A stretch of DNA of 64,000 bases from a virus. The notes below the pieces were generated by a model, which was given only the letters and a program-made list of their open reading frames with translations, had not been told where the DNA came from and searched no databases. Location of the stretch: UHGV virus genome UHGV-1332848. One strand, written 5' to 3'. Shown one piece after another: positions 1 to 64,000 of this stretch; the stretch's first letter is position 1; the number at the start of each line of letters is the position of its first letter. The position numbers were made by a program, and so were the translations under genes.

Positions 1-1341
1 AATTTAATTAATATACTTAGAGGGCAAGGATATAATGTAGTGTTTGATGATTTCCTAGAGTATAAGCCAAGTAAGTATTATGATTTAATAATAGCCAACT
101 TTCCTTTTAGTGAAGGGGACAAGCACTTTCTAAAGGCAATAGAAATACAATCAAGGACTGGTGGAGAAATAATTGCTTTGATAAATGCTCAAACACTAAA
201 GAATACATATAGCAACAATAGAAAATATTTAGCACAATTATTAAGTGAATATGATGCTGAAATTGAATACATAGAAAATGCTTTTAGTGAAGCAGAAAGA
301 AAAACAGATGTAGAAGTGGCTTTAGTTCATGTAAAAATACCAATGGTTAAAACTGAAACTATATTTGAAAGAGAATTTAAAAGAGATAATCCAGAAATAA
401 ATTTCAAAGATATAAATGCTTTAACAGTAAAAATGAATAAGTTACAACAATTAGTTTTTGAATACGATCTGGTTATTAAATCAACTATGACTTTATTTGA
501 AGAAGAAATAAGAATTAATAAGTTATTAGAAGGCTTTGGTATGACTTCGGATATATCTATTTGCAACAGTAACGTTCATGCTAAAAAGCTATCTATGAAT
601 GAATTTATAGAAAATACTAATTTAAAGTTTTGGGATAGATTTATAAAGGAAACAGATTTAGAAACTAGGCTACCTAGTAAACTTAGAAATAGTTTTAGAA
701 GTGATATGCAAAAACAAAGGAATATAGCTTTCAATATGGATAATGTAAGGTATTTCTATGAACAACTTATAGACTCAATACCGAATTCGTATGAGCAAAC
801 ATGCGGTGATTTATTTGAAGCTGTAACAAGAAAATATAATTATACTGATAATGAATGGAATAAAAATATTTGGGGTTATAGTGGTTGGAAAACTAATAAT
901 GCTTATGCAATACAGAAGAAAATTATAATTCCATGTTATTTGTCTGCTGAATCCTTTTGTTATTTGCTACCAGATGAATTATTGGATTTGAACATAGTTT
1001 TCAACAACATAACAGGCATAAGAGATAATGATGAATTTAAATATAGTGGAGAAATCCATAATAGGATAAAGAATAAGGAAAAGAAAATTGAATCAACTCA
1101 CTTTATTATGGATAGCTATAAGAAAGGAACTTTGCATATAACCTTTAAGGATAAAAAAGCATTGGCAGTATTTAATTATCTAGGAAGTAAAGGTAAAGGA
1201 TGGCTTAATGGAGATTTTGCAACTAAGAGTTATTCAGATATGAACGAAGAAGAAAAAGGGATAGTGAAGATTTTAGGATTTGAACCAGTAGATTACAATA
1301 CTTATATTGGTCAAAGAAAAGATTATTTACGATTATTGTAA
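1..1341 (+). CDS. N6-adenine DNA methyltransferase, 5'-truncated by window edge (C-terminal catalytic/TRD portion)
   Basis: Reading frame open from nt 1 (no stop upstream of annotated start). 'LIIANFPF' is an (N/D)PP(F/Y) motif IV variant. Large C-terminal region is typical of a target-recognition domain. Confidence 0.65.
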   Translation, partial: NLINILRGQGYNVVFDDFLEYKPSKYYDLIIANFPFSEGDKHFLKAIEIQSRTGGEIIALINAQTLKNTYSNNRKYLAQLLSEYDAEIEYIENAFSEAERKTDVEVALVHVKIPMVKTETIFEREFKRDNPEINFKDINALTVKMNKLQQLVFEYDLVIKSTMTLFEEEIRINKLLEGFGMTSDISICNSNVHAKKLSMNEFIENTNLKFWDRFIKETDLETRLPSKLRNSFRSDMQKQRNIAFNMDNVRYFYEQLIDSIPNSYEQTCGDLFEAVTRKYNYTDNEWNKNIWGYSGWKTNNAYAIQKKIIIPCYLSAESFCYLLPDELLDLNIVFNNITGIRDNDEFKYSGEIHNRIKNKEKKIESTHFIMDSYKKGTLHITFKDKKALAVFNYLGSKGKGWLNGDFATKSYSDMNEEEKGIVKILGFEPVDYNTYIGQRKDYLRLL

Positions 1342-1342
1342 A

Positions 1343-1389
1343 ATAATTAATTAAAAAGCATTTACAAGTATGAAACTAAATGGTAATAT
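1343..1389 (+). promoter_or_regulatory. AATAATTAATTAAAAA motif followed by TTTACA-17-TAATAT sigma-A-like promoter
   Basis: -35 TTTACA at 1361-1366, 17-nt spacer, -10 TAATAT at 1384-1389. Upstream AT-rich palindromic motif. Confidence 0.55.
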
Positions 1390-1445
1390 ATAGTTAAAGG
1401 GGGAATAAAGACTAATTAAATTTTCCCTTTTAATAATTAATTAAA

Positions 1446-1787
1446 ATGAGAGGTGAAAATATGGTTAAAAGGTTTGTATTAAAACTAAAGAATAGAAAAA
1501 TGCTGGAGGAACTAGATAAGATAAATATTAGAAATTCCGCATTACAAGATTATAAAAAATATGTATGGAATAATAGGTATGAAGAAGATGAGCGATTAAT
1601 AAAAAAGCTAAAGAGAAATTTTATTTTGGCTGAAGAGGTAAATTCTTATACTAAAAAGTATGGGAACTTATACATATATCATAGCATGAACACTATAACA
1701 AAAATATATAATGAAAAAGGTTCATCTAATGGGCTAAATATTGATGTTAAATTGAAAGAAGAGTTAAATTACATATTGGGAATATAG
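1446..1787 (+). CDS. hypothetical protein
   Basis: 113-aa ORF, RBS GAGAGG upstream. No recognisable motif. Confidence 0.5.
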   Translation: MRGENMVKRFVLKLKNRKMLEELDKINIRNSALQDYKKYVWNNRYEEDERLIKKLKRNFILAEEVNSYTKKYGNLYIYHSMNTITKIYNEKGSSNGLNIDVKLKEELNYILGI

Positions 1788-1798
1788 GAGGAATACAT

Positions 1799-2374
1799 AT
1801 GAATAAATTATTTGTTTTAATTGGAAAATCAGGTAGTGGGAAGTCTACTATAGAAAAAGAAATAGACAGATTGGGTTATGCCAATAAAATTATTTCTACT
1901 ACTACACGTAAACCTAGAAGCTTCGAGTATGATTCGATTGATTACTACTTTATAAGCCAAACTGTATTTGATATATATTTAAAGCAAGGGCAATATGCAG
2001 AACATAGTACATATCCAACTGTTTGGGGATTGGCTAGTTACGGAATTAATAAAAATGATATTAAACTCGATGAAGGCAATGCAATAGCGGTTGTGAATCC
2101 GCATGGCTATTTTCAACTCGTTGAGTCATTAGGGAAAGAAAATGTTGTAGGAATATATATAGATAGAAATGATAGAAAAAGGGTTATATCAGCCATAGAA
2201 AGAGATAAGAGTGATGATTTGGTTTCTATATTAGAGGAAGTTACTAGAAGGATTAAGGCTGACGAAAGAGATTTTGAAGGAATGAAAGATAAAGCAGACT
2301 ATGTCGTTAAAAATCATAGACTGCACATAGCAATTGATAAAGTTATAGAAATAATTAAAAAAGAAACCATGTAA
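1799..2374 (+). CDS. guanylate kinase-like P-loop kinase (GMP/dNMP kinase)
   Basis: Walker A 'GKSGSGKST'. Guanylate-kinase signature 'STTTRKPRSFEYDSIDYYF' (S.TTR..R..E..G.dY.F). RBS GGAGG. Confidence 0.7.
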   Translation: MNKLFVLIGKSGSGKSTIEKEIDRLGYANKIISTTTRKPRSFEYDSIDYYFISQTVFDIYLKQGQYAEHSTYPTVWGLASYGINKNDIKLDEGNAIAVVNPHGYFQLVESLGKENVVGIYIDRNDRKRVISAIERDKSDDLVSILEEVTRRIKADERDFEGMKDKADYVVKNHRLHIAIDKVIEIIKKETM

Positions 2375-2457
2375 GAGGTGCAAATAATGGACAAACGTTT
2401 AGAAGAATTATCGAGAGAACTGAAGAGACAATTTTTGAAGAGGAGGAAGTTGAAAGA

Positions 2458-2634
2458 TGAAAGCATTAAGAATAGTAAGTAAAAATAAAATTTCTAATTG
2501 GTGGTGTAAGTCTTGTTCTAGGAGTATGAATGCACTCATCAAGGTGGACAATAGGAGTTTTTGTGATGAATGTGTTCCAGAGCAATTTAAAGACAAATTA
2601 GTTACTGTAAATCAAAATAGGGAGGAAATATAGA
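2458..2634 (+). CDS. small Zn-ribbon-like protein (CxxC...CxxC)
   Basis: 58-aa ORF with AGGAGG RBS, plus strand. Overlaps the minus-strand track ORF 2408..2596, which is considered antisense noise. Confidence 0.4.
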
Positions 2635-2636
2635 TA

Positions 2637-2809
2637 TGGATGAAGACAAGATGTTGTGTCCGTTTAGAAAAGTAATTATTGGTTCAAATAATGGCTTAAA
2701 TCATAAAAGGTTACATAAAACAACAGAAGAATTTGCTTTTTGTGAAGGATACAAGTGTATGGCATATGAATGGCTTTCTAAAAAATGTAGATTAGTAGAC
2801 AATAAGTAA
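2637..2809 (+). CDS. small Cys-rich hypothetical protein
   Basis: 57-aa ORF directly after previous stop, GGGAGG RBS. Confidence 0.4.
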
Positions 2810-2850
2810 ATAAAAAATATATTTTAATAATTAATTGAATGAGGTGAATT

Positions 2851-3036
2851 ATGGGTAGGGGATTAATTGAGAAAATAGGTTGGGAATTAGATGATTTAGA
2901 GGGTTATGCTACAGAATTACGAGACGAAGAAAGCAAGAAAGATATGGAATACAGAGTAGAAAACATTAGAGGATTTTTGAATGAGATTAAATCAGAAATA
3001 GATGATGCAAATAGATGTTTAAAAAATATAAATTAG
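2851..3036 (+). CDS. hypothetical protein
   Basis: 61-aa ORF, RBS GAGGTG, preceded by AATAATTAATT motif. Confidence 0.45.
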   Translation: MGRGLIEKIGWELDDLEGYATELRDEESKKDMEYRVENIRGFLNEIKSEIDDANRCLKNIN

Positions 3037-3067
3037 TTAAAATAACTGTTTTAAGAAAAAAAGAAAC

Positions 3068-3216
3068 TACTTTTTAGTAGTAGATTCTATTTTATCTAAA
3101 TATTCTTTTACTAGGTCATTTAGGATATCGGCAACAGAAAGATTTCTTTCTATAGCATTGATTTTTAATTTTTTAATCATATTCTCTTCGATGTATGTAG
3201 TTAGTTTCTTTCTCAT
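3068..3216 (-). CDS. ribbon-helix-helix (CopG/Arc-like) DNA-binding protein
   Basis: 49-aa minus-strand ORF not in the track. Translation 'MRKKLTTYIEENMIKKLKINAIERNLSVADILNDLVKEYLDKIESTTKK' has an RHH pattern (beta strand + two helices). RBS GAGGTGA 7 nt upstream. Confidence 0.45.
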
Positions 3217-3313
3217 AGGGTATCACCTCAATGATATTATACCATGAAGATTAGATAAAGAAATAAAAAAGTTAAAAGAACCATTTTATATTAAATTAAA
3301 GGAGTGAGTAAAA

Positions 3314-4348
3314 TTGAACGCTACAATATTTATACCACAAACAATAAAAGTAGGCTTTCAAGAAAGAAAGGGTACATATACAGGGAAATTAGCTTATGTA
3401 ATTTATACTGATAACAATGGAAAATTAAGAAAAGAAACATCATGGAATGGTTGGAGGAATAAGGATATAGAACCTGAAGATTATGAAAATACACCAATAG
3501 AGGGATTTGTATTAAATAAAAAGGTTGGAGATTATAGCACAGGTTGGAATCACCGACAAGCTTATACGAGAGTCTATGATCCAAGAGGATTTGAATTTGA
3601 AATAACTATTGAAAATTTACTTTATATATTAGAGAATACAAGTTCTATAAAAGGAAAAGGCTTGGAGGGAGAGTTTGTATATGGTTGGGATGGTAAAGAT
3701 TTAATATTATTACCAACCTGTTCGCCTGATTATAAAGAAATAACAATGTATAGTAATAAAATTCAACACAATAAGTTTATAAAGGCAAAAGATTTAAAAG
3801 TAGGATCTACATATTTAACAAAGCAAAATGAAAAATGGATATATATGGGTAGATTTGATTGTTGGGGTTATGATTGGAGAAATTCTAATAAAGATTATAA
3901 AAATAAAGGTAAACATTATTTCTTTGCATATAAAAGTAGTTATGGAGATGATTATTATTTCACAACAATAAAATCATTGGGACAAAAACTAATAGATGTT
4001 TTAAGTGAAAATTGCTGTGAAAACTATGCTGAACTTTTTGACTTACTGGAAGGGAAAGATATCTATTCACCAGTTGATGAAACTTTAGATGCATATGTTC
4101 CTTATACATATGATGAATTTGAAAAAATTTATAAAGATAGACGTTGGAAGTATATGTACTTCGATAAAAAAAGAAGAGAGTTGATTGTGAATTTAACTGA
4201 TAAAAAATACTACTTAGATGATGATAGATTATATGGAAATAGTAGAGGATATGATTTTATAGATTTGAAAGAAGTTTATGATAGATTAAATCCTTGTTAT
4301 TTAATACAATATTTAAAAAATAAAAAGAAATATAGAGAGGATAAGTAA
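3314..4348 (+). CDS. hypothetical protein
   Basis: 344-aa ORF, TTG start with AAGGAG RBS. Confidence 0.55.
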   Translation: MNATIFIPQTIKVGFQERKGTYTGKLAYVIYTDNNGKLRKETSWNGWRNKDIEPEDYENTPIEGFVLNKKVGDYSTGWNHRQAYTRVYDPRGFEFEITIENLLYILENTSSIKGKGLEGEFVYGWDGKDLILLPTCSPDYKEITMYSNKIQHNKFIKAKDLKVGSTYLTKQNEKWIYMGRFDCWGYDWRNSNKDYKNKGKHYFFAYKSSYGDDYYFTTIKSLGQKLIDVLSENCCENYAELFDLLEGKDIYSPVDETLDAYVPYTYDEFEKIYKDRRWKYMYFDKKRRELIVNLTDKKYYLDDDRLYGNSRGYDFIDLKEVYDRLNPCYLIQYLKNKKKYREDK

Positions 4349-4350
4349 AT

Positions 4351-4764
4351 ATGAGCAATATGAATGATTCAAAAATATTAAAGTTAAAAGAACAAATAAA
4401 GATTAAGAAGGAAAAGTTAAATAAAATAAAAAAGTTTAGTCCAACAACTAATTGCATACTAGATTTAGATGGTGAGAAGTGCAATATACAGGTATTAAAT
4501 AGACAACAAGTTATAAGTTTATTAGTGAAATTAAATTGTTATAGAATATCTGCTGAAGAACTTGAGTTATTAAATGATTATGAACTCAGTGGATATAAAC
4601 TAAATGATTGGATTGAGGATTTGAAAAGTAAATTAGACTTGATAAGTATGAGAGAAGAAGAATTTAAGCTGAAACAAATGGAATTAAAGTTAGACAAGTT
4701 ATTATCTGAAGACAAAAAGGTTGAATTAGAACTAAGTGAAATTGAGTCAATGCTAGGCGAATAA
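4351..4764 (+). CDS. hypothetical coiled-coil protein
   Basis: 137-aa ORF, K/E/L-rich heptad-like sequence. Start overlaps previous stop. Confidence 0.5.
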   Translation: MSNMNDSKILKLKEQIKIKKEKLNKIKKFSPTTNCILDLDGEKCNIQVLNRQQVISLLVKLNCYRISAEELELLNDYELSGYKLNDWIEDLKSKLDLISMREEEFKLKQMELKLDKLLSEDKKVELELSEIESMLGE

Positions 4765-4801
4765 TAGATAAAATGAGACTTTTAAAAATTAATTAAAGGG
4801 G

Positions 4802-5373
4802 ATGATTATTATAAGTGCAACAAATAGAGTAGCTGAAAGAAAACCACAAGATTTTTATGCCACTCCAATAGATTGTGTAGAAAACTTCACAAATAATTAT
4901 GGGGGGTAATATCTGGGAAAATACTAGAACCATCAGCAGGTAATGGAAATATAATTCAAGCACTAAGGAATAAAAATATAAATGGGAATATAACAGCTAT
5001 TGAATTAAGAGAAGAAGAATTAAGTAATTTAAATAAGATTGGTGATAATGTTATAATAACTGATTTTCTAAATGGATTAGATCATAAAGAAAAATATGAT
5101 TATATAATTGGTAATCCACCATATACATATGCAAGAGAATTTGTAGAGAAATGTTTATCAATGCTTAATGAAAATGGAAAGCTAATATTTTTATTGAGAA
5201 CAGCTTTTTTAGAAAGTAAATCAAGGTATGATTTTTGGCAGGATAATCCTTTAAGTGGTCTGTATGTAATGAGTAAAAGACCATCATTTACAGGTAAAGG
5301 AACAGATGCTACAAGCTATAGCTGGTTTGTATGGGATAAGTCAACAGATAAACAAGAGATTAAGGTTATATAG
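4802..5373 (+). pseudogene. N6-adenine DNA methyltransferase interrupted by frameshift at G6 tract (4901-4906)
   Basis: Frame 2 'MIIISATNRVAERKPQDFYATPIDCVENFTNNYGG*' (motif X 'DFYATP') stops at TAA right after GGGGGG. Frame 1 continues 'LWGVISGKILEPSAGNGN...IIGNPPY...' (motif I, motif IV NPPY). A single extra G fuses both into one ~190-aa MTase. Confidence 0.8.
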
Positions 5374-5419
5374 GAAAATAATACATAAAATTACAGATTT
5401 AATAATTAATTGAAAGGAT

Positions 5420-5929
5420 ATGAGATATATGCAAGATGAAATTAAAAAAGTAGAAATTGTATTAGAAAATTGTGAGGTTATTACAGTTGAAGGTAAGCAT
5501 ATAGGAGACTTTATTTGTGATAATATAGAGTATTCTATAAATCGTATGGGGTGTAATTATATAGGTGAGACATATACTTGCAAAGATTTTTCCATGAGTA
5601 TACATAAAGATTGTGCTTTAAATGACAAAGAAGAATGGAGTTTTGGAACTCTTGATAGAAAAAGAAATCCTTTAAAAAGAATCAATGATTATAAAGATAT
5701 AACTTCAATATACATATACTTTACTAATGATAAAAAAGATATTAAACAAATATATGTTAAATGGGGTGGTGACAATGAGTGTATCAATGAATATCAGAAA
5801 TCATACATAAATAAATTTGGAGATTTATTTATAGTTGTAAGTAAAGATTTAAATTTAGAAGATGTTTTTGATTTAGAAGAAATAGAAGATGAAGATTTTA
5901 TGGGTTTTACATGGGATATGTATAGTTAA
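5420..5929 (+). CDS. hypothetical protein
   Basis: 169-aa ORF, RBS AAAGGA, preceded by AATAATTAATT motif. Confidence 0.5.
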   Translation: MRYMQDEIKKVEIVLENCEVITVEGKHIGDFICDNIEYSINRMGCNYIGETYTCKDFSMSIHKDCALNDKEEWSFGTLDRKRNPLKRINDYKDITSIYIYFTNDKKDIKQIYVKWGGDNECINEYQKSYINKFGDLFIVVSKDLNLEDVFDLEEIEDEDFMGFTWDMYS

Positions 5930-5957
5930 AATCAATTAAAATTATGGAGGTTAAAAT

Positions 5958-6356
5958 ATGAGTAAATTTGAAAATTATTTTCTACTGATTATTGCATTAG
6001 CAACAATATCATATTGGGTGATAATGGGCGTTAAAGATAAAAGAAAAACAGATAAAATAAAAAATACTCCAATTGATGTTTATAGGTATAGGTATAAGGT
6101 TTATTTAAATGATGGAAGTTTTTATGAAAAGTTAGCTAATCTTTATGTGACATATTCGTTTGACGACTTTGTAAAAACAGATATTTTATGGAAAGATACT
6201 TTAAAGTATAATGATTCCCTGTCAATAAATACTAAAAATATAACCAAGGTGGAATGTATTAAAACTATACATAATAGAGTAAAACCAATTTTAAGTGATT
6301 TTGGTGTAGATAAAGTTTATACCGAAGAAGAAGTTTTAGAAAGAAAAGTTAAATAG
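5958..6356 (+). CDS. hypothetical membrane-anchored protein
   Basis: N-terminal hydrophobic helix 'YFLLIIALATISYWVIMGV'. RBS GGAGG. Confidence 0.5.
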   Translation: MSKFENYFLLIIALATISYWVIMGVKDKRKTDKIKNTPIDVYRYRYKVYLNDGSFYEKLANLYVTYSFDDFVKTDILWKDTLKYNDSLSINTKNITKVECIKTIHNRVKPILSDFGVDKVYTEEEVLERKVK

Positions 6357-6373
6357 AAAGAAGGAGATGATTA

Positions 6374-7024
6374 ATGGTGATTTGTGTCGGTGGGATGATT
6401 TCATTAGGTAAAAGTTCAGTTGCAAAGATTTTAGGAGAATATTTTAGCTCAGAGGTGTTTTATGAAAGCGTAGAGGATAATAAGATATTGCCATTATTCT
6501 ATACATCAACCGAAGAAGAGATTCAAAGAAATAGATATCCATTTTTACTACAATTATATTTTTTAAATACTAGATTCAAATCAATTAAGCAGGCTTTATA
6601 CCATGACAAAAATATTCTTGATAGAAGTATCTATGAAGATTGGTATTTTGCTAAGAAAAACATGGAATTGGGTAGAATTAGTGAATTAGAATTTGAAATA
6701 TATGAAGGATTGCTAAGCAATATGATGGAAGAGCTTAAAGGGATTTCAAAGAAATCACCCGACTTAATGGTGTACCTCAAAGGTTCTTTTGAAACTGTGT
6801 TAAATAGAATAGCTCTAAGGGGTAGAGAATTTGAGTTAGATGAAGGGTTGAGAGATTATTATCATTTCCTATGGAAAGATTATGATAATTGGGTTATGAA
6901 TCATTACAATGCTTCTCAGGTTTTAATAGTTGATATGGACAAGATGGATGTTGTAAACAATGAAGATGATAAGAAATTATTAATAGAAATGGTTGAAAAT
7001 AAATTAAAAGAGATAAGAAGTTAA
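6374..7024 (+). CDS. deoxynucleoside kinase (dNK/dGK/dCK family)
   Basis: P-loop 'GGMISLGKSS'. 'DRSIYED' resembles the ERS motif of dNKs. Size 216 aa. Confidence 0.65.
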   Translation: MVICVGGMISLGKSSVAKILGEYFSSEVFYESVEDNKILPLFYTSTEEEIQRNRYPFLLQLYFLNTRFKSIKQALYHDKNILDRSIYEDWYFAKKNMELGRISELEFEIYEGLLSNMMEELKGISKKSPDLMVYLKGSFETVLNRIALRGREFELDEGLRDYYHFLWKDYDNWVMNHYNASQVLIVDMDKMDVVNNEDDKKLLIEMVENKLKEIRS

Positions 7025-7060
7025 TGAAAAGTTTATTTTAATAATTAATGTGAAACTATT

Positions 7061-7288
7061 ATGAAGAAAGCGAGGATATTTGAGGTGAAATTACAATGGG
7101 ATAAATATTATATCGTTAAACTGTCGTATTTTAAAGGTAATCCAATCCACGAAAGCATTATATATGTTAGACATGATGTAGAAGGGGAAGAAATAGCTGT
7201 CGTTTTCAAGGGATTTAGTTGTGAAGAAATAAGAATAAATAATTTAAATTATTTTGAAATAGTTAGTCATATTGATATAAAGAAATAG
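7061..7288 (+). CDS. hypothetical protein
   Basis: 75-aa ORF after AATAATTAAT motif. Confidence 0.45.
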   Translation: MKKARIFEVKLQWDKYYIVKLSYFKGNPIHESIIYVRHDVEGEEIAVVFKGFSCEEIRINNLNYFEIVSHIDIKK

Positions 7289-7333
7289 TTCGCAATTGAA
7301 ATATATTACAAAGAAACAGGGGTTGTTTAAATA

Positions 7334-7492
7334 ATGTTTGTTGTACCTAAAAAGAATATGAATAATTTAAGAATGGGAAAACAGTACAAAATCGTAAATG
7401 CTGATTATTACGAATATGAGATACTATGTGAAGATGGAATTAGATTATGGATTGACAAAGGAGATATTGAAAATTTTGATTATCATTGTTAG
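7334..7492 (+). CDS. small hypothetical protein
   Basis: 52-aa ORF with weak RBS. Not in track. Confidence 0.3.
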   Translation: MFVVPKKNMNNLRMGKQYKIVNADYYEYEILCEDGIRLWIDKGDIENFDYHC

Positions 7493-7563
7493 TTTGCAAT
7501 TCAGAAATAATGCATAAATTGATAGTTTTATTCACTTTAGAATAAATTAAATGAGGTGATATT

Positions 7564-8373
7564 TTGGAGAATATACAATTATATAACGGGGATTGTTTAG
7601 AAATTATGGATAAATTAATTGAAGAAGGAATTGTGGTTGATGCTATTATCACAGACATTCCTTATGGAACAACTTCGTGTTGTTGGGATAGTATAATACC
7701 ATTAGAAGATATGTGGAAAAAGATAGATAAGATAAGTAAAGACGAAGCTCCAATAGTATTATTTAGTAGTCAACCTTTTACTTCTCAGCTTATAAATTCT
7801 AATATTAAAAACTATAGAGAAGAAATCATATGGTTGAAAAATAAAGGTGCTAGTGGATTACAAGCTAAACAAAAGCATATCAAAGTACATGAAAATATAA
7901 TTGTTTTTAGTAAAAAAGGCAAATATACATATAATCCTCAAAAATGGGAAGTGAAAGAAAAGGAATTTTTAACTCAAAGAAAAACAATGAGTGTTTATGG
8001 TGAAACAAATAATATATATGGTAATTTAAAAAGAAACAGAAAAGCAGATGATGGAACTAGAAATCCTATATCAATTATACCATTTAGAGTGCCAATAACA
8101 CCTGCGAAAACAAAAAATTATGATAAGTCTATTGATATAAGAATCCACGAAACACAGAAGCCTATATTATTAATGGATTATTTGGTTAGAACTTATAGTA
8201 ATGAAGGGGCAACTATATTAGATTTTACAATGGGTAGTGGAACAACTGGTATATCAGTTTTAAATGTTGGTGGTGATAGAAAATTTATAGGTATAGAAAA
8301 AGACCATACATATTTTGATATAGCAAAAGAAAGAATTGAAAATACATATAATGAGAAGTTAAAAAGTGAATAA
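7564..8373 (+). CDS. DNA methyltransferase (N4-C/N6-A, DPPY motif, ParB-less 'DNA methylase N-4/N-6' family)
   Basis: 'DAIITDIPYG' DPPY motif IV near the N-terminus and C-terminal 'ILDFTMGSGTTG' motif I (beta-class order). RBS GAGGTG. Confidence 0.85.
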   Translation: MENIQLYNGDCLEIMDKLIEEGIVVDAIITDIPYGTTSCCWDSIIPLEDMWKKIDKISKDEAPIVLFSSQPFTSQLINSNIKNYREEIIWLKNKGASGLQAKQKHIKVHENIIVFSKKGKYTYNPQKWEVKEKEFLTQRKTMSVYGETNNIYGNLKRNRKADDGTRNPISIIPFRVPITPAKTKNYDKSIDIRIHETQKPILLMDYLVRTYSNEGATILDFTMGSGTTGISVLNVGGDRKFIGIEKDHTYFDIAKERIENTYNEKLKSE

Positions 8374-8483
8374 AATTTAGATTTTAAAAATAATTAATTA
8401 AATAGTAAATATATTAAGACCTTCAGCATATACTATATTGTAGAATGAAATGTTGGAGGTTTTTTAGTGAAAAATGTTTATAT

Positions 8484-8531
8484 AATAATTAATTAAAAAC
8501 TATTGACAGGTAAAATATGGTTTGGTACAAT
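8484..8531 (+). promoter_or_regulatory. AATAATTAATTAAAAA motif + consensus TTGACA-17-TACAAT promoter
   Basis: TTGACA 8503-8508, 17-nt spacer, TACAAT 8526-8531. Confidence 0.65.
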
Positions 8532-8620
8532 AAGATTAGAGATAAGGAATGACAGCAAGATCAGAAAATGATAAACTTAATTATAAATAAATAGAATATG
8601 TATTTTAAGGGGAGATAAAT

Positions 8621-9196
8621 ATGAAATGTGTGAAATTACTAAAAGAAGATAATGTGGTTTTTATGTTAGACAATGAAGGCGGAAAGCTGAATTTAGAAGA
8701 TGATATAAAAACACAAAGATATGAGAAATCTCATAATGTAAATGTTAAAGATATGGTCAATAAATACTTAGGTGAAGAAGATAACGGGTTTGCAAAAATA
8801 ATTTGTGAAATAGAAAAGTTAGTCAAAAGATATAATATAGATTATTTCATGTACGGGGATGGCAAGAATGTAACTCAAGATAGTTTAGCATTAATATATA
8901 ATTTGAAGAACAGAAATTCTTATATAGATTGTACTTTAAAAGTTTTCTTTAGTATTGAGAAAACATCGCATCATAGCATTGATAGAATTAAATATATGAT
9001 TGATTTTTCGACTGGCTCAAAGGGAAACACTTATGGATTTGAATTCTTCAAGTATTTTACTTGTGATAATTTTTATGAAATTAAACATAAATTAGAATCA
9101 TATTTTTCTGGGAATGACGATAGGGCGAAGGATATAGAAGTTATAGAAGATTGCTTTAATAATGTAAAAAATAGAATAAATTATTATTACAGTTAA
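8621..9196 (+). CDS. hypothetical protein
   Basis: 191-aa ORF, RBS GGGGAG, downstream of strong promoter. Confidence 0.55.
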   Translation: MKCVKLLKEDNVVFMLDNEGGKLNLEDDIKTQRYEKSHNVNVKDMVNKYLGEEDNGFAKIICEIEKLVKRYNIDYFMYGDGKNVTQDSLALIYNLKNRNSYIDCTLKVFFSIEKTSHHSIDRIKYMIDFSTGSKGNTYGFEFFKYFTCDNFYEIKHKLESYFSGNDDRAKDIEVIEDCFNNVKNRINYYYS

Positions 9197-9245
9197 AAGG
9201 TGAAGTGGTAGATAAAATGATGTTTTTATAAAGTATAAAAAAGGG

Positions 9246-9452
9246 GTGGAGTGTGTGACATACAATACAATAGAAGAGTTAATGAATGATTTAAACTCTG
9301 TAGTGGGTAATCTAAATCATAAAGCTGAAAAGAAAGTTTTAGATGAATTTTACGAGGATAAAAGAAAAGAGCTGGAATTTTTAAAGGAACATATAAAAGA
9401 TATTGAAAGTGGAAAATATGAACCTAAAGATTTTGAAAGGTCTAATAGATAA
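9246..9452 (+). CDS. hypothetical protein
   Basis: 68-aa ORF, RBS GGGGTGGAG. Confidence 0.45.
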   Translation: MECVTYNTIEELMNDLNSVVGNLNHKAEKKVLDEFYEDKRKELEFLKEHIKDIESGKYEPKDFERSNR

Positions 9453-9483
9453 ATGATGTTATTTAATATGGAGGGGTGAGGTT

Positions 9484-9669
9484 TTGGGGAGAAGAAGAAA
9501 AGCAAAATGCGAGGGAAATATTTGTCCTCACTGCAATATTGAAATGGAATATGAGAATGGGGAAAATGGAGAACTTACAGAATTTTGGTGGGAATGCAAA
9601 GAATGTGGCAGAAGCTATGATGAAAACAGAAATGATATAACTGAATATGAATTTATGGATATTAAGTAG
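9484..9669 (+). CDS. Zn-ribbon protein (CPHC...CKECG)
   Basis: 61-aa ORF, two CxxC pairs, RBS GGAGGGGTGAGG. Confidence 0.5.
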   Translation: MGRRRKAKCEGNICPHCNIEMEYENGENGELTEFWWECKECGRSYDENRNDITEYEFMDIK

Positions 9670-9681
9670 GAGGTTTTCAAA

Positions 9682-9846
9682 ATGGGGGATAAAGAGATAT
9701 TATGCACATATAAGTTCGATGGCAATTATACTTTTGATTGGTTGGATGAAAATGAAGTTGAGTGCTGGATAGAAGAAAATAAAGATAAATATGAAGATAT
9801 AGAAATAATTAGAATTAAAGTAACAGAGATACTTTATGAAAGTTAA
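9682..9846 (+). CDS. small hypothetical protein
   Basis: 54-aa ORF with strong RBS GTAGGAGG. Not in track. Confidence 0.45.
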   Translation: MGDKEILCTYKFDGNYTFDWLDENEVECWIEENKDKYEDIEIIRIKVTEILYES

Positions 9847-9861
9847 TAGGGAGGAGCGAAG

Positions 9862-10056
9862 ATGAAAACAGAAGGATTATCAATAATAGAGCAAGTAGAA
9901 ATAGTGATGGATGACATGAAACAACTTTTAGAAGATTTAGAAGGTACTGATTCAGAAAATATTGATTTTGACCAGTTGAGAAAATTAGCTAATTACAGCA
10001 AGAATTATGCCATAGACATAAGAGATTTTGTAGCCAATAGAGATTTAGAAGAATAG
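9862..10056 (+). CDS. hypothetical acidic protein
   Basis: 64-aa ORF, RBS GGGAGGAG. Confidence 0.5.
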   Translation: MKTEGLSIIEQVEIVMDDMKQLLEDLEGTDSENIDFDQLRKLANYSKNYAIDIRDFVANRDLEE

Positions 10057-10095
10057 ATAAATGATACATTTTATTAGGGCTTTAGGAGATTTTAA

Positions 10096-10278
10096 ATGGA
10101 TAAATTCAAGGTAAAAATAACAGAAATGTATTGCTATGAAGTGGAAGTTGATGCAAAAGACAAGAAAGAAGCTTTGAAGAAGGCTAAGAAAATATATGAA
10201 GAAGATTATGAAAAAGAAGGATATTGTTTTGTTGCAGATTCAGCTACTTTAGAAGCAACAAAGTATAAAGTAGAGTAA
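10096..10278 (+). CDS. hypothetical protein
   Basis: 60-aa ORF, RBS AGGAG. Confidence 0.5.
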   Translation: MDKFKVKITEMYCYEVEVDAKDKKEALKKAKKIYEEDYEKEGYCFVADSATLEATKYKVE

Positions 10279-10316
10279 GTTACGATACATTTTATTAATT
10301 ATAAGGAGGGGTTAAG

Positions 10317-10475
10317 ATGGAATATAATATTGATTTCAAAAAGATTAGTGAAATTCTAAAAAAAGAAGAGGAAAGAAAATTGAAAGAAGGGGATATTATT
10401 AATTTTGAAGGTGTTAATATGAGAATATCTCGTATTGATAAAAACGGGATTATTTCAGCGATCAAGCATAATTAA
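10317..10475 (+). CDS. small hypothetical protein
   Basis: 52-aa ORF, strong RBS AAGGAGGGG. Not in track. Confidence 0.45.
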   Translation: MEYNIDFKKISEILKKEEERKLKEGDIINFEGVNMRISRIDKNGIISAIKHN

Positions 10476-10515
10476 AATAATGATTTTAAAGAGTATATAA
10501 AAGGTGGTGAATATT

Positions 10516-10909
10516 GTGAATGATAGTTTAGATTTTGCCAATGTGGTTAGTGCTAAAATCCAGACAAAAAAATGACTTCTCTAATATAGTTATGGAGATG
10601 GTGGAAAACAACTTAATTACTGAAAATGAATATAAGGTGTTAAGCAACATGATTTTGAATAACGTAATAATGAATATATATGATTACTATAACAACAATG
10701 TATATCTTAGTTTTAATTATATATCGAAGATAACTAAAATAAATTTTGAAAGTTTAAAAGGTGTATTAGGTAGCTTAATTAAGAAAGGATTAATGTTTAA
10801 AGAGAGTAATGATAATAATTATGAAGGAAATCAATTTAGTGTAAGTTGTTACGTATATGGTGTTTATAGCGATGAAGAATTCAAAAGGATAACTAAGGAT
10901 TTAAACTAA
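10516..10909 (+). pseudogene. hypothetical protein interrupted at A7 tract (10566-10572)
   Basis: RBS-supported GTG at 10516 reads 'VNDSLDFANVVSAKIQTKK*'. Frame of track ORF 10535..10909 has no RBS. One extra A fuses them (..TKKNDFSNIVMEMVENN..). Confidence 0.5.
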
Positions 10910-10929
10910 TTAGTAAAGAAGGTATAATT

Positions 10930-11154
10930 ATGAGATTAGGTTATAATGTTGAAAATGACCGTTATGGAATTTTAGATCATGATTTATGGATTGATAGAGG
11001 GCTACATTGTGGAGAATCCATAGAAGTATTTGTAAACGATAAGTGGATTAAAGATAGAATAGAATATGACCATAAAATTAAGAATTGGTATCTTGTAAAC
11101 AGTGGTTTGATTGGAGAAGATTTAGAATATTTAAAGGTTAGATTAGGGGAGTAA
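10930..11154 (+). CDS. hypothetical protein
   Basis: 74-aa ORF, RBS AAGGT. Followed by hairpin TAGGGGA-GTAAAA-TCCCCTA at 11144-11163. Confidence 0.5.
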   Translation: MRLGYNVENDRYGILDHDLWIDRGLHCGESIEVFVNDKWIKDRIEYDHKIKNWYLVNSGLIGEDLEYLKVRLGE

Positions 11155-11208
11155 AATCCCCTAAATAATTCTTAAAAGAGTTGTTTTATAAATTTTTGTA
11201 AGCGTACA

Positions 11209-11796
11209 ATGCAAGTTGAGGAGATGTTTAATATGAACATTTGGGAATTTTTAAGAAAGTTTGATAATATTAAAAACAGAAAGACAAAGGAGTTTTATGA
11301 AATAGTACATAAGGAGCTGATGAAAAAGCAATATACAGAGGAAAGTATAAGAAGTATGGGTAATGAATATGCTGACAAAATAATAGATGTGGAGAAATTC
11401 ATAAAAGAAAAAGATGGATTAACATATATATATGGTAATCTTGATAAAATAGACAATAAGGAACAATGGGTGAAAGTAATGCTTCTTGAAAAAAATAACA
11501 GACTAGAACACTGGATAGTTGAGAAAGGCGAAGATTTTTATAACAGGGTAAGAAATGAAGGATTAGTAGTAGTTAAAAATTATTTTATACAAAACAATTT
11601 TACTATTGATGACCTTTACAATGAACATTTTATATATGATGTGTTTTATCCAACTATTGATAGAAAGAAAAATATAATAAAAGAAGAAGTATTCTCCATG
11701 ATTGACGACTTGAGTTTAGGGGATATAATTAAAATAAAAGATTACATTGAGTATTTAGAATATAAAAGAGAGTTAGATGAAGGAGAAGTGAGATAG
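11209..11796 (+). CDS. hypothetical protein
   Basis: 195-aa ORF, RBS GAGGAG. Confidence 0.5.
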   Translation: MQVEEMFNMNIWEFLRKFDNIKNRKTKEFYEIVHKELMKKQYTEESIRSMGNEYADKIIDVEKFIKEKDGLTYIYGNLDKIDNKEQWVKVMLLEKNNRLEHWIVEKGEDFYNRVRNEGLVVVKNYFIQNNFTIDDLYNEHFIYDVFYPTIDRKKNIIKEEVFSMIDDLSLGDIIKIKDYIEYLEYKRELDEGEVR

Positions 11797-11838
11797 CTAA
11801 AAAACTTAGTTAAAACTCGTAAAGATTATAATATAATT

Positions 11839-11880
11839 AAAAAGGAGCAAATTTGAGATTAAAAAACTCCTTTTTAAAAA
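11839..11880 (+). terminator. rho-independent terminator (AAAAAGGAG...CTCCTTTTT)
   Basis: 9-bp stem 11839-11847/11867-11875 followed by T-run. Immediately upstream of next promoter. Confidence 0.55.
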
Positions 11881-11887
11881 ACTTTTT

Positions 11888-11936
11888 TAATAATTAATTA
11901 AAAAGTCTTGAAGGTTAATATATAATATGGTAATAT
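11888..11936 (+). promoter_or_regulatory. AATAATTAATTAAAAA motif + TTGAAG-17-TAATAT promoter
   Basis: TTGAAG 11908-11913, TAATAT 11931-11936. Confidence 0.55.
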
Positions 11937-11984
11937 AAATATATCAAGAAATTCTTGGTAAAATAATTAAAGTGAGGTAATGAA

Positions 11985-12323
11985 ATGAATGAATTAAAAG
12001 CATTTTACATTACAGATGATAACGGGATTATAAAAGATCTCATAATAGGAACAAAAGAAGATAGACAAGTTGCCTTAACTACACTAGATTTTATAGAAAG
12101 TAGAAATGATAGTTGGCTCAAGCATCGAGTAGTTGAGATGCCAGCAGAAGGGATAATACATAAAGGATATATGAATATAGTAACTACTATAAAGATGAAT
12201 GGAATTCCAATTCGATGTATTCTTAATGGATTTCATAGCTTAATTGAGGCTATAGACAAGTATATGAGTATTGAAGATGGTTATAGACATTATAGTTATA
12301 TTAGCGAATACATAAAGTTGTAA
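11985..12323 (+). CDS. hypothetical protein
   Basis: 112-aa ORF, RBS GTGAGG. Confidence 0.5.
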   Translation: MNELKAFYITDDNGIIKDLIIGTKEDRQVALTTLDFIESRNDSWLKHRVVEMPAEGIIHKGYMNIVTTIKMNGIPIRCILNGFHSLIEAIDKYMSIEDGYRHYSYISEYIKL

Positions 12324-12354
12324 TAATTAATTAAAAATAGGTGGAAACACCTAC

Positions 12355-12554
12355 AATAAAGGTCGATTCAACGGTGATATGGTAAAAAGTATCACATACC
12401 TAAATCGAGAAGTATCAACCACCAAGTATTTTCTTGAAAGGGCTGAAAACTCTCGATAAACCAAAAGAGCGAATAGCTGGTAAATTCTTAGCGACAGTGG
12501 ATATTAGGGTGCTAAGACATATATACTATATCTAACAACAGTATATTTACTAGG
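12355..12554 (+). ncRNA. structured non-coding scaffold A (tracrRNA/omegaRNA-like), upstream of mini-array A
   Basis: Shares ordered blocks with scaffold B: AATAAAGGTYGATT (12355-12368), ACCTAAATCGAGAAG (12398-12412), AACTCTCGATAA (12448-12459), CAAGTATTTT..CTTG. ATCGAGA/TCTCGAT can pair. Contains anti-repeat ACATATATACTATATCTAAC (12517-12536). Confidence 0.5.
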
Positions 12555-12652
12555 GTTAGATATTAACATAGTATATATGTGAATACATGTAGCAACGGAT
12601 CATATAAAAAATGCTATCAAGTTAGATATTAACATGGTATATATATTGAATA
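12555..12652 (+). CRISPR. mini CRISPR-like array A: 2 x 31-nt repeats (GTTAGATATTAACATRGTATATAT...) with one 35-nt spacer, period 66
   Basis: Repeats at 12555-12585 and 12621-12652 with 2 mismatches. Unique spacer CATGTAGCAACGGATCATATAAAAAATGCTATCAA. Confidence 0.5.
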
Positions 12653-12711
12653 TTAGAATTGTGTATATAAATGAATTATTAACAAAATTAATTAAATAAA
12701 GAGGTATAAAA

Positions 12712-14061
12712 ATGGGGATTAAAATAAATAAATGTATAAAAGTAACTTTAAATAAATGCTTAAATATGGATATGAAAGAAATAAAAAGAATAATTAGAGA
12801 TTTTAACTATGATTCTTGTAGAGCGTCAAATAAAGCAATTAGAATGTGGTTATTCCATGCACAAGACATGATGGCAATGAAATTTATAGATAAAGATTTT
12901 AACATAAAAAAATATGAAAAAGAGAAGTATGGGAAAACGTATAGAAATGTAATTGAAAGAGAAATGAAATTATTAATGCCATTAGCGAATACTTCTAACG
13001 TAGGAACTTTACATCAGCAATTGGTTCAAAATGATTGGGGTAGAATAAAAAAGGATGTTTTAAATTACAAAGGACAAATAAGTAGATATAAATTAGATAC
13101 TCCTTATTTTATAAAAAATGATAATTACATATTAAGAAATCATAATGGATATTTTGTAGACATAGCATTTTTTAATAAAGAAGGATTAAAAAAATATGGA
13201 TATAAAGCTGGTCATAAATTTGAATTTCAAATAGATAAAATAGACAATAATAAAAAATCAGTTATAAATAAGTTAATAAATGGAGAATATAAACAAGGTT
13301 CATGTCAAATATATATTTCTAAAAAGGGAAAAATAGAATTAATAATAAGTTATGGATTTGAAAAAGAAATAGAAAATACTTTAAATCCTAATAAAATCCT
13401 TGGAGTTGATTTAGGCATAGTAAATACTGCAACAATGATAGTTTACGACTCTGAAATGGAGAAATATGATTATTTTAGTTGGAAGACAAATGTTATAGAT
13501 GGAGCAGAGTTAATTAAATTCAGACAGAAATATTATAATCTTAGAAAAGATATGAGTATAGCTAGTAAATATGCTGGTGATGGTAGAATTGGACATGGGT
13601 ATAAGACAAAAATGAAACCAGTAAATAAAGTTAGAGATAAGGTTGCTAATTTCTCAGATACTATAAATCACAAATATAGCAAATACATAGTTGAGTTTGC
13701 AGAAAAGAATAGTTGTGGAGTTATTCAAATGGAGGATTTATCAGGGGCTACTGCAAATGTGAAAGAGAAGTTTTTAAAAGAATGGAGTTATTATGACTTG
13801 CAAAAGAAAATAGAATACAAAGCTAAAGAAAAAGGAATCGCAGTAGTAAAAGTTAATCCTAAATATACCTCAAAAAGATGTAACAAGTGTGGGAATATAC
13901 ATAACGATAATAGAAATTGTAAAGATAATCAATCAAAATTCAAATGTGTTATTTGTGGACACGAAGATAACGCTGACATAAATGCTAGTAAAAATATTGC
14001 AATACCTAACATAGATAAAATAATCAATACATATATAAGTGATAATGAGAAAGTTGGTTAA
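12712..14061 (+). CDS. TnpB/Cas12f-like RNA-guided RuvC endonuclease (449 aa)
   Basis: RuvC-I 'ILGVDLGIVNTATM', RuvC-II 'GVIQMEDLSG', Zn finger 'CNKCGN...CVICGH', RuvC-III 'NADINASKNIA'. RBS AAAGAGG. No adjacent TnpA. Confidence 0.85.
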   Translation: MGIKINKCIKVTLNKCLNMDMKEIKRIIRDFNYDSCRASNKAIRMWLFHAQDMMAMKFIDKDFNIKKYEKEKYGKTYRNVIEREMKLLMPLANTSNVGTLHQQLVQNDWGRIKKDVLNYKGQISRYKLDTPYFIKNDNYILRNHNGYFVDIAFFNKEGLKKYGYKAGHKFEFQIDKIDNNKKSVINKLINGEYKQGSCQIYISKKGKIELIISYGFEKEIENTLNPNKILGVDLGIVNTATMIVYDSEMEKYDYFSWKTNVIDGAELIKFRQKYYNLRKDMSIASKYAGDGRIGHGYKTKMKPVNKVRDKVANFSDTINHKYSKYIVEFAEKNSCGVIQMEDLSGATANVKEKFLKEWSYYDLQKKIEYKAKEKGIAVVKVNPKYTSKRCNKCGNIHNDNRNCKDNQSKFKCVICGHEDNADINASKNIAIPNIDKIINTYISDNEKVG

Positions 14062-14074
14062 TTCCAACTTTAAA

Positions 14075-14283
14075 ATAAAGGTTGATTTACCAACCTAAAT
14101 CGAGAAGCAATATAAATAAAATGGCTTATGTGCTATGATTGGAGATATTAACTCTCGATAATGCCTTCAAGTATTTTAGCTTGGGAAAAGTGAAAGTTGG
14201 AGAGCTGATAAAGTCAGCGAGGTTGCTTTCTGATACATCTTATTGGACTTATTTATATATGGTTAAATGGCTATTTTAAAATG
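14075..14283 (+). ncRNA. structured non-coding scaffold B (tracrRNA/omegaRNA-like) beginning 14 nt after the TnpB-like stop
   Basis: Blocks AATAAAGGTTGATT (14075-14088), ACCTAAATCGAGAAG (14093-14107), AACTCTCGATAA (14150-14161), CAAGTATTTTAGCTTG. Has 8-9 nt complementarity (GATACATCT, 14223-14231) to the repeat. Confidence 0.5.
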
Positions 14284-14510
14284 GTTTGATATTAACATGA
14301 GATGTATTTAAATTTATTAATATCTAATTGTTTAGTAACTTTTGATATGTTTGATATTAACATGAGATGTATTTAAATTACATTGGTAAAAACTCTTTAT
14401 AATAGAAGTCTATGTTTGATATTAACATGAGATGTATTTAAATTAATCTCCACAGTATTCGTTTAAATCTAAATTGTAGCTTGATATTAACATAAGATGT
14501 GTTCGAATTG
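14284..14510 (+). CRISPR. mini CRISPR-like array B: 4 repeats (GTTTGATATTAACATGAGATGTATTTAAATT), 3 unique spacers (~34 nt), period exactly 65; terminal repeat degenerate
   Basis: Repeat starts 14284, 14349, 14414, 14479. Last repeat TTGATATTAACATAAGATGTGTTCGAATTG is mutated. Spacers are unrelated to each other. Confidence 0.6.
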
Positions 14511-14523
14511 AGTTGAATATGCA

Positions 14524-14570
14524 ATAATTAATTAAAAACTATTGAGAAACATAGAAATATATGGTAATAT
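14524..14570 (+). promoter_or_regulatory. AATAATTAATTAAAAA motif + TTGAGA-17-TAATAT promoter
   Basis: TTGAGA 14542-14547, TAATAT 14565-14570. Immediately after array B. Confidence 0.55.
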
Positions 14571-14777
14571 AAAAGAGTGGATAAATTCTACAAATAAAAT
14601 CGTACTAGATTAAATTTACATATATAAAAATAGTTAATTAAAAGGAGGTGGAATATATAAATAAAATTAAAATTTTCTTATATGGACTAATGATAAGAGT
14701 AGACGTCAAATTCAGACTGTACCACAAATGGAGTGAATTTAAAAAATGGGTTGATGTAAAAATGGGTTGATGTAAAA

Positions 14778-14942
14778 ATGGGTTGCAGGGATAAAACTGG
14801 AAATATCATAAAATGTAGGTATTGTAGGTCTAAAAACTTAGATTGTTACGATAACATAATTGATTCTGGATGGTGTTCTATTATTGAAAAGATGGTAGGA
14901 TGCAAACAATGTGGAAAAGATTTGGGGTATAAAAATAATTAA
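14778..14942 (+). CDS. small Cys-rich Zn-ribbon-like protein
   Basis: 54-aa ORF with 6 Cys including CxxC pairs. Start created by third copy of a 16-bp tandem repeat (ATGGGTTGATGTAAAA x2.5). Confidence 0.3.
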   Translation: MGCRDKTGNIIKCRYCRSKNLDCYDNIIDSGWCSIIEKMVGCKQCGKDLGYKNN

Positions 14943-14970
14943 TTAAAATGAAAAAAGGAGAGATATAAAA

Positions 14971-15648
14971 ATGAAAATTAATTCAACAAAAAATATTATT
15001 AAAGAAATTAAAGGAACAAACACTTTCGAGGTGATAACTTTTGGGGAAGGAAAAGATTTAGATGAATTAAAAGATAAACTAGCAATGAATGGATTTGAAT
15101 TTAAAAAGGATGGATCAATATTAAACTTAAAAAGAAGAATTAAAGAGTTGGAACAATATATAAACAATGCAGGCTCAATTGTAAAAAGAAGTACACAGTC
15201 CACTGTAAGAGAAATAATAAGCAATGCATATAAATATTCTTCATATTTTAATGAAGAGAAGAAGAACTGTATGTTTAAATATATATTAGATATGAATAAT
15301 ATTGAAGTAATTTTAGATGAGGATTTTAATGGAAACCTAATGGGTAAAATAGTCATAGATATTAAAACAAGCGATGATAATAACCTATTGTCATGGGCAG
15401 AAGTTAATAATAACAACGATGAAAATCTAATTACGATTTCTGATTATAATTACTATGACAATAGTTCATATGGAATAAAAAAGACCAACGATTTGGATGA
15501 TAAAATAGTTATATATACTGATATAAACAATGCCACTTGTAAAATTGAAACAGGTATGAATGTTATGCTTAAAGGTAAAGATTCAATTTATACTGTATTG
15601 AGTGCTGATAGGAGATCACATGATAGATTAAGAATGGTATTGATTTAA
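14971..15648 (+). CDS. hypothetical protein
   Basis: 225-aa ORF, RBS AAAGGAGAG, after AATAATTAATTAAAATG motif. Confidence 0.55.
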   Translation: MKINSTKNIIKEIKGTNTFEVITFGEGKDLDELKDKLAMNGFEFKKDGSILNLKRRIKELEQYINNAGSIVKRSTQSTVREIISNAYKYSSYFNEEKKNCMFKYILDMNNIEVILDEDFNGNLMGKIVIDIKTSDDNNLLSWAEVNNNNDENLITISDYNYYDNSSYGIKKTNDLDDKIVIYTDINNATCKIETGMNVMLKGKDSIYTVLSADRRSHDRLRMVLI

Positions 15649-15774
15649 GAATGAGGCATTAGAGTGTAGATTATATAATAGTTTTAAAAAGGATGTGAAT
15701 AATGAAAGCAATAGGTGATAAATAGTGCGACAAGACGGGTATATAATGATGTGAAAAATGAGGAGGGATTTAGT

Positions 15775-16026
15775 ATGGAATTACAATGTGCAAGAATAGG
15801 GAGAGTATTTAAAAGTATTTTTGAAAAAATAAAAATTACTCAAGTTGCTGGAGAATTAAATCAATTAGGAATAAATGTTAGAAAAACAAATAATGAATTT
15901 AAAACGCTTGAAGAAATATTGGAAGAAGTTTCAAAATTAAATAATGAAGATGCAATGAAGGCTAGTAGGTTAATAGCTGGGGAATATAATGCCAATCATT
16001 TATTTGCCATGATAAAGAGTTTATAA
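15775..16026 (+). CDS. hypothetical protein
   Basis: Track ORF 15715..16026. Internal ATG at 15775 has strong RBS GAGGAGGG, so this start is preferred. Confidence 0.5.
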   Translation: MELQCARIGRVFKSIFEKIKITQVAGELNQLGINVRKTNNEFKTLEEILEEVSKLNNEDAMKASRLIAGEYNANHLFAMIKSL

Positions 16027-16286
16027 AATGACTATTTTAAAAAGAAAAAGGATTAGAGACAGACTAATCTTTATCCCTAATCCAATTTCATATGCGAGGT
16101 CGAAGAAGATGACCCCAGTTATATTAATTACAGTTTTTATTATAAACAATGTTGTGATATAAGTAAAGATGAAAATACTGGATAAGGAGGAAAATATGAA
16201 AAGAACAGATTGAAGAAACTAAATGAATAAATAAAAGATTTAAAGGTGAGCAAATTGTAAATATTGCGAAGAAAAGGAGATAGGAA

Positions 16287-16634
16287 TTGATGAGTGTAAA
16301 ATTAAGCGAATTAAAAGATAATGAAATGTTATTGATAGATGATGATTATAATTCAATTATGTCTAAGGAAGATTACTTGGGGGATTTAGAAAGCTATAAA
16401 GGGTATGAAGTGTACACAACCACAGAATATAGAGCAAGTATTGATGCTAAATATATGCTAGAGAGTGAAATAGAATGTGAAGCTTCTAATATGTATGAGG
16501 ATTGGGAGTATGACGTATGGGATGATATAACTGAAGAAGATATAAATGAACTTCAAAGGATTGTAGATAGAATATTAAGTGGGAGTAGAAATATTTCTTA
16601 TATCGCTGACAAAAGAGTAGAAATTGATATTTAG
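16287..16634 (+). CDS. hypothetical acidic protein
   Basis: 115-aa ORF, RBS AAGGAGATAGG. Confidence 0.5.
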   Translation: MMSVKLSELKDNEMLLIDDDYNSIMSKEDYLGDLESYKGYEVYTTTEYRASIDAKYMLESEIECEASNMYEDWEYDVWDDITEEDINELQRIVDRILSGSRNISYIADKRVEIDI

Positions 16635-16705
16635 TTAATACGCATTTCAGAAATATCACTAATTAAAATATAGTATTTAACAATTATTAGAAGGTGGTGA
16701 AATAA

Positions 16706-16882
16706 ATGGTAGATGAGATTAGAGAGTATCTTCAAAGTCAATTAAACAGTGTATATTGTGATACCTGCGGATCAGAGAATTGTGATGAGTGTCACAGAAA
16801 ATCTATGTATTGGAGTATATCAGAAGATTATGCTGAAACGTTGGCAAATAGAATTATAAATATAATGAAAGAAGAAGGTTAA
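16706..16882 (+). CDS. small Cys-containing hypothetical protein
   Basis: 58-aa ORF, RBS AAGGTGGTG. Contains CDTCGSENCDEC. Confidence 0.45.
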   Translation: MVDEIREYLQSQLNSVYCDTCGSENCDECHRKSMYWSISEDYAETLANRIINIMKEEG

Positions 16883-16937
16883 ATTGAACAGTTGATAAGA
16901 TATAATAAGGCTCTAGGAAAGATTAAATAATTTTATA

Positions 16938-16986
16938 TAATAATTAATTAAAAACTATTTACAATACAATAAAAAGATGTTAATAT
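16938..16986 (+). promoter_or_regulatory. AATAATTAATTAAAAA motif + TTTACA-17-TAATAT promoter
   Basis: TTTACA 16958-16963, TAATAT 16981-16986. Confidence 0.55.
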
Positions 16987-17038
16987 TAGATTGTAAGGTA
17001 AATATTACTAATAAATACATAAAAGAGAGGTTAAATTT

Positions 17039-17767
17039 ATGAGAAAAGATGAATTAATGAAAGACTTATTAAGTTGTGGATTTAAATTTAATGAAAGAGG
17101 TGATATTGTAAATTTTGAGAGCAGGAAAACGGATTTAGAAGGAATGTTATATTCGTGGAAGGGTACTATTTTTGAAAACTCTGTGAAAGATAGTGTAAGT
17201 AATGTATTAAAAAACGTAGATGAATATAACGAATTAAATAAAGTGGTAAAAACAAATAAAATAAACTACAAAGACGGACTTGGAATTCTGTCTTGGGAGT
17301 TATTAGACAAAAATAATTTAAAGGTGAAAGTGCATAGTGGGCGATTCCATATTGTGACATTATTAAAGATATTAATTTCCGAAATAGATGTTTTGAAAGA
17401 ATTTAGCTATAAAAGAATTAGCCCTTATAAGCTAGAATGGGAAAGACCTATGCATAGAGAAGATAAGACTCACGTCTACAAAATGGTGTTTATTGATGTG
17501 AAGGATGAAAATAAAATCAAAGAATCTGAAATAATAAAGCTGAATTGTAGCATGAGCTTAGAGGTAGGGGAATATAATTTTTTCATTCCAGATTTATTGG
17601 AACTTGCGAGATTGAAAGGTTTAGTTAAACTAGAAGAAGATATTTATAAATATGTAGAAGGTAGATTTATTGATGTATTGAATATAAAATATATTGACGA
17701 TAGTATGAGCAAGGAGAAACTTAAAGCAAGTGGTTGGACAGTACCCATAGGATATGTAGAAAGATAA
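17039..17767 (+). CDS. hypothetical protein
   Basis: 242-aa ORF, RBS AGAGAGG. Confidence 0.55.
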   Translation: MRKDELMKDLLSCGFKFNERGDIVNFESRKTDLEGMLYSWKGTIFENSVKDSVSNVLKNVDEYNELNKVVKTNKINYKDGLGILSWELLDKNNLKVKVHSGRFHIVTLLKILISEIDVLKEFSYKRISPYKLEWERPMHREDKTHVYKMVFIDVKDENKIKESEIIKLNCSMSLEVGEYNFFIPDLLELARLKGLVKLEEDIYKYVEGRFIDVLNIKYIDDSMSKEKLKASGWTVPIGYVER

Positions 17768-17798
17768 AATAATTAATTAAAAAGAAAGGGGTGGTATT

Positions 17799-17972
17799 AT
17801 GAATGAAGAAATCTTAAAACTATTAGAAATAATAAAGATATTTAACTTTCATGGAGTGCTAGAAGATGAATTTAATGCTTTTGCTGAAGAGTTTAAAGAT
17901 AAAGAAGTAGTAACAATCAAAGAATTAATAGAGACTTGTGAAACAGAAATGAGTTGCTGGGAAACAGATTAA
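17799..17972 (+). CDS. small hypothetical protein
   Basis: 57-aa ORF, RBS AAAGGGGTGG. Not in track. Confidence 0.45.
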   Translation: MNEEILKLLEIIKIFNFHGVLEDEFNAFAEEFKDKEVVTIKELIETCETEMSCWETD

Positions 17973-18089
17973 AAAAATAATTAAATTCACAATTTTATAA
18001 AGTTTCAAATTGGATTAATAGTTACTCAGAGAAGTGATATCCATCATATAATAATTATTTAAAAATATAAGAAAAAGAGGAGAGATTTT

Positions 18090-19169
18090 ATGGCAAAAGA
18101 AAGAGTTTTTGACTTACCAGAAACTAAAGGGGAATTTAAAGCAAGAGGATTAGTAACAGGGACATCAAAGGATAAATACTTAAAATTAAAACAAGGGGAT
18201 GATAAAAAACTTAGAAAGTTTCTTCACTTTGGATTAAAGATAAAAGAGGATGGTTCATCAGTATATTGTGACTTACAAGGTAATGAAAAAGATTTTGTTT
18301 ATTTTTACAAAAAGGGAGATAAAAAAACTGGTACTAAAGGGGTAAGCCAAAAGGTTAACTTTAATACAAGAGATAAGTTTAAAGAAGAAGGATTTGAACC
18401 AATAGGGGTAAAGGTTGGTATAGAACAATACATAGATGGTAAAGGTGCTTTAAAAAATAAAAATATTCCAATGTTTGAATTTGATGCAGTAGATTATCTG
18501 AAAGCAAACTTAACAGAAGAAATGCCTGTGTTTATTAGAGGTAAAATGGAGTTTAGTAGTTTTATAAATGGAACAACAGGTGATAAAGTTAGAATGCAAA
18601 AGTTTGTTCCAACTCAAATAAGTGGAGTTACAACAGACTTAAAAATGTCTGATGAAAACTATGCACCAGTTAATGACTTTATCCAAACAATAGTTTTTAT
18701 GGGGTTAGAATTAGATGAAACAAGCAAAGAAGATAAGAAGGGCATTTTATCTGCTAAAGTAATTAACTATTCCACAATAGAAGATGTTGAATTTATAATA
18801 AGAGATCAAAAAATATTCAAGACATTTAAAAAGAATTTAAAGCCATACAATGCTATAAAGGTCTTTGGTAAAATACATAATAAGGTTGAAAAAGAAGAAG
18901 TTGAAGATGATGGATGGGGAAGTTCTAATAATTCATTTGAGCAAAAGAACAATTCATTTACAAAGGAGCTATTAATACTTGGTGCTGATCCAGATACATT
19001 AGACAAAGAAACTTATACAAAAGAAAATATTGAAGAAGCTTTAGAAAAAATAAAATCAAGTAGAAAAGCAAGAGAAGATTTTGGTTCAAAAAATAATGAA
19101 GAAGGAAATGATTGGGGTACAAGTTCAAGTGATTCAAGTTCAGATGATGAGTTTGATAACTGGGATTAA
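18090..19169 (+). CDS. hypothetical protein with acidic C-terminal tail (possible ssDNA-binding/recombination accessory protein)
   Basis: 359 aa. C-terminus 'DWGTSSSDSSSDDEFDNWD' resembles the acidic tails of SSB-type proteins. Sits at the head of the replication module. RBS AGAGGAGAG. Confidence 0.35.
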   Translation: MAKERVFDLPETKGEFKARGLVTGTSKDKYLKLKQGDDKKLRKFLHFGLKIKEDGSSVYCDLQGNEKDFVYFYKKGDKKTGTKGVSQKVNFNTRDKFKEEGFEPIGVKVGIEQYIDGKGALKNKNIPMFEFDAVDYLKANLTEEMPVFIRGKMEFSSFINGTTGDKVRMQKFVPTQISGVTTDLKMSDENYAPVNDFIQTIVFMGLELDETSKEDKKGILSAKVINYSTIEDVEFIIRDQKIFKTFKKNLKPYNAIKVFGKIHNKVEKEEVEDDGWGSSNNSFEQKNNSFTKELLILGADPDTLDKETYTKENIEEALEKIKSSRKAREDFGSKNNEEGNDWGTSSSDSSSDDEFDNWD

Positions 19170-19214
19170 TAATTAATTAAAAGAAAATTAGAATTAAAAG
19201 GAGAGATTTGAAGT

Positions 19215-20372
19215 ATGGCAAAAGCAAGAAAAGGAAGTTCAATTCAAAAAACAATATCAATATTAGCTTATGGTGAAAAGGGTACATGGAAAAGTTCATT
19301 AGGCTGTGAAGCTTTAGCACTTAAAAGGTATGATGGCAAGGATATGAGAGTTCTTATAATAGATTCAGAATTTGGTGGTGTGGATTCAGCACTTGAGATG
19401 AAAGCTGAAAAGTATGGCTTTAATCCTGATAATGCTTGGGTAGTATATACAGAAAGTTATTCAGAAATTCTATCCTTATTAGATAAGGTTAAAAACAGAG
19501 AATGTTTCTATATGTATGATGAAGAAGGAAATGAAACAGAAGAAGTTGTTCTTGATGCAGATGGAGAAGAATTCCACCCTGATTTTATAGTACTAGATGG
19601 GACGACAGTCGTGTATAATGCTTCATCAATAGCTAAAGTTAAATTCTCTGAAAGAAGAGCAAAAGTTAAAGCAAAATTGGCTGATAAAAATGCTGAGGAA
19701 ACTTTAGTTGCAGTACAAGGTGCAGATTTAGAGTTTAAGGATTATAAAAAACTAAATGTTGAAATGTCACAAGAGTTAATATTGAAACTTATTTCAACAG
19801 GAGTTCATCATTACATAACTGCAAGAGAAACAGATGAAAAGCAAAAAACAACTGTATTAGATCCAATAACAGGTAAAAATAAAACTGAAAATGTTCCAAC
19901 TGGCAAGAAGATACCAGAAGGTTTTAAAGATATGGAATATAACGTGGGTACTGTTATAAGATTGTTTGTAAATGAATTTGGTCAAGTTAATGCAGAAGTT
20001 ATAAATAAAGATAGAACAGGTGTGCATGAGCCTAATTCAATAATAGAAGAACCAACACTATTAGCTTATCAATCAGTAATTGATGGAAACAAAGGGAAGG
20101 CTAGAGTTGACGTAAATCCAACATTTAAAGAATCAATAGACAAAGAGTTTGAAAAAGAACTAGAAGCAAATAATGTTGCAATTCAAAATACTAAAAATGA
20201 AATGACTCCGACAGATTATCATAATGAAATTAAAGCTGTTTTAGGTTCAATGGTGGCTTCAAAGAAAAAGATGGTAGGTGCAAAACTTAAAGAAAAAGGA
20301 TACACACCTAAGTACAGTGAAATGACAGATGTTGAACAACTAAAAGAGTATTTAGAAATATTAAAAGCTTAG
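19215..20372 (+). CDS. hypothetical protein, degenerate P-loop (possible RecA-fold/Sak4-like ATPase)
   Basis: 'ILAYGEKGTWKSS' resembles a Walker A. 385 aa. RBS AAAGGAGAG. Confidence 0.3.
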   Translation: MAKARKGSSIQKTISILAYGEKGTWKSSLGCEALALKRYDGKDMRVLIIDSEFGGVDSALEMKAEKYGFNPDNAWVVYTESYSEILSLLDKVKNRECFYMYDEEGNETEEVVLDADGEEFHPDFIVLDGTTVVYNASSIAKVKFSERRAKVKAKLADKNAEETLVAVQGADLEFKDYKKLNVEMSQELILKLISTGVHHYITARETDEKQKTTVLDPITGKNKTENVPTGKKIPEGFKDMEYNVGTVIRLFVNEFGQVNAEVINKDRTGVHEPNSIIEEPTLLAYQSVIDGNKGKARVDVNPTFKESIDKEFEKELEANNVAIQNTKNEMTPTDYHNEIKAVLGSMVASKKKMVGAKLKEKGYTPKYSEMTDVEQLKEYLEILKA

Positions 20373-20375
20373 TTT

Positions 20376-20405
20376 ATAGGGGGAGTTTTCTCCCCTATTT
20401 TCTTA
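20376..20405 (+). terminator. rho-independent terminator (ATAGGGGGA-GTTTTC-TCCCCTAT + T-run)
   Basis: Stem 20376-20384/20391-20398 followed by TTTTCTT. Confidence 0.6.
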
Positions 20406-20413
20406 AAGGAGAG

Positions 20414-21118
20414 ATGGTTATGGCACTTAGAACAAATAGAAAGTGTACTGTTTGTGAAAAAGTTTTTAACATATTGGAGAAGGATTATGTTTTTTTTAGA
20501 GGTGGGTTAGCAGAGGTAGATTGCTATAGGAATTATAAAATAAGTAAAGGAAAGACAGAAGAGTTAGTTGATTTAGAAATTGAAGAAATGTTAGATGTGG
20601 CTAGAAAAGATAAAGATGAAAGAATACAAAAGGATATAGATATAGCAAGAAATAAAGCAAGAGCAAAAAGTAAAGAACTAAATAGAAGAAAGAATTTAGA
20701 TAACTTAATAAGGTATCTAACAAGTGTTTATAACGTAACATATTATCCTAGTTTCTTTTATAAAAAGTTAGCAGAAATAAATAGTGGTAATCATAAGGGG
20801 ATGACAAGTGGAATACCTTATGATGATTTATTGGATATGTTTAAAAAGAAACAGGGATACTTAGATAAAGTTGCATTTAATAATAACAAGATAGGTAAAG
20901 TAATGAGTGGGTTATCAAGAATAAATTATGATTTAGCAATACTTATAAATAAATATGATGAATATTTAAGTTGGAAGAATAAACAAAAGGTAATAGAAAA
21001 TTCAAATCAAATTCAAAAAGAAGATAAAGATAAGATTTATATAGATTACAAAGAGATTAGACATACAAATGAAAATGTTGGTTTAGATGTCTCTGATATA
21101 TTAAATGATATTTTTTAG
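20414..21118 (+). CDS. hypothetical protein
   Basis: 234-aa ORF, RBS AAGGAGAG. Confidence 0.5.
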   Translation: MVMALRTNRKCTVCEKVFNILEKDYVFFRGGLAEVDCYRNYKISKGKTEELVDLEIEEMLDVARKDKDERIQKDIDIARNKARAKSKELNRRKNLDNLIRYLTSVYNVTYYPSFFYKKLAEINSGNHKGMTSGIPYDDLLDMFKKKQGYLDKVAFNNNKIGKVMSGLSRINYDLAILINKYDEYLSWKNKQKVIENSNQIQKEDKDKIYIDYKEIRHTNENVGLDVSDILNDIF

Positions 21119-21129
21119 GAGGTGTTAGG

Positions 21130-22653
21130 TTGGAAGAATTAAATATATATAATATTCAAAATGAAATATTGACTGTAGGGTGTATATATAAAAACTCAAA
21201 CCTATATGTAGAACATGGAAAAATTATAAAAGCTCAATATGATTTTTATGATGAAGTAACTAGGTTTTACTATAACAGTTTTGAGATTATGTATAAAACA
21301 TTTACTCAAACTATAACTGAAAATTCCATTAACACTTTTATGAGTCAAGATATGGAAAGGTTAAAAACTTACAGGAAGTATGGTGGATATAAAACATTAA
21401 AAAAATGGATGGATTTAGCCAATATAGATGATATTAGAAACTATTTAGAAATAGTCAAAAAGTATTCTTTATTAAGAGAATACAACACTAGAGGTTATAA
21501 TGTGGCTAAAATAATGAATCATCCTAAGTTTGAACTATTTAAAGCCAATGACATTTACAAAATAATTAGAGCAGGTGCAGACAAAGTTAGCACAACTATA
21601 ATGGCTGAAAATGAAAGTGTTATTGTTAGTAAGGGAAATCAAGAATTAGTAAAGAAAATGCTTATTAAACCTCAGATGGGGTTAGAGATACCATTTGCCT
21701 TACTAAATGAAATGTTTAGAGGTTTTAGGCTAGGCAAAATAATGGCACTAGGCTTTCTTTCAAATGAAGGTAAAACTAGACTTGCTACCTTAATAGCTTG
21801 TTTTATAGCTTTCTGCAAGGGTGAAAAGGTATATTTAATGGCAAATGAAACAGATGAGGAAGATATTAGGGCTTGTATTTTGACTACAGTAATTAATAAT
21901 GATTATTTTAAGGAGATGCATGGTGTAGATATAAATAAACAAGAGAGAGAAATAGTTTTAGGTTTATATAGAGATGATGAAGGTAATTTAATTCAAAGGA
22001 AGGTTGATGACTTTGGAGACTTTGAAGAATCAGAAGAAGAGTTTATCAATAGAGTTCAAAATACTTCTAGGGCGTATAGAAATGTGCTAAAGGTAGCTAA
22101 ATGGATAGACAATCAGGAAAATAAGACAATATTCTTTCAAAGATTTACTGACTATAGTGATGAAAATTTAGAATTTGAAATAAGAAAAATGCACATAGCA
22201 CATGGAGTAAAATATTTTATATATGATACTTTAAAGGGCTATAAAGATGATAGTTGGACTGTCATAAAGCAAACTACAACAATGCTAAGCGATATAGCTA
22301 GTGAGTTAAAAATATGCTTATGGGCAGATATACAGTTAACTGATGATTCAGTTTATACAGATATATTTGGTTTTTCATCAAACAATATAGCAAATGCAAA
22401 ACAACTTAAACACGTATTGGATCATCTAATATTAGGTAAAAGGTTATCCAAAGAAGAATATTGTAAGTATAAGATAGTTTTAAGTGATAATGAGTGGGGA
22501 TTAAAAGAAAAGGAATTAGATTTAGGGAAAACATATTACTGTTTAAAAGTAGATAAAAATCGAAGTGGAAGCAAGGATAAAATTCCTGTTTTAGAAGTTG
22601 ATTTAGATTTAAATGTATGGAAAGAGTTGGGATATTTAATTAAAAATAAGTAG
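21130..22653 (+). CDS. DnaB-like replicative DNA helicase (RecA-fold C-terminal domain)
   Basis: 'LGFLSNEGKTRLA' Walker A-like (cf. DnaB RPSMGKT). 507 aa. Position immediately upstream of primase, as in SPbeta yorI-yorJ. Confidence 0.5.
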   Translation: MEELNIYNIQNEILTVGCIYKNSNLYVEHGKIIKAQYDFYDEVTRFYYNSFEIMYKTFTQTITENSINTFMSQDMERLKTYRKYGGYKTLKKWMDLANIDDIRNYLEIVKKYSLLREYNTRGYNVAKIMNHPKFELFKANDIYKIIRAGADKVSTTIMAENESVIVSKGNQELVKKMLIKPQMGLEIPFALLNEMFRGFRLGKIMALGFLSNEGKTRLATLIACFIAFCKGEKVYLMANETDEEDIRACILTTVINNDYFKEMHGVDINKQEREIVLGLYRDDEGNLIQRKVDDFGDFEESEEEFINRVQNTSRAYRNVLKVAKWIDNQENKTIFFQRFTDYSDENLEFEIRKMHIAHGVKYFIYDTLKGYKDDSWTVIKQTTTMLSDIASELKICLWADIQLTDDSVYTDIFGFSSNNIANAKQLKHVLDHLILGKRLSKEEYCKYKIVLSDNEWGLKEKELDLGKTYYCLKVDKNRSGSKDKIPVLEVDLDLNVWKELGYLIKNK

Positions 22654-22664
22654 GTGATATTTTA

Positions 22665-23723
22665 GTGTTATCTAAAGAAATGATAAAAGAATACATAATT
22701 GTTAATGAAAAAGTAGAAGAAATTTTAAAAGAATTAAATTGTAAAGGTGTAAAACCACATGATAACACAAGATATTACACAGGTGGTTTTCCTGATAGTG
22801 ATGGGAATACTAGCTTTGCTTTATTCTCAGACAGTCTTTATGTAGATAGCTATACAAGAAATATTAAAGATCAATATGGTAATTCTGATATATTCAGTTT
22901 GGTAATGTTTATTAAAGATATGTATTTTAGTAACGCTTTAAATTGGATATGTCAAATATTAGGTTTAGATTACTATGATGACTCTACAGAAGAGATACCA
23001 TTAAGTTTACAGTTAACTAATCTAATTTTTGATATGAACAATGGGTTAGATGAAAATGAAGAAAATGAAATGTTAAAACCTATAAATGAGAATATATTAA
23101 AAACTTACTACAAGGGTGGCAATGATTTATTTATAAATGATGGGGTTAGTTTAGCCACACAAAGAGAATTTGAAATAGGTTTTGATTTAGATAGTGGAAG
23201 AATAACAATACCAATAAGAGATGAATTAGGAACTTTGGTTGGAGTAAAAGGTAGACTGTTTAATAAAAGTGATATAGGAGAGAAATACATATATTTAGAA
23301 AGATGTTCAAAATCTAAAATACTTTATGGATTATATAAAACAATTGAATATATAAGGCAAAAAGGTATATGTATAGTAGTTGAGTCTGAAAAAAGTGTTT
23401 TAGTTTTATGGGAGCAAGGAATTAGAAATGTAGTTGCAATAGGGGGGCATTCGCTTTCTAAAATTCAAGTTGAAAAGATAACTAGGTTAGGAGTAAAAGA
23501 GGTAGTTCTTTGTTATGACTCAGACGTTGCAAGACTTGAAGATGGCAAGATAGACAAAAAAGAGTATTTAGAGGAAGCAAATAAGTTTATAGAAGAAGTT
23601 AAGGTTTCAGCTATGGTTGATATAAAAGGAGATATATTAAAAGAAAAAGAATCGCCAGTGGATAGATTTGAAAATTTCATAAAAATGTATGATGAAAGGA
23701 AGGTTTTACAGGTTGGTAAATAA
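22665..23723 (+). CDS. DNA primase (Toprim domain)
   Basis: 'IVVESEKSVLVLWEQG' (Toprim Glu) and 'VVLCYDSDVA' (DxD). Confidence 0.65.
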   Translation: MLSKEMIKEYIIVNEKVEEILKELNCKGVKPHDNTRYYTGGFPDSDGNTSFALFSDSLYVDSYTRNIKDQYGNSDIFSLVMFIKDMYFSNALNWICQILGLDYYDDSTEEIPLSLQLTNLIFDMNNGLDENEENEMLKPINENILKTYYKGGNDLFINDGVSLATQREFEIGFDLDSGRITIPIRDELGTLVGVKGRLFNKSDIGEKYIYLERCSKSKILYGLYKTIEYIRQKGICIVVESEKSVLVLWEQGIRNVVAIGGHSLSKIQVEKITRLGVKEVVLCYDSDVARLEDGKIDKKEYLEEANKFIEEVKVSAMVDIKGDILKEKESPVDRFENFIKMYDERKVLQVGK

Positions 23724-24681
23724 GCTTATAGAGGTAAATAAAGATTGTAAAAAGATAAAAGTTAATATAAATGAGTTACCTATAAAAGATAAATTAAGTT
23801 ATTCAAGATTAGATTGTTTTAAAAGTTGTGAATATAAATATAAATTGAAATACATAAATAAGAATTATACAAATGATTCAAGCTTAGCATTAAGGATAGG
23901 TACTATACTCCATTTAGGATTAGAATATAAGTATTTAAAAAAATATAAAAATGAAGAAATATTGGATTTAATTTATAAGGGTTGTATTGAAGAAGGAGAA
24001 GAAGTTATAGGATTAGATAAACTAAAAGATGAATATCCTTTTGAATGGGAAGAAGAAGATAAATTTGGGAGAACATATGATGAAAAAATAGAACTTTATA
24101 AATATAGGCTGTTAGAGGACATAGAAAAGGATTGGGAATGCATAGGTTGTGAAGTTCCATTTGATATTTTATTTGAAAATAAAGCTATAATACATGGATT
24201 TATAGATAGAGTAGATAGACACAAAATTACAGCAGACATAAGAGTTGTTGACTATAAAAGTTCAAAAAAGCCTTATGATAAAAAAGAATTAGCCACTCCT
24301 TTACAGATGTATGTTTATGCCTTAGCTTGTAAAGAAATGTATGGTAAATTTCCTAGTAAGTTTATATATGATATGATTTTAATAGGAGAAAAACAAGAAG
24401 CGATGACTAAAGGTTGGGAGAAAAGAGGATATACAGCTCTTAGTAAATTGATAAACAACTTAATCGTACATAATGAAAATAACAATATTAATATGATACC
24501 TAAACCATCGCCACTTTGCCATTGGTGTAGTTATAGTGAAACTAATCCTAATGCTACAAATGGTAAAGGGCTTTGCGAATACAATCTCTTGTGGACACCT
24601 GATAATAAAGTTTGGAAACAGAATAAAGAGTGGATTGAGGTAGTTGAGGATAATGATGGTTGGGGAGATGAATGGGAATAA
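23689..24681 (+). CDS. PD-(D/E)XK nuclease with C-terminal Cys cluster (Cas4/RecB-like exonuclease, DUF2800-type)
   Basis: 'GFIDRVDR...VVDYKSSKK' (D..D/EXK). C-terminal 'CHWCSY...C' Fe-S/Zn cluster as in Cas4/AddB. Confidence 0.6.
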   Translation: MMKGRFYRLVNKLIEVNKDCKKIKVNINELPIKDKLSYSRLDCFKSCEYKYKLKYINKNYTNDSSLALRIGTILHLGLEYKYLKKYKNEEILDLIYKGCIEEGEEVIGLDKLKDEYPFEWEEEDKFGRTYDEKIELYKYRLLEDIEKDWECIGCEVPFDILFENKAIIHGFIDRVDRHKITADIRVVDYKSSKKPYDKKELATPLQMYVYALACKEMYGKFPSKFIYDMILIGEKQEAMTKGWEKRGYTALSKLINNLIVHNENNNINMIPKPSPLCHWCSYSETNPNATNGKGLCEYNLLWTPDNKVWKQNKEWIEVVEDNDGWGDEWE

Positions 24682-24720
24682 ATATATATAATAATTAATT
24701 AAAAGTGATGAGGTGAAAAT

Positions 24721-27700
24721 ATGATAAACAAGTATGTTCCTTTGCATAACCATGATGAATTCAGCTTATTGGATGGGTTTTCTCATCCTCACGAATATCT
24801 TGATAGAATACTAGAATTAGGACTTAGCTCTTTTGCGATAACAAATCATGGTAATCAGCTTAGTTGGGTTTATTATGCATTGTTACAAAAGGAGGAAAAG
24901 TATAAAGATATTAAAGTTATATATGGAGTTGAGGTTTATGAATGTTTTGATATGTCTGTAAAGGACAAAAACACTAGATATTTTCATTTAGTTTTACTAG
25001 CCAAGAATGAAAATGGTAGAAAGGCTTTAAATAAGATTGTTACAGAAAGTAATTTTAAAGGCTTTTATTATAAACCAAGAGTAGACTTGAATTTGTTAAA
25101 AGAATATGCTGATGATTTGATAGTTTTAACTGCTTGTTTGGCAAGTAAGTTGGCAAGAGAATCAGATTATAAAAAATGTGTAGATTACGTGAATGAATAC
25201 AAAACTATATTTCCACACTTTTATTTAGAAATGCAATCTCACAAGCATAAAGATCAAGAAATGTATAATAAAAAGATATTGCAACTAAGTAAAGATACAA
25301 ATGTAGAATATGTTATAACAACAGACGCTCATTGTGCAAGAAAAGAGGATTTGTACTTCCAAGGAAAACATGTTCAAATAGCTCAAGATAGAGAAACCAT
25401 GTCAGAATCATATGAGGGTTGTTATATACAAAGTATAGATGAAATACATGAAATAATGGATTCACAGGTTGGAATTGATGTTGTTGATAAAGGGCTAAAT
25501 AACACTATGGTAATTAATAACTTAATTGAGAATATTAAAATGCCATTCCAAGAACCTCAACTACCTTCATTTACTTTACCAAGTGGGTTTAAAAACGACA
25601 ACGATTATTTAAGGTTTTTATTAAATGAGGGATGGAAAAAAAGAAAAGTTGATTTTATGAGTGATGAAGATATTGAAATTAGAAAAGAAAGACTTAATTA
25701 TGAATTAAGTGTTATTCATAAAATGAAATTTGATGGCTACTTTATAATAGTTTGGGATATGATAAACTATGCAAAAGAAAATGAGGTAATGGTTGGTGCA
25801 GGTAGAGGAAGTGGAGCAGGTTCATATGTTTGCTACTTACTAGGAATAACTGATGTAGATCCAATAAAATATGGCTTAATATTTGAAAGATTTTTAAATG
25901 AAGAGAGAATAAGTATGCCAGATTTAGATATAGATTTCTCTGACAGAACACCTGTAGTAGACTATCTTGTTAAAAAATATGGAAACGACAGAGTTTGTCA
26001 AGTTATTAACTTTTCTTATATAACTCCACTAAATGCAATAAGAGATTCATTTAGAGTATGTGGAATACATAGTTCAATAGCAAATAAAATATCAAAAAGA
26101 TTTTCATATGAAACATTTGAAGAATGCCTTGAAAAGAATCCAACAATATACGAAGAATATCCTGAATATGAAGAAGCTTTTAATATAGCAAGTAAAATAA
26201 GTGGTAGAGTTAGAGGAATAGGTATTCATGCAGGTGGTTGTGGGATAGTAGACACTACAATAAATGATTATATGGGAATGGTTAGAGGTGGCGATGGAGA
26301 GCAAGTAATACAGGTAGATAAAAGAATAATAGAAAAAATAGGAATAATTAAATTTGATTTACTTGGGGTTAAAACACTAAAACTAGTTCAGGATATAGTA
26401 AAAGATGCAAATATAGATGAATGGGAAATAAATATAAATAATGAGAAATTTGAAACTGATAGAGAAAGTTATGAACTTTTAAGTTTAGCTAACACAAATG
26501 CTGTTTTTCAAGTTGAAAGTAGTGGTATGAAGAATTTATTACTAAGACTTAAACCACAAAATATAGAAGAATTATCAGCAGTTATAGCATTATATAGACC
26601 TGATAGCATGGGTGCATTAGAAGAATTTATAGAATGTAAACATGACTCTTCAAAAATCAAATATATACATGATGATATGAAATCAATATTAGGATTAACA
26701 TATGGTTGCTTAATATATCAAGAGCAATTGTTAGATATTGTTAGAAAGTTTGGGGGAAGAACATACGGTGGAGCTGATTTGTTCCGTAAAGGAATCGGTA
26801 AAAAGGATGTAAAATTAGTTCAGAAAGAATCAGATTTATTATATGGTGAGATAAAAAACAATGGTTATTTAGAAGATACAGCAAAGGAAATTAGTAATGA
26901 TATGAGGAATAAGGGTGGGTACTTATTTAATAAGTCACATTCTTTCTCATATGCAGTATTAGCTTTACAAACAGCTTATTTAAAAAAGCATTATCCGAAA
27001 GAGTTCTACAAGGCATTATTTAATCTAAGAAAAGAAAATAAAGGGAAACTTAATAAATATATAAAAGATGCTATGGATAATGGTGTTAAGGTTCTTCCAC
27101 CTCACATAAATAAGTCAGAAATGGAATTTATAATATACAATGATGTTATTTTATTTGGACTTTCTGCCATATCGGGATTAGGCGAAACAAGTGTTACACC
27201 AATTATTGAAGAACGAAGATTGGGTGGTAAGTATCTGTCATTAAATAATTTTATAGAAAGAACTAATATATCCGAGTCTAATTTAGTCTGCTTAGTAAAA
27301 TCTGGAGCAATACCTTCTAAAAACAAGATGAATACGTTACTAAATTATATTAATTCAAAGATAGTTGCATCTGAATACAAAGAAGTTGCTTCATTACCAA
27401 CGTTATTAAAGATGAATACAGAATGGGATATTGACACAAATTTAATTAAAACCAAAGAGGAGAGACTAAAGGTTTATAATGAGAAAAGAAAAGTAATTCA
27501 TTTAAATAAAGAAAAAGAAAAAAGAGAGAAACAAATAACAGATTTTAAGAACAAACACTTAAATGATCCTGAGATGTGGGAGTTTGAAACATTATCTGTA
27601 TTTTTAACACACAATCCATTTGAAGAAGTAAGTAGGATTTTAACTCCTTTTGATGATGTAGAAAATGACTCAGAAGTTGTTGTGGTTGGAGTGGTTTCAA

Positions 27701-27948
27701 ATGTTGTATTAAAAAAGAATAAAAATAAACAACAGTTTTGTTATTTCACTTTGGCTACTGGATTTGGATTAGTAGAAATAGGTTGTTGGAGTAAACAATA
27801 TTCTTTATATTCAGATTTAATAAAAAAGGGTAAAAGATTGGCAGTTCTTTGTAATAAAAGTGAAGATAAATATTCTGTTAAAGACTTAAAACAATATAGT
27901 AAATGGCTAGAAGATATGAAAAATAAATTAAAGGAAGTGGTCAATTGA
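24721..27948 (+). CDS. DNA polymerase III alpha subunit (PHP + polymerase core)
   Basis: N-terminal PHP 'LHNHDEFSLLDG'. Catalytic 'MPDLDIDFSDRT'. 1075 aa. RBS GAGGTG. Confidence 0.9.
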   Translation: MINKYVPLHNHDEFSLLDGFSHPHEYLDRILELGLSSFAITNHGNQLSWVYYALLQKEEKYKDIKVIYGVEVYECFDMSVKDKNTRYFHLVLLAKNENGRKALNKIVTESNFKGFYYKPRVDLNLLKEYADDLIVLTACLASKLARESDYKKCVDYVNEYKTIFPHFYLEMQSHKHKDQEMYNKKILQLSKDTNVEYVITTDAHCARKEDLYFQGKHVQIAQDRETMSESYEGCYIQSIDEIHEIMDSQVGIDVVDKGLNNTMVINNLIENIKMPFQEPQLPSFTLPSGFKNDNDYLRFLLNEGWKKRKVDFMSDEDIEIRKERLNYELSVIHKMKFDGYFIIVWDMINYAKENEVMVGAGRGSGAGSYVCYLLGITDVDPIKYGLIFERFLNEERISMPDLDIDFSDRTPVVDYLVKKYGNDRVCQVINFSYITPLNAIRDSFRVCGIHSSIANKISKRFSYETFEECLEKNPTIYEEYPEYEEAFNIASKISGRVRGIGIHAGGCGIVDTTINDYMGMVRGGDGEQVIQVDKRIIEKIGIIKFDLLGVKTLKLVQDIVKDANIDEWEININNEKFETDRESYELLSLANTNAVFQVESSGMKNLLLRLKPQNIEELSAVIALYRPDSMGALEEFIECKHDSSKIKYIHDDMKSILGLTYGCLIYQEQLLDIVRKFGGRTYGGADLFRKGIGKKDVKLVQKESDLLYGEIKNNGYLEDTAKEISNDMRNKGGYLFNKSHSFSYAVLALQTAYLKKHYPKEFYKALFNLRKENKGKLNKYIKDAMDNGVKVLPPHINKSEMEFIIYNDVILFGLSAISGLGETSVTPIIEERRLGGKYLSLNNFIERTNISESNLVCLVKSGAIPSKNKMNTLLNYINSKIVASEYKEVASLPTLLKMNTEWDIDTNLIKTKEERLKVYNEKRKVIHLNKEKEKREKQITDFKNKHLNDPEMWEFETLSVFLTHNPFEEVSRILTPFDDVENDSEVVVVGVVSNVVLKKNKNKQQFCYFTLATGFGLVEIGCWSKQYSLYSDLIKKGKRLAVLCNKSEDKYSVKDLKQYSKWLEDMKNKLKEVVN

Positions 27949-30128
27949 CAAAATCTTATGAGTTTAAAATAAAACCTATGTCAGAATTATTTTATAATGA
28001 AGATAGTTTGTATGGTATATATAAATTCAGCACACAACAAGATATTCCATATTTAGAAAAGATACCTTTTGGGGATGATATTGGCATAAGTACAATAGTG
28101 GGTAAAATGCAAAGATTAACAATAGGTTTAGATTATGAGTGTACAGCAATAGAGTCTTATAATAACAAATATAAAAAATGGCAATATGAGGTTGTTGATA
28201 TAAAAGCAGATAAACCTAGTACAATAGAGGATAAAATATCATTTTTAAAGTGTATAGTTACGGATAAACAGGCAGAGACTTTAATTTCTGCCTACCCTAG
28301 TATAATAGAAATGATATTAAATGAAGAAGAAGTTGATATAAAAAAGTTAAAAGGAATAGGAGATTATACATTTGAAAAAATAAAAGAGAAAGTAGTGGAA
28401 AACTATATACTGTCAGATATTATTGTTATGCTAAAACCTTACGGTGTTTCTAATAGTATTATAAAAAAGATATTTGCCAAAGAAAAGAACGCAGTAATAT
28501 TGAAACAGAAGCTAAAAAATAATCCATACATTTTAACAGAAATTAAAGGGCTAGGCTTTAAAAAAGTAGATAGTGTAGCAATAAAATTAAATCCTAAATT
28601 AGTGAATAGCAAAGAAAGAATGGTGGCTTTTATAGGGTATTATTTAACAGAAGTAGGTAATAAGTCAGGACATAGTAGAATATCTTTAGATGAGCTAAAT
28701 AAAGCATTAAAAGAAAATGTGTTAGAGTGTTTTGATTTGTTTAATGAGTTTTTAGAAAGTGAAGTAGATAAACCTTTTTTATTACATATAGAAGATGGTT
28801 TTGTAGGCTTAATGAAATATTATAAAAGAGAAAAGAATATACTAGAAAAACTAAAAGAATTAAATGAATGTGCAAGTTTTGGCAAGTTACATCAAAAAGA
28901 AATTAATTGTGCTTTTGAAGAATTTAAAAAAGATAGAGGTTATGATCTATCTAAAGAGCAAAAAGAAATAGTTTATGCTATGAATGACAATAATGTAGTT
29001 TTACTGACTGGGAAAGCAGGAGCTGGTAAGAGTTCAGCCATAGATGTAGTTCTAAAGGCATTTAAAAATAGGAAAATAGCTTTAACAGCATTATCTGCAA
29101 AAGCAGTAAGAAGGATGGTTGAAACAACAGGAGTTGAAGAAGCTAAAACAATACATAGGCTTTTAGGTTTTGAAGGTAAAGAATTTAAATACAATGAAGA
29201 GAATCCTTTAGTTGAGAATATATTTATTATTGATGAATCTTCTATGATTAATAGTAGTTTATTCTTATCATTAATAAAAGCAATACCTTTAGGTAGTAAA
29301 TTATTGATTGTATTTGATGATGGTCAATTACCACCAATAGGTGTAGGAAATATAGCAAAAGATTTATTAAAAAGTGAATTTAAGCATATTGGATTGAACA
29401 AAGTATTTAGACAGGCGTTGGATAGTGGGATATTGTCAGATGCTAATGAAATAAGAGAAGGAATCAATCCAGTAGAAAAACCTTCTTCAAATTTAGTTAG
29501 AGGTAATTTGAAAGATATGTATTACATATTTGAAAATGATAATGAGAAGATTTTTGAAAAGGCTATTAATTATTTTATGAAGTCAATAAGTAGTCTGAGT
29601 TTAGATGAAGTAGTAATATGCGTTCCTAGAAAAGAGAATTGTGTAAATTCTGCACTAACTTACAATAATAGAATACAAGATTTATTATTAGGCAATGAAA
29701 AAACAAAAATACAAAAAGGGGATAAAATATTTAAGTTAGGTGCTAAAGTAATTCAAAAAGTTAATAATTATGAAAGAGAAGTTGTTAATGGTGAAATTGG
29801 GTTTGTAATAGATATTAATAGCGAATTTTTTAAAGTGGAATTTGATAAAGAAAAGGTTAAAGAGTATTCAATAAAAGATATAGATGAATTAGAGTTAGCT
29901 TATGCACTTACAGTACATTCTATGCAAGGTAGCCAATGTAATACTGTTATAATACCTTTGGACATGAATAGCTATACTCTATTAAGTAGAGAGTTAATCT
30001 ATACAGCTATAACAAGATCTTCAAAAAGGTGTTTGGTTGTATCTCAACCTAAAGCGTTTAATATGGGTATAAAAATAAAGGCAAGTAAGAGGAACACTTG
30101 GTTAGAAAACTTACTAAAAACTTTATAA
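27945..30128 (+). CDS. RecD-like ATP-dependent DNA helicase
   Basis: Walker A 'LLTGKAGAGKSS'. Walker B 'IFIIDESSMI'. Motif 'ALTVHSMQGSQ'. Start overlaps polymerase stop (ATGA). Confidence 0.8.
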   Translation: MTKSYEFKIKPMSELFYNEDSLYGIYKFSTQQDIPYLEKIPFGDDIGISTIVGKMQRLTIGLDYECTAIESYNNKYKKWQYEVVDIKADKPSTIEDKISFLKCIVTDKQAETLISAYPSIIEMILNEEEVDIKKLKGIGDYTFEKIKEKVVENYILSDIIVMLKPYGVSNSIIKKIFAKEKNAVILKQKLKNNPYILTEIKGLGFKKVDSVAIKLNPKLVNSKERMVAFIGYYLTEVGNKSGHSRISLDELNKALKENVLECFDLFNEFLESEVDKPFLLHIEDGFVGLMKYYKREKNILEKLKELNECASFGKLHQKEINCAFEEFKKDRGYDLSKEQKEIVYAMNDNNVVLLTGKAGAGKSSAIDVVLKAFKNRKIALTALSAKAVRRMVETTGVEEAKTIHRLLGFEGKEFKYNEENPLVENIFIIDESSMINSSLFLSLIKAIPLGSKLLIVFDDGQLPPIGVGNIAKDLLKSEFKHIGLNKVFRQALDSGILSDANEIREGINPVEKPSSNLVRGNLKDMYYIFENDNEKIFEKAINYFMKSISSLSLDEVVICVPRKENCVNSALTYNNRIQDLLLGNEKTKIQKGDKIFKLGAKVIQKVNNYEREVVNGEIGFVIDINSEFFKVEFDKEKVKEYSIKDIDELELAYALTVHSMQGSQCNTVIIPLDMNSYTLLSRELIYTAITRSSKRCLVVSQPKAFNMGIKIKASKRNTWLENLLKTL

Positions 30129-30176
30129 AATAATTAATTAAAAAGTATTTACAAAATATAGATATGGTGTTATTAT
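30129..30176 (+). promoter_or_regulatory. AATAATTAATTAAAAA motif + TTTACA-17-TATTAT promoter-like element, followed by hairpin 30180-30213
   Basis: TTTACA 30148-30153, TATTAT 30171-30176. Hairpin AGTACAAGG...CCTTGTACT + T-rich right after. Confidence 0.4.
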
Positions 30177-30238
30177 AATAGTACAAGGTGATTACAAAAT
30201 TTTCCTTGTACTATTTTCTTATATAAGGAGGTAATTCC

Positions 30239-30445
30239 ATGTATGAAGAGTACTATAGACCAGAAGATGTTAAGGTTAGACTTTTAGGCTATGAAAAACA
30301 TGCAAGACAAGTAATAACATTTCTAAAAGATGCATATAGCGAAGAAAGTTATCAGAGCAATTTAAATGACATGAAAAGTAATCATAAAATACATAAGATA
30401 GTTAAAATTGAAAATGGTGAGGAGGAATTGATTTTAGAAAGATAA
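30239..30445 (+). CDS. hypothetical protein
   Basis: 68-aa ORF, RBS AAGGAGG. Confidence 0.5.
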   Translation: MYEEYYRPEDVKVRLLGYEKHARQVITFLKDAYSEESYQSNLNDMKSNHKIHKIVKIENGEEELILER

Positions 30446-30493
30446 AAAAATAAATAAAATATTTATTTTAATAATAATTAATTAAATAAGAGG

Positions 30494-31267
30494 GTGGTTA
30501 ATGTGTGTAAAAGAATCTATAAAAGTTATAAGATTAAAGTTATTAATGATGATGGTGAGAAATACATAGACTTCAACAAAAATATTGATACAACATCATA
30601 CAATACAGTAATAAAGTACTATCATATGACTAAATATAAATATCAAAATGAAGATTGTACAGTAGAAATGGTGGGTGTGTACGAAGATGGTACAATAGGT
30701 AGTATTATATTCAGTAAAACATTTTCTAAGGAAGTTATTGAAGATAAAGAAATTTTAAAATCCACAGATGACATAGTAAGTGAGATAAAGGAGTTACTAG
30801 AACTATTAGATAGAAAGAATGAATATCATAATAGTATGAAAAGTTTTTTCGACAAGAAACAAGATGTCTTACTTCATAAAATAGAATCTGTAAAATTTTT
30901 AGATGCTACTAAGGTGAATATAGTTGATGAGAAACTAAAGATAATAAATGAATTGGAAGAAGTTAGACATAATAGAAGAATTAATAAAAATGAAGCAAGA
31001 AAGTTACAGCTAGTATATAGTAAAGCAAATATACAAGAAATTATAGATAAGTTTAATCAAATAAAAATCCCGATTGATACAAAAGATTATGAATACATAA
31101 ATGGTGATTTAGAAGAACAAATGATAAAAGAGATTAAATATAATTCTGAAAAGCAACGTATAAATTTAATGAAACAGATAGAGGGTAAATATAAAAAGAT
31201 TATTAATGATGAAGTTAGAAAAGTGTTGATATGCTACAACAAGGCTTATTATAAGAGTAATAATTAA
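30494..31267 (+). CDS. hypothetical protein
   Basis: 257-aa ORF, RBS AGAGGGTGG. Confidence 0.5.
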   Translation: MVNVCKRIYKSYKIKVINDDGEKYIDFNKNIDTTSYNTVIKYYHMTKYKYQNEDCTVEMVGVYEDGTIGSIIFSKTFSKEVIEDKEILKSTDDIVSEIKELLELLDRKNEYHNSMKSFFDKKQDVLLHKIESVKFLDATKVNIVDEKLKIINELEEVRHNRRINKNEARKLQLVYSKANIQEIIDKFNQIKIPIDTKDYEYINGDLEEQMIKEIKYNSEKQRINLMKQIEGKYKKIINDEVRKVLICYNKAYYKSNN

Positions 31268-31294
31268 TTTAAAATATAAAAGAGGTGACATTAA

Positions 31295-31558
31295 ATGATA
31301 ATAAAATTTAAAAATGGTATAACAAAAGAATTATTTAAAAAGATAGCAGGTAGACCAAAAGAAGGGGAGGTTATTGAGTGCATAAATCCTATAGTAGTAT
31401 TGCCTGTGGCAATGATTAGTTTCTTCTTTATGTTGTGGGCTATAACGTTTCAAAATATATTTATGGGATTATTTTCTATGATGTTCGCTTGGCAGATAGG
31501 TTGGAGTATGAGTATAGAAAGATTTAAAAACAGTGAGAATAAGGGGAAGGATGAATAA
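31295..31558 (+). CDS. small membrane protein
   Basis: Hydrophobic segments 'VVLPVAMISFFFMLWAITF' and 'MGLFSMMFAWQIGW'. RBS AGAGGTG. Confidence 0.5.
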   Translation: MIIKFKNGITKELFKKIAGRPKEGEVIECINPIVVLPVAMISFFFMLWAITFQNIFMGLFSMMFAWQIGWSMSIERFKNSENKGKDE

Positions 31559-31703
31559 TGATAGAACTTTATTTTAAATTAAAAGTTATAGGAATAGTAA
31601 TTTCACTAATATTATTGTTTGGATTTTTTGTATTTTACGTAGGTCTTGTAATTTTAAATTATATTGACAAACGAAAGAAAAACAGGAGAAAAAATGATTT
31701 ATA
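31558..31703 (+). CDS. small membrane protein
   Basis: 48-aa ORF. Start overlaps previous stop (ATAATGA). One TM helix. Confidence 0.3.
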
Positions 31704-31740
31704 AAACAGATATTTTAAAGAGTTTAAGGAGGAGGATAAT

Positions 31741-32190
31741 ATGTTAGAATTTTATAGTGATATTCCTACAATAATAGAAAAAGACTTTGACGGATATTGT
31801 ATGCTAGATGGTGATTTTATTGAGATATTATATAGTGAGGAAAAGGTTATATCTAAAGATGAGTATAATTCATACAACTTAGCTATTCTTAGTAACCTTA
31901 GAAAAGGAAAAGGTGTTAACTGGTTATATTTTAACAAAAGTGGACAATTAAATTCCTCAAACACATTCGCCAAAGATGGTAATTTTGATTATATAATAAA
32001 TATAGAAAAATATTATTCAAAGAAATACAAGAATAAATACAAGATATGCAAGTATTATACTGATTATATTTATTCTTATTCACATTGTGGTTGTGTGATA
32101 CCTGAAGAATCTTACTATGAACAAAATTTATCAGATGATGGAAGTGAATTTATATCTAAGAGAAATATATATAGGTATAGAGAGATTTAA
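31741..32190 (+). CDS. hypothetical protein
   Basis: 149-aa ORF, RBS AAGGAGGAGG. Confidence 0.5.
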   Translation: MLEFYSDIPTIIEKDFDGYCMLDGDFIEILYSEEKVISKDEYNSYNLAILSNLRKGKGVNWLYFNKSGQLNSSNTFAKDGNFDYIINIEKYYSKKYKNKYKICKYYTDYIYSYSHCGCVIPEESYYEQNLSDDGSEFISKRNIYRYREI

Positions 32191-32250
32191 AAATTAACTA
32201 AAAGTTGTTAAAATCAAGATTTTATTAAGAGAGGAGATGTGTGAATTATT

Positions 32251-32565
32251 ATGAATATATTGGTTTATGATGAGTATTGTGGCGATATGGGTTGTTTGTA
32301 TAGAAATAACTATGATGATTATCACGTAATACAAGTAGAAGAAATACACAACAAAGGAAAAATAGATTTAGATGATCTTATTAATAAAATATACAAAGAA
32401 TGGATAAAGGTTTCTAGGTTTGAGTTTGAAAATGTAATTTTAAAAAACAGAGAAATATTGAATTATAATGGAATGTCAAAAGTTAAATGGATTATATTAC
32501 CTGATGGCGATAATAATAGATATTCACAAGAAATTATAATAAAAGAGAGGTTTAAGGAGGTGTAA
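32251..32565 (+). CDS. hypothetical protein
   Basis: 104-aa ORF, RBS GAGAGGAG. Confidence 0.5.
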   Translation: MNILVYDEYCGDMGCLYRNNYDDYHVIQVEEIHNKGKIDLDDLINKIYKEWIKVSRFEFENVILKNREILNYNGMSKVKWIILPDGDNNRYSQEIIIKERFKEV

Positions 32566-32567
32566 AA

Positions 32568-32735
32568 ATGGTTAGTATTATTTTCTTTGTAAAGAATGGC
32601 ATAGGTGGCTTTACGCCTCAGCATAGTGAAGAATTTAATACTTATGATGAAGCTTTAGATTTCTATATTATGAATAAAGAAAAGTATAGAAATCAAGGTG
32701 TATTTTTAAAAATTAATGTGAAGGGAGAATAGTTA
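32568..32735 (+). CDS. small hypothetical protein
   Basis: 55-aa ORF, RBS AAGGAGGTG. Not in track. Confidence 0.4.
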
Positions 32736-33049
32736 TGGATAGAAGTTTAATAATGTTAACTTATAACCATAGAGATGGTATAACGGAAATAAAGCCTATC
32801 AAAGCAGAACTTACTAGCGAGAGAAAATGTAAATATGTAATTAGATTAAATGATAATAATACATATATTTATGAACATAATTTTAATATAAGGCAGAAGA
32901 TTGGAAAACTCAAAGATAGTAGGTATCGTGAGTATTTCATAATATCAGAGAATGAAGAAACTGCTGTAAAATCTTATAGTGAAGAGATCAAGAAACTTGT
33001 TAAAGTTCATTTAAGTAGCGTAGATTATCTTTTAAAATTATTAAAGTGA
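32735..33049 (+). CDS. hypothetical protein
   Basis: 104-aa ORF, RBS AAGGGAGAA. Confidence 0.5.
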   Translation: MDRSLIMLTYNHRDGITEIKPIKAELTSERKCKYVIRLNDNNTYIYEHNFNIRQKIGKLKDSRYREYFIISENEETAVKSYSEEIKKLVKVHLSSVDYLLKLLK

Positions 33050-33215
33050 AAAACGAGAGGTGTAATAATATATTGAAAAATAAAATGATTTACTGGTTAG
33101 AGTGTCTAGGTTTAACTATTGAAATTATACTTATAACATTGCTTTATACAGTTGTAATTAAAATGGGAGGATAGAAATTTTTTAAAATTGTTGTTTCAAC
33201 AGCTAATTAAAGGAT

Positions 33216-33593
33216 GTGATAGATATGGATTATTTTGATGAAGGTAATAAGCTTTACGATATAAGAAATTATAAACAGGCTATTAAAAAATACAAAAAGA
33301 GCATTGAATTTAAGGTGCATGAGGAACGTAGCTATTATAATATGGGGTGTTGTTACATAAAGCTAAAAGACTACAATAAAGCCATTGAATGTTTAAGGAA
33401 AGCAATGTCATTTAGTAGAGAAAGTGAATATTATTTTAATTTAGGATATTGCTATGCGTATAAAGAAGACTATGGATCTTCATTATTTAATTTTATAATA
33501 GCTTCAAAATTAGATGAAAATGATTATGACGCAGTAAAAGCTATAAATGTGCTTACAGAAGAAATAAAAGAGTTAAATTGCAACAATAATTAA
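33216..33593 (+). CDS. tetratricopeptide-repeat (TPR) protein
   Basis: Repeated 'Y..G.CY.KLKDY.KAIEC..KA' / 'YFNLGYCYAYKEDY' TPR-like 34-residue units. Confidence 0.5.
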   Translation: MIDMDYFDEGNKLYDIRNYKQAIKKYKKSIEFKVHEERSYYNMGCCYIKLKDYNKAIECLRKAMSFSRESEYYFNLGYCYAYKEDYGSSLFNFIIASKLDENDYDAVKAINVLTEEIKELNCNNN

Positions 33594-33641
33594 AATGCGA
33601 ATTTTATTAACAATTAATTAAAATATAAAAAGAGGTGTTAA

Positions 33642-34355
33642 ATGCAATACGTTGGAAGTAAAAATAGGTTATCTAAAGAGTTGATACCTATAATACAATC
33701 ATACATAAATGAAAACACAAAAGGTTATTTAGAGCCTTTTGTTGGTGGAGCAAATATAATAGATAAAATTAAATGTAATAACAAAATAGGATTCGATATA
33801 CACAAAGAGTTAATAGCATTACTTAAATATGTTTCAGAAGGAAAAGATTTGCCCAATACAATCACAAAAGAAGAGTATGATTATGTTAAAAATAATAGAG
33901 ATAAGTTTGAAGATTGGTATATAGGTTTAGTTGGTTTTTGTGGTAGTTATGGTGCAAAATATTTCGGTGGTTATGCTAAGGGTAATGATAAAAGAGATAG
34001 ACAAAATGAAGCCATAAGAAATTTAGCAAATCAGTCATATAATTTAAGAAACATATCTTTTATACATAGGGATTTTAGTGATATAGATAAAGATGAGTTT
34101 AAAAATTACGTTATATACTGTGATATACCTTATAAAGATACAACAAAATACAGTACAAAAGAATTTCCATATGAAGAATTTTATGAATGGGTAAAAGAAA
34201 TGTCAATACATAATACAGTGTTAATAAGTGAATATGATATGCCTGATGAGTTTGAGTGCATATGGTCAAAAGAACATAAGGTTAATTTTGATAGCAATAG
34301 AAATAACGCAGAAAAAAGAGTAGAAAAACTATTTACATACAATAAACAAATATAA
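33642..34355 (+). CDS. Dam-family N6-adenine DNA methyltransferase (D12 class)
   Basis: N-terminal 'QYVGSKNRL' (Y.GSK SAM motif), 'FVGGANI', and 'YCDIPY' (DPPY variant). Confidence 0.8.
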   Translation: MQYVGSKNRLSKELIPIIQSYINENTKGYLEPFVGGANIIDKIKCNNKIGFDIHKELIALLKYVSEGKDLPNTITKEEYDYVKNNRDKFEDWYIGLVGFCGSYGAKYFGGYAKGNDKRDRQNEAIRNLANQSYNLRNISFIHRDFSDIDKDEFKNYVIYCDIPYKDTTKYSTKEFPYEEFYEWVKEMSIHNTVLISEYDMPDEFECIWSKEHKVNFDSNRNNAEKRVEKLFTYNKQI

Positions 34356-34410
34356 TTGGTACATAATATATACTAATATATAACAAATAACTTAATAAAA
34401 TTTCTATTTT

Positions 34411-34459
34411 AAAAATTGTTTAATAATTAATTAAAAACTCTTTACAGTTTTTAGAATAA
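34411..34459 (+). promoter_or_regulatory. AATAATTAATTAAAAA motif + TTTACA-17-TAACAT promoter
   Basis: TTTACA 34431-34436, TAACAT 34454-34459. Confidence 0.5.
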
Positions 34460-34494
34460 GTGGTAACATATAAATATAGGGAGGAGGTGAACGA

Positions 34495-34791
34495 ATGACA
34501 CCTTATGAACTAATAGAAACAATAAGTCAAAACCACAGTCCTTCTGAAACAATAGAAATAGTAAATGAGTTAATAGGTGAAATTGATAATAATCCAAGCA
34601 AATACATAAATGGATTATCACAATCTATTGAAGACTATGGCGAAATACATAACTTATGTCCTTTATGTGGATCTAAATTAACTACAAATACATACGAAGA
34701 AGATAGAGGAGAGTATTTCGGTTTTAACTCATACGAAACAATGTTTCATGGTGAATGTTCTAATCCAGAGTGTTCATATACAGAAGAGTAG
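34495..34791 (+). CDS. hypothetical protein with C-terminal Cys cluster
   Basis: 98-aa ORF, 'CPLCGS...HGECSNPECSY'. RBS GGGAGGAGGTG. Confidence 0.5.
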   Translation: MTPYELIETISQNHSPSETIEIVNELIGEIDNNPSKYINGLSQSIEDYGEIHNLCPLCGSKLTTNTYEEDRGEYFGFNSYETMFHGECSNPECSYTEE

Positions 34792-34804
34792 AAAGGGGGA
34801 ATTT

Positions 34805-35375
34805 GATGGCAAAGAATAGGATTCTAAGCACTTTACTCTCGGTTATGTTATTAACACCATTGATTAAGGTAAGGGCTATAGAGATTCCTGCTTCTAAACC
34901 AAGAAAGGGAATTGAATTTGACAGGAATTTGAATTTAAGAAATTATGAAGTCGAACAAGTGGAAGAATTAATTAAAGTTGAATTTAAAAAACGTAAGAAA
35001 ATCGAATTGGAAGAACAAAAGAAAAGGGAAATTGAGGAGCAAAAGTTGGAAAATAAAAAGCAGTATTGGAAGTTTGAAGTGAGTTACTATTGTGGATGCT
35101 ACTACTGTACTCAGAATGGTAATTTAATTACAGCAAGTGGCGAGTGTGCACAAGAAGGAGTGACGATAGCTTTGCCCAAAGATATACCTTTTGGCAGTAA
35201 AGTGCATATAGACGATGTTGGGGATTTTATAGTACAAGACCGAGGTGGGTACATCGAATACACGTATGATGAAGAAGGAAACTTAATAATGAGGGCAGAT
35301 GTGTATATTGAAAATCATGATAGAGCTTTGGAGTTAGGAAGACATATTGAAAGTGGATATATAATAATTAATTAA
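34805..35375 (+). CDS. secreted 3D-domain protein (MltA/YuiC-like peptidoglycan-binding/lytic)
   Basis: Signal peptide 'MAKNRILSTLLSVMLLTPLIKVRA'. C-terminal 'ASGECAQEGVTIALPKDIPFGSKVHIDDVGDFIVQDRGG' matches the 3D-domain pattern. ATG at 34805 has RBS AAAGGGGGA (track start 34770 lacks one). Confidence 0.5.
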
Positions 35376-35395
35376 AATAATTGAGGGGTGGTTTT

Positions 35396-35743
35396 ATGAA
35401 ACAATTTGCTTGTAAATCTTGTGGAAGTGTAGATTTATTTACAAAAGATAAAGGCGGAAATACAATGTTATATTGTTCAGATTGTGGAGCATATCAACAA
35501 AACTTAGGAAAGAATGACAAATTATTATTTGAAGAGTATAAAAAGTCTTTAGAGCCAGTTAAAAAGATAGCTAATAACATACAAGCTATGGAAAGTATTT
35601 TAAATTACGATGGTAGCACAGTTGCTGAATTAAACAATCTAATAGTTGCGGAAAAGGCTAGGCTAGAATTTATAAATAATAGTTTTCAAAGAGGAATAAT
35701 AAAAGGTTTAGAAATGGCTTTGAAACTTATGGTGGATAAATAA
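35396..35743 (+). CDS. Zn-ribbon protein
   Basis: 'CKSCGS...CSDCG'. ATG at 35396 has RBS GAGGGGTGG. Confidence 0.5.
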   Translation: MKQFACKSCGSVDLFTKDKGGNTMLYCSDCGAYQQNLGKNDKLLFEEYKKSLEPVKKIANNIQAMESILNYDGSTVAELNNLIVAEKARLEFINNSFQRGIIKGLEMALKLMVDK

Positions 35744-35766
35744 ATGAAAGATGTTGAGGGAGAGAA

Positions 35767-35937
35767 ATGAATATATTTTTAATACTATGGTTTATCGGTT
35801 TCTTTATATTTACTATAAGCTTTGTGCTTTGGGTAGTGTTTTTAATTAAAAAAGATATTGATAAAATGCTTAAATGGAATATGGTATTATTGGTTGGATG
35901 TCTTTTAATGAACCTATTTGGCAAATACATAAAATAA
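35767..35937 (+). CDS. small two-TM membrane protein
   Basis: 56-aa ORF, RBS GAGGGAGAG. Antisense track ORF 35727..35930 rejected in its favour. Confidence 0.45.
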   Translation: MNIFLILWFIGFFIFTISFVLWVVFLIKKDIDKMLKWNMVLLVGCLLMNLFGKYIK

Positions 35938-35961
35938 GTCTTTTATAATGTTTTTTAAGAG

Positions 35962-36366
35962 GTGAGAATTGTGAGAAAGATTAAGTTTAGGTTTAGATTA
36001 GAAGATAAAATAACAAAAGAAATAATAATGGTTTATGCTGAATTATATAATCCAAAGTATTCAAGTGATTTAATGCAATATCCTATAAATTTAGAAGAGT
36101 TTAATGTGTTATCTATTGATGAATATACAGGACTTAGAGATAAAAATGCAAAAGAAATCTATGAAGGTGATGTTATAAGACATAAAAATCCAAAACCATT
36201 TAAAGATTCAATTTATAAAGTAGTATTTTTAAATGGAGGATTTGCAATAAAGAATAGTGATTATGTAGAAGATTTAAATGAATTTTTGAAAGGTAGTTCA
36301 AGTGCTGAGGTCGTAGGAAACATATATGAAAATTTAGATTTGTTGAAAGGTTGCAATAATGGATAA
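35962..36366 (+). CDS. hypothetical protein
   Basis: 134-aa ORF, RBS AAGAGGTGAG. Confidence 0.5.
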   Translation: MRIVRKIKFRFRLEDKITKEIIMVYAELYNPKYSSDLMQYPINLEEFNVLSIDEYTGLRDKNAKEIYEGDVIRHKNPKPFKDSIYKVVFLNGGFAIKNSDYVEDLNEFLKGSSSAEVVGNIYENLDLLKGCNNG

Positions 36367-36640
36367 ATGGAAAGAGGTTTATAAATATTACAAAGAAAAT
36401 AAAATAGAGTATTATGAAGATTACTTAGGCGCAAAATTAACAAAATTTCAAAAGATTAAATTGAAAATATACAACATTTTCATTAGGTACTTGCAAGAAC
36501 TTATTGAAAGACAAAGAGAGATAATAGATGAAATGTTAATAGAACCTTATGGTAGTCTTAGATATGTAACTTTAAAGTTACATATGAATGTGTTGGATTT
36601 AAAAATTATATTTATTAAAGAGTTATTTAAAATTAAATAA
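36359..36640 (+). CDS. hypothetical protein
   Basis: 93-aa ORF overlapping previous stop. Confidence 0.45.
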   Translation: MDKWKEVYKYYKENKIEYYEDYLGAKLTKFQKIKLKIYNIFIRYLQELIERQREIIDEMLIEPYGSLRYVTLKLHMNVLDLKIIFIKELFKIK

Positions 36641-36656
36641 CAAGAGGTGTTTAGAT

Positions 36657-36923
36657 ATGAAATTTTGTCCATTTTGTAAAACAAGATTGAGAGAGTATAA
36701 TTATACAAGTCATTATGACCCTCCAGAATATGGTACAGTTTGTGATAACACTAAATGTGGAAAATATTATAGTGGATATTTTTATTATGATGGTATTAGT
36801 TTAAAATGTGGGAATTGGACATATTTTGAGAAGTGTGACGAAACAGACAGTGTAGATTCTAAGTTGTTAGAGTTTAGAAAAAGAATTAATTACCAATTAA
36901 AGAAAAGCAATAAAAAGAGGTGA
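36657..36923 (+). CDS. Zn-ribbon protein
   Basis: 'CPFCKT...CDNTKCG'. RBS AAGAGGTG. Confidence 0.5.
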   Translation: MKFCPFCKTRLREYNYTSHYDPPEYGTVCDNTKCGKYYSGYFYYDGISLKCGNWTYFEKCDETDSVDSKLLEFRKRINYQLKKSNKKR

Positions 36924-36927
36924 TTGT

Positions 36928-37110
36928 ATGGATAATTGCTGTAACTGTAATAAAGAATGTGAATCTGAATATGTTTGTTCAGAATGTAGAGAAATAATGT
37001 GTTATAATTGTTGGCAAATTATGGTGGTATATGCGAAAGTTGCTATGATAAATATTATAGTGATGATGAAGAAGATATTTAAAAGAGGTATTTTATTAAA
37101 AATAAATTAA
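36928..37110 (+). CDS. Cys-rich small protein (possible internal frameshift)
   Basis: N-terminus 'MDNCCNCNKECESEYVCSECREIMCYNCW'. An alternative frame downstream reads 'GGICESCYDKYYSDDEEDI*'. Confidence 0.35.
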   Translation: MDNCCNCNKECESEYVCSECREIMCYNCWQIMVVYAKVAMINIIVMMKKIFKRGILLKIN

Positions 37111-37124
37111 AAGGAGAAAGTTAA

Positions 37125-37559
37125 ATGAAAATTGAAGAAGCTGTACAAATTATAAAATCATTTGATATACCAGAGATTAATGAAGCTATGAGATGGATAA
37201 CACCAATGATTTACGAAAGAGATAAGTACAAAGAGAATTTTATAAAAATGGTGAAAATCTACAAAAAGATGTTGCCAACAATACATAAAGACAAAGAGAT
37301 AGAATTAAACAAAACCTATTGGGTTACCGAATGGTCTTGGAGTCCAATGTGTGACGGAAGATTTGTATATGAAGAAACTATAAGAAGTCATAAAGTTATT
37401 AATGGAATAGATTGTTATTTTACAGATAGTAATTATAGAACTTATTTTAAAGAAGATATTTACGAATCAAGAGAAGAAGCCGAAGAGGTAGTTAGGTGGC
37501 AAAATAAATTTGCCTACGATTATGAAACTATAATATCTAGGCAAAATGATATAAGATAA
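37125..37559 (+). CDS. hypothetical protein
   Basis: 144-aa ORF, RBS AAAGGAGAAAG. Confidence 0.5.
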   Translation: MKIEEAVQIIKSFDIPEINEAMRWITPMIYERDKYKENFIKMVKIYKKMLPTIHKDKEIELNKTYWVTEWSWSPMCDGRFVYEETIRSHKVINGIDCYFTDSNYRTYFKEDIYESREEAEEVVRWQNKFAYDYETIISRQNDIR

Positions 37560-37624
37560 AATAAAAACATAATTTTAATAATTAATTTGTAACTATTATA
37601 AATTAATTTTGAGGGGGAAATGAA

Positions 37625-38086
37625 ATGGGAAGAGAATTGAAAAGAGTTCCTTTAGATTTTAATTATCCATTAAATGAAGTCTGGGAAGGTTATGCTCCAA
37701 CTATAGAGAAGATTAAGTCTATAAAAGGTATATTTAAAAAAGCACCCTACTTAAAAGATTGTAAGTCATCTTGGGATATATGCTCCAAATGTGATGAAAT
37801 AATAAATTGTTGCAGTGAAAGTGCAGAACATTGTATATGGTATAACAAGGACAATAAAAGAGAATGGTATAAAGAAGTACCTGAAGGTGAAGGGTATCAG
37901 TTATGGGAAACTACATCCGAAGGCTCTCCTATTAGTCCAGTATTCAAAACTTTGAATGATTTATGTGAATGGTGTGAAGATAATGCAACTACATTTGCAG
38001 ATTATAAAGCCACAAAAGAAGAATGGAGAAGAATGTTGCAAAGTGGGCTTGTAAGCCATAAAGAAGTAAATATTGAATTTATTTAA
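37625..38086 (+). CDS. hypothetical Cys-rich protein
   Basis: 153-aa ORF, RBS GAGGGGGAAA. Confidence 0.5.
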   Translation: MGRELKRVPLDFNYPLNEVWEGYAPTIEKIKSIKGIFKKAPYLKDCKSSWDICSKCDEIINCCSESAEHCIWYNKDNKREWYKEVPEGEGYQLWETTSEGSPISPVFKTLNDLCEWCEDNATTFADYKATKEEWRRMLQSGLVSHKEVNIEFI

Positions 38087-38132
38087 TATGTCATCCAGAA
38101 ATAATAATAATATGGGAAAAGGGGAGATTGAT

Positions 38133-38501
38133 ATGGGAATTTATAAAATAGGGAAATGCGATTATTGTGATAATAAAGGTGAAATAGTCAGACCTACACC
38201 TTTTATGGCAGACATAGCAATGATGTGTGAATATTGTTGGGGTGAAACTAAAAGAGAGTATGCTAATTCACATGGAGAATATATAGATGATTTTCAAAGT
38301 GACAAAGAAGATTATAAAAAATTAGACGAAATACAAAAGAATATGGCTTACGAAGAAGAACTAAAAAGACTAGAATTAAAATTTAGAGAATGTGGATATA
38401 GCGATGATGCTATAGAATCAATAAAATATAATGATGGGGCAACAGAAGTAGAAGAATTTATTGCAAATTTAGAAGAAGAGTTAAGTTGTTGGAGTGAGTA
38501 G
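38133..38501 (+). CDS. hypothetical Cys-containing protein
   Basis: ATG at 38133 has RBS AAAGGGGAG (track start 38073 is upstream of it). Confidence 0.45.
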   Translation: MGIYKIGKCDYCDNKGEIVRPTPFMADIAMMCEYCWGETKREYANSHGEYIDDFQSDKEDYKKLDEIQKNMAYEEELKRLELKFRECGYSDDAIESIKYNDGATEVEEFIANLEEELSCWSE

Positions 38502-38551
38502 TAAACAATTCAGAAATAAAAATAAATTAAATAAAAAAAGGATGTGTAAAA

Positions 38552-38779
38552 ATGTATATAAATAATACAACATATTGTGGAAATCAAGATTGTGATAATT
38601 GCAAAAACAATGATATTTGCAAGTGGGTTTCTTCAAGAAAAGAGATAAATAGTAAGGTCAATGAAATGAGAAAAGATAAAGATTTTTGTTCTCCAGTACA
38701 GATAAAAGTTACTTGTAATAGCTTTGAAAAGAAGGAAGAGAAACGAGATGGTTGGAAGCTAACAAATAAATTTAATTAA
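38552..38779 (+). CDS. Cys-rich small protein
   Basis: 75-aa ORF, RBS AAAGGATGTG. Confidence 0.45.
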   Translation: MYINNTTYCGNQDCDNCKNNDICKWVSSRKEINSKVNEMRKDKDFCSPVQIKVTCNSFEKKEEKRDGWKLTNKFN

Positions 38780-38791
38780 GGTAGGTGAAAT

Positions 38792-39118
38792 ATGGACAAA
38801 TTTAAATACACTATAAACGATATATTTAAATTTCCAATAGGAACTAAATTACAAGATGAAGAGGGTAATACATATAAAATATTTCAAGATAAACTTGGTT
38901 CGAAAACATTCAAGTATGCAATATTAAATGATAGATTAATGAATAGTAAATTTAAAGTGGTTGATTATAATGATGTTGAAGATAAGGATTTAATATGCCC
39001 TGATTGTGGTAGAGAGCTGGGAAGAAGATTTGTAAAAATAGATGACCACGGCGGATATGATTTCATTCTTGGAGTAGAATACGATTGTGAGTGTGGTTAT
39101 TACAGAGTAGATAAATAA
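38792..39118 (+). CDS. Zn-ribbon protein
   Basis: 'CPDCGRE...CECGYY'. RBS AAGGTAGGTG. Confidence 0.5.
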   Translation: MDKFKYTINDIFKFPIGTKLQDEEGNTYKIFQDKLGSKTFKYAILNDRLMNSKFKVVDYNDVEDKDLICPDCGRELGRRFVKIDDHGGYDFILGVEYDCECGYYRVDK

Positions 39119-39145
39119 TAAATTAAAAAGTGAGAGGTGTAAAAT

Positions 39146-39370
39146 ATGGAAATGATTCAAAGAGATATAGAGCATGACAACCTTGAAGAAGCTAGAAATA
39201 ATTTAAATGATTTTACTGGTAAAATAAAGAGAAGATATGAAAGAGAAATACATATGGATAATGATAGATTAATAGATGAATGGCAATTAGGTTTTATAAA
39301 TGAGAATCCTGATTTGAGTTTTGATGAAATATTATTAGTAAAAAGAGTTTTTGATTATAGAAGGGATTAG
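39146..39370 (+). CDS. hypothetical protein
   Basis: 74-aa ORF, RBS GAGAGGTG. Confidence 0.5.
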   Translation: MEMIQRDIEHDNLEEARNNLNDFTGKIKRRYEREIHMDNDRLIDEWQLGFINENPDLSFDEILLVKRVFDYRRD

Positions 39371-39380
39371 ATAGAAAATA

Positions 39381-39605
39381 ATGATTGAATTGTGGTTTGT
39401 AATCTCAATGTTAACATGCATCATTTATTTCCTTATTCTGTTCAGATGTGAAAAGATTATAAAAAAACATTTGAGCATAAAATTTATTGAAACAATCAAA
39501 ACACTTTTAATATGTTTTATACCAATAGTACACATGTTCGTGATGCTGGGTTTAATGTTTGTATTGTTATTTGTGAGTGACGAAAAATTAAAGAGTTTAG
39601 TGTAG
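39381..39605 (+). CDS. small membrane protein (2 TM)
   Basis: Hydrophobic 'LWFVISMLTCIIYFLILF' and 'LICFIPIVHMFVMLGLMFVLLFV'. Confidence 0.45.
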   Translation: MIELWFVISMLTCIIYFLILFRCEKIIKKHLSIKFIETIKTLLICFIPIVHMFVMLGLMFVLLFVSDEKLKSLV

Positions 39606-39697
39606 AGTAGATAAAACATTGATTTTATTAATAATTAATTAAAAATAAGCCAACGTTGCTGAAACAGGGGTGAGTATAGATTAAAGGGAGGAATTAC

Positions 39698-40845
39698 ATG
39701 AAAGTTATTAAAAGAGACGGAACAGATGTAGATTTTCAAAAGGAGAAAATAGAAAATGCAATATTTAAAGCTATGAAAAATGGTAGTGGTGTAGTAAAGG
39801 AGAAGATTGCACAAAAGATATCAGAAGAAATACAACAATCTGCAATAAGTGTTCTATCAGTATCACAGATAGAAAAAATGGTTTATGATCTGTTAATTAA
39901 ATATAAACAAAAAGATACAGCTAGAGCATATGAGAGGTTCAGGGCAGTACAAGAATTTAAAAGAAATAATAATACAACAGACGAAAGTATACTAAGTCTT
40001 TTAAATAAAACTAATGAAGATGTTGCTAAAGAAAATTCCAATAAAAACTCAGTTATTGCGTCTACTCAAAGAGATTTGATAGCAGGTGAAGTTTCAAAAG
40101 ATATAGCAAAAAGAAAACTTATTCCAACACATATAGTTCAAGCACATGAAGAAGGGGCAATCCACTACCACGACCTAGATTATGCAATACAAAATATTTT
40201 CAATTGTTGTTTAATAAACCTACAAGACATGCTTGATAACGGGACGGTGATTAATGATAAATTAGTCGAATCACCAAAATCCTTTAGTACAGCATGTACA
40301 ATAACAACTCAAATAATGGCTCAAGTTGCAAGTAATCAGTACGGTGGACAAAGTATAACTATTGCACATTTAGCTCCTTATTTAAGAAGAACAAGAGACA
40401 AAGCATTTAAACATTATTATAATGACTTAGGCTTTGATGTTGAAACTTCTAATAAATTATCTAAAGATATAATGATGAAAGAACTTAAAGATGGTGTTCA
40501 GACTATAAGATATCAGCTTTCAACATTACAAACTACTAACGGTCAAGCTCCATTTGCAACTATTTACCTTGAAATTGATGAAGGTAATGAGTATGAGGAA
40601 GAAATGGCTTTGATTTGTGAAGAAATGATAAAGCAAAGATTAGAGGGCATGAAAAATTATAAAGGACAAGAAATAGGAGAGGCTTTCCCAAAACTTGTTT
40701 ATTTATTAGATGAACACAATTGTCTTGAAGGTGGAAAATATGACTACATAACTAAATTATCAGCTAAGTGTACAGCAAAAAGACTTGTTCCAGACTATCA
40801 GTCGGCAAAAATTATGAGAATGAATTATGAAGGAAATACTTTCCC
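39698..40845 (+). CDS. nrdD: anaerobic ribonucleoside-triphosphate reductase NrdD, exon 1 (3' boundary approximate)
   Basis: N-terminal ATP-cone 'VIKRDGTDVDFQKEKIENAIFKAM'. RBS AAGGGAGG. ORF runs into intron and stops at 40858. True 5' splice site lies a few codons upstream and is not determined here. Confidence 0.8.
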
Positions 40846-41729
40846 ACCGATAAACTAAAACTGTCGCATATAGTAGTGATATTATATGAAAACCCATCTA
40901 AACGGAGAAAGTCCTATATAAAGGATAACTCACCGTACTAAATTGTTGAATATTTAAAAATTAATTAAATAGGAGGTGTTATATTGTGGAAAGATATTCA
41001 AAATTGGGAAGATTTATATGAAGTTAGCGATACTGGGGAGGTTAGAAATAAATTATCCAATAATTTATTAGTTGGTGATATTAATAACGCAGGTTACTAT
41101 CGTGTATGTTTATATAATAAGAACCACATACCGCCAAAACAAAGGTTCTTTAGACATAGACTGGTGGCAAAACATTTTATAGATAACCATAAAAATCTAC
41201 CTCAAGTAAACCATATAGATGGTGATAAATCAAATAATTCGATGAATAACTTAGAATGGGTTAGCCCAAAAGAGAATGAAATACATAGTAGAAAAGTTAT
41301 TGGCGTAAAAGAATATAAACCATTTGCTGTAGTTTTTGATAATGGTAAAACCATTGTTTGTAATTCAAAATCAGAATTAAGCAATGAAATTGGGTTAACA
41401 AAAACTTCTATAAAAGAATGGTTGCATAAAGGTAACACCGGTTATTTAAAAAGAGGGATTAAAGATATATACTACATATAAAGTAAAAGTATTCAACATA
41501 AAAGTCTAAAGACTAACGAAAACAATTAATAGAGAAACACTATTAAGGGAATGAGTAGTGTAGAGCCACAAGCTTATGGTGGTAAGGCACGGGAGATAAG
41601 ACCTTTTAAATCGAAACGATGGGGCTCTTATCAATGGTAACAGTTGTAAGAGTGTGATATAGTCTAATATCTTATGGTAACATAAGGAAGTTCATAAGAG
41701 AACTGTACAACAGTTGCGATGTTGTATGA
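40846..41729 (+). other. group I-like self-splicing intron interrupting nrdD (boundaries approximate), carrying an HNH homing endonuclease ORF
   Basis: ~0.9 kb non-NrdD insertion between two NrdD-coding halves. Downstream part (41482-41729) is structured RNA-like (paired GAGCC...GGCTC, AAATCGAAACGATGG). Exon-2 reading frame reopens at 41730 after in-frame TGA 41727-41729. Confidence 0.65.
40984..41481 (+). CDS. HNH homing endonuclease (intron-encoded)
   Basis: 'VNHIDGDKSNNSMNNLEWVSPKENEIH' HNH motif. 165 aa. RBS AGGAGGTG. Located inside the nrdD intervening sequence. Confidence 0.75.
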   Translation: MWKDIQNWEDLYEVSDTGEVRNKLSNNLLVGDINNAGYYRVCLYNKNHIPPKQRFFRHRLVAKHFIDNHKNLPQVNHIDGDKSNNSMNNLEWVSPKENEIHSRKVIGVKEYKPFAVVFDNGKTIVCNSKSELSNEIGLTKTSIKEWLHKGNTGYLKRGIKDIYYI

Positions 41730-42701
41730 ATATTATGGGGATGTAGATCACATGTAGGATGTGGTTGGAAAGATGAAAATAACAACTATAAGTTTTACGG
41801 AAGATTTAATCAGGGTGTAATATCGTTGAATTTACCACAAATAGCAATTCTATCTAATGGAGATATTGAAACATTTTGGGATATACTTGACCAAAGATTA
41901 CAACTGTGTAAAGAAGCATTATTGGTTAGACATAATCATTTAATTGGAACTCTTTCAGATGTTTCACCTATTCATTGGCAACATGGAGCAATAGCCAGAC
42001 TAGATAAAGGAGAGAAGATAGATAAATTACTGCAAAATGGTTATTCTACACTTTCATTAGGGTATGTTGGTGTATGCGAGATGACATACGCTATGTTAGG
42101 TGTAAGTCATACGACACTTGAGGGTGAGAGGTTTGCTTTGGAAGTAATGAATCATATGAATGAAGCATGTCAAAAATGGAAAGATGAAACTGGATTAGGC
42201 TTCAGTCTATATGGCACTCCAGCAGAAAATTTAATATATAGATTTTGCAAACTAGACAAGCAAAGGTTCGGTAATATACCAAATGTAACAGATAAGTTAT
42301 ACTATACTAATTCTTATCATGTTCATGTTTGTGAAGAAATAGATGCATTTAGTAAATTAAAATTTGAATCTCAATTCCATAACATAAGCCTAGGTGGATG
42401 TATTTCTTATATAGAAGTTCCTGATATGAGCAAAAACTTAGATGCAATTGAACAAATTATAAACTTTATATATCACAATATACAATATGCAGAAATAAAT
42501 ACTAAACCAGATATCTGTTATAAATGTGGATTTACTGGTGAAATAAAGAATGATGATAACTTAGAATGGTATTGTCCTAATTGTGGCAATAGAGATGAGT
42601 CAGAAATGCAAGTAATGAGAAGAACTTGTGGTTATATAGGGACTAATTATTGGAATAAAGGAAGAACTGCTGAAATAAAAGATAGAGTAATTCATTTATA
42701 A
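41730..42701 (+). CDS. nrdD: NrdD exon 2 (glycyl-radical domain); coding resumes upstream of the track ORF start 41826
   Basis: Frame-0 translation from 41730 'ILWGCRSHVGCGWKDENNNYKFYGRFNQGVISLNLPQIAILS...' is continuous and NrdD-like. Zn site 'CYKCGF...CPNCG'. Glycyl radical motif 'RRTCGYIG'. Confidence 0.8.
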   Translation: MLWGCRSHVGCGWKDENNNYKFYGRFNQGVISLNLPQIAILSNGDIETFWDILDQRLQLCKEALLVRHNHLIGTLSDVSPIHWQHGAIARLDKGEKIDKLLQNGYSTLSLGYVGVCEMTYAMLGVSHTTLEGERFALEVMNHMNEACQKWKDETGLGFSLYGTPAENLIYRFCKLDKQRFGNIPNVTDKLYYTNSYHVHVCEEIDAFSKLKFESQFHNISLGGCISYIEVPDMSKNLDAIEQIINFIYHNIQYAEINTKPDICYKCGFTGEIKNDDNLEWYCPNCGNRDESEMQVMRRTCGYIGTNYWNKGRTAEIKDRVIHL

Positions 42702-42705
42702 GAAG

Positions 42706-43212
42706 GTGTTTTGTATGAATTATGCAGAAATTAAAAAGTTTGATATAGCTAATGCTCCAAAAGTTTGTTGTACAATATTTTTTAGTGGGTGTACTCATAA
42801 TTGCAAGGGATGCTTTAACAAAGAAGTACAAAATTTTAATTATGGAAAAGAATTTTCTAACGAGGTTATGAATTACTTCATAAGCAAAGCTAGTCATAAA
42901 CAGATTAAAAATATATGTATATTAGGAGGAGAACCGTTCCAGCAAGAAATTGATATAATGATTAATTTCCTTGAAAGGCTTAAAATTGAAGTTAAAAAAC
43001 CAATCTGGGTTTGGACGGGATATCTATACGAAGAGTTACTAAAAGACAGAAATAAAAATAGACTATTAAAATACATAGACGTTTTAATTGATGGTAGATT
43101 TGAATTGGATAAAAAAGATTTAAATTTAAGGTTTAGAGGTTCAAGTAATCAAAGAATTATAGATGTACAAAAAAGCCTTAAGCAAAATAGAATAATAGAA
43201 TTTTTATATTAA
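42706..43212 (+). CDS. nrdG: anaerobic RNR activating protein NrdG (radical SAM)
   Basis: 'CTIFFSGCTHNCKGCFN' CxxxCxxC radical-SAM cluster motif. 168 aa. Immediately after nrdD. Confidence 0.85.
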   Translation: MFCMNYAEIKKFDIANAPKVCCTIFFSGCTHNCKGCFNKEVQNFNYGKEFSNEVMNYFISKASHKQIKNICILGGEPFQQEIDIMINFLERLKIEVKKPIWVWTGYLYEELLKDRNKNRLLKYIDVLIDGRFELDKKDLNLRFRGSSNQRIIDVQKSLKQNRIIEFLY

Positions 43213-43228
43213 AGGAGATTAAAAAAAT

Positions 43229-43711
43229 ATGTTTAAAATAATATTGGTGTTATGGTTTTTGAGATTTTTTATAAATCTATTTACAAACAATTTTACATTT
43301 AAATATTTATATAAAAGGTATTTAAAAAGTTTAGAGAGATACAATGTGACAAAAAGTGGTGATATAGACTCGATAGAGGAAGATGGTAAGATTGAGATAA
43401 TGTTAGAAAGGTTCTGTATAATCGTTGTTGGTATTTATAAGATTTTAATGCTAATAATTGGTTTAATAATGATGTTGACTATGGTTAAATACGATCCAAC
43501 ACTTATAACAAAGATATTTATACTTTTAAATATTACATATATAATTGTATCAATGATAAAAGCTAAATTTGCTAAAAAGAAAGATGATAATCTTATTGAA
43601 TCAACCAGAAAAACTATTTACGATATAGAAAGATTTTCTTTTTATAAGCTTATATGTAGACTTATAAATGTTTTATATTGGGGTTATGCAATATATCTAT
43701 TATTCTTCTAA
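43229..43711 (+). CDS. hypothetical multi-pass membrane protein
   Basis: 160 aa with 3-4 hydrophobic helices. RBS AAAGGAGA. Confidence 0.5.
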   Translation: MFKIILVLWFLRFFINLFTNNFTFKYLYKRYLKSLERYNVTKSGDIDSIEEDGKIEIMLERFCIIVVGIYKILMLIIGLIMMLTMVKYDPTLITKIFILLNITYIIVSMIKAKFAKKKDDNLIESTRKTIYDIERFSFYKLICRLINVLYWGYAIYLLFF

Positions 43712-43725
43712 TAGAATATTTATTT

Positions 43726-43773
43726 AATAATTAATTAAAAACTTATTGACTTCCTTACAGTATGTGGTAAAAT
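43726..43773 (+). promoter_or_regulatory. AATAATTAATTAAAAA motif + TTGACT-16-TAAAAT promoter overlapping a hairpin (43749-43790)
   Basis: TTGACT 43746-43751, TAAAAT 43768-43773. Inverted repeat TTCCTTACA...TGTAAGGAA + T-rich. Confidence 0.45.
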
Positions 43774-43830
43774 ATAAATTGTAAGGAAGTTATTTCTTTA
43801 TAATCAATTAAATGAAAAGGAGAGGATGAA

Positions 43831-44316
43831 ATGAAGATTAGAATTAAATACTTTAATAATGCAACAAAATTACAAAAGATTGAGAAAGGTAACTGGATAG
43901 ACCTATATGCAAATGAAGATGTTTTTGTACCACAAGGAGAAAAAGCAATGATTCCATTGGGAATAGCTTTAGAGTTACCTAAAGGCTGGGAGGCACATGT
44001 AGTCCCAAGATCAAGCACATTCAAAACATGGGGAATAATACAAACTAATCACATGGGCGTAATTGATGATACGTATATAGGAGATAATGATATGTGGTGG
44101 TTTCCAGCCTATTGTTTAAAAGGTAAGGAACATAAGGTAGAAACTGAACCTCACTCTACAACATATCCATTGGGAGTTAAAGGAACTTGGATTAGAAAAG
44201 GGGATAAAATTTGCCAATTTAGAATAATGGAAATTATGCCTGAAATAGAATTTGAAGAAGTAGAACATTTTGGCAATGTTGATCGTTCAGGATTTGGTTC
44301 TACGGGAGCTAGGTAA
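43831..44316 (+). CDS. dut: dUTP diphosphatase (dUTPase)
   Basis: Motifs 'VPRSS', '[10 protein letters not shown]', C-terminal 'RSGFGSTG' (motif V). RBS AAAGGAGAGG. Confidence 0.85.
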
Positions 44317-44560
44317 TATGTATAATGCAAGAATATTAAATAATAAACTTCTATGTGGACATTGTGGAAGTAATAAAATATCTGGAATAAGAGATTATAA
44401 AGAGGTCTTTATGAACGATATCGCTTACACTATGTTTCAAGTAAAGTGTTACTCATGTAACTCTGATAATAGGTATTTAGCCGACGTTACTTTGGAAGGT
44501 ACAACTAGATATGAGATAAATCATAAAATAACTGACATGAAACAATACAATAATAATTAA
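44317..44560 (+). CDS. Zn-ribbon protein
   Basis: 'CGHCGS...CYSCNS'. ATG at 44317 directly after dut stop. Track start 44270 overlaps dut. Confidence 0.45.
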
Positions 44561-44622
44561 TTAAATAGTAGATTTATAAAGTAAGTAAGTTGATATTATT
44601 ACGAATCGTAATGGAGGTAGGA

Positions 44623-44907
44623 ATGAAAAAAAGAGCAATGAAAAAATGGATACCCAAAGGTGCATATTGTCATGGAAATGGGACTAAAAAGCGTCCTAAT
44701 TGTAAATGGAGAAAGTATATAACCACTATAAAAAGGAATAAGAACAATTGCGAATATTCGAATGAATGCAACGAAGAGTGTTGGAGCAAACCTAATAACT
44801 CATGCTATCATGTGGTTTATAAATGTGAATATATGAAATACATTGATTGGACACAAGATAGTTTACTTTGGGACGCTTGTAAAGAATGTGGAATAAAAGA
44901 TTATTAA
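44623..44907 (+). CDS. Cys-rich protein
   Basis: ATG at 44623 with RBS GGAGGTAGG. Many Cys (CHGNG..C..C.C..C). Confidence 0.45.
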   Translation: MKKRAMKKWIPKGAYCHGNGTKKRPNCKWRKYITTIKRNKNNCEYSNECNEECWSKPNNSCYHVVYKCEYMKYIDWTQDSLLWDACKECGIKDY

Positions 44908-44926
44908 TTCGAAATTTAGAAAAGGA

Positions 44927-45124
44927 GTGAATATATTGTTGGACAATATTTATGTTGGTTGTAAAAGATGTGACTATAAAAAAGTTGATGTAATGTCGGT
45001 CAGAGAAGAAACAGTAAAATATGAAGGCAAGGAAATTCCAACAGCAACAATAACTTATATATGTCCTAGCTGTGGATGGATTGAGGATGATGAACATTAT
45101 TTATATAAGAAGAAAGTGAAATAA
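44927..45124 (+). CDS. Zn-ribbon protein
   Basis: 'CKRCDY...CPSCGW'. RBS AAAGGAGTG. Confidence 0.45.
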   Translation: MNILLDNIYVGCKRCDYKKVDVMSVREETVKYEGKEIPTATITYICPSCGWIEDDEHYLYKKKVK

Positions 45125-45202
45125 TTGAAGATATGAAAAGACTAAAAGGTATCTCGGAAATATTAATAACTATGAAAAATATTATTGAAAATGAGGATTA
45201 AC

Positions 45203-45379
45203 TATGATTGATGATGTTGATAGAAATAAACAATTTAAAAGCACAGTGAAGTATAATGGTTTGACTTATTTAGAAGATATTCTAAAAATCATAACAAACA
45301 TGTCAGATGAGGAGTTTATAGAATATATAGATGTGGTTATTAACAAAAATGATAATTGGAGGATTAAAAATGAAATATG
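45203..45379 (+). CDS. small hypothetical protein
   Basis: 58-aa ORF, RBS AATGAGGA. Not in track. Confidence 0.35.
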
Positions 45380-45939
45380 AGATACAAATACTTAGCAAAG
45401 ATGAAATGACTTTGTTTTCAACTAAAGATTTAGCCAAAGATTATATTGTAATATCAATAAATGACACAGGATACAATACAGTAATTTATAAAAACAAACA
45501 TATAGTAGATAGGTTAAAGTTATGGTTTGACGATATTTTCTTAAAGGAACATGAAGATGAAGATTTAAAATTAATGATACCAACAGATGCACAAAAGATA
45601 AAGAATTTTATAGATACATATAAGAATAAAATAAATAATATTATAGTTCATTGTACTGCTGGAATAAGTAGAAGCGGAGCTGTAGGTTGTGCTTTATCTA
45701 GGTATTTAAATGGGGATGACGAATATTTATTAGCAACAGGAAAATACATCCCTAATAAACACGTTTATAAATTAATGTGTGAAGTATTGGGTTTAGATTA
45801 TTCAGAAGAAATGTTTAAAGAGAAGCTAAGGATAAGAAATAAAGGTAATAGAAGCAATTTAAAGGGTTACGGGGATTATGGTATAGATTTGAATGATATG
45901 TTTTGCGATGTGACAATAAAGGAGGATTTAAATGAGTAG
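45371..45939 (+). CDS. dual-specificity/tyrosine protein phosphatase (CX5R)
   Basis: Active-site 'HCTAGISRSGAV' (HCxxGxxRS). ATG 45371 with RBS TGGAGGATT. Confidence 0.8.
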
Positions 45940-46093
45940 ATTAGATTTTGAATTGAAGATAGCAGATTTATTAGATGAAGCTAATGGTAAATTAAAAAGC
46001 GAAGATTTCAATAAGTTATTAGCTAACTTGAAGGAGGTTGTCGAGGACTATGAATAATGTAGCAATAGAATGTAGTAAGGTAGGTGAGAGAAC

Positions 46094-46315
46094 TTGATTA
46101 ATAAAAGATTAGAAGAATTACTTAGAATAAATAACAGACAAGACTTTGAAAGTAAATTTCTTATAAATGGTGACAGTTCCTGTGCTTTTCTTCGTACCAA
46201 AGATGGAGATTTTGAATGTGAGTGCCCTTGGATAAAGAGATGTAATCCTAAAGATGATTGCATGGAATGTTGGGAAAATGCAATACAAAACTCAAAATTT
46301 AATGGGGAATATTAG
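46094..46315 (+). CDS. Cys-rich small protein
   Basis: 73-aa ORF, 'CAFLRTKDGDFECECPWIKRCNPKDDCMECW'. Confidence 0.45.
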   Translation: MINKRLEELLRINNRQDFESKFLINGDSSCAFLRTKDGDFECECPWIKRCNPKDDCMECWENAIQNSKFNGEY

Positions 46316-46467
46316 TTTATAATACAAATAATTAAACGCAAATGGTGTTTATTACGCATTAAATGGAGGGAGTTTACGAGATATAAATACTAACCATGTT
46401 TATGGTAGCTCTGTTGTTAGTTATAAGAAAATAAATTAATTTGTATTTTAAAGATAGGAGGATAAGA

Positions 46468-46650
46468 ATGGTAGAAGTGAAGAAGATAGAGAAAAAATAA
46501 CAGAAATTAAAGTTTCTAATAAACAGAATAGATTTTTTATAGAACAATTGAAGTTTATAGGAGCAATACCGACAAAAGAAAGTAGTAGATATACGTATTT
46601 TAGATTTAATGGGGATTTTGCAGAGTGTAGAAAGTATTTAGGAATTGAAT
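46468..46650 (+). pseudogene. small protein interrupted at A6 tract (46492-46497)
   Basis: Strong RBS ATAGGAGGATAAG + ATG 46468 gives 'MVEVKKIEKK*'. One extra A fuses to the 50-codon downstream frame ('...ITEIKVSNKQNRFFIEQLKF...ECRKYLGIE*'). Confidence 0.45.
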
Positions 46651-46744
46651 AGTTCATCATTCAAAAATATTATGTAGTAACTAGGTGAATTTATGAATTT
46701 TAAATTAATATTTATTTTATTGCAAATTAGAAAGGAGATTTTAA

Positions 46745-46945
46745 ATGATAAAATTTGATGTAATTATAACTAATGGTTATATAGATAGAGACACTATATA
46801 TAATAAGTGTAATGAAGGATGGAACTTTGTTGTTACTTTACCAGCAAAGGCTTTACACCCTAATGCTTTAGAAACAGATAAAGCAACGATATTTTCTAAA
46901 TATATAAAACCAACTATAGAGGAATTGTCAAACACTGAAGCATAG
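46745..46945 (+). CDS. hypothetical protein
   Basis: 66-aa ORF, RBS AAAGGAGA. Confidence 0.45.
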   Translation: MIKFDVIITNGYIDRDTIYNKCNEGWNFVVTLPAKALHPNALETDKATIFSKYIKPTIEELSNTEA

Positions 46946-47074
46946 TTAATGAATAATACATATAAAGAAAGCAAATACCGTATTTAGTATATAAATAAAA
47001 TTCAGACACAATATATGGTATATAAAAGTTTATAAAACTAAGATTTTAATAATTAATTGAAAGGAGATAAAGTT

Positions 47075-47260
47075 ATGAAGATAATAGCAATAGATAATTT
47101 TGATAGAGATTGGGTGAGCGATACTCTTATTTGTGAAAATATAAATGAATATTATGGTAAAATAATTGTTGATTATTTAAACGAAAAAGAAGGTGAAAAA
47201 TCTCAAAATTTCTATGTTTTAAAGGAAGATGATTATAAATTATATGTATATGAAGATTAA
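47075..47260 (+). CDS. hypothetical protein
   Basis: ATG 47075 with RBS AAAGGAGATAAAG, after AATAATTAATT motif. Confidence 0.5.
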   Translation: MKIIAIDNFDRDWVSDTLICENINEYYGKIIVDYLNEKEGEKSQNFYVLKEDDYKLYVYED

Positions 47261-47277
47261 TTAAAGAGGTAATTACT

Positions 47278-47466
47278 ATGATTGTAATATGTCGAGAATG
47301 GAATATACTTACAGATGTAGGAAAAACATATGAAGTAATAAAAATCATAGAGGATGAATATGGCGATAGATGGTATAAAATAAAGGATATCAAATATGGT
47401 TCAATTGCTACATGGTGTTTTGACATTATAGATTCGACTATATATCCGCAGGTGGAAACATGCTAA
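47278..47466 (+). CDS. hypothetical protein
   Basis: 62-aa ORF, RBS AAAGAGGTAA. Confidence 0.45.
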   Translation: MIVICREWNILTDVGKTYEVIKIIEDEYGDRWYKIKDIKYGSIATWCFDIIDSTIYPQVETC

Positions 47467-47511
47467 TTTTTAAGAGTATAACCATTTACTAAATTTTAGG
47501 AGGAGTAATAA

Positions 47512-47733
47512 ATGATAACAATAGCTTATCAATCAATACAATATTTAGATATTGAAATAGAGGGGTTAACCGAAGAAGATATTAAAGATATGTCAGATGA
47601 TGAAGTTATGAAACTGGTTGAAGATACATATGTACACAACGAAAGAGATGATTTTTCTTGTAGTGAAAACATTATAGAAAGACATGAAATATTAAATGAA
47701 AATGACGAATCTATACGATATATTGAGAGGTGA
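47512..47733 (+). CDS. hypothetical acidic protein
   Basis: 73-aa ORF, RBS TAGGAGGAG. Confidence 0.5.
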   Translation: MITIAYQSIQYLDIEIEGLTEEDIKDMSDDEVMKLVEDTYVHNERDDFSCSENIIERHEILNENDESIRYIER

Positions 47734-47738
47734 ATTTT

Positions 47739-47987
47739 ATGAATATGGATATAATTTATGTAGTTTATTTTGATGAAGAAATGTATAAAGACAGAGGGAG
47801 AAAATCAACCTATTTGAAGCTAGGAAGTGCAAAACAAATAGTTAGTTCAGATTCTAAATATATCGCTCAACGTATGTGTGAAAATGAGAAAATTGATTGG
47901 TATGATTTAGGCAAAGAACAAAGGGAAGAATGGTTGGATAAAGCAAAACAAAGGTTTGAAATTAAAGAATTTATAGAGAGGGTGTAA
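47739..47987 (+). CDS. hypothetical protein
   Basis: ATG 47739 with RBS GAGAGGTG. Confidence 0.45.
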   Translation: MNMDIIYVVYFDEEMYKDRGRKSTYLKLGSAKQIVSSDSKYIAQRMCENEKIDWYDLGKEQREEWLDKAKQRFEIKEFIERV

Positions 47988-47992
47988 GTTAT

Positions 47993-48376
47993 ATGAAAGA
48001 GGAATGGATAGTTGAATTAACCGAAAGTGATAGTGAAATATGGAGTTCTGACATTGATTGTGATAGTAGAGAAGAAGCAATTCAAGAAGGAATGAAATGT
48101 GCTAAAGATGATGGTTTAAAATCTTTTAGAATAGGTAGAGTTATTCCTTGCGGAATCCCGAATATAGATACTGATTGGCTCTTGGAAAAAGCACAAGAGG
48201 AATTATATGATGAAGTAGGTGAATCATCAGAAGTATATTTAGATGGGGTTAGCAAAGAACAAATTGAAGAATTAGATGAACAACTTAACGAGGTTTTTTA
48301 TCAATGGCATAAAAAACATAAGTTAGAGCCTGATTGCTATACAGTTGTTAATGACGAGGTTATTGAGGTGGAGTAA
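47993..48376 (+). CDS. hypothetical acidic protein
   Basis: 127-aa ORF, RBS AGAGGGTG. Confidence 0.5.
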   Translation: MKEEWIVELTESDSEIWSSDIDCDSREEAIQEGMKCAKDDGLKSFRIGRVIPCGIPNIDTDWLLEKAQEELYDEVGESSEVYLDGVSKEQIEELDEQLNEVFYQWHKKHKLEPDCYTVVNDEVIEVE

Positions 48377-48835
48377 ATGAGTAAATTGTTTTATTGTCCA
48401 GAATGTAAATCCGAGGATGCTGAATTTAAATTTAAAAATGAATCAGAAAGAAGAAGGTTATTAATATGGATAAATACTAGGGGTGGTTATGGTAGAGTTA
48501 TAGAACATATAAGATGCCCTAAGTGTGATAACCCTTTGAGTGGTGTAATGTTGTTATTAAAAGATAAAGATTTTGATGATAATTATACAGAAATTGATTA
48601 CTGTAAAGATTTAATAACCGCATATAATACAGAAATAAAAGATGGTGGGTACTTAGTTGGTGATTTGGATTGTTTAAAATCAAAGCTGATAGCTAAAAAT
48701 GAAAAGAGAAATAAAAAGGAAGCTACACCATTAACAGAAGAGAAAAAGAAAATCCTTAAAGATTTAATGGGTAGTGCATCTAATCAACAAATAGATTTTA
48801 ATAAAGTTAGAGATGAGTGGAGGGATAATAGATGA
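48377..48835 (+). CDS. Zn-ribbon protein
   Basis: 'CPECKS...CPKCDN'. RBS GAGGTGGAG. Confidence 0.5.
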   Translation: MSKLFYCPECKSEDAEFKFKNESERRRLLIWINTRGGYGRVIEHIRCPKCDNPLSGVMLLLKDKDFDDNYTEIDYCKDLITAYNTEIKDGGYLVGDLDCLKSKLIAKNEKRNKKEATPLTEEKKKILKDLMGSASNQQIDFNKVRDEWRDNR

Positions 48836-49029
48836 GCGTTTTTAGTAAATTAATGACTATGATGGGATTGATAGGTATATATTTTATCGCTTTTACAATT
48901 GTTTCTTCGGTTTATATATTCATCAACATACTAATTCCTAATTTATCAACAACTATCGTTTGTTTGGTTATAACATTTTTATTATTAAAGAAGTTTATAA
49001 TAAAAGTTTGTGACGAATTAGAAAAATGA
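48832..49029 (+). CDS. small membrane protein (2 TM)
   Basis: Overlapping start (ATGA). Hydrophobic 'LIGIYFIAFTIVSSVYIFINILIPNLSTTIVCLVITFLLL'. Confidence 0.45.
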   Translation: MSVFSKLMTMMGLIGIYFIAFTIVSSVYIFINILIPNLSTTIVCLVITFLLLKKFIIKVCDELEK

Positions 49030-49088
49030 ATAATAGATAAAATTCGTGTTTTAATTAAAAAATGTAAGTTTGATAAGAGGGGTATAAC

Positions 49089-49289
49089 ATGGAGAAAACA
49101 AAAGACCGATTGCTTTATAATATATGTTTATTAGAAACATATAAAGAAATTTTTGAAGATTATGGTTACACTAAAGAACGAGTGGATGAAGTTATGGATA
49201 TCCTAGATAAAGAATTATCATTAATTTATAGAGTTATGTGTGACGAAAAGTGGGACTTTGAAGACAGTGATTATAAAAAGGAGAAATAA
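49089..49289 (+). CDS. hypothetical protein
   Basis: 66-aa ORF, RBS AAGAGGGG. Confidence 0.45.
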   Translation: MEKTKDRLLYNICLLETYKEIFEDYGYTKERVDEVMDILDKELSLIYRVMCDEKWDFEDSDYKKEK

Positions 49290-49291
49290 AT

Positions 49292-49681
49292 ATGAGATTG
49301 TCAGAAGTGGAAAATATTCAAAATGAAATTATAACCAAAAGTGGCGTTCAAACTTGTTTTGAAAGAATATTAATTGATATATACAAAGGACGAAAAGGAA
49401 AGAAACCGAAATATTATCATAGAGGTACTGAGGTTGAAATTGATGTAATTAAAGATGACATAGAAAAGATAGCTTATTGTGACCGTTGTATGATTTGCGT
49501 TCCTGATGAAATAGCTAAAGTGAAATGTAATAAATGCGGTAATGAAATATCTTGGATACAAGGATATAAATTGAAAAATAAAAAATATTATTTATACTCA
49601 GATAATGAATGGAGTGGGTTTAATAAAGATTATACATCCACAAGATCAAATGAAATGATTAGATATGAGGGGGAAATATGA
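49292..49681 (+). CDS. Cys-cluster protein
   Basis: 'CDRCMICVPDEIAKVKCNKCG'. RBS AAGGAGAAA. Confidence 0.5.
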   Translation: MRLSEVENIQNEIITKSGVQTCFERILIDIYKGRKGKKPKYYHRGTEVEIDVIKDDIEKIAYCDRCMICVPDEIAKVKCNKCGNEISWIQGYKLKNKKYYLYSDNEWSGFNKDYTSTRSNEMIRYEGEI

Positions 49682-50151
49682 GAAGAAAAATAATGGCATT
49701 AGTAACTAATAAAAATATTAAAGAAGGAGAAGTATATATTTCTCGCCACCATAATAAAGATAACGATACTGAAATGATAAGGCTTGGAAGTATGGATAGT
49801 CCCAAATACATATATGAACCTACATCTAATTTTAAAGAACTACCAAGAGATGTAGCATTTTATGAATTTGAAAATAACGATTATTATTTGTTAGCACTAG
49901 TTGATAGATTAGAAAGTAATAAAAGCAAAAAGGCAATGGAGATATATTGGAAATATATAGGCGATGGGGACTTTGATAATTTTGATTCATTCTATTGTCA
50001 AAGTGGAATTTACCCTATAGAAATAACAGAGGAGACAGCATTGCTAAAATGGTATAGTGTAAATAAAAAGGAAACTGTAGAAAAAGCTCATAGAGAATTT
50101 TATATAAACTTAGAGGATGATGCATTGCTAATAGATGGAGACTTACTATAA
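49678..50151 (+). CDS. hypothetical protein
   Basis: 157-aa ORF overlapping previous stop. RBS GAGGGGGAA. Confidence 0.5.
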   Translation: MRRKIMALVTNKNIKEGEVYISRHHNKDNDTEMIRLGSMDSPKYIYEPTSNFKELPRDVAFYEFENNDYYLLALVDRLESNKSKKAMEIYWKYIGDGDFDNFDSFYCQSGIYPIEITEETALLKWYSVNKKETVEKAHREFYINLEDDALLIDGDLL

Positions 50152-50163
50152 AGGAGTGATTTA

Positions 50164-50553
50164 ATGAGAATTATAATAGCAGGTTCAAGAGATTTTAATG
50201 ACTACAATAAACTTAAATCAGAAACATTAAAAATAATCAATGAATTGAATTTCAAAGATTATAATACAAAAAGAGAAAATGTAGAAATAATTAGTGGTAC
50301 TGCAAGAGGGGCTGACCAATTAGGTGAAAGATTTGCTAAAGAATACAAATTAAACTTGGTTAAGTTTCCTGCCAATTGGGATAGCTTCGGAAAGCGAGCT
50401 GGTTATTTAAGAAATGCCGAAATGAGTAAATATGCTAAACAAGATGCAGAATTAGGTGTATTGATAGCGTTTTGGAATGGGAGTAAAGGAACTAAACATA
50501 TGATAGATTTAGCGACCAAAGATGGTTTGAAAGTTTATGTTGTGAAATTTTAA
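50164..50553 (+). CDS. SLOG/DUF2493-type (DprA-like Rossmann) protein
   Basis: 'MRIIIAGSRDFNDY...ISGTARGADQLGERFA' matches the G.ARG.D Rossmann motif of DprA/YspA-like SLOG proteins. Confidence 0.45.
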   Translation: MRIIIAGSRDFNDYNKLKSETLKIINELNFKDYNTKRENVEIISGTARGADQLGERFAKEYKLNLVKFPANWDSFGKRAGYLRNAEMSKYAKQDAELGVLIAFWNGSKGTKHMIDLATKDGLKVYVVKF

Positions 50554-50558
50554 GAGAG

Positions 50559-51074
50559 GTGATTATCATTAATAAAATACAATTGCAAATAAAAATCAAA
50601 AGATTAAAAAGAAGGTTAATTGAAAAGTGGTATAAATTAGTTAAACCATTAGCTAATTTAATAGATAAAGTAGACAGTATAAAAGATAAAATACACAACA
50701 AGAAAGTAGAGAATATAACTATTGAAAAAGCATCTAAGTTACTTTCCAAGACTATCATCAAAGATTTGGTCAGACATTCTTCGGTAGATGGGTACGAAAT
50801 TGAATTAGAGGTAGCTAAAAGGAGTCAAGAATATTGCGGTGATACCGTTTTAGAATATATTAATAAATTTACGAACAATAAGTACTTAAAAACTTGGGCT
50901 TGGAGAGTTAAAGATGAGGACAAAGTTAATCATTGTAAAACTTTGGCTGAAATATTAATACATGGAGATTTAAAGAAATCTGGAGTTTCTATAAAAGTCT
51001 ATAAAAGAGATTACGGAATATACAAACATAGGATCCCAGAAGACTACCAATATACAATACAGATAAGTTTATAA
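50559..51074 (+). CDS. hypothetical protein
   Basis: 171-aa ORF, GTG start, RBS AAGAGAGGTG. Confidence 0.45.
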   Translation: MIIINKIQLQIKIKRLKRRLIEKWYKLVKPLANLIDKVDSIKDKIHNKKVENITIEKASKLLSKTIIKDLVRHSSVDGYEIELEVAKRSQEYCGDTVLEYINKFTNNKYLKTWAWRVKDEDKVNHCKTLAEILIHGDLKKSGVSIKVYKRDYGIYKHRIPEDYQYTIQISL

Positions 51075-51115
51075 AATGTGGATTTCAATAATTAATTAAA
51101 GGAGTGGATTATAAA

Positions 51116-51706
51116 ATGACATGTGTGGTAGGAATGTTAGATAAAGAGAATAAAACAGTTTACTTGGGTGGAGATAGCTTAGGCTCAAATGGTTATATAA
51201 AGACAATTTATAAACAAAGAAAGGTTTTTCATTCAAAAGATACAAATGATTTAATTATAGGTATTTGTGGTTCTTTCAATTTTCAAGGGTTAGAATATGA
51301 AAAATTGCTAGATGAAACAAAATTATTGAAAGGCGAGATAGATAGAGAATATTTAATAACAAAGTTTATACCAAATTTAAGAAGAATAATATCGTCATAT
51401 AACTGTAACGAATCCAAAAGCGGGATAGATAGTATGGAAGGAGTTTTACTATTCGGATATAGAGATAATTTATTTATGATACAATCCGATTACTCGTTAG
51501 TGGAATCTACTGATGATTATTTGGCAATTGGTAGTGGGATGGATTACGCTTTAGGAAGTTTAGCAACAACTTATGATAATGAAATACCTATAATAGACAA
51601 AATACATATGGCTTTAAAGTCAGCTACAAAACATGTGGTAGGAGTTGAACCACCGTTCTACATAATAAATACAGCTAATGACGAAGTAATAGAATTGTTA
51701 GAATAA
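51116..51706 (+). CDS. HslV/proteasome-beta-like Ntn-hydrolase peptidase
   Basis: ATG 51116 (RBS AAGGAGTGG) gives N-terminal 'MTCVVGM' (Thr1 nucleophile after Met removal). 'LGGDSLGS' and 'LAIGSGMDYALGSLA' parallel HslV 'IAGDGQ' and 'IAIGSGGPYAQAAA'. Confidence 0.55.
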   Translation: MTCVVGMLDKENKTVYLGGDSLGSNGYIKTIYKQRKVFHSKDTNDLIIGICGSFNFQGLEYEKLLDETKLLKGEIDREYLITKFIPNLRRIISSYNCNESKSGIDSMEGVLLFGYRDNLFMIQSDYSLVESTDDYLAIGSGMDYALGSLATTYDNEIPIIDKIHMALKSATKHVVGVEPPFYIINTANDEVIELLE

Positions 51707-51726
51707 ATTAAAAGGAGATGAGAATA

Positions 51727-51882
51727 ATGAAAATCAAAGCAATAACTAATTTAAGAGAATTTGTATTCGATACTGAAGATATGAAAACTCAAAATAGAGG
51801 TGGAGTAGGTGTCAGCTTATTAGGATTAGCCAAAAATCAATTAGAAAAAGGAGAAAATCTAGTAAGACTAGTGGAAGTGTAA
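51727..51882 (+). CDS. small hypothetical protein
   Basis: ORF with RBS AAAGGAGATGAG. Not in track. Confidence 0.4.
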   Translation: MKIKAITNLREFVFDTEDMKTQNRGGVGVSLLGLAKNQLEKGENLVRLVEV

Positions 51883-51883
51883 G

Positions 51884-52573
51884 ATGAAGAGAAAATTAAT
51901 CAATAAGATTATATTAACATTATCTTTAACATTAGCGATAACAACATATTATACAATAGATAAATACATAAATATAAAACAACAACAAAAGGTTATGCCG
52001 TTATCAACTAAAGAAGAAATTGATCTAATATCTAAAGATGTGATAATTAAAAAACTTAATAATGAGAACCAAATGTTAGTAGTGTCTGGAGAAACAGAAG
52101 TCCAAGTTACATATTCAAATAAAGATATAGCTGAAGATGATGTTAATTTTAAATGGATTAAAGATTGGTTTTCTAAGATGAATAGTAAAGACTTAAAGAT
52201 TAATGCTACTTATACATATCAATTCCATTACGATTTAAAGGACTTAGACATAACAATAGTTAATAATAAACCCAGTATGAATCTTAGTAAGAATAGACTA
52301 AACTGTGAAGCTGAATTGATAGATAATAAATCTATTTATGCTGATAGGGTAGGCATATTTGAATCTCAGTTTACTCCACAGGAAGTTAGTTCTATTAATG
52401 CAAGAACTAAAGCAATAGTATTAAATAAAATACAGAATGATAAAGAACTTAGGGATAAAGCTATGGCTAATGTACAAAAGAATATAGAGGATTTATTAAA
52501 GATTGATTGTAAATTTAGTGTAGCAAAATATGATGTAGTTGAATATAATAATGAAATTTTATTTAATAATTAA
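51884..52573 (+). CDS. membrane-anchored hypothetical protein
   Basis: N-terminal TM 'LINKIILTLSLTLAITTYYTI'. 229 aa. Confidence 0.5.
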   Translation: MKRKLINKIILTLSLTLAITTYYTIDKYINIKQQQKVMPLSTKEEIDLISKDVIIKKLNNENQMLVVSGETEVQVTYSNKDIAEDDVNFKWIKDWFSKMNSKDLKINATYTYQFHYDLKDLDITIVNNKPSMNLSKNRLNCEAELIDNKSIYADRVGIFESQFTPQEVSSINARTKAIVLNKIQNDKELRDKAMANVQKNIEDLLKIDCKFSVAKYDVVEYNNEILFNN

Positions 52574-52612
52574 TTAAAAACTATTTACAATGTAAGAAAA
52601 TGATGGTATTAT
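52566..52612 (+). promoter_or_regulatory. AATAATTAATTAAAAA motif + TTTACA-17-TATTAT promoter
   Basis: TTTACA 52584-52589, TATTAT 52607-52612. Confidence 0.5.
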
Positions 52613-52659
52613 TAATACAAGAACAGAAGTTCTTAAAAATAAGATGGTGGGTGGATAAT

Positions 52660-52818
52660 ATGAATATTGAAAAAATGAGTTATGAAGAATTAAAGGCTTT
52701 TGCAAATGAACTAATGAGGGAGAATGAAAAGCTAAAGAGTAAAGTTGATACTTATTCAGTAGATATGACAGTTGAAGATATGGAGGCACAATATAAAGAT
52801 TATTACAGTCAATATTAA
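52660..52818 (+). CDS. small coiled-coil protein
   Basis: Track ORF 52600 begins inside the promoter. ATG 52660 with RBS GGTGGGTGG preferred (52 aa). Confidence 0.45.
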   Translation: MNIEKMSYEELKAFANELMRENEKLKSKVDTYSVDMTVEDMEAQYKDYYSQY

Positions 52819-52862
52819 TACATAATAATTAATTAAAAATATTATAATAAAGGAGAATGATT

Positions 52863-53372
52863 ATGAATAAAAACAAAAAAATCTACATCGCAGGGAGTTT
52901 ATTTTCTGAAGCTGAGGTTGCACAAAGAATAAAGGAGGGAGAGTTGTTAAAAAAAGTTGGGTTTGAAAATATATATAATCCTATACAAGCCCCATGCAAT
53001 TCCAAGGAAGATTTGCCGACTGCTGAAGATATTTTCTGGGGAGACACAAAAGAAGTATTAGAATCAGAAATTGTAGTGATTGATATAAGTAACCCACTAG
53101 ATGCAGGAGTTTTTTGTGAAACTGGGATAGCTTGGGCTTGTAATTACATCCATAGGTTAGCTAATGAAGGTAAGAATTTAGATGAAGTTTTAAACATAAT
53201 GAAAGAAAAGATGGTAGTAGCACATCTATCTGATATAAGGAAATCGACATCACATAGATATAATGGCAACCATATTCCAGTAGGATTTAATCAATTTGCA
53301 GTAGCCTGTATTGAAGATGTTGGTGTTATAAAAGACAGTTTCAATGAAGTATTAGAAGAGTTAAATGATTAA
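52863..53372 (+). CDS. nucleoside 2-deoxyribosyltransferase-like protein
   Basis: N-terminal 'KKIYIAGSLFSEAE' matches the NDT/Rcl family 'iYlAGp.F' motif. RBS AAAGGAGAA. Confidence 0.45.
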   Translation: MNKNKKIYIAGSLFSEAEVAQRIKEGELLKKVGFENIYNPIQAPCNSKEDLPTAEDIFWGDTKEVLESEIVVIDISNPLDAGVFCETGIAWACNYIHRLANEGKNLDEVLNIMKEKMVVAHLSDIRKSTSHRYNGNHIPVGFNQFAVACIEDVGVIKDSFNEVLEELND

Positions 53373-53405
53373 TTTGTATCTATTGCGAAGAAAATGGAGG
53401 TAACT

Positions 53406-53684
53406 ATGGATTTAAAAATAAAAGATAAAGTTATATTCACTAATATGCAAAATGGAAATGAAGAAGTTGGAGAAATACAACTAATTGCACAAGTCACAGA
53501 TTGTGATACTACTGGAATAGTCGGTAAAAATGTTTATTATGTTAGAACTATAACGGGAGGACAACTATTTTTTAGGCAAAACTTAGAAAAATATACAGAA
53601 GGAGTTAAGGATCAATGTCCTTGTATGAAAGAGCCAAGCTATAATTGTGGCATGAAATGTTCAAGATGTGGAAGAGAATTGTAA
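53406..53684 (+). CDS. small protein with C-terminal Cys cluster
   Basis: ATG 53406 with RBS AATGGAGGTAA. 'CPCMKEPSYNCGMKCSRCG'. Confidence 0.45.
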   Translation: MDLKIKDKVIFTNMQNGNEEVGEIQLIAQVTDCDTTGIVGKNVYYVRTITGGQLFFRQNLEKYTEGVKDQCPCMKEPSYNCGMKCSRCGREL

Positions 53685-53729
53685 TTCGCAATTCAGAAAT
53701 AAGAATAAATTAGGGGAGGAAATGAAAAT

Positions 53730-54014
53730 ATGAATTTAGCAACATTATTTAGTACATTTCAATTAGTAGGAGGTGTAGTTCTGTTTATATCGTATTTACC
53801 GATGATTAAGTTGCTACACACTACAAAATCAGCTAAAAATCAAAGTATTAGTTTTTGGATCATATTAGATGTAGGAATGGTTTTATTTGAGTTAAATGCT
53901 CTATATTTAGCAATTACACTAGGACAACTATCATATGCAATAAGCCAATCATTAAATTTATTATGCGGTATTATTGTATTAATTCAATTATTAATTTATA
54001 GAAAGAATGATTAG
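53730..54014 (+). CDS. small 3-TM membrane protein
   Basis: 94 aa, hydrophobic throughout. RBS GGGGAGGAAATG. Confidence 0.5.
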   Translation: MNLATLFSTFQLVGGVVLFISYLPMIKLLHTTKSAKNQSISFWIILDVGMVLFELNALYLAITLGQLSYAISQSLNLLCGIIVLIQLLIYRKND

Positions 54015-54023
54015 GAGTAAGTG

Positions 54024-54663
54024 GATGAAGAAATTAAAATTATTTATAGATATGGATGAGTGTATTTTCGACCTTTCAGATGCTATAAGATTAAGAGTAA
54101 ACAAAGACTTTAACAAAAATTATCCGAAGGGATTCAATAAATCTTATTGGTGGTCAGATTATGAAATACCAAAGAAATATTTTGAAAATTTACTAAATCA
54201 AAAAGGATTATTTTTAGATTTGCAACCATATGAATGTGCAATAGAAACATTAACTAAACTACATGAAGAAGGTTATGATATACATATTCTAACTTGCCCA
54301 CAGTACAATGAAACGTGTTTCATAGAAAAAGTATTGTCGGTTAAAAAATACTTACCATTCATAAATATAGAAACTAATTTTCATACAAGTGGCAATAAAG
54401 GTTTGTTTGCTAAAGAGAATAGAATATTAGTTGATGATAATCCAATTTACATAAACCAATTTAGAGACAATGGTGGCTATGCGATAGTATTCAATCAACC
54501 TTGGAATAAAGAATGTAATGATGCTAGGGCGTTTAATTGGAATGATGTTTATGAGTATATAAAATTATATGATGAAGTTTATAATTTTAATAATACAAAT
54601 GTAAAAGTTAATGTAGATATAAATAATTATAAAAAGTATATGGAAGGAGCTTATCATGAGTAG
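54024..54663 (+). CDS. HAD-family 5'(3')-deoxyribonucleotidase-like protein
   Basis: N-terminal 'LFIDMDECIFDL' matches HAD motif I (DxD) as in NT5C 'vDMDGVLadf'. RBS TTAGGAGTAAGTGG. Confidence 0.45.
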
Positions 54664-55273
54664 TAAATTATATTTCAAGTATGGCTGTATGAACTCAAGT
54701 AAATCATTAAATCTTTTAGCAACAGCTCATAACTATGAATCACAGGGTAAAAAAGTATTGCTAATAAAACCAACTTTAGATACAAGGACAGACAAAGGAA
54801 TTATTGAAAGTAGAGTAGGTATTTCTAAAAAATGTATTGATGTAGATAAGGATACTAACTTAATAAATTTATTTAAAATGCATATAAAGTATAATGATTT
54901 AATACATTGTATTTTGATTGATGAAGCACAATTCTTAACGAAAGATCAGGTAAAACAATTAGCAAAAATAGTTGATACATACGATATTCCAGTTCTTTGT
55001 TATGGTCTTAAAAACAGTTATATCGAATCTGAATTGTTTGAAGGAAGTCAAGCACTTTTATACTACGCAGACAAGTTGGAAGAAATTAAAACAACTTGCT
55101 TTTGTGAGGGATGTAATTCAAAGGCTACAATGAATCTTAGGATATTAAATGGTGAAGCCGTATATAACGGAGAAATGATTAATTGCGGAGATACCAAACC
55201 AACAAGCGATTATTATATGCCAGTATGTAGAAAACATTATTACAATCAAATAGGTTATTATAATCTTAAATAA
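54656..55273 (+). CDS. tdk: thymidine kinase
   Basis: 'YFKYGCMNSSKS' P-loop of TK1 family. C-terminal Zn ribbon 'CFCEGCNSKA...PVCRKHY'. Confidence 0.85.
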   Translation: MSSKLYFKYGCMNSSKSLNLLATAHNYESQGKKVLLIKPTLDTRTDKGIIESRVGISKKCIDVDKDTNLINLFKMHIKYNDLIHCILIDEAQFLTKDQVKQLAKIVDTYDIPVLCYGLKNSYIESELFEGSQALLYYADKLEEIKTTCFCEGCNSKATMNLRILNGEAVYNGEMINCGDTKPTSDYYMPVCRKHYYNQIGYYNLK

Positions 55274-55390
55274 GTTACTCGTAAATGATATAGATATTAT
55301 AATTAATTAAACTATATCAAAATTACTTCTGAAACATATAATATATCATAATAAGTTTATAGGAAGAGTTTTTATGAAAAAATAAAAAAA

Positions 55391-55431
55391 TAGGGGATAT
55401 ACACTCAAATTAATGAATATATATCCCCTAA
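55391..55431. terminator. bidirectional rho-independent terminator (AGGGGATATA...TATATCCCCT flanked by A- and T-runs)
   Basis: 10-bp GC-containing stem 55392-55401/55420-55429. A8 upstream, AT-rich downstream. Sits between convergent gene blocks. Confidence 0.6.
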
Positions 55432-55476
55432 ATTAAAAATGATAATTTACATATACTAATAGATTTAATACAGAAA

Positions 55477-55515
55477 GGAGTGAGTTTTACATGCAGGTGA
55501 CTCACTCCTTTCTTT
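55477..55515 (+). terminator. rho-independent terminator (GGAGTGAG...CTCACTCC + TTTCTTTT)
   Basis: 8-bp stem 55477-55484/55501-55508 followed by T-rich tract. Confidence 0.55.
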
Positions 55516-55670
55516 TACCCAATTTTAGAATCCAGCTCTTCAAGCAAATCTAATAAGCATTTTCTATAGCCCTGAGAATAATTATATGTATTCTCGTTAT
55601 AATTGTCTATTTCATAACTTATTAATTTTTCTTGGAGTTGAGATTTAAATCTTTGTAGTATTAAATCCAT
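55515..55670 (-). CDS. small hypothetical protein
   Basis: 52-aa minus-strand ORF 'MDLILQRFKSQLQEKLISYEIDNYNENTYNYSQGYRKCLLDLLEELDSKIG' with RBS AAAGGGGATGGG. Not in track. Confidence 0.35.
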   Translation of the reverse strand: MDLILQRFKSQLQEKLISYEIDNYNENTYNYSQGYRKCLLDLLEELDSKIG

Positions 55671-56021
55671 TTTCCCATCCCCTTTATACTATATATAGTA
55701 TTTTTTATTATCAACATCTACAATATGTAGTATTGAAAACTTTTTAAAATAACAATTTTATCTATTTACTTTAACTTTAGTTTATTATATAATTAAACTT
55801 ATAATTGATAATATTTTGTTATTTTTATATCAATTATAAGTTTCTATTTTTTTATACAGATAGATTAAACCTAAACAAAGTAAATGCATTATGTGTTGAA
55901 TGTAAAGTTTAATCTATCTTTTTTATTGTAATATTAATTATTACGAATATTGGTATCACTAATATCTTTTATATTCGTACTCATATTTTATCGTTAGTGC
56001 GTAATATGTTTCTATTATTAC

Positions 56022-56453
56022 CTACATATTTCTATATTTTATTACCTTTGCAGGAGATCCAACTGCTACAGCGTTATTTGGTATATCTCTAGTAACAACG
56101 CTATTAGCCCCTATTATTACATTGTCGCCAACAATCACATTCCCTATAATTTTCGCACCAGCACCTATTACTACACTATCTCCAATTCTTGGAACTTCCT
56201 TTTGACCTATACTTCCTCCAATAGTTACTTGTTGACTTATCTTACAATTCTTCCCAATGATAGCATTGGGATGCAAAACTATTCCTAACCCATAATATCC
56301 AAAGCTTGTACCTTCTCCGATTTTTGTCTGGTATGGTATAACACATCCGAATACTATTCTCATCAATATTTTTATTAATTTAGGAATTACAGGTATTTTA
56401 TGTTTATATAGAAAATGTGACATATTATACAAATAGTTTATTATTTTAATCAT
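56022..56453 (-). CDS. hexapeptide-repeat (LbH) acetyltransferase
   Basis: 'IGDSVVIGAGAKIIGNVIVGDNVIIGANSVV' left-handed beta-helix hexapeptide repeats. Sugar O-acetyltransferase-like. Confidence 0.8.
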   Translation of the reverse strand: MIKIINYLYNMSHFLYKHKIPVIPKLIKILMRIVFGCVIPYQTKIGEGTSFGYYGLGIVLHPNAIIGKNCKISQQVTIGGSIGQKEVPRIGDSVVIGAGAKIIGNVIVGDNVIIGANSVVTRDIPNNAVAVGSPAKVIKYRNM

Positions 56454-56526
56454 CCCCTTTAAAATTCTTATTAATCTTATTCACACCTTCTATTTTACAA
56501 TGTAATTGAATTTGTTACAACTTTTG

Positions 56527-58026
56527 TTATTCTGCATTAAATATAATCTCTTTAGTTATGGTTGCAGTAGATTTATCTAAGAAGCTTGTAGATGCTCTTC
56601 TTACAGTATTTTTTACATTTATAAACTTAATCAAGTTGTGTGTACCTGTTAAATACAACATTGTTGTACTATCATTTGTATAAGTTCCATTCATAATTAT
56701 AGTATTTAAAAATGAAATATCATCAGAACCGCTTGATGATAATAAATAGCTTCCACCAGTTCCATTTATCCATATTGTACAACCAATTATTTTAAATTCA
56801 CATTTGTTATTTATTCCAAATCCCCCGTATGGAGACTTTCCTCTATCGTAATAAATTGAGCAATTTTCAAAGTTGACATAACATTTCCCATTAGAATTCG
56901 TTACCAATCTATTACAGCTATCCTCTATAATTGAATTTCTAATAGTTATTTTAGTATAAGATATACCGTTATTTTCTTTATTAGCTTCTACAAAACTTGA
57001 ATTAACAAGGTTATTAGAGTTGTAAAATACACAATTATCGACTTTAACATTAGAAAGTTCACCTAAAACAATATTTATATTGCTTATGTCAGAATTTTTA
57101 ATGGAAAGTTTAGTTTCCTTATCAGTTGCCCCATACTGAGTCAGTTTTATACCTGCTCCACTAGATATGATAAAACTTCCACTTTTTGAAGTAATAATAT
57201 TAAGATTATCTATAACCGCATCACTTGTTCTAAACACCTCTATTGGATTGAAAGGTAATCTGCTTCCTGTTACTATCATTTTACAATCCTGTAGCTTTGC
57301 ACCACTTATAAATGATTTTTTTCCACTGAATTTAACGGGGGTTTGAGTCGAATTATTTAAATAAGATGGTCTTAATACGTCCAAATCAACAATCCAAGTT
57401 ACATTCTTGTATACTATGTTATGTAAACAAGTTGCATAACCTTGCTGTTGAATTATACAATTTTCTACAAGTAAGTTACTAGCAAAATTAACGACCTCAT
57501 TATCATTTAAACTTCCTATATTTATTACTGATTGGTATGCTTTTCCCTTTGTATAAATATTTTTTATAGTTACATTAAATTCTGTTATTTTTGTACTATC
57601 ATATCTAAAATAAAATAAATCATAAAAATCAGTATCATCTGTGAGTGTTATTTTAGTTGTATCGACCGTAAAGTCTCGATAACTTGAATCATGCATATTT
57701 AAACATTTAAAAATACCACTAACACCATTTGGAGAATTATTATCTAAATATATAACAGTTTCTTCACCAGCACCAATTAAATCAATGTTAGGATAAGCTT
57801 CTATAAAACAGTCTCCTTTAGAAGTTTTAGTTTTAAAATAGTAATTCTCTTGATTAAGTTTTATTTTTCCTTTCTTGCCATTTAAATAATCGTATGCTCT
57901 TTGGAGTCTAGGTGCATCATCCATTTCTAGTGTCAATCGTGGAAACTGATTAATATTTACTGTTGCAATATGTTCCAATGACGCACTATGTTCTTTTATT
58001 TTACTTTCTACTTCTCTGTATAACAT
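56527..58026 (-). CDS. tail fibre/receptor-binding-like protein (predicted beta-helix, N/S/T/I-rich repeats)
   Basis: 499 aa, Asn/Ile/Thr-rich repetitive segments. N-terminal 18 aa identical to the product of 62159..63472. RBS AAGGAGGTGAATG. Confidence 0.35.
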   Translation of the reverse strand: MLYREVESKIKEHSASLEHIATVNINQFPRLTLEMDDAPRLQRAYDYLNGKKGKIKLNQENYYFKTKTSKGDCFIEAYPNIDLIGAGEETVIYLDNNSPNGVSGIFKCLNMHDSSYRDFTVDTTKITLTDDTDFYDLFYFRYDSTKITEFNVTIKNIYTKGKAYQSVINIGSLNDNEVVNFASNLLVENCIIQQQGYATCLHNIVYKNVTWIVDLDVLRPSYLNNSTQTPVKFSGKKSFISGAKLQDCKMIVTGSRLPFNPIEVFRTSDAVIDNLNIITSKSGSFIISSGAGIKLTQYGATDKETKLSIKNSDISNINIVLGELSNVKVDNCVFYNSNNLVNSSFVEANKENNGISYTKITIRNSIIEDSCNRLVTNSNGKCYVNFENCSIYYDRGKSPYGGFGINNKCEFKIIGCTIWINGTGGSYLLSSSGSDDISFLNTIIMNGTYTNDSTTMLYLTGTHNLIKFINVKNTVRRASTSFLDKSTATITKEIIFNAE

Positions 58027-58041
58027 TCGTCATTCACCTCC

Positions 58042-58317
58042 TTATTCCTTAGCCAAGATCACAATTTTGCAGTTCATAGGCTCACCATTGTAAATCTTTA
58101 TTGTATTTGAATCAATTATTTCTATATTATTCATTGACAGGGAAGTATTATCTTTAAAAATACTAATTGTCAAATTATCAGTTCTTAAATTATGAGTTAC
58201 ATTAGTTGTATATTCATTTCCAATCAAAGTCCAATCAGATATAATCACATTCTTAATTGACTGTTTTATATTTCCTCCTCCAGAGAATATGCCGAATCTA
58301 AAATCATTTATAAACAC
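58042..58317 (-). CDS. hypothetical protein
   Basis: 91-aa ORF just upstream (on the minus strand) of the tail fibre-like gene. Confidence 0.45.
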   Translation of the reverse strand: MFINDFRFGIFSGGGNIKQSIKNVIISDWTLIGNEYTTNVTHNLRTDNLTISIFKDNTSLSMNNIEIIDSNTIKIYNGEPMNCKIVILAKE

Positions 58318-58325
58318 ATCACCAC

Positions 58326-58619
58326 CTACATTCCTAACAAGATATCATAATTAGTTCCTACAGGAGCTTTAATTTTTAAACTAACCCAAGGAACAAAATT
58401 ATCTAAAATAACAGATTGACCACTTTTAATTTTTATACTTGAAATGCTATTATTTATAGTTCCAACAAATTCACAGTCAGCATCAGCCCAAAGAGTAGCA
58501 TAATAAATATAATTTTTATCATACTTACCTTTAAATAATTCTTCTTCAGCAGAAGTAGTAACTCCGTATTTTTTAATTAATTTTTCATATTGGGTATTAA
58601 AATGTATTAAATTTGCCAA
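58326..58619 (-). CDS. hypothetical protein
   Basis: 97-aa ORF, RBS AAGTAGGTGGG. Confidence 0.45.
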   Translation of the reverse strand: MANLIHFNTQYEKLIKKYGVTTSAEEELFKGKYDKNYIYYATLWADADCEFVGTINNSISSIKIKSGQSVILDNFVPWVSLKIKAPVGTNYDILLGM

Positions 58620-58768
58620 AAACCCACCTACTTTCTTAAATTTTAAAAATTCACACCTCCAAGAATGGCTATATTACTAGCTTTCAGGAGTTGAATTTAT
58701 TTATAAAATGTTGATTTTAACAATTGTATCAAAATAGGGTAGAGAGTTAGCCCTACCCGTAAAAATTA

Positions 58769-59239
58769 TTAAACTTGATATTTAACTTCAGCTAAAACTT
58801 CTTCTATTTTCACCTCGATATATGAATTTATATCTTTTATTCCACCATTTAAAATATCTAACGTCCCATCTGTTAGTTGATTTAATACATTTTCTTTTAC
58901 TTGAACAGCAAGGTGTTTTAATTCTTCCTTGTCAATCTCTCCATCAAGCATAGCCTTTTCAATTAATTCTTTCTTAAGTGTGTTTTCCATAGCGATTATA
59001 TTTGTTTGAATTAATTTTTCAGTTTTCTCTATAGCGTTATTAAACATAGCCTGAACTCTTTCGTCTTCTAGTCTAGCAACCTCGATTTTAGCCTTTTGTG
59101 TAGCCTTAGCAACCCATAAACCAATATAAGCAGTAGCAATAGCGATAAGACCTCCTAAGACAACTGATAGTAATTGTAAAGCACTTTCTTGTAACATTTC
59201 CATTGTAAAATCCCTCCATTTAATTATTTTTATTGACAC
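58769..59239 (-). CDS. membrane-anchored coiled-coil protein
   Basis: TM 'LLSVVLGGLIAIATAYIGLWVA' followed by long charged coiled coil. RBS AATGGAGGGAT. Confidence 0.45.
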   Translation of the reverse strand: MSIKIIKWRDFTMEMLQESALQLLSVVLGGLIAIATAYIGLWVAKATQKAKIEVARLEDERVQAMFNNAIEKTEKLIQTNIIAMENTLKKELIEKAMLDGEIDKEELKHLAVQVKENVLNQLTDGTLDILNGGIKDINSYIEVKIEEVLAEVKYQV

Positions 59240-59357
59240 CTAGACTCAACTAGGTTAAAATACACTTGTTAGAATAATCCATTTCTAACGTAATAGGAGT
59301 TATATCCTATTACCTCACATCAGTGTAATAGGTTTTAGCATTACCTATTGCACTTTT

Positions 59358-59675
59358 TTATTTATCTAATTTATTTTTTATATCAGTTACATCTTTTTTA
59401 ATTTCTTCCATAACGTCAAACTTATCAGCTAGATCAGAAATTATTTCTTGATTTTTATTTATAATATCCTGATTATTGTTTATTATCTCTTGGTTCTTGT
59501 TTATCGTATTTTGCATTTTTTCTTCTCTATTTTTACTTTCCAGTTCCCTTTCCCTACTTTCTTCTCTAGTATCCTCAACAAGTTTGTTATAGTCTTTTCT
59601 TTGATAAAACCACATAATAGCCATCAATCCCAAGATAGGACTAGATTTAAATATATCTACAAACATTGATTCCAT
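59358..59675 (-). CDS. BhlA/UviB-like holin-type small membrane protein
   Basis: 105 aa. N-terminal TM 'ILGLMAIMWFY' then N/Q/E-rich coiled coil, the architecture of the BhlA/UviB family. RBS AAGGAGGTAT. Confidence 0.35.
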   Translation of the reverse strand: MESMFVDIFKSSPILGLMAIMWFYQRKDYNKLVEDTREESRERELESKNREEKMQNTINKNQEIINNNQDIINKNQEIISDLADKFDVMEEIKKDVTDIKNKLDK

Positions 59676-59804
59676 TCAAATACCTCCTTATTTATGTTTT
59701 ATTTTTATGTTTCGTAAGGAGGTATTGAATAGTGATTTTTACTATGCAAAATAGTGATAGGGCAATAATAAATTTCATTTTAACCGCCTCCTTTTTTTAA
59801 TTTA

Positions 59805-60813
59805 TTATTTCTCAAATAGTTTATTAGCTTCTTCAGAATCGTCTCTTAAATCATAATGATTTGAAGTGGTAGAAATATCATTATGTTGACCAACATATTT
59901 GCTGACTACCTTTATATCTTTACCTTGTTCTAACAAATATGTTATAGCACTAGCTTTAAATAAGTGAGGATTTATTCTTCTGCCTAATATATCTGATAAG
60001 GTATCAGAACAAAAGAAATCAGCCCATTCCAAACCTATTTGGATAACTTCATCTTTGAACTTTTTAGCAAATATATATTTACTTTCAAAACCTCTTTTTT
60101 CTAACCACAACCTACAATACTTCAAAACTTCTTCATTAGCCATATATCTTACACGTTTGCCGTCATCAGATTTACCTTTTTCTCTAACGTAATTTGTATT
60201 AACGAACGTTCTACCTTCTGGAATTTCTTGGTATACAAAACTGGTTTCAAATTGTCTTATTCCTCCACGTCTAGCACCAGTATTAAAAGCACACACAACC
60301 CAAGCTAATCCCATGTAATTTTCATCATCCATTAATGTTTCTTTTAATATTTCATATTCTTCTTTAGAGATAGGTATTTTCTCATAAACATGGTTTTTGG
60401 GAATGTCTTTAAATGCTTTTGTAAAGTTTCTAAAATTCTTATATTCTTCAAAATCATCATCTTCAGCAATTACATCTTCTATATACGCACATAGAGTACT
60501 AACTGATGATTTTTTAAATCTCAAACCTGAACCGCTCATCCCTCTATTTGTTAAATAACTCATATACCTATTAAAATCTCTTTTCTTTATTTTATATAAG
60601 GGTTTATCATTACAAGATGAATATATCCAATATATAAATTGCTTTAATCCTGATATATATTGTCTTTTAGTGGCTGGAGATAGTTGAGGATTCATTTGCA
60701 AAAATTCTTCCATCATATCTCTATTTTCTTTATTACACAAGTTATACATTTCATCCGTTACTGAAGGAAGTTTTAATGCTCTTTCTCTAATCATATTTTT
60801 ATTTATTGTCAAA
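59805..60813 (-). CDS. tyrosine recombinase/integrase
   Basis: C-terminal 'HLFKASAITYLLEQGKDIKVVSKYVGQHNDISTTSNHYDL' matches the XerC/D-type box II (H..[RK]...LGH....TT..Y.). TTG start at 60813 is 7 nt after RBS AAGGAGG, so the track start 60860 is probably too far upstream. Confidence 0.7.
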
Positions 60814-61006
60814 TAAATACCTCCTTTATGTTTAATTTCGCATTTTATTTCGTTTTTCAAACTTAACCATATATGACCATATAGTTATTTTAAGGCTTTA
60901 TAAATAACCTTTATTACTCTTAGCCATATTCATTTAATCAGCATTTATTAGATATTTTTTATAACCATGTTGAAAAATATTTAACCATATAGTATAATTT
61001 GCTTAA

Positions 61007-61258
61007 ATGATGCATATACTAGGAGGTTACATTTTGTTTAATATAAATGGTTATCAAATAAAAGAGGGGAATGAATATCTAAAACACCCAAGAACAAAGG
61101 TCACAACAACTATAAGAAGTGAATATTACACAGAATATAAAAAGTTGATGAGTGCGATAGGTGAAGAATATTGTAAGGGCTTTGATATAATGATTGAATT
61201 ACTAAGTCAAAACGAAGAATTACTAGATGAATTTGTATCAAGAGTTAAAAAATACTAA
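61007..61258 (+). CDS. hypothetical protein (only plus-strand gene of this block, divergent from recombinase)
   Basis: 83-aa ORF, RBS TAGGAGGTTA. Confidence 0.45.
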   Translation: MMHILGGYILFNINGYQIKEGNEYLKHPRTKVTTTIRSEYYTEYKKLMSAIGEEYCKGFDIMIELLSQNEELLDEFVSRVKKY

Positions 61259-61394
61259 CTCAATACATAGTTTATATAACTACAACATGTAGTAATCAAA
61301 ATATATAAAACTTCAATTTTAAATAAAATTCAAATTAGTAATTATAAGTACAGTAGGGGAGTTAAAATTTAAATTCTCCTACAAATCAACCCTA

Positions 61395-61961
61395 TTATTT
61401 TTGCTTTTTCTTTTTTAATTTATTATTCCTCAACGTTTCTTCACGCTTTTTAGATTTTGCAATTTCTTTAATGGCAGTTTCATATAACAATTCCTCATCG
61501 TATTCACAATCATAAAATTCTATTCTTGATCCTTCAATTCCTTTATGGTATTCAACGGTGATAGTTAATTCTTTTATGCATAAATAACTATCATCAACTA
61601 ATACGCCACTAGCTTCAGCAGTAAGACCATCTAAAATCATCTTCGGAGTATAATTGTCAATATCTTTTCTCCTTGAAGTAGAATTGTAAACCACATATTT
61701 ACATTTACAATTTGATATTCCTAAATCTTCTAAGCCATAATGTTTTACCACATAAACAACGAAATCTTTCCAGTCTTGTTTCAGTTTATTCATAGTTATT
61801 CTCTGCAAAATCACCCATTTATTCAAAGATGGATGACTAGGGTTATCTATTGGTCTTTTTTTACTTCTTGGATGCTTTTTAAAATATTCTTTTGTCCAAT
61901 TCTCCAAAAGTTCCTCCGTAAACTCTATTACTATTTTTTCATTATTCATCCTTAACCTCAT
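61395..61961 (-). CDS. rusA: RusA-like Holliday junction resolvase
   Basis: 'RRKDIDNYTPKMILDGL' fits the RusA D.DN..K...D.L catalytic signature. 188 aa with N-terminal extension. Confidence 0.6.
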   Translation of the reverse strand: MRLRMNNEKIVIEFTEELLENWTKEYFKKHPRSKKRPIDNPSHPSLNKWVILQRITMNKLKQDWKDFVVYVVKHYGLEDLGISNCKCKYVVYNSTSRRKDIDNYTPKMILDGLTAEASGVLVDDSYLCIKELTITVEYHKGIEGSRIEFYDCEYDEELLYETAIKEIAKSKKREETLRNNKLKKKKQK

Positions 61962-62158
61962 TTTCTATTTCAATATAAAATGACTAGCCAAATCAATGAC
62001 TAGTCAAAGTATTTAATTAATTATTTTATTGCGTAATATTTATCAATTTACTAGTAATAACACTTGCTAGGTGAGCTAATTTCCTTATAACTATCATCTT
62101 TATCCCTCGCCTAGCATTATTTTTTATAATAAATAAAAAAGACTAGCTTTCACTACTC

Positions 62159-63472
62159 TTAGATTCCACCACCAAATATTGAATTATAAGCTTCTTCATA
62201 CATCTCTATATGACCATTGGCGTTCGGATGTATTTTATCTTCTTGTAATAATGTTAAATCATTTTTAAAAGTATTAAAGAAGTCTATACAGATAATTTTT
62301 TCTTTAGAGCATAATCGTCTCACTTTATTATTATACTCTATTATCCAAGCCCAACTTTGACTATTTACAGCCGAGGTATTTTTTGTTCTATCCATAGGTG
62401 GGCAAGTACAAACAACTGGAATTGCTCCATTTCCTTTACATTGCCATATAGCTTGTCTTAATTGATTTATTGCTGTATTAATATCAGTACCAGTACCATC
62501 AATTCTTGAATTATTTGTACCACCAAGAATAGTTACTAAATCATAACCTTTAAGTATATTATTAACTACCTGACTTAATATAACTTCCATATTTGAGCCA
62601 CTAACTGCAACATTTTCACTTTGAACTTCTGCATTTAATTCTTTAATTTTATTATATAATAAAGTAGTCCATCGTTCTTCTGTATTTACTCCTGCTCCAA
62701 ATGTTAAGCTATCTCCGACATGAAGAATTTTATCTACTTTGTTAGGTAAAATATCGAATTTATATTCCTTAACCCAAGGATTTTCAAATACTATATTTTT
62801 AATCCATGTATCTATATTTGTAGACCCATTATAAATACCAAATCCAAATAATCCTATACTTTCTCTTAAAGTAAAACAACTTGAGACATCTTCATCGAAT
62901 AAAGCACTCCCATTCATATAAACACTAAATCTAGTACCTATAAATCTAACAGATAGATTTATACCTTCACCATTTTTCGGAACAATTTGATTAACATCAT
63001 AACTAATTGCTTTAGCTCTTTCGAAAGCTCCATTTGTAGTTTTACCTAGCCAAAGTTGTTTAAAATTAAAAAATAATAAGCATGAAAAGTAATCTGTTTT
63101 ATTTTTCCCTTTAAAATTTATTGCTACAGCATTGTTGTCCGTAGAATTTATATCAAATCCTTTTATTGTAACTCCTATTTCACCATCTTGAATTAACTTA
63201 GTCTTATGAAAAATATTCACTCCATGAGTATTAAATTGAGTGAAAGTAGGTTTAAGTGTTTCATCACTGAATATCCAATCGCCCTGTTCTTGATTAGGTG
63301 TTAACCAACAACTTTTTTTCCAATCTTCTTGACCATTAAAAAGATTTATAAATTCTAATTTTGTTCTATTTATTAGACTTGATACATTATTATTTTCTTT
63401 ATTTATAGTATTCATTTGTTCCAATGACGCACTATGTTCTTTTATTTTACTTTCTACTTCTCTATATAGCAT
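62159..63472 (-). CDS. SGNH/GDSL hydrolase (esterase) with N-terminal ~250-aa binding domain; receptor-binding/depolymerase-like
   Basis: Block I 'ILHVGDSLTFGAG', block III 'ILGGTNNS', block V 'DKIHPNANGH'. N-terminal 18 aa identical to the product of 56527..58026. Confidence 0.7.
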   Translation of the reverse strand: MLYREVESKIKEHSASLEQMNTINKENNNVSSLINRTKLEFINLFNGQEDWKKSCWLTPNQEQGDWIFSDETLKPTFTQFNTHGVNIFHKTKLIQDGEIGVTIKGFDINSTDNNAVAINFKGKNKTDYFSCLLFFNFKQLWLGKTTNGAFERAKAISYDVNQIVPKNGEGINLSVRFIGTRFSVYMNGSALFDEDVSSCFTLRESIGLFGFGIYNGSTNIDTWIKNIVFENPWVKEYKFDILPNKVDKILHVGDSLTFGAGVNTEERWTTLLYNKIKELNAEVQSENVAVSGSNMEVILSQVVNNILKGYDLVTILGGTNNSRIDGTGTDINTAINQLRQAIWQCKGNGAIPVVCTCPPMDRTKNTSAVNSQSWAWIIEYNNKVRRLCSKEKIICIDFFNTFKNDLTLLQEDKIHPNANGHIEMYEEAYNSIFGGGI

Positions 63473-63504
63473 TTAATAAAATTACCTCCTTTTGTAATTA
63501 ATTT

Positions 63505-64000
63505 TTATATAGCCAAAGGCGTCATGTATCCATAACACACTGTATCAGTATTCAAATCTTTTGATATATTACTTTTAACAAATAATTTATATCCAGTTGC
63601 ATTATAATCTATAGCACCTGATAAATCACCATATGTGATACTTGGACTTAAATTTTTACCATCTATAGTTCTGTCATTTAAATTAACAACAAATGGATTG
63701 ATTTTACCGTTATATAAATTAAAACTTAATAAAAAAGTAGCTGAATTAAAAGTACCCGGGCTAACAACTCCTCCGATAGATATTAAATATTGCTTATTTA
63801 AAAGATTTTTTGCAGGTTCATTAATTAAGTCAGTTGACAAATAAATGTAATTTGAACCTAAAAGTCTATAAGGATTCAATTTAATTCTTTTGGTTAGCTG
63901 ATAATTTACAACATGGTTAATTCCATTAATGTCATTTTCTAATACATTTATCTCTGTTTGTATATTGTTTTTTAGTTCAACAAATTCAATATTTACATCA
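63505..64000 (-). CDS. tail fibre-like protein, C-terminal part (gene continues beyond window end)
   Basis: Minus-strand frame stays open from 63879 to nt 64000 with no stop, so the 124-aa track ORF is the 3' end of a longer gene. Confidence 0.45.
   Translation of the reverse strand, partial: DVNIEFVELKNNIQTEINVLENDINGINHVVNYQLTKRIKLNPYRLLGSNYIYLSTDLINEPAKNLLNKQYLISIGGVVSPGTFNSATFLLSFNLYNGKINPFVVNLNDRTIDGKNLSPSITYGDLSGAIDYNATGYKLFVKSNISKDLNTDTVCYGYMTPLAI

Follow-up and report, generated by a model that had tools for sequence, protein, structure and literature searches.

Four repeats spaced at regular intervals in a 64,000-nucleotide stretch of a viral genome (UHGV virus genome UHGV-1332848; the whole stretch is referred to as the window) raise the question of whether a virus carries a genuine CRISPR array and, if so, which enzyme would use it and against which DNA. 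The first-pass annotation had described this block, here called array B, as an array with a strict 65-bp periodicity, three unrelated spacers and a mutated terminal repeat. Our analysis leads us to conclude, with a probability of roughly 0.8, that array B is a genuine Cas12f-linked, tracrRNA-dependent CRISPR array, which is apparently aimed at rival mobile elements. The features of the locus are collected in Table 1.

Table 1. Features of the cas12f locus in the window, and published repeats compared with repeat B.
Feature	Position	Strand	Details
Putative tracrRNA-A	12347-12545	+	homologue of tracrRNA-B; motifs AAAGGTCGATT, CCTAAATCGAGAAG, CTCTCGATAA
Anti-repeat of tracrRNA-A	12516-12537	+	GACATATATACTATATCTAACA
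Array A	12555-12650	+	repeats 12555-12584 and 12621-12650 (30 nt each); spacer A1 12585-12620 (36 nt)
cas12f	12712-14061	+	449 aa; type V-F1 (V-U3), AsCas12f clade; RuvC and zinc ribbon intact
Putative tracrRNA-B	14063-14263	+	between cas12f and array B
Anti-repeat of tracrRNA-B	14232-14243	+	GATACATCTTAT; predicted to pair with repeat positions 14-25 (ATGAGATGTATT), two G-U pairs
Leader-repeat junction	14264-14283	+	AAATGGCTATTTTA (14264-14277), then AAATG, directly 5' of repeat 1
Array B	14284-14508	+	4 repeats of 30 nt, 3 spacers of 35 nt
Array B repeats	14284-14313, 14349-14378, 14414-14443, 14479-14508	+	last repeat degenerate
Array B spacers	14314-14348 (B1), 14379-14413 (B2), 14444-14478 (B3)	+	
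C. autoethanogenum repeat			type I-B, spacers 35-38 bp; GTTGAACCTCAACATGAGATGTATTTAAAT; 25/30 to repeat B
C. chauvoei repeat			GATTAACATTAACATGAGATGTATTTAAAT; 27/30 to repeat B
Eubacterium maltosivorans repeat			GTTGAAGTTTAACATGAGATGTATTTAAAT; 26/30 to repeat B

Reading of the sequence from 13200 to 15400, a repeat finder and Tandem Repeats Finder agreed on a period of exactly 65 bp and placed the repeat starts at the positions originally proposed. Tandem Repeats Finder called 14284-14445 (period 65, score 201), and the family returned by the repeat finder comprised the four array B copies together with a 71% copy at 12618, a member of array A. Repeats 1-3 are identical 30-mers (GTTTGATATTAACATGAGATGTATTTAAAT). 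The terminal repeat (GCTTGATATTAACATAAGATGTGTTCGAAT) is indeed mutated and keeps its distal place; it differs from the other three at 5/30 positions, not at the six or more initially counted. Protospacer boundaries and comparison across the family set the edges of the units, and we therefore assign 30 nt to the repeat and 35 nt to the spacers, correcting the earlier estimate of about 34 nt. As had been claimed, the spacers are mutually unrelated, with only 12-15 of 35 ungapped identities, and unique: no second copy of any spacer was present in the 64-kb window at up to three mismatches, so there is no self-targeting within it.

The kinship between the repeats of arrays A and B was also borne out: they agree in 19 of their first 24 nucleotides and in 23/30 over the full length. 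The repeat core GATATTAACAT occurs within the window only in the six repeats of the two arrays (0.2 chance matches expected) and therefore does not belong to a dispersed repeat family; nor did units of repeat plus spacer recur elsewhere in the window. A dispersed repeat or minisatellite was thus ruled out as an explanation of array B by its unique spacers and array-restricted core. The regular period, the unique spacers, the distal degenerate repeat and the related repeat of array A all support the reading as a CRISPR array. Directly upstream of repeat 1, a AATGGCTATTTTAC-like motif stands at the same junction across related arrays (alignment columns 84-100). A promoter and terminator scan gave 30 promoter-like sites against 25.7 expected, in sequence of 27% GC.

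The candidate effector is encoded between the two arrays, in the order tracrRNA-A, array A, cas12f, tracrRNA-B, array B, and its gene ends 222 bp upstream of array B. The protein matched AsCas12f in a structure database (8j12, 7wju and 8dzj) at E ~1e-73 over residues 9-439, while structures of Cas-phi and Cas-lambda matched weakly (E=8e-5 to 0.03). PADLOC recognized it over its full length as Cas12u3 (1.3e-120) and Cas12f (4.6e-116), and further matches were obtained with the NCBIfam model guided_TnpB (1.7e-47) and the Pfam model Cas12f1-like_TNB (8.5e-23). The RuvC residues D233, E341 and D422 and the zinc-ribbon cysteines C390, C393, C412 and C415 do not vary among 12 homologues. We also considered an IS200/IS605 TnpB transposon and rejected it: no tnpA was seen beside cas12f, where the neighbouring ORFs were scanned and gave no Pfam match, a tracrRNA and arrays with changing spacers flank the gene, and the NCBIfam IS200_TnpB exception model reached 61 bits against a cut-off of 425.

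An array of this type would depend on a tracrRNA, and the locus appears to encode two. The 222-bp gap before array B is homologous to the ~230 bp that precede array A, and AAAGGTYGATT, CCTAAATCGAGAAG, CTCTCGATAA and AGGKTGC are common to both gaps in the alignment. A profile HMM built from an alignment of the tracr regions and run on related loci with nhmmer matched tracrRNA-B at E=1.8e-52 and positions 12347-12533 at E=3.9e-35. It also matched 22 related loci, with every copy on the strand of the gene and immediately 5' of the adjoining array; two copies per locus were found only in the clade whose Cas12f is at least 86% identical to that of the window. The consensus fold combines a GGTTGA/CCAACC stem, a long-range ATCGAG/CTCGAT helix and a CAAGTA/TAGCTTG hairpin, with compensatory pairs, and the single-sequence fold of tracrRNA-B (z=-3.1) paired 14232-14243 with repeat 1. 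The tracrRNAs of AsCas12f1 and SpCas12f1, which were mapped experimentally, measure 153-169 nt and are encoded between gene and array (PMC8548392), in agreement with the position of tracrRNA-B. Rfam and tRNA scans of the window returned no matches.

The two predicted anti-repeats differ in how they can be judged. The duplex of repeat A with its own, longer anti-repeat reached -21.3 kcal/mol (z=-5.0 against shuffled repeats) and ranked 1st of 24 repeats. The duplex of the tracrRNA-B anti-repeat is short and, in a naive duplex scan, no better than shuffled repeats (z=-0.7); because naive duplex energies could not separate it from shuffled repeats, we judged it by positional covariation. For this, 20 arrays were aligned from -75 to +30 around the first repeat, with no structure fitting. 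In the 12-bp helix of anti-repeat and repeat, 78.8% of cells were paired, compared to 35-49% in slid controls, and changes on both sides were observed in 8/12 pairs, compared to 1-7 in the controls. The covariation score was 0.314; slid controls did not exceed 0.108, and none of 500 shuffles scored as high. The predicted anti-repeat of tracrRNA-B is thus supported by its position and by covariation, not by duplex energy. Overall, we assign the identities of effector, array and tracrRNA with high confidence.

What carries the locus is suggested by the genes around it. The window has a GC content of 27% and co-oriented genes. Its phage-type replication genes include those for a DNA polymerase of the pol III alpha type, a primase, a DnaB-like and a RecD-like helicase and NrdD, and nucleotide kinases and methyltransferases are encoded as well. 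Cas12f homologues reside on contigs of 127-163 kb, one of which is an IMG/VR viral genome, and one homologous protein is recorded as Caudoviricetes sp.; public annotations name the homologues 'transposase'. The carrier is probably a large uncultured Clostridium phage with a full length of probably 130-160 kb. By megablast the locus had no counterpart among cultured phages, and the closest cultured phages show 34% identity in the DNA polymerase and 37-49% in Cas12f. Arrays with a period of 64-69 bp flank the Cas12f homologues in most of ~40 related loci, which include genomes of C. paraputrificum, C. brassicae, C. ihumii and Sarcina ventriculi.

Close relatives point to a changing array content. 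The Cas12f of the locus L005 shows 96% identity to the window protein, and the tracrRNA-B of this locus differs at 2 positions. Missing from L005 are exactly the 130 bp of 14284-14413, which make up two repeat-spacer units at the leader (tracrRNA-side) end, and it keeps B3 with 1 mismatch and the degenerate terminal repeat with 1 substitution. This agrees with the initial interpretation of the degenerate repeat as the leader-distal one, since the relative retains repeat 4 and the adjoining spacer while the units at the other end are missing. A1 is wholly different from the array-A spacer of L005, and two further loci, L101 and L102, have an identical Cas12f protein with 0 of their 3 spacers in common. 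From these comparisons, the content of array B appears to turn over by whole repeat-spacer units. The spacer differences are compatible with acquisition at the leader end; the difference between the window and L005 could also be a deletion.

If spacers turn over, their targets may tell what the system is directed against. We searched phages and plasmids by blastn, and IMG/VR with exact 24-mers and wobble-degenerate patterns, for which we roughly estimate fewer than ~0.05 chance matches per pattern from base composition and collection size. Blastn with the four window spacers yielded only a match of A1 (31/36) to the TerL gene of a C. perfringens prophage-like plasmid, and low-complexity noise for B1. 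The wobble-degenerate pattern of A1 recovered 7 PhiS63-like phage contigs in IMG/VR with 4-6 mismatches; overall, the A1 protospacer homologues in TerL of PhiS63-like Clostridium phages carry 4-7 mismatches and a 5' flank of ATCA, ACCA or ATCT. B2 has homologues in two contigs (L120, 31/35; L119, 30/35) with an ATCA flank. The site falls in an ORF of 128 aa, in which the translation of the spacer is found as the peptide IDFYYKEFLPM; the surrounding element is unclassified and contains a Replic_Relax (replication-relaxation family) gene as well. The B3 homologue (L118, 29/35, ATCA flank) was located on a viral contig of 35 kb, where it lies in frame and antisense within a GIY-YIG gene. These window-spacer matches are homologues with 4-6 mismatches, all at wobble positions owing to the design of the search patterns.

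No exact protospacers for the window spacers were found by these searches, and exact 24-mers of B2 and B3, the wobble-degenerate pattern of B1 and one B2 phase had no match in IMG/VR. The spacer search thus turned up foreign homologue targets for B2 and B3, and no convincing target for B1 by blastn, by the IMG/VR pattern or in L120. L120 does contain a 27/35 site for B1 at a distance of 1.5 kb from that of B2, but its flank is TTAT and its mismatches are not periodic, and it is probably due to chance. Likewise, we did not accept a 20/21 match of the L005 array-A spacer in L001, which has a TTC flank and a purine-rich sequence. Spacers of related loci gave closer matches: one spacer of L012 agrees at 35/35 with C. 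perfringens tape-measure genes of the phiSM101-like kind and another at 36/36 with the rep gene of a plasmid, and a spacer of L024 (C. brassicae) matches a C. botulinum plasmid (33/35).

When the six independent protospacers or homologues (of A1, B2, B3, two L012 spacers and one L024 spacer) were compared, all six carried TCA at positions -3 to -1, as ATCA in five cases and TTCA in one. On the strand that reads like the spacer, TCA stands immediately 5' of the protospacer, at the end facing the upstream repeat, which fixes the + orientation, the 30-nt boundary of the repeat and a PAM on the 5' side. We assume that the window Cas12f recognizes TCA. Going by these matches, we have good confidence that the likely targets are rival Clostridium-type mobile elements.

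Both the PAM and the repeats resemble those of another CRISPR type. Over its last 22 nt, repeat B does not differ from published clostridial type I-B repeats; overall there are 25-27/30 identities, with the differences in the first 8 nt. TCA is the recurrent published PAM of clostridial I-B systems and was validated in vivo in C. autoethanogenum. The window arrays thus combine a 30-nt repeat, spacers of 35-36 nt and a TCA PAM, as is typical of I-B. We did not file the locus as type I-B because no cas6-cas8b-cas7-cas5-cas3-cas4-cas1-cas2 operon was seen among the 81 window ORFs. Cas1, Cas2 and Cas4 were absent from the PADLOC matches listed for these ORFs (the best 25 families, down to E=2e-15; 75 family matches were weaker) and from the listed Pfam matches, both covering the 64 kb of a phage of probably 130-160 kb. 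A scan of JGI metagenomes for repeat B gave 0 matches, so that no host array with that repeat was recovered.

How, then, would the arrays gain spacers? A 2024 preprint puts forward the idea that V-F1 loci lacking Cas1 and Cas2 co-occur with I-B systems, share their PAM and may borrow their adaptation module (PAMPHLET, bioRxiv 10.1101/2024.04.09.587696). Because no Cas1 or Cas2 match was listed in the window and the repeat, spacer length and PAM are of I-B type, we favour, at slightly better than even odds, insertion of new spacers in trans by a host I-B Cas1-Cas2-Cas4. It is a bolder and rather doubtful idea that the phage system plugs into host I-B both ways, sharing adaptation and also guides across types. 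The I-B-like repeats and leader junctions would let the host Cas1-Cas2-Cas4 load TCA-flanked spacers, while Cas12f would use host I-B crRNA precursors or the host Cascade would use the phage arrays, and the A-type and B-type modules would match two different I-B repeat classes. Sharing of guides is conceivable because the anti-repeat is predicted to pair with positions 14-25, inside the segment that is identical in I-B repeats.

We propose the following working model for a Cas12f-driven array B. The + strand would be transcribed from tracrRNA-B through the array, the tracrRNA would pair with each repeat, and host RNases would trim the pre-crRNA. The resulting guide, a tracrRNA:crRNA composed of the 3' part of the repeat and ~20 nt of spacer, would be held in a Cas12f dimer, which may then cut TCA-flanked DNA of competing phages and plasmids in the same cell and so act in competition between elements.

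The I-B likeness allows a different assignment, in which the arrays are virus-borne mini-arrays run by the host I-B system, with processing by Cas6 and interference by Cascade-Cas3, and Cas12f is independent or a co-user. Type I processing leaves an 8-nt 5' handle, which would be included in the shared 3' 22 nt of repeat B. Such use would fit the 25-27/30 agreement with I-B repeats as well as the length of the spacers and their TCA PAM, and arrays in clostridial prophages are documented in C. difficile. However, in 22/22 tracr-matched loci the arrays are tied to cas12f and a cognate tracrRNA, irrespective of the side on which they lie; anti-repeat and repeat covary, and A and B each have a matching anti-repeat. 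Since repeat-specific anti-repeats would not be kept up if only the host used the arrays, we disfavour such exclusive use and regard this assignment as unlikely; dual use of the arrays by Cas12f and host I-B would be compatible with these observations.

We give very little credence to array B being a decaying, non-functional remnant that travels with a domesticated or transposon-derived TnpB-like gene. The arrays are very short, with three spacers in B and one in A, the terminal repeat is degenerate, adaptation genes were unseen in the window and 'transposase' is the public annotation of the homologues, as such decay might predict. Nevertheless, three repeats are perfect, the catalytic residues are intact and invariant, no tnpA was seen among the neighbouring genes scanned, and the tracrRNA is only 2 nt from that of L005 while spacers change by whole units; moreover, phages with identical Cas12f carry different spacers, and matches to mobile elements share a consistent PAM. 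It seems just as improbable that the system is self-regulatory or host-directed, with its true targets on the host chromosome or in other parts of the phage genome. B1 is the spacer left over for such a role, the search for self-targets was confined to 64 kb of phage sequence, and the degenerate last repeat could give rise to a cr-like RNA whose guide is fixed, regulatory RNAs of this sort being the topic of a preprint. Yet for three of the four window spacers the best match is to genes of foreign phages or mobile elements, with the PAM of the family, the window holds no match, and spacers of relatives perfectly match C. perfringens phage and plasmid genes. We therefore retain the reading of array B as a Cas12f-linked array against rival elements.

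Compared with known systems, the locus has the traits of V-F1 (V-U3): the effector, a variable array, a predicted tracrRNA, a 5' PAM and no adaptation genes seen in the window. AsCas12f1 and SpCas12f1 perform RNA-guided cleavage of dsDNA as a 2:1 complex of Cas12f and guide, with YTTN and TTC as their respective PAMs (PMC8548392), from which the (A/T)TCA that we infer here differs. AsCas12f1 of Acidibacillus sulfuroxidans is a similarly miniature effector (422 aa, against 449 aa here) that aligns end to end. Both systems also have a long tracrRNA with an anti-repeat between gene and array (predicted here), a crRNA in which the 3' part of the repeat is followed by the spacer (inferred here) and no adaptation genes beside the effector. 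In contrast to AsCas12f1, the present locus is phage-borne, has its gene flanked on either side by a tracrRNA-array module, the two modules differing in their repeats, and holds 1 and 3 spacers in arrays whose 30-nt repeat is of clostridial I-B type.

The I-B arrays of C. autoethanogenum, C. chauvoei, C. pasteurianum and C. tetani share the 30-nt repeat ending in TTAACATGAGATGTATTTAAAT, a 5'-TCA PAM and spacers of 35-38 nt (35-36 nt here), but in the window the array is preceded by a putative Cas12f tracrRNA rather than a plain I-B leader, and the first 8 nt of the repeat differ. Cas-phi (Cas12j) as well as Cas-lambda resemble the locus in being phage-borne, in lacking an adaptation module, in their short arrays and in a presumed role in competition between elements; to our knowledge, they need no tracrRNA. 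The PAMPHLET preprint builds on chromosomal co-occurrence and predicted PAMs, whereas the present case is a phage-borne V-F1 locus with a putative host I-B partner and draws on repeat identity, spacer length and six protospacers.

Viral V-F1/V-U3-like effectors have already been reported, with hits in metagenomes. What is unusual here is the arrangement of two putative cognate tracrRNA-array modules around one effector, together with type I-B-like repeats and a TCA PAM derived from six protospacers or homologues. A TCA PAM, which is not T-rich, combined with a small Cas12f and a defined tracrRNA would, if true, widen the targeting of miniature editors. For the biology of the phage, our data suggest that it turns a 449-aa nuclease and two tiny arrays on rival temperate Clostridium phages and plasmids, including relatives of those of C. 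perfringens. The locus fits the idea of co-operation between V-F1 and I-B systems and extends this idea to a phage, and it provides a concrete substrate for studying how V-F1/V-U3 systems without Cas1 and Cas2 gain their spacers.

The cas12f transcript probably carries array A in its 5' leader, because only 61 bp separate the end of the terminal (second) repeat of this array from the cas12f start codon. The pseudo-spacer 3' of that repeat covers the ribosome-binding region of cas12f, and a regulatory cr-like RNA would be conceivable here.

For spacer B1 of array B, the best match among all sequences compared was found in an unclassified element, L120, where 27 of 35 positions agree and two mismatches fall within the first 20 nt. 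This match lies 1.5 kb away from the homologue of the B2 protospacer in the same element. Since it is flanked by TTAT and its mismatches are non-periodic, the match is possibly due to chance. Within B1, TTAATATCTAA is reverse-complementary to the 11 nt that directly follow the G of repeat A (TTAGATATTAA). The repeat finder reported this complementarity as inverted repeat I3 (27 nt, 74%), which is probably a chance occurrence in AT-rich sequence. Two further spacers gave marginal matches, both at 20 of 21 positions: the array-A spacer of L005, a relative with a 96%-identical Cas12f, matches a related 131-kb phage contig (L001) with the flank TTC, and a spacer of a metagenome-assembled Clostridium genome (L031) matches within the cas12f gene of a viral contig (L006).

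Downstream of array B, we observed a perfect 16-bp tandem repeat, AAAAATGGGTTGATGT, present in 2.8 copies and reaching into the beginning of a Cys-rich ORF of 54 aa; L005 has one copy less. A further motif recurs in the window, consisting of AATAATTAATTAAAAA followed by TTGA..(17)..TATGGTAATAT-like hexamers, and one of its copies starts 10 bp after the end of array B. This motif looks like a promoter consensus of the phage itself. The window also encodes a PD-(D/E)XK nuclease, flanked by primase and DNA polymerase. Cas4 is a member of the PD-(D/E)XK superfamily; no Cas4 was among the PADLOC matches listed for the window.

Coordinates of features in the window and in related sequences
Feature	Sequence	Position	Detail
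Array A terminal repeat to cas12f start codon	window	12621-12711	
TTAATATCTAA in spacer B1	window	14317-14327	
16-bp tandem repeat	window	14742-14785	
Cys-rich ORF	window	14778-14942	
Promoter-like motif copies	window	11895-11945, 12322-12346, 14518-14570, 14629-14653, 14928-14951, 16934-16986	
PD-(D/E)XK nuclease	window	23689-24681	Pfam PDDEXK_1, 2.2e-25
B1 match	L120	6539-6573	
L005 spacer match	L001	1760-1780	
L031 spacer match	L006	3537-3557	
tracr-like region and array	L011	2293-3000	tracr profile HMM, E=2.7e-4
Cas12f-associated array	L027	3774-3909	
RdRP-domain protein	L108	14135-17263	

Among related loci, L011 (IMG/VR 3300044502_000033) contains a tracr-like region and a 7-repeat array upstream of a 43%-identical Cas12f homologue. 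Its 32-nt repeat, GTCGCATCTTGTACGGGTGCGTGGGTTGAAAC, is similar to GTCGCACTCTTCATGGGTGCGTGGATTGAAAT, which we take to be the Bacillus halodurans type I-C repeat. This resemblance hints that V-F1 arrays imitate any type I system that is co-resident. In a paper on Cas4-Cas1-Cas2 adaptation (PMC6519985), GTCGCACTCTTCATGGGTGCGTGGATTGAAAT is the CRISPR repeat given in the table of oligonucleotides. The Cas12f-associated array of Clostridium ihumii (L027) holds two identical 38-nt spacers in succession, which indicates that one unit of this array was duplicated. On a 1.1-Mb contig with an 80%-identical Cas12f (L108), the cas12f-array locus is followed, at a distance of 3 kb, by the gene for a 1042-aa protein with a Pfam RdRP domain, and this domain suggests a YonO-type phage RNA polymerase. 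If so, the cas12f copy of L108 would lie within a large prophage.

Follow-up and report, generated by a model that had tools for sequence, protein, structure and literature searches.

The phage gene nrdD, which encodes a class III ribonucleotide reductase, is interrupted here by an insertion that is very probably a group I intron, mobile and self-splicing, with an architecture of the IA type, as judged from the sequence. The window (the whole 64,000-nucleotide stretch of UHGV virus genome UHGV-1332848 that was analysed) holds nrdD as two exons, and the corrected coding sequence is join(39698..40851, 41738..42701), with a product of 705 amino acids. The locus is organized as follows:

39698–40851, + strand: nrdD exon 1, encoding the ATP-cone and the N-terminal part of the NrdD barrel; ends in AT, bases 1 and 2 of the Met385 codon
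40852–41737, + strand: group I intron of 886 nt; its architecture is IA-type (P7.1/P7.2) and it has a terminal G (omega-G) at 41737
40984–41481, + strand: homing endonuclease gene, 165 amino acids, TTG start, AGGAGG ribosome-binding site at 40972–77
41738–42701, + strand: nrdD exon 2; its first base G is base 3 of the Met385 codon, followed by GGA TGT for Gly386-Cys387
42706–43212, + strand: nrdG activase (radical SAM; Pfam Fer4_12 and Radical_SAM), directly 3′ of nrdD

The 5′ splice site lies between 40851 and 40852, a boundary based on DNA alignment to an intronless allele, and the 3′ splice site between 41737 and 41738; U40851 is thus the final base of exon 1. The original prediction held that the ATP-cone/N-terminal and glycyl-radical halves of NrdD are separated by an insertion carrying an HNH ORF, and the Pfam matches bear this out: the exon-1 ORF (39698–40858) contains the ATP-cone and NRDD profile positions 1–249, and the exon-2 frame read from 41730 matches NRDD profile positions 263–562. 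The predicted split and its size of about 0.9 kb stand, but the 5′ site had been placed at about 40845/40846; the 3′ site had been estimated closely, near 41730, although the actual site is 8 nt downstream of that estimate. As had been proposed, exon 2 extends further upstream than the annotated ORF, in an NrdD-like frame, and the in-frame TGA expected near 41727 is present at 41727–41729, after which the frame reads ILWGCRSHVGCGWKDENNNYKFYGRFNQGVISLNLPQIA. The true exon-2 start precedes the one given by the ORF track (41826) by 88 nt. No in-frame start codon was found between 41730 and 41826 in the ORF track and translation, and Cys387 sits within 29 codons among which there is no start codon, so splicing is required.

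Exon ligation restores the ATG (AT/G) of Met385. The predicted ligated junction reads ...CCACCGAT joined to GGGGATGTAGA..., in a product that would be shorter than the unspliced one by about 886 nt; the interrupted site, CCG AT/...G/G GGA TGT, corresponds to CCT ATG GGT TGT in the intronless allele of a Clostridioides phage. Aligning the spliced product to NrdD proteins, a check that had been suggested, fixed the exon junctions: the product is 76% identical to the 706-amino-acid NrdD of this intronless phage allele, collinear with it and gap-free at the junction. It gives a single unbroken Pfam NRDD match (positions 1–562, 613.8 bits) in addition to Gly_radical and ATP-cone matches, and NrdD proteins in the PDB match it end to end. 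The assignment to class III ribonucleotide reductase rests on the full NRDD domain, the glycyl-radical motif, the finger-loop cysteine and the neighbouring NrdG; exon 2 contributes the finger-loop cysteine, a Zn ribbon and the glycyl-radical motif, and the finger-loop motif P-M-G-C-R-S is whole in the spliced protein. With nrdG in place, the operon is intact.

Within the finger-loop motif M-G-C, the intron interrupts the codon for Met, which precedes that of the thiyl-radical cysteine by two codons; this piece of nrdD is very conserved. An identical interruption occurs at the same codon in all 13 independent divergent relatives sampled, which, with the gap-free alignment, marks the split as more than a product of chance. 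Together with the window, these provide 14 introns, every one of which ends in G (G41737 in the window) ahead of G-GGN-TGY and follows an exon that ends in AT (direct extraction).

The structured noncoding continuation of the insertion that had been noticed at the outset is supported by folding, because the tail (41482–41737) folds better than 200 of 200 shuffles (z = −4.31). The following elements were assigned:

40848–40866, + strand: P1, exon CGAU plus intron A (40848–40852) with the internal guide sequence UGUCG (40862–40866)
40867–40888, + strand: P2 hairpin; double changes in 5 of 6 pairs
40893–40898, + strand: P3 5′ strand CCCAUC, pairing with 41618–41623 across 720 nt and spanning the ORF
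40902–40936, + strand: P4 (40902–40908 with 40930–36) around the P5 hairpin (40911–15 with 40922–26)
40937–40953, + strand: 5′ strands of P6 (40937–39) and P6a (40944–53), which close the endonuclease-gene loop
41489–41505, + strand: 3′ strands of P6a (41489–98) and P6 (41503–05)
41511–41515, + strand: P7 5′ strand GACUA (R element), pairing with 41660–64
41516–41605, + strand: peripheral domain between P7 and P3′, with helices from the covariation alignment
41516–17 with 41558–59, + strand: 2-bp helix of the peripheral domain
41526–32 with 41540–46, + strand: P7.1; double changes in 7 of 7 pairs
41565–69 with 41579–83, + strand: P7.2, in the peripheral domain
41584–87 with 41602–05, + strand: optional hairpin of the peripheral domain
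41618–41623, + strand: P3 3′ strand GAUGGG, pairing with 40893–40898
41624–41653, + strand: P8 hairpin; double changes in 6 of 8 pairs, also aligned as P8 by Rfam
41654–41665, + strand: J8/7 (GUGAUA) and P7 3′ strand UAGUC(U), the S element; matches the Rfam consensus AGAUAUAGUCu
41670–76 with 41681–87, + strand: P9, with a GUAA tetraloop
41689–93 with 41700–04, + strand: P9.1
41706–12 with 41720–26, + strand: P9.2

These helices compose the P4-P5-P6 and P3-P8-P7 domains, the P3/P7 pseudoknot and P9, and none of them is disrupted in the window sequence. P7.1 and P7.2 between P7 and P3′ place the intron in subgroup IA (T4 and Twort type). The core elements R (..GACUA) and S (AGAUAUAGUC) are found as AGACUA at 41510–15 and GUGAUAUAGUCU at 41654–65; both can be aligned with the Rfam consensus and have matches in hundreds of group I introns from phages. 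The combined J8/7 and S element, GAUAUAGUCU, is unique in the window and matches many known phage group I introns. Two core matches were rejected as nrdD introns: that in Lactococcus phage AM3 lies in a tape-measure gene and that in Vibrio phage VnaP in a DNA polymerase gene. In P1, the splice-site wobble is U40851·G40863. A U·G occupies this position in 13 of 14 alignment rows, and the lone C-G cell belongs to a misaligned row (L026). Exon and guide covary at exon positions −3 and −4 (CGAU/GUCG, CUAU/GUAG, GCAU/GUGC and CCAU/GUGG). A comparison by eye of the 3′ exon GGGAUG with the P1 loop, for P10, found no complementary stretch.

Covariation was evaluated in the 14 introns with the ORF loop trimmed (16 helices, 386-column alignment). 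Across them, 95.8% of cells pair, compared with 33–46% in slid controls, and the covariation score is 0.50 compared with 0.07–0.11, values that none of 500 shuffles reach; taking the structure from the window sequence gives it an advantage over the slid controls, whereas the counts of compensatory changes and the RNAalifold result are independent of that choice. Compensatory (double) changes occur in 59 of 88 pairs, P1 included. They affect all 7 pairs of P6a, which is 100% paired and has a different sequence in every relative, and 4 of the 6 pairs of P3 (98.8% paired). RNAalifold, without a supplied structure, recovered P1–P6a (P2 and P3 among them), P8 and P9–P9.2, and agrees on all nested helices. 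The P7 5′ strand is invariant in 14 of 14 introns and fits the Rfam consensus in an ORF-less homologue; with P7 and most of P9.1 invariant, covariation is neutral on both. The proposal of a group I-type intron, to be abandoned if a P3-P7-P9 core were absent, has therefore survived: P3, P7, P8 and P9 are all present, and covariation backs all but the invariant P7.

The Rfam search suggested alongside that proposal did not succeed at the curated cutoff. RF00028 gave no match at its gathering threshold (50 bits) in the whole window or in a 1.2-kb region, and on the 3′ part alone it reached 23.2 bits (E = 4.6e-4), below gathering, with the 3′ core aligned. Positive controls pass, with 105 bits for T4 sunY and 71–98 bits for Staphylococcus phage introns annotated as intron_gpI. 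The low score of the window is due in part to the 535-nt P6a loop, in which the ORF splits the core. A relative that lacks the ORF and occupies the same nrdD site also scores low (37.4 bits, E = 5e-8, full model, same helix assignment), so the family scores low even without an ORF. Among 16 IMG/VR loci with ORF-less relatives, a scan at the gathering threshold gave a match in only one (L125), in a different gene. The Rfam group I model thus under-detects the subfamily of introns at the nrdD M/GC site at its curated threshold.

The endonuclease ORF loops out of P6a, in a frame that differs from that of exon 1. Its product contains NUMOD4 (2.1e-10) and HNH_3 (3e-7) domains (Pfam) and matches I-HmuI (PDB 1U3E) over residues 2–150, nearly its full length (E = 2.7e-17). 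H58, H77, N85, N89 and N98 are invariant in 17 homologues, and the HNH core with conserved His/Asn residues and an N-terminal NUMOD4 identifies the enzyme as I-HmuI-like. Enzymes of the I-HmuI type are nicking HNH endonucleases encoded in introns (PMC2988022). Whereas 13 of 13 relatives have an ATG start, the window gene starts with TTG and could therefore be expressed at a low level. A search of the 64-kb window for a second copy of the endonuclease or of the intron family gave none.

Near-identical DNA was not found in the phage collection, in which only exon 2 was matched; that match (79%) is to Clostridioides phage ES-S-0173-01, the nrdD of which is intronless and reads ...AATACATTCCCACCTATGGGTTGTAGAAGTCAT... 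across the uninterrupted site. A search of IMG/VR with the exact core pattern gave no match, and a search with the endonuclease protein gave one distant relative (40% identity). Intron and endonuclease occur together at one site in all 13 of the divergent nrdD genes that were sampled, ORF-less intron copies are present at the same site, and the arrangement is kept in at least 6 contigs from different samples with an identical exon-1 product. The endonuclease family comprises more than 100 clusters at 90% identity among the matches listed. An intronless close relative, a shared site and ORF-less copies together form a pattern that fits a mobile intron. Separately, the nrdD alleles of related phages have acquired a number of selfish elements independently of one another, namely additional introns, inteins and a group II intron.

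Other explanations of the locus were weighed against a spliced intron. The gene could be truly split, with a free-standing HNH endonuclease in nrdD and the two halves translated apart and assembled without RNA splicing; gene callers do give two NrdD ORFs and an HNH ORF, functional intronless split ribonucleotide reductase genes are documented (PMC3653736), and nrdA of Aeromonas phage Aeh1 is split by mobE. However, the second half has its first start codon at 41826, 29 codons past the point at which conservation resumes, and catalytic Cys387 would be lost. The flanking noncoding RNA also has a covariation-backed group I fold with a guide that tracks the exon sequence, and the junction restores the codon exactly, which makes a split gene extremely improbable. 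Decay of a group I intron, with splicing lost in the window phage and nrdD a pseudogene, would fit the TTG start of the endonuclease and the sub-threshold Rfam score; we consider it very unlikely, given that the helices are intact, that the exons are stop-free and keep their 76% identity to the intronless protein over the whole length, that the same arrangement recurs across samples and that the downstream nrdG is intact.

An intein or another protein-level element has precedents, as the nrdD genes of relatives do carry inteins (L105) and phage nrdD inteins have been reported (PMC3653736). Here, however, the exon-1 frame meets TAA two codons into the insertion, leaving no continuous reading frame across it, the endonuclease ORF is in another frame with its own ribosome-binding site, and no Intein_splicing or Hint domain was detected by Pfam in the ORFs of the window; we give this explanation no weight.

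For the self-splicing intron, we propose the following sequence of events. nrdD, the intron and nrdG would be co-transcribed; no terminators were found in the nrdD–nrdG region (39400–43400) and promoter-like sites there are fewer than in shuffles, leaving no excess of such sites inside. The RNA folds into P1–P9.2, as covariation shows. An external guanosine would attack after U40851, which the internal guide sequence keeps in the U·G wobble; docking of the terminal G41737 in P7 and joining of the exons would follow. The signals for both steps are present in the sequence, and the chemistry is that presumed from the family. Ligation would yield the 705-amino-acid NrdD with Met385 restored and an intact finger loop. 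A ribosome-binding site of its own, within the P6a loop, would direct translation of the I-HmuI-like endonuclease, which may nick or cut intronless nrdD alleles in co-infection, with repair copying the intron in (homing).

The main value of the result is for annotation, as gene callers break nrdD into two fragments, and 29 codons, that of the catalytic cysteine among them, drop out, whereas the correct product is one enzyme. The finding leaves current understanding unchanged, and adds to the known point that phage mobile introns favour ribonucleotide reductase genes and their most conserved active-site-coding positions. More tentatively, the window may represent a large lineage of IA-type group I introns, so far not described as such, that is specialized on the nrdD finger-loop Met codon (M/GC), has a dedicated family of I-HmuI-like endonucleases and ORF-less derivatives, and is systematically missed at the curated Rfam threshold. 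If so, the lineage would offer a means of examining recognition, by a nicking HNH enzyme, of DNA that encodes a glycyl-radical active site, and models for intron detection would improve.

Group I introns, homing endonucleases and inteins are known to concentrate in nrdD (PMC3653736; PMC12880540), and splicing of nrdD fragments has been seen in metatranscriptomes (PMC12880540). Split nrdD genes are shared with Lactococcus phage 949 and the gut ‘Jug’ jumbo phages, the reports of which give neither the insertion site nor the endonuclease family of the window. The T-even nrdB intron (I-TevIII) and the nrdB intron of Vibrio phage BONAISHI are similar in carrying an HNH gene mid-intron in a ribonucleotide reductase gene, and the latter has the longest similarity to the 3′ noncoding part in the phage collection (72.7% identity to 41544–41665); they differ in their host gene, which is that of the class I small subunit. 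I-TevIII is dimeric, has a zinc finger, makes double-strand breaks and is not known to be I-HmuI-like.

The DNA-polymerase intron of the Bacillus phage SPO1 is likewise a phage group I intron encoding an HNH endonuclease, I-HmuI, which shares with the window enzyme an N-terminal NUMOD4-type DNA-binding part, an HNH core and C-terminal helices. The two enzymes are only distantly related and their targets must differ. The J8/7-P7-P9 core of the window is 80–86% identical to that of introns in Staphylococcus (Twort-like) phages, although the SPO1 and Staphylococcus introns reside in DNA polymerase, lysin or structural genes rather than in nrdD.

The parallel with T4 nrdD (sunY) that the original prediction drew holds for the host gene and for a subgroup IA group I intron, mobile and in a gene of nucleotide metabolism, but not for the site, the endonuclease family or the position of the ORF. 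Identity of the insertion sites was rejected, because T4 is uninterrupted through SPMGCRS. Cys387 of the spliced NrdD aligns to T4 codon 290, and the T4 intron lies farther upstream by about 125 codons, close to T4 codon 166 (between the equivalents of window-protein residues 235 and 273) instead of at the equivalent of T4 Met288. T4 I-TevII is annotated as GIY-YIG whereas the window endonuclease is HNH; by insertion site and endonuclease family, the window intron falls outside the sunY/I-TevII lineage. The T4 intron has an uninterrupted catalytic core, located upstream of its ORF, which accounts for its high Rfam score, whereas the core of the window intron is split by the ORF in P6a.

The nrdD region of the window contains four open reading frames, and the frame that matches the second half of NrdD extends upstream of the third.

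Open reading frames of the nrdD region
39698-40858: ORF 1, 386 aa; ATP-cone and NRDD profile positions 1-249 (Pfam)
40984-41481: ORF 2, endonuclease, 165 aa, TTG start; NUMOD4 and HNH_3 (Pfam)
41826-42701: ORF 3, 291 aa; second half of NrdD in the ORF track
42706-43212: ORF 4, 168 aa; radical-SAM activase NrdG (Pfam)

NRDD positions 263-562 and the Gly_radical domain are matched by the frame from 41730 onward (Pfam). The original prediction had read this upstream frame correctly, as re-translation confirmed, and the in-frame TGA that it reported is present at 41727-41729. A dUTPase gene (43831-44316) lies just 3′ of nrdG, and a 130-kb metagenomic contig that shares the window coordinates (L008; ENA ERZ807474 NODE_1_length_130278) has a G+C content of 27.6%.

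Clostridioides phage ES-S-0173-01, which resembles the window in this region (79% DNA identity in exon 2), encodes an uninterrupted NrdD of 706 aa (locus L001, 4813-6933). DNA alignment of both exon ends to this allele places the insertion within an ATG codon: the exon/intron ends read ...TTCCCACCGAT/AAACTAA... and ...ATTATG/GGGATGTAGATCACAT, and the intronless allele reads ...TTCCCACCTATGGGTTGTAGAAGTCAT. In group I introns, U precedes the 5′ splice site and G precedes the 3′ splice site; a single cut (40851/40852 with 41737/41738) agrees with both rules and restores the methionine. Exon 2 begins 5′ of the annotated ORF, as predicted, but at 41738 rather than near 41730. Removal of the 886-nt intron would join 2,118 nt of exon in frame to encode 705 aa. 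The predicted spliced protein gives one unbroken NRDD match (positions 1-562, 613.8 bits; Pfam), aligns over its whole length with NrdD proteins of known structure and shares 76% identity with the product of the intronless allele; this alignment, of the kind proposed for fixing the junctions, has no gap there (...NYEGNTFPPMGCRSH...). On this sequence evidence, nrdD should be annotated as join(39698..40851, 41738..42701).

The NrdD finger loop bears a conserved cysteine that initiates catalysis, and a methionine implicated in the reductive half-reaction (PMC4493059). T4 nrdD is uninterrupted through SPMGCRS (tblastn), and the aligned cysteine is, by arithmetic, T4 codon 290. The intron therefore splits a methionine codon (Met385) two codons 5′ of the radical cysteine (Cys387), in one of the most conserved parts of nrdD. 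The M-G-C motif suggests that the split residue is the finger-loop methionine of the reductive half-reaction.

Helices were assigned by eye and their coordinates were then fixed.

Helices assigned in the intron RNA
P1: 40848-52 / 40862-66
P2: 40867-72 / 40883-88
P3: 40893-98 / 41618-23
P4: 40902-08 / 40930-36
P5: 40911-15 / 40922-26
P6: 40937-39 / 41503-05
P6a: 40944-53 / 41489-98
P7: 41511-15 / 41660-64
P7.1: 41526-32 / 41540-46
P7.2: 41565-69 / 41579-83
Extra hairpin: 41584-87 / 41602-05
P8: 41624-31 / 41646-53
P9 (GUAA loop): 41670-76 / 41681-87
P9.1: 41689-93 / 41700-04
P9.2: 41706-12 / 41720-26

The endonuclease ORF, together with its ribosome-binding site (AGGAGG), is contained in the loop of P6a. 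P3, P7 and P9, the core on which the original prediction hinged, were all assigned, and P3 and P7 cross each other in a pseudoknot, as is usual for group I introns. The remainder of the insertion is structured, as predicted: the 256 nt that follow the endonuclease ORF have a folding energy of -61.9 kcal/mol (shuffle mean, -44.4; z = -4.31; 0 of 200 shuffles as stable). The base directly after P7 (GACUA-N) shows Watson-Crick covariation with the central N of a conserved GUAG-N-GUA motif that lies about 40 nt further 3′ (U-A, G-C, A-U and C-G among 13 sequences). The resulting 2-bp helix (41516-41517 with 41558-41559), flanked by possible A·G pairs, was assigned to no named group I element.

The endonuclease has 727 homologs with E ≤ 0.001; among the top 120, almost all are full length, with 49-68% identity and one at 99%. 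Genomic context was sampled for ten of these homologs and three hits in bacterial genome assemblies, and in all 13 loci nrdD is split at the same codon as in the window. The 14 introns (759-912 nt) were extracted, the ORF loop was replaced by GAAA and the structure was projected from the window onto their alignment. Standard pairs occupy 95.8% of 1,117 cells; in controls with the partners shifted by 1-3 columns, the figure is 33-46%. Both sides change in 59 of 88 pairs, and covariation scores 0.50 (0.07-0.11 in the shifted controls). No observed measure was reached in any of 500 shuffles. Double changes occur in every pair of P6a, P7.1 and P9.2 and in 4 of 6 pairs of P3, and P1 occurs with four combinations of exon and guide (CGAU/GUCG, CUAU/GUAG, GCAU/GUGC and CCAU/GUGG). 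P7 does not vary and P9.1 hardly does, so their pairs are uninformative either way. RNAalifold, without a supplied structure, finds P1-P6a, P8 and P9-P9.2. Helices, covariation, junctions and endonuclease family together bear out the prediction of a group I-type intron with an HNH ORF; we classify the RNA from its sequence as a group I intron, with the subgroup (IA) assigned from architecture alone.

Further interruptions were seen among relatives. Among nrdD genes with the same HNH intron, those of L012/L013 have a second, ORF-less gap of about 480 nt (1374-1858), that of L104 is in four NrdD fragments and that of L105 has an intein in exon 1 (Intein_splicing domain). In a near-identical phage relative (L009, 6856-9161; ENA ERZ28602707 scaffold_53), exon 2 contains an extra group II intron (RF02004, 163 bits) inserted after ...TATGCAGAAA (approximately window 42495) and followed by a reverse-transcriptase ORF; the window allele is without it. 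The nrdD gene appears to be a hotspot for the accumulation of several selfish elements.

The predicted endonuclease matches I-HmuI (PDB 1U3E; E = 2.7e-17, residues 2-150), and its HNH residues are unchanged across 17 homologs. Enzymes of the I-HmuI type are encoded in introns and nick DNA (PMC2988022), and homing may proceed by nicking of intronless nrdD alleles. An intronless close relative, the dispersal of the intron among divergent nrdD genes and the existence of ORF-less derivatives are consistent with homing. The start codon (40984-40986) is TTG in the window, whereas 13 of 13 relatives have ATG at this position after a similar AGGAGG site.

Neither the whole window nor a 1.2-kb region gave a match at the RF00028 gathering score (50 bits). 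The Rfam check that had been suggested gave a match below threshold: 41470-41745, scanned alone, scored 23.2 bits (E = 4.6e-4), with P8, J8/7-P7 and P9 aligned. ORF-less copies of the intron occupy the same site, the M/GCR codon of nrdD-like genes, in IMG/VR contigs (L109, L111, L114, L118, L119, L128, L131 and L134). In L114 (683-1016) the whole model aligns, with helices as assigned by eye, yet scores 37.4 bits (E = 5e-8) compared with 105 bits for T4 sunY. The low score therefore reflects weakness of the model for this subfamily together with the core-splitting ORF, and is no argument against a group I fold. As L114 falls below the cut-off and only 1 of 16 loci bearing the P6-P7 signature of the subfamily is detected at it, routine annotation will miss these introns. 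The subfamily also occurs in other genes in IMG/VR contigs, including a gene (L115, L116 and L121) that contains a ...KIAINSL / YGALG... motif and, on visual inspection, resembles a DNA polymerase gene.

Could the gene instead be split at the protein level, as two separate polypeptides without RNA splicing? There is no ATG, GTG or TTG in the exon-2 frame between 41730 and 41826, so 29 codons, including that of Cys387, are translatable solely after splicing. Two polypeptides would leave the second half without a start codon for its conserved beginning and would lose the radical cysteine; the guide sequence, moreover, tracks the exon sequence. These observations contradict a protein-level split. 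Stop codons and a change of frame across the insertion exclude an intein at this site. That the intron is dead is unlikely, because all helices are intact, and contigs from several samples have an identical exon-1 protein and an unchanged order of exon 1, endonuclease gene and exon 2.

A group I intron in nrdD belongs to a well-known kind of element: phages with a split nrdD, and ribonucleotide reductase genes that carry introns, have been described before (PMC3653736, PMC12880540). The 3′ core of the window intron matches 280 phage records, including Staphylococcus phage K-type genomes, and in one record the matching stretch sits in a feature annotated intron_gpI. The Staphylococcus phage introns score 71-98 bits in Rfam, unlike the sub-threshold window intron. 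Over the 3′ non-coding part, similarity in the phage collection extends furthest to an nrdB intron with an HNH ORF in Vibrio phage BONAISHI. The parallel drawn originally with T4 nrdD (sunY) holds for the gene and the group I class, but not for the site, enzyme or core. The T4 intron, near codon 166 of T4 nrdD, falls in the interval that corresponds to residues 235-273 of the window protein; its enzyme, I-TevII, is GIY-YIG rather than HNH, and its core is continuous, whereas that of the window intron is split by the ORF. The window intron thus entered nrdD independently of the T4 intron and is not its ortholog.
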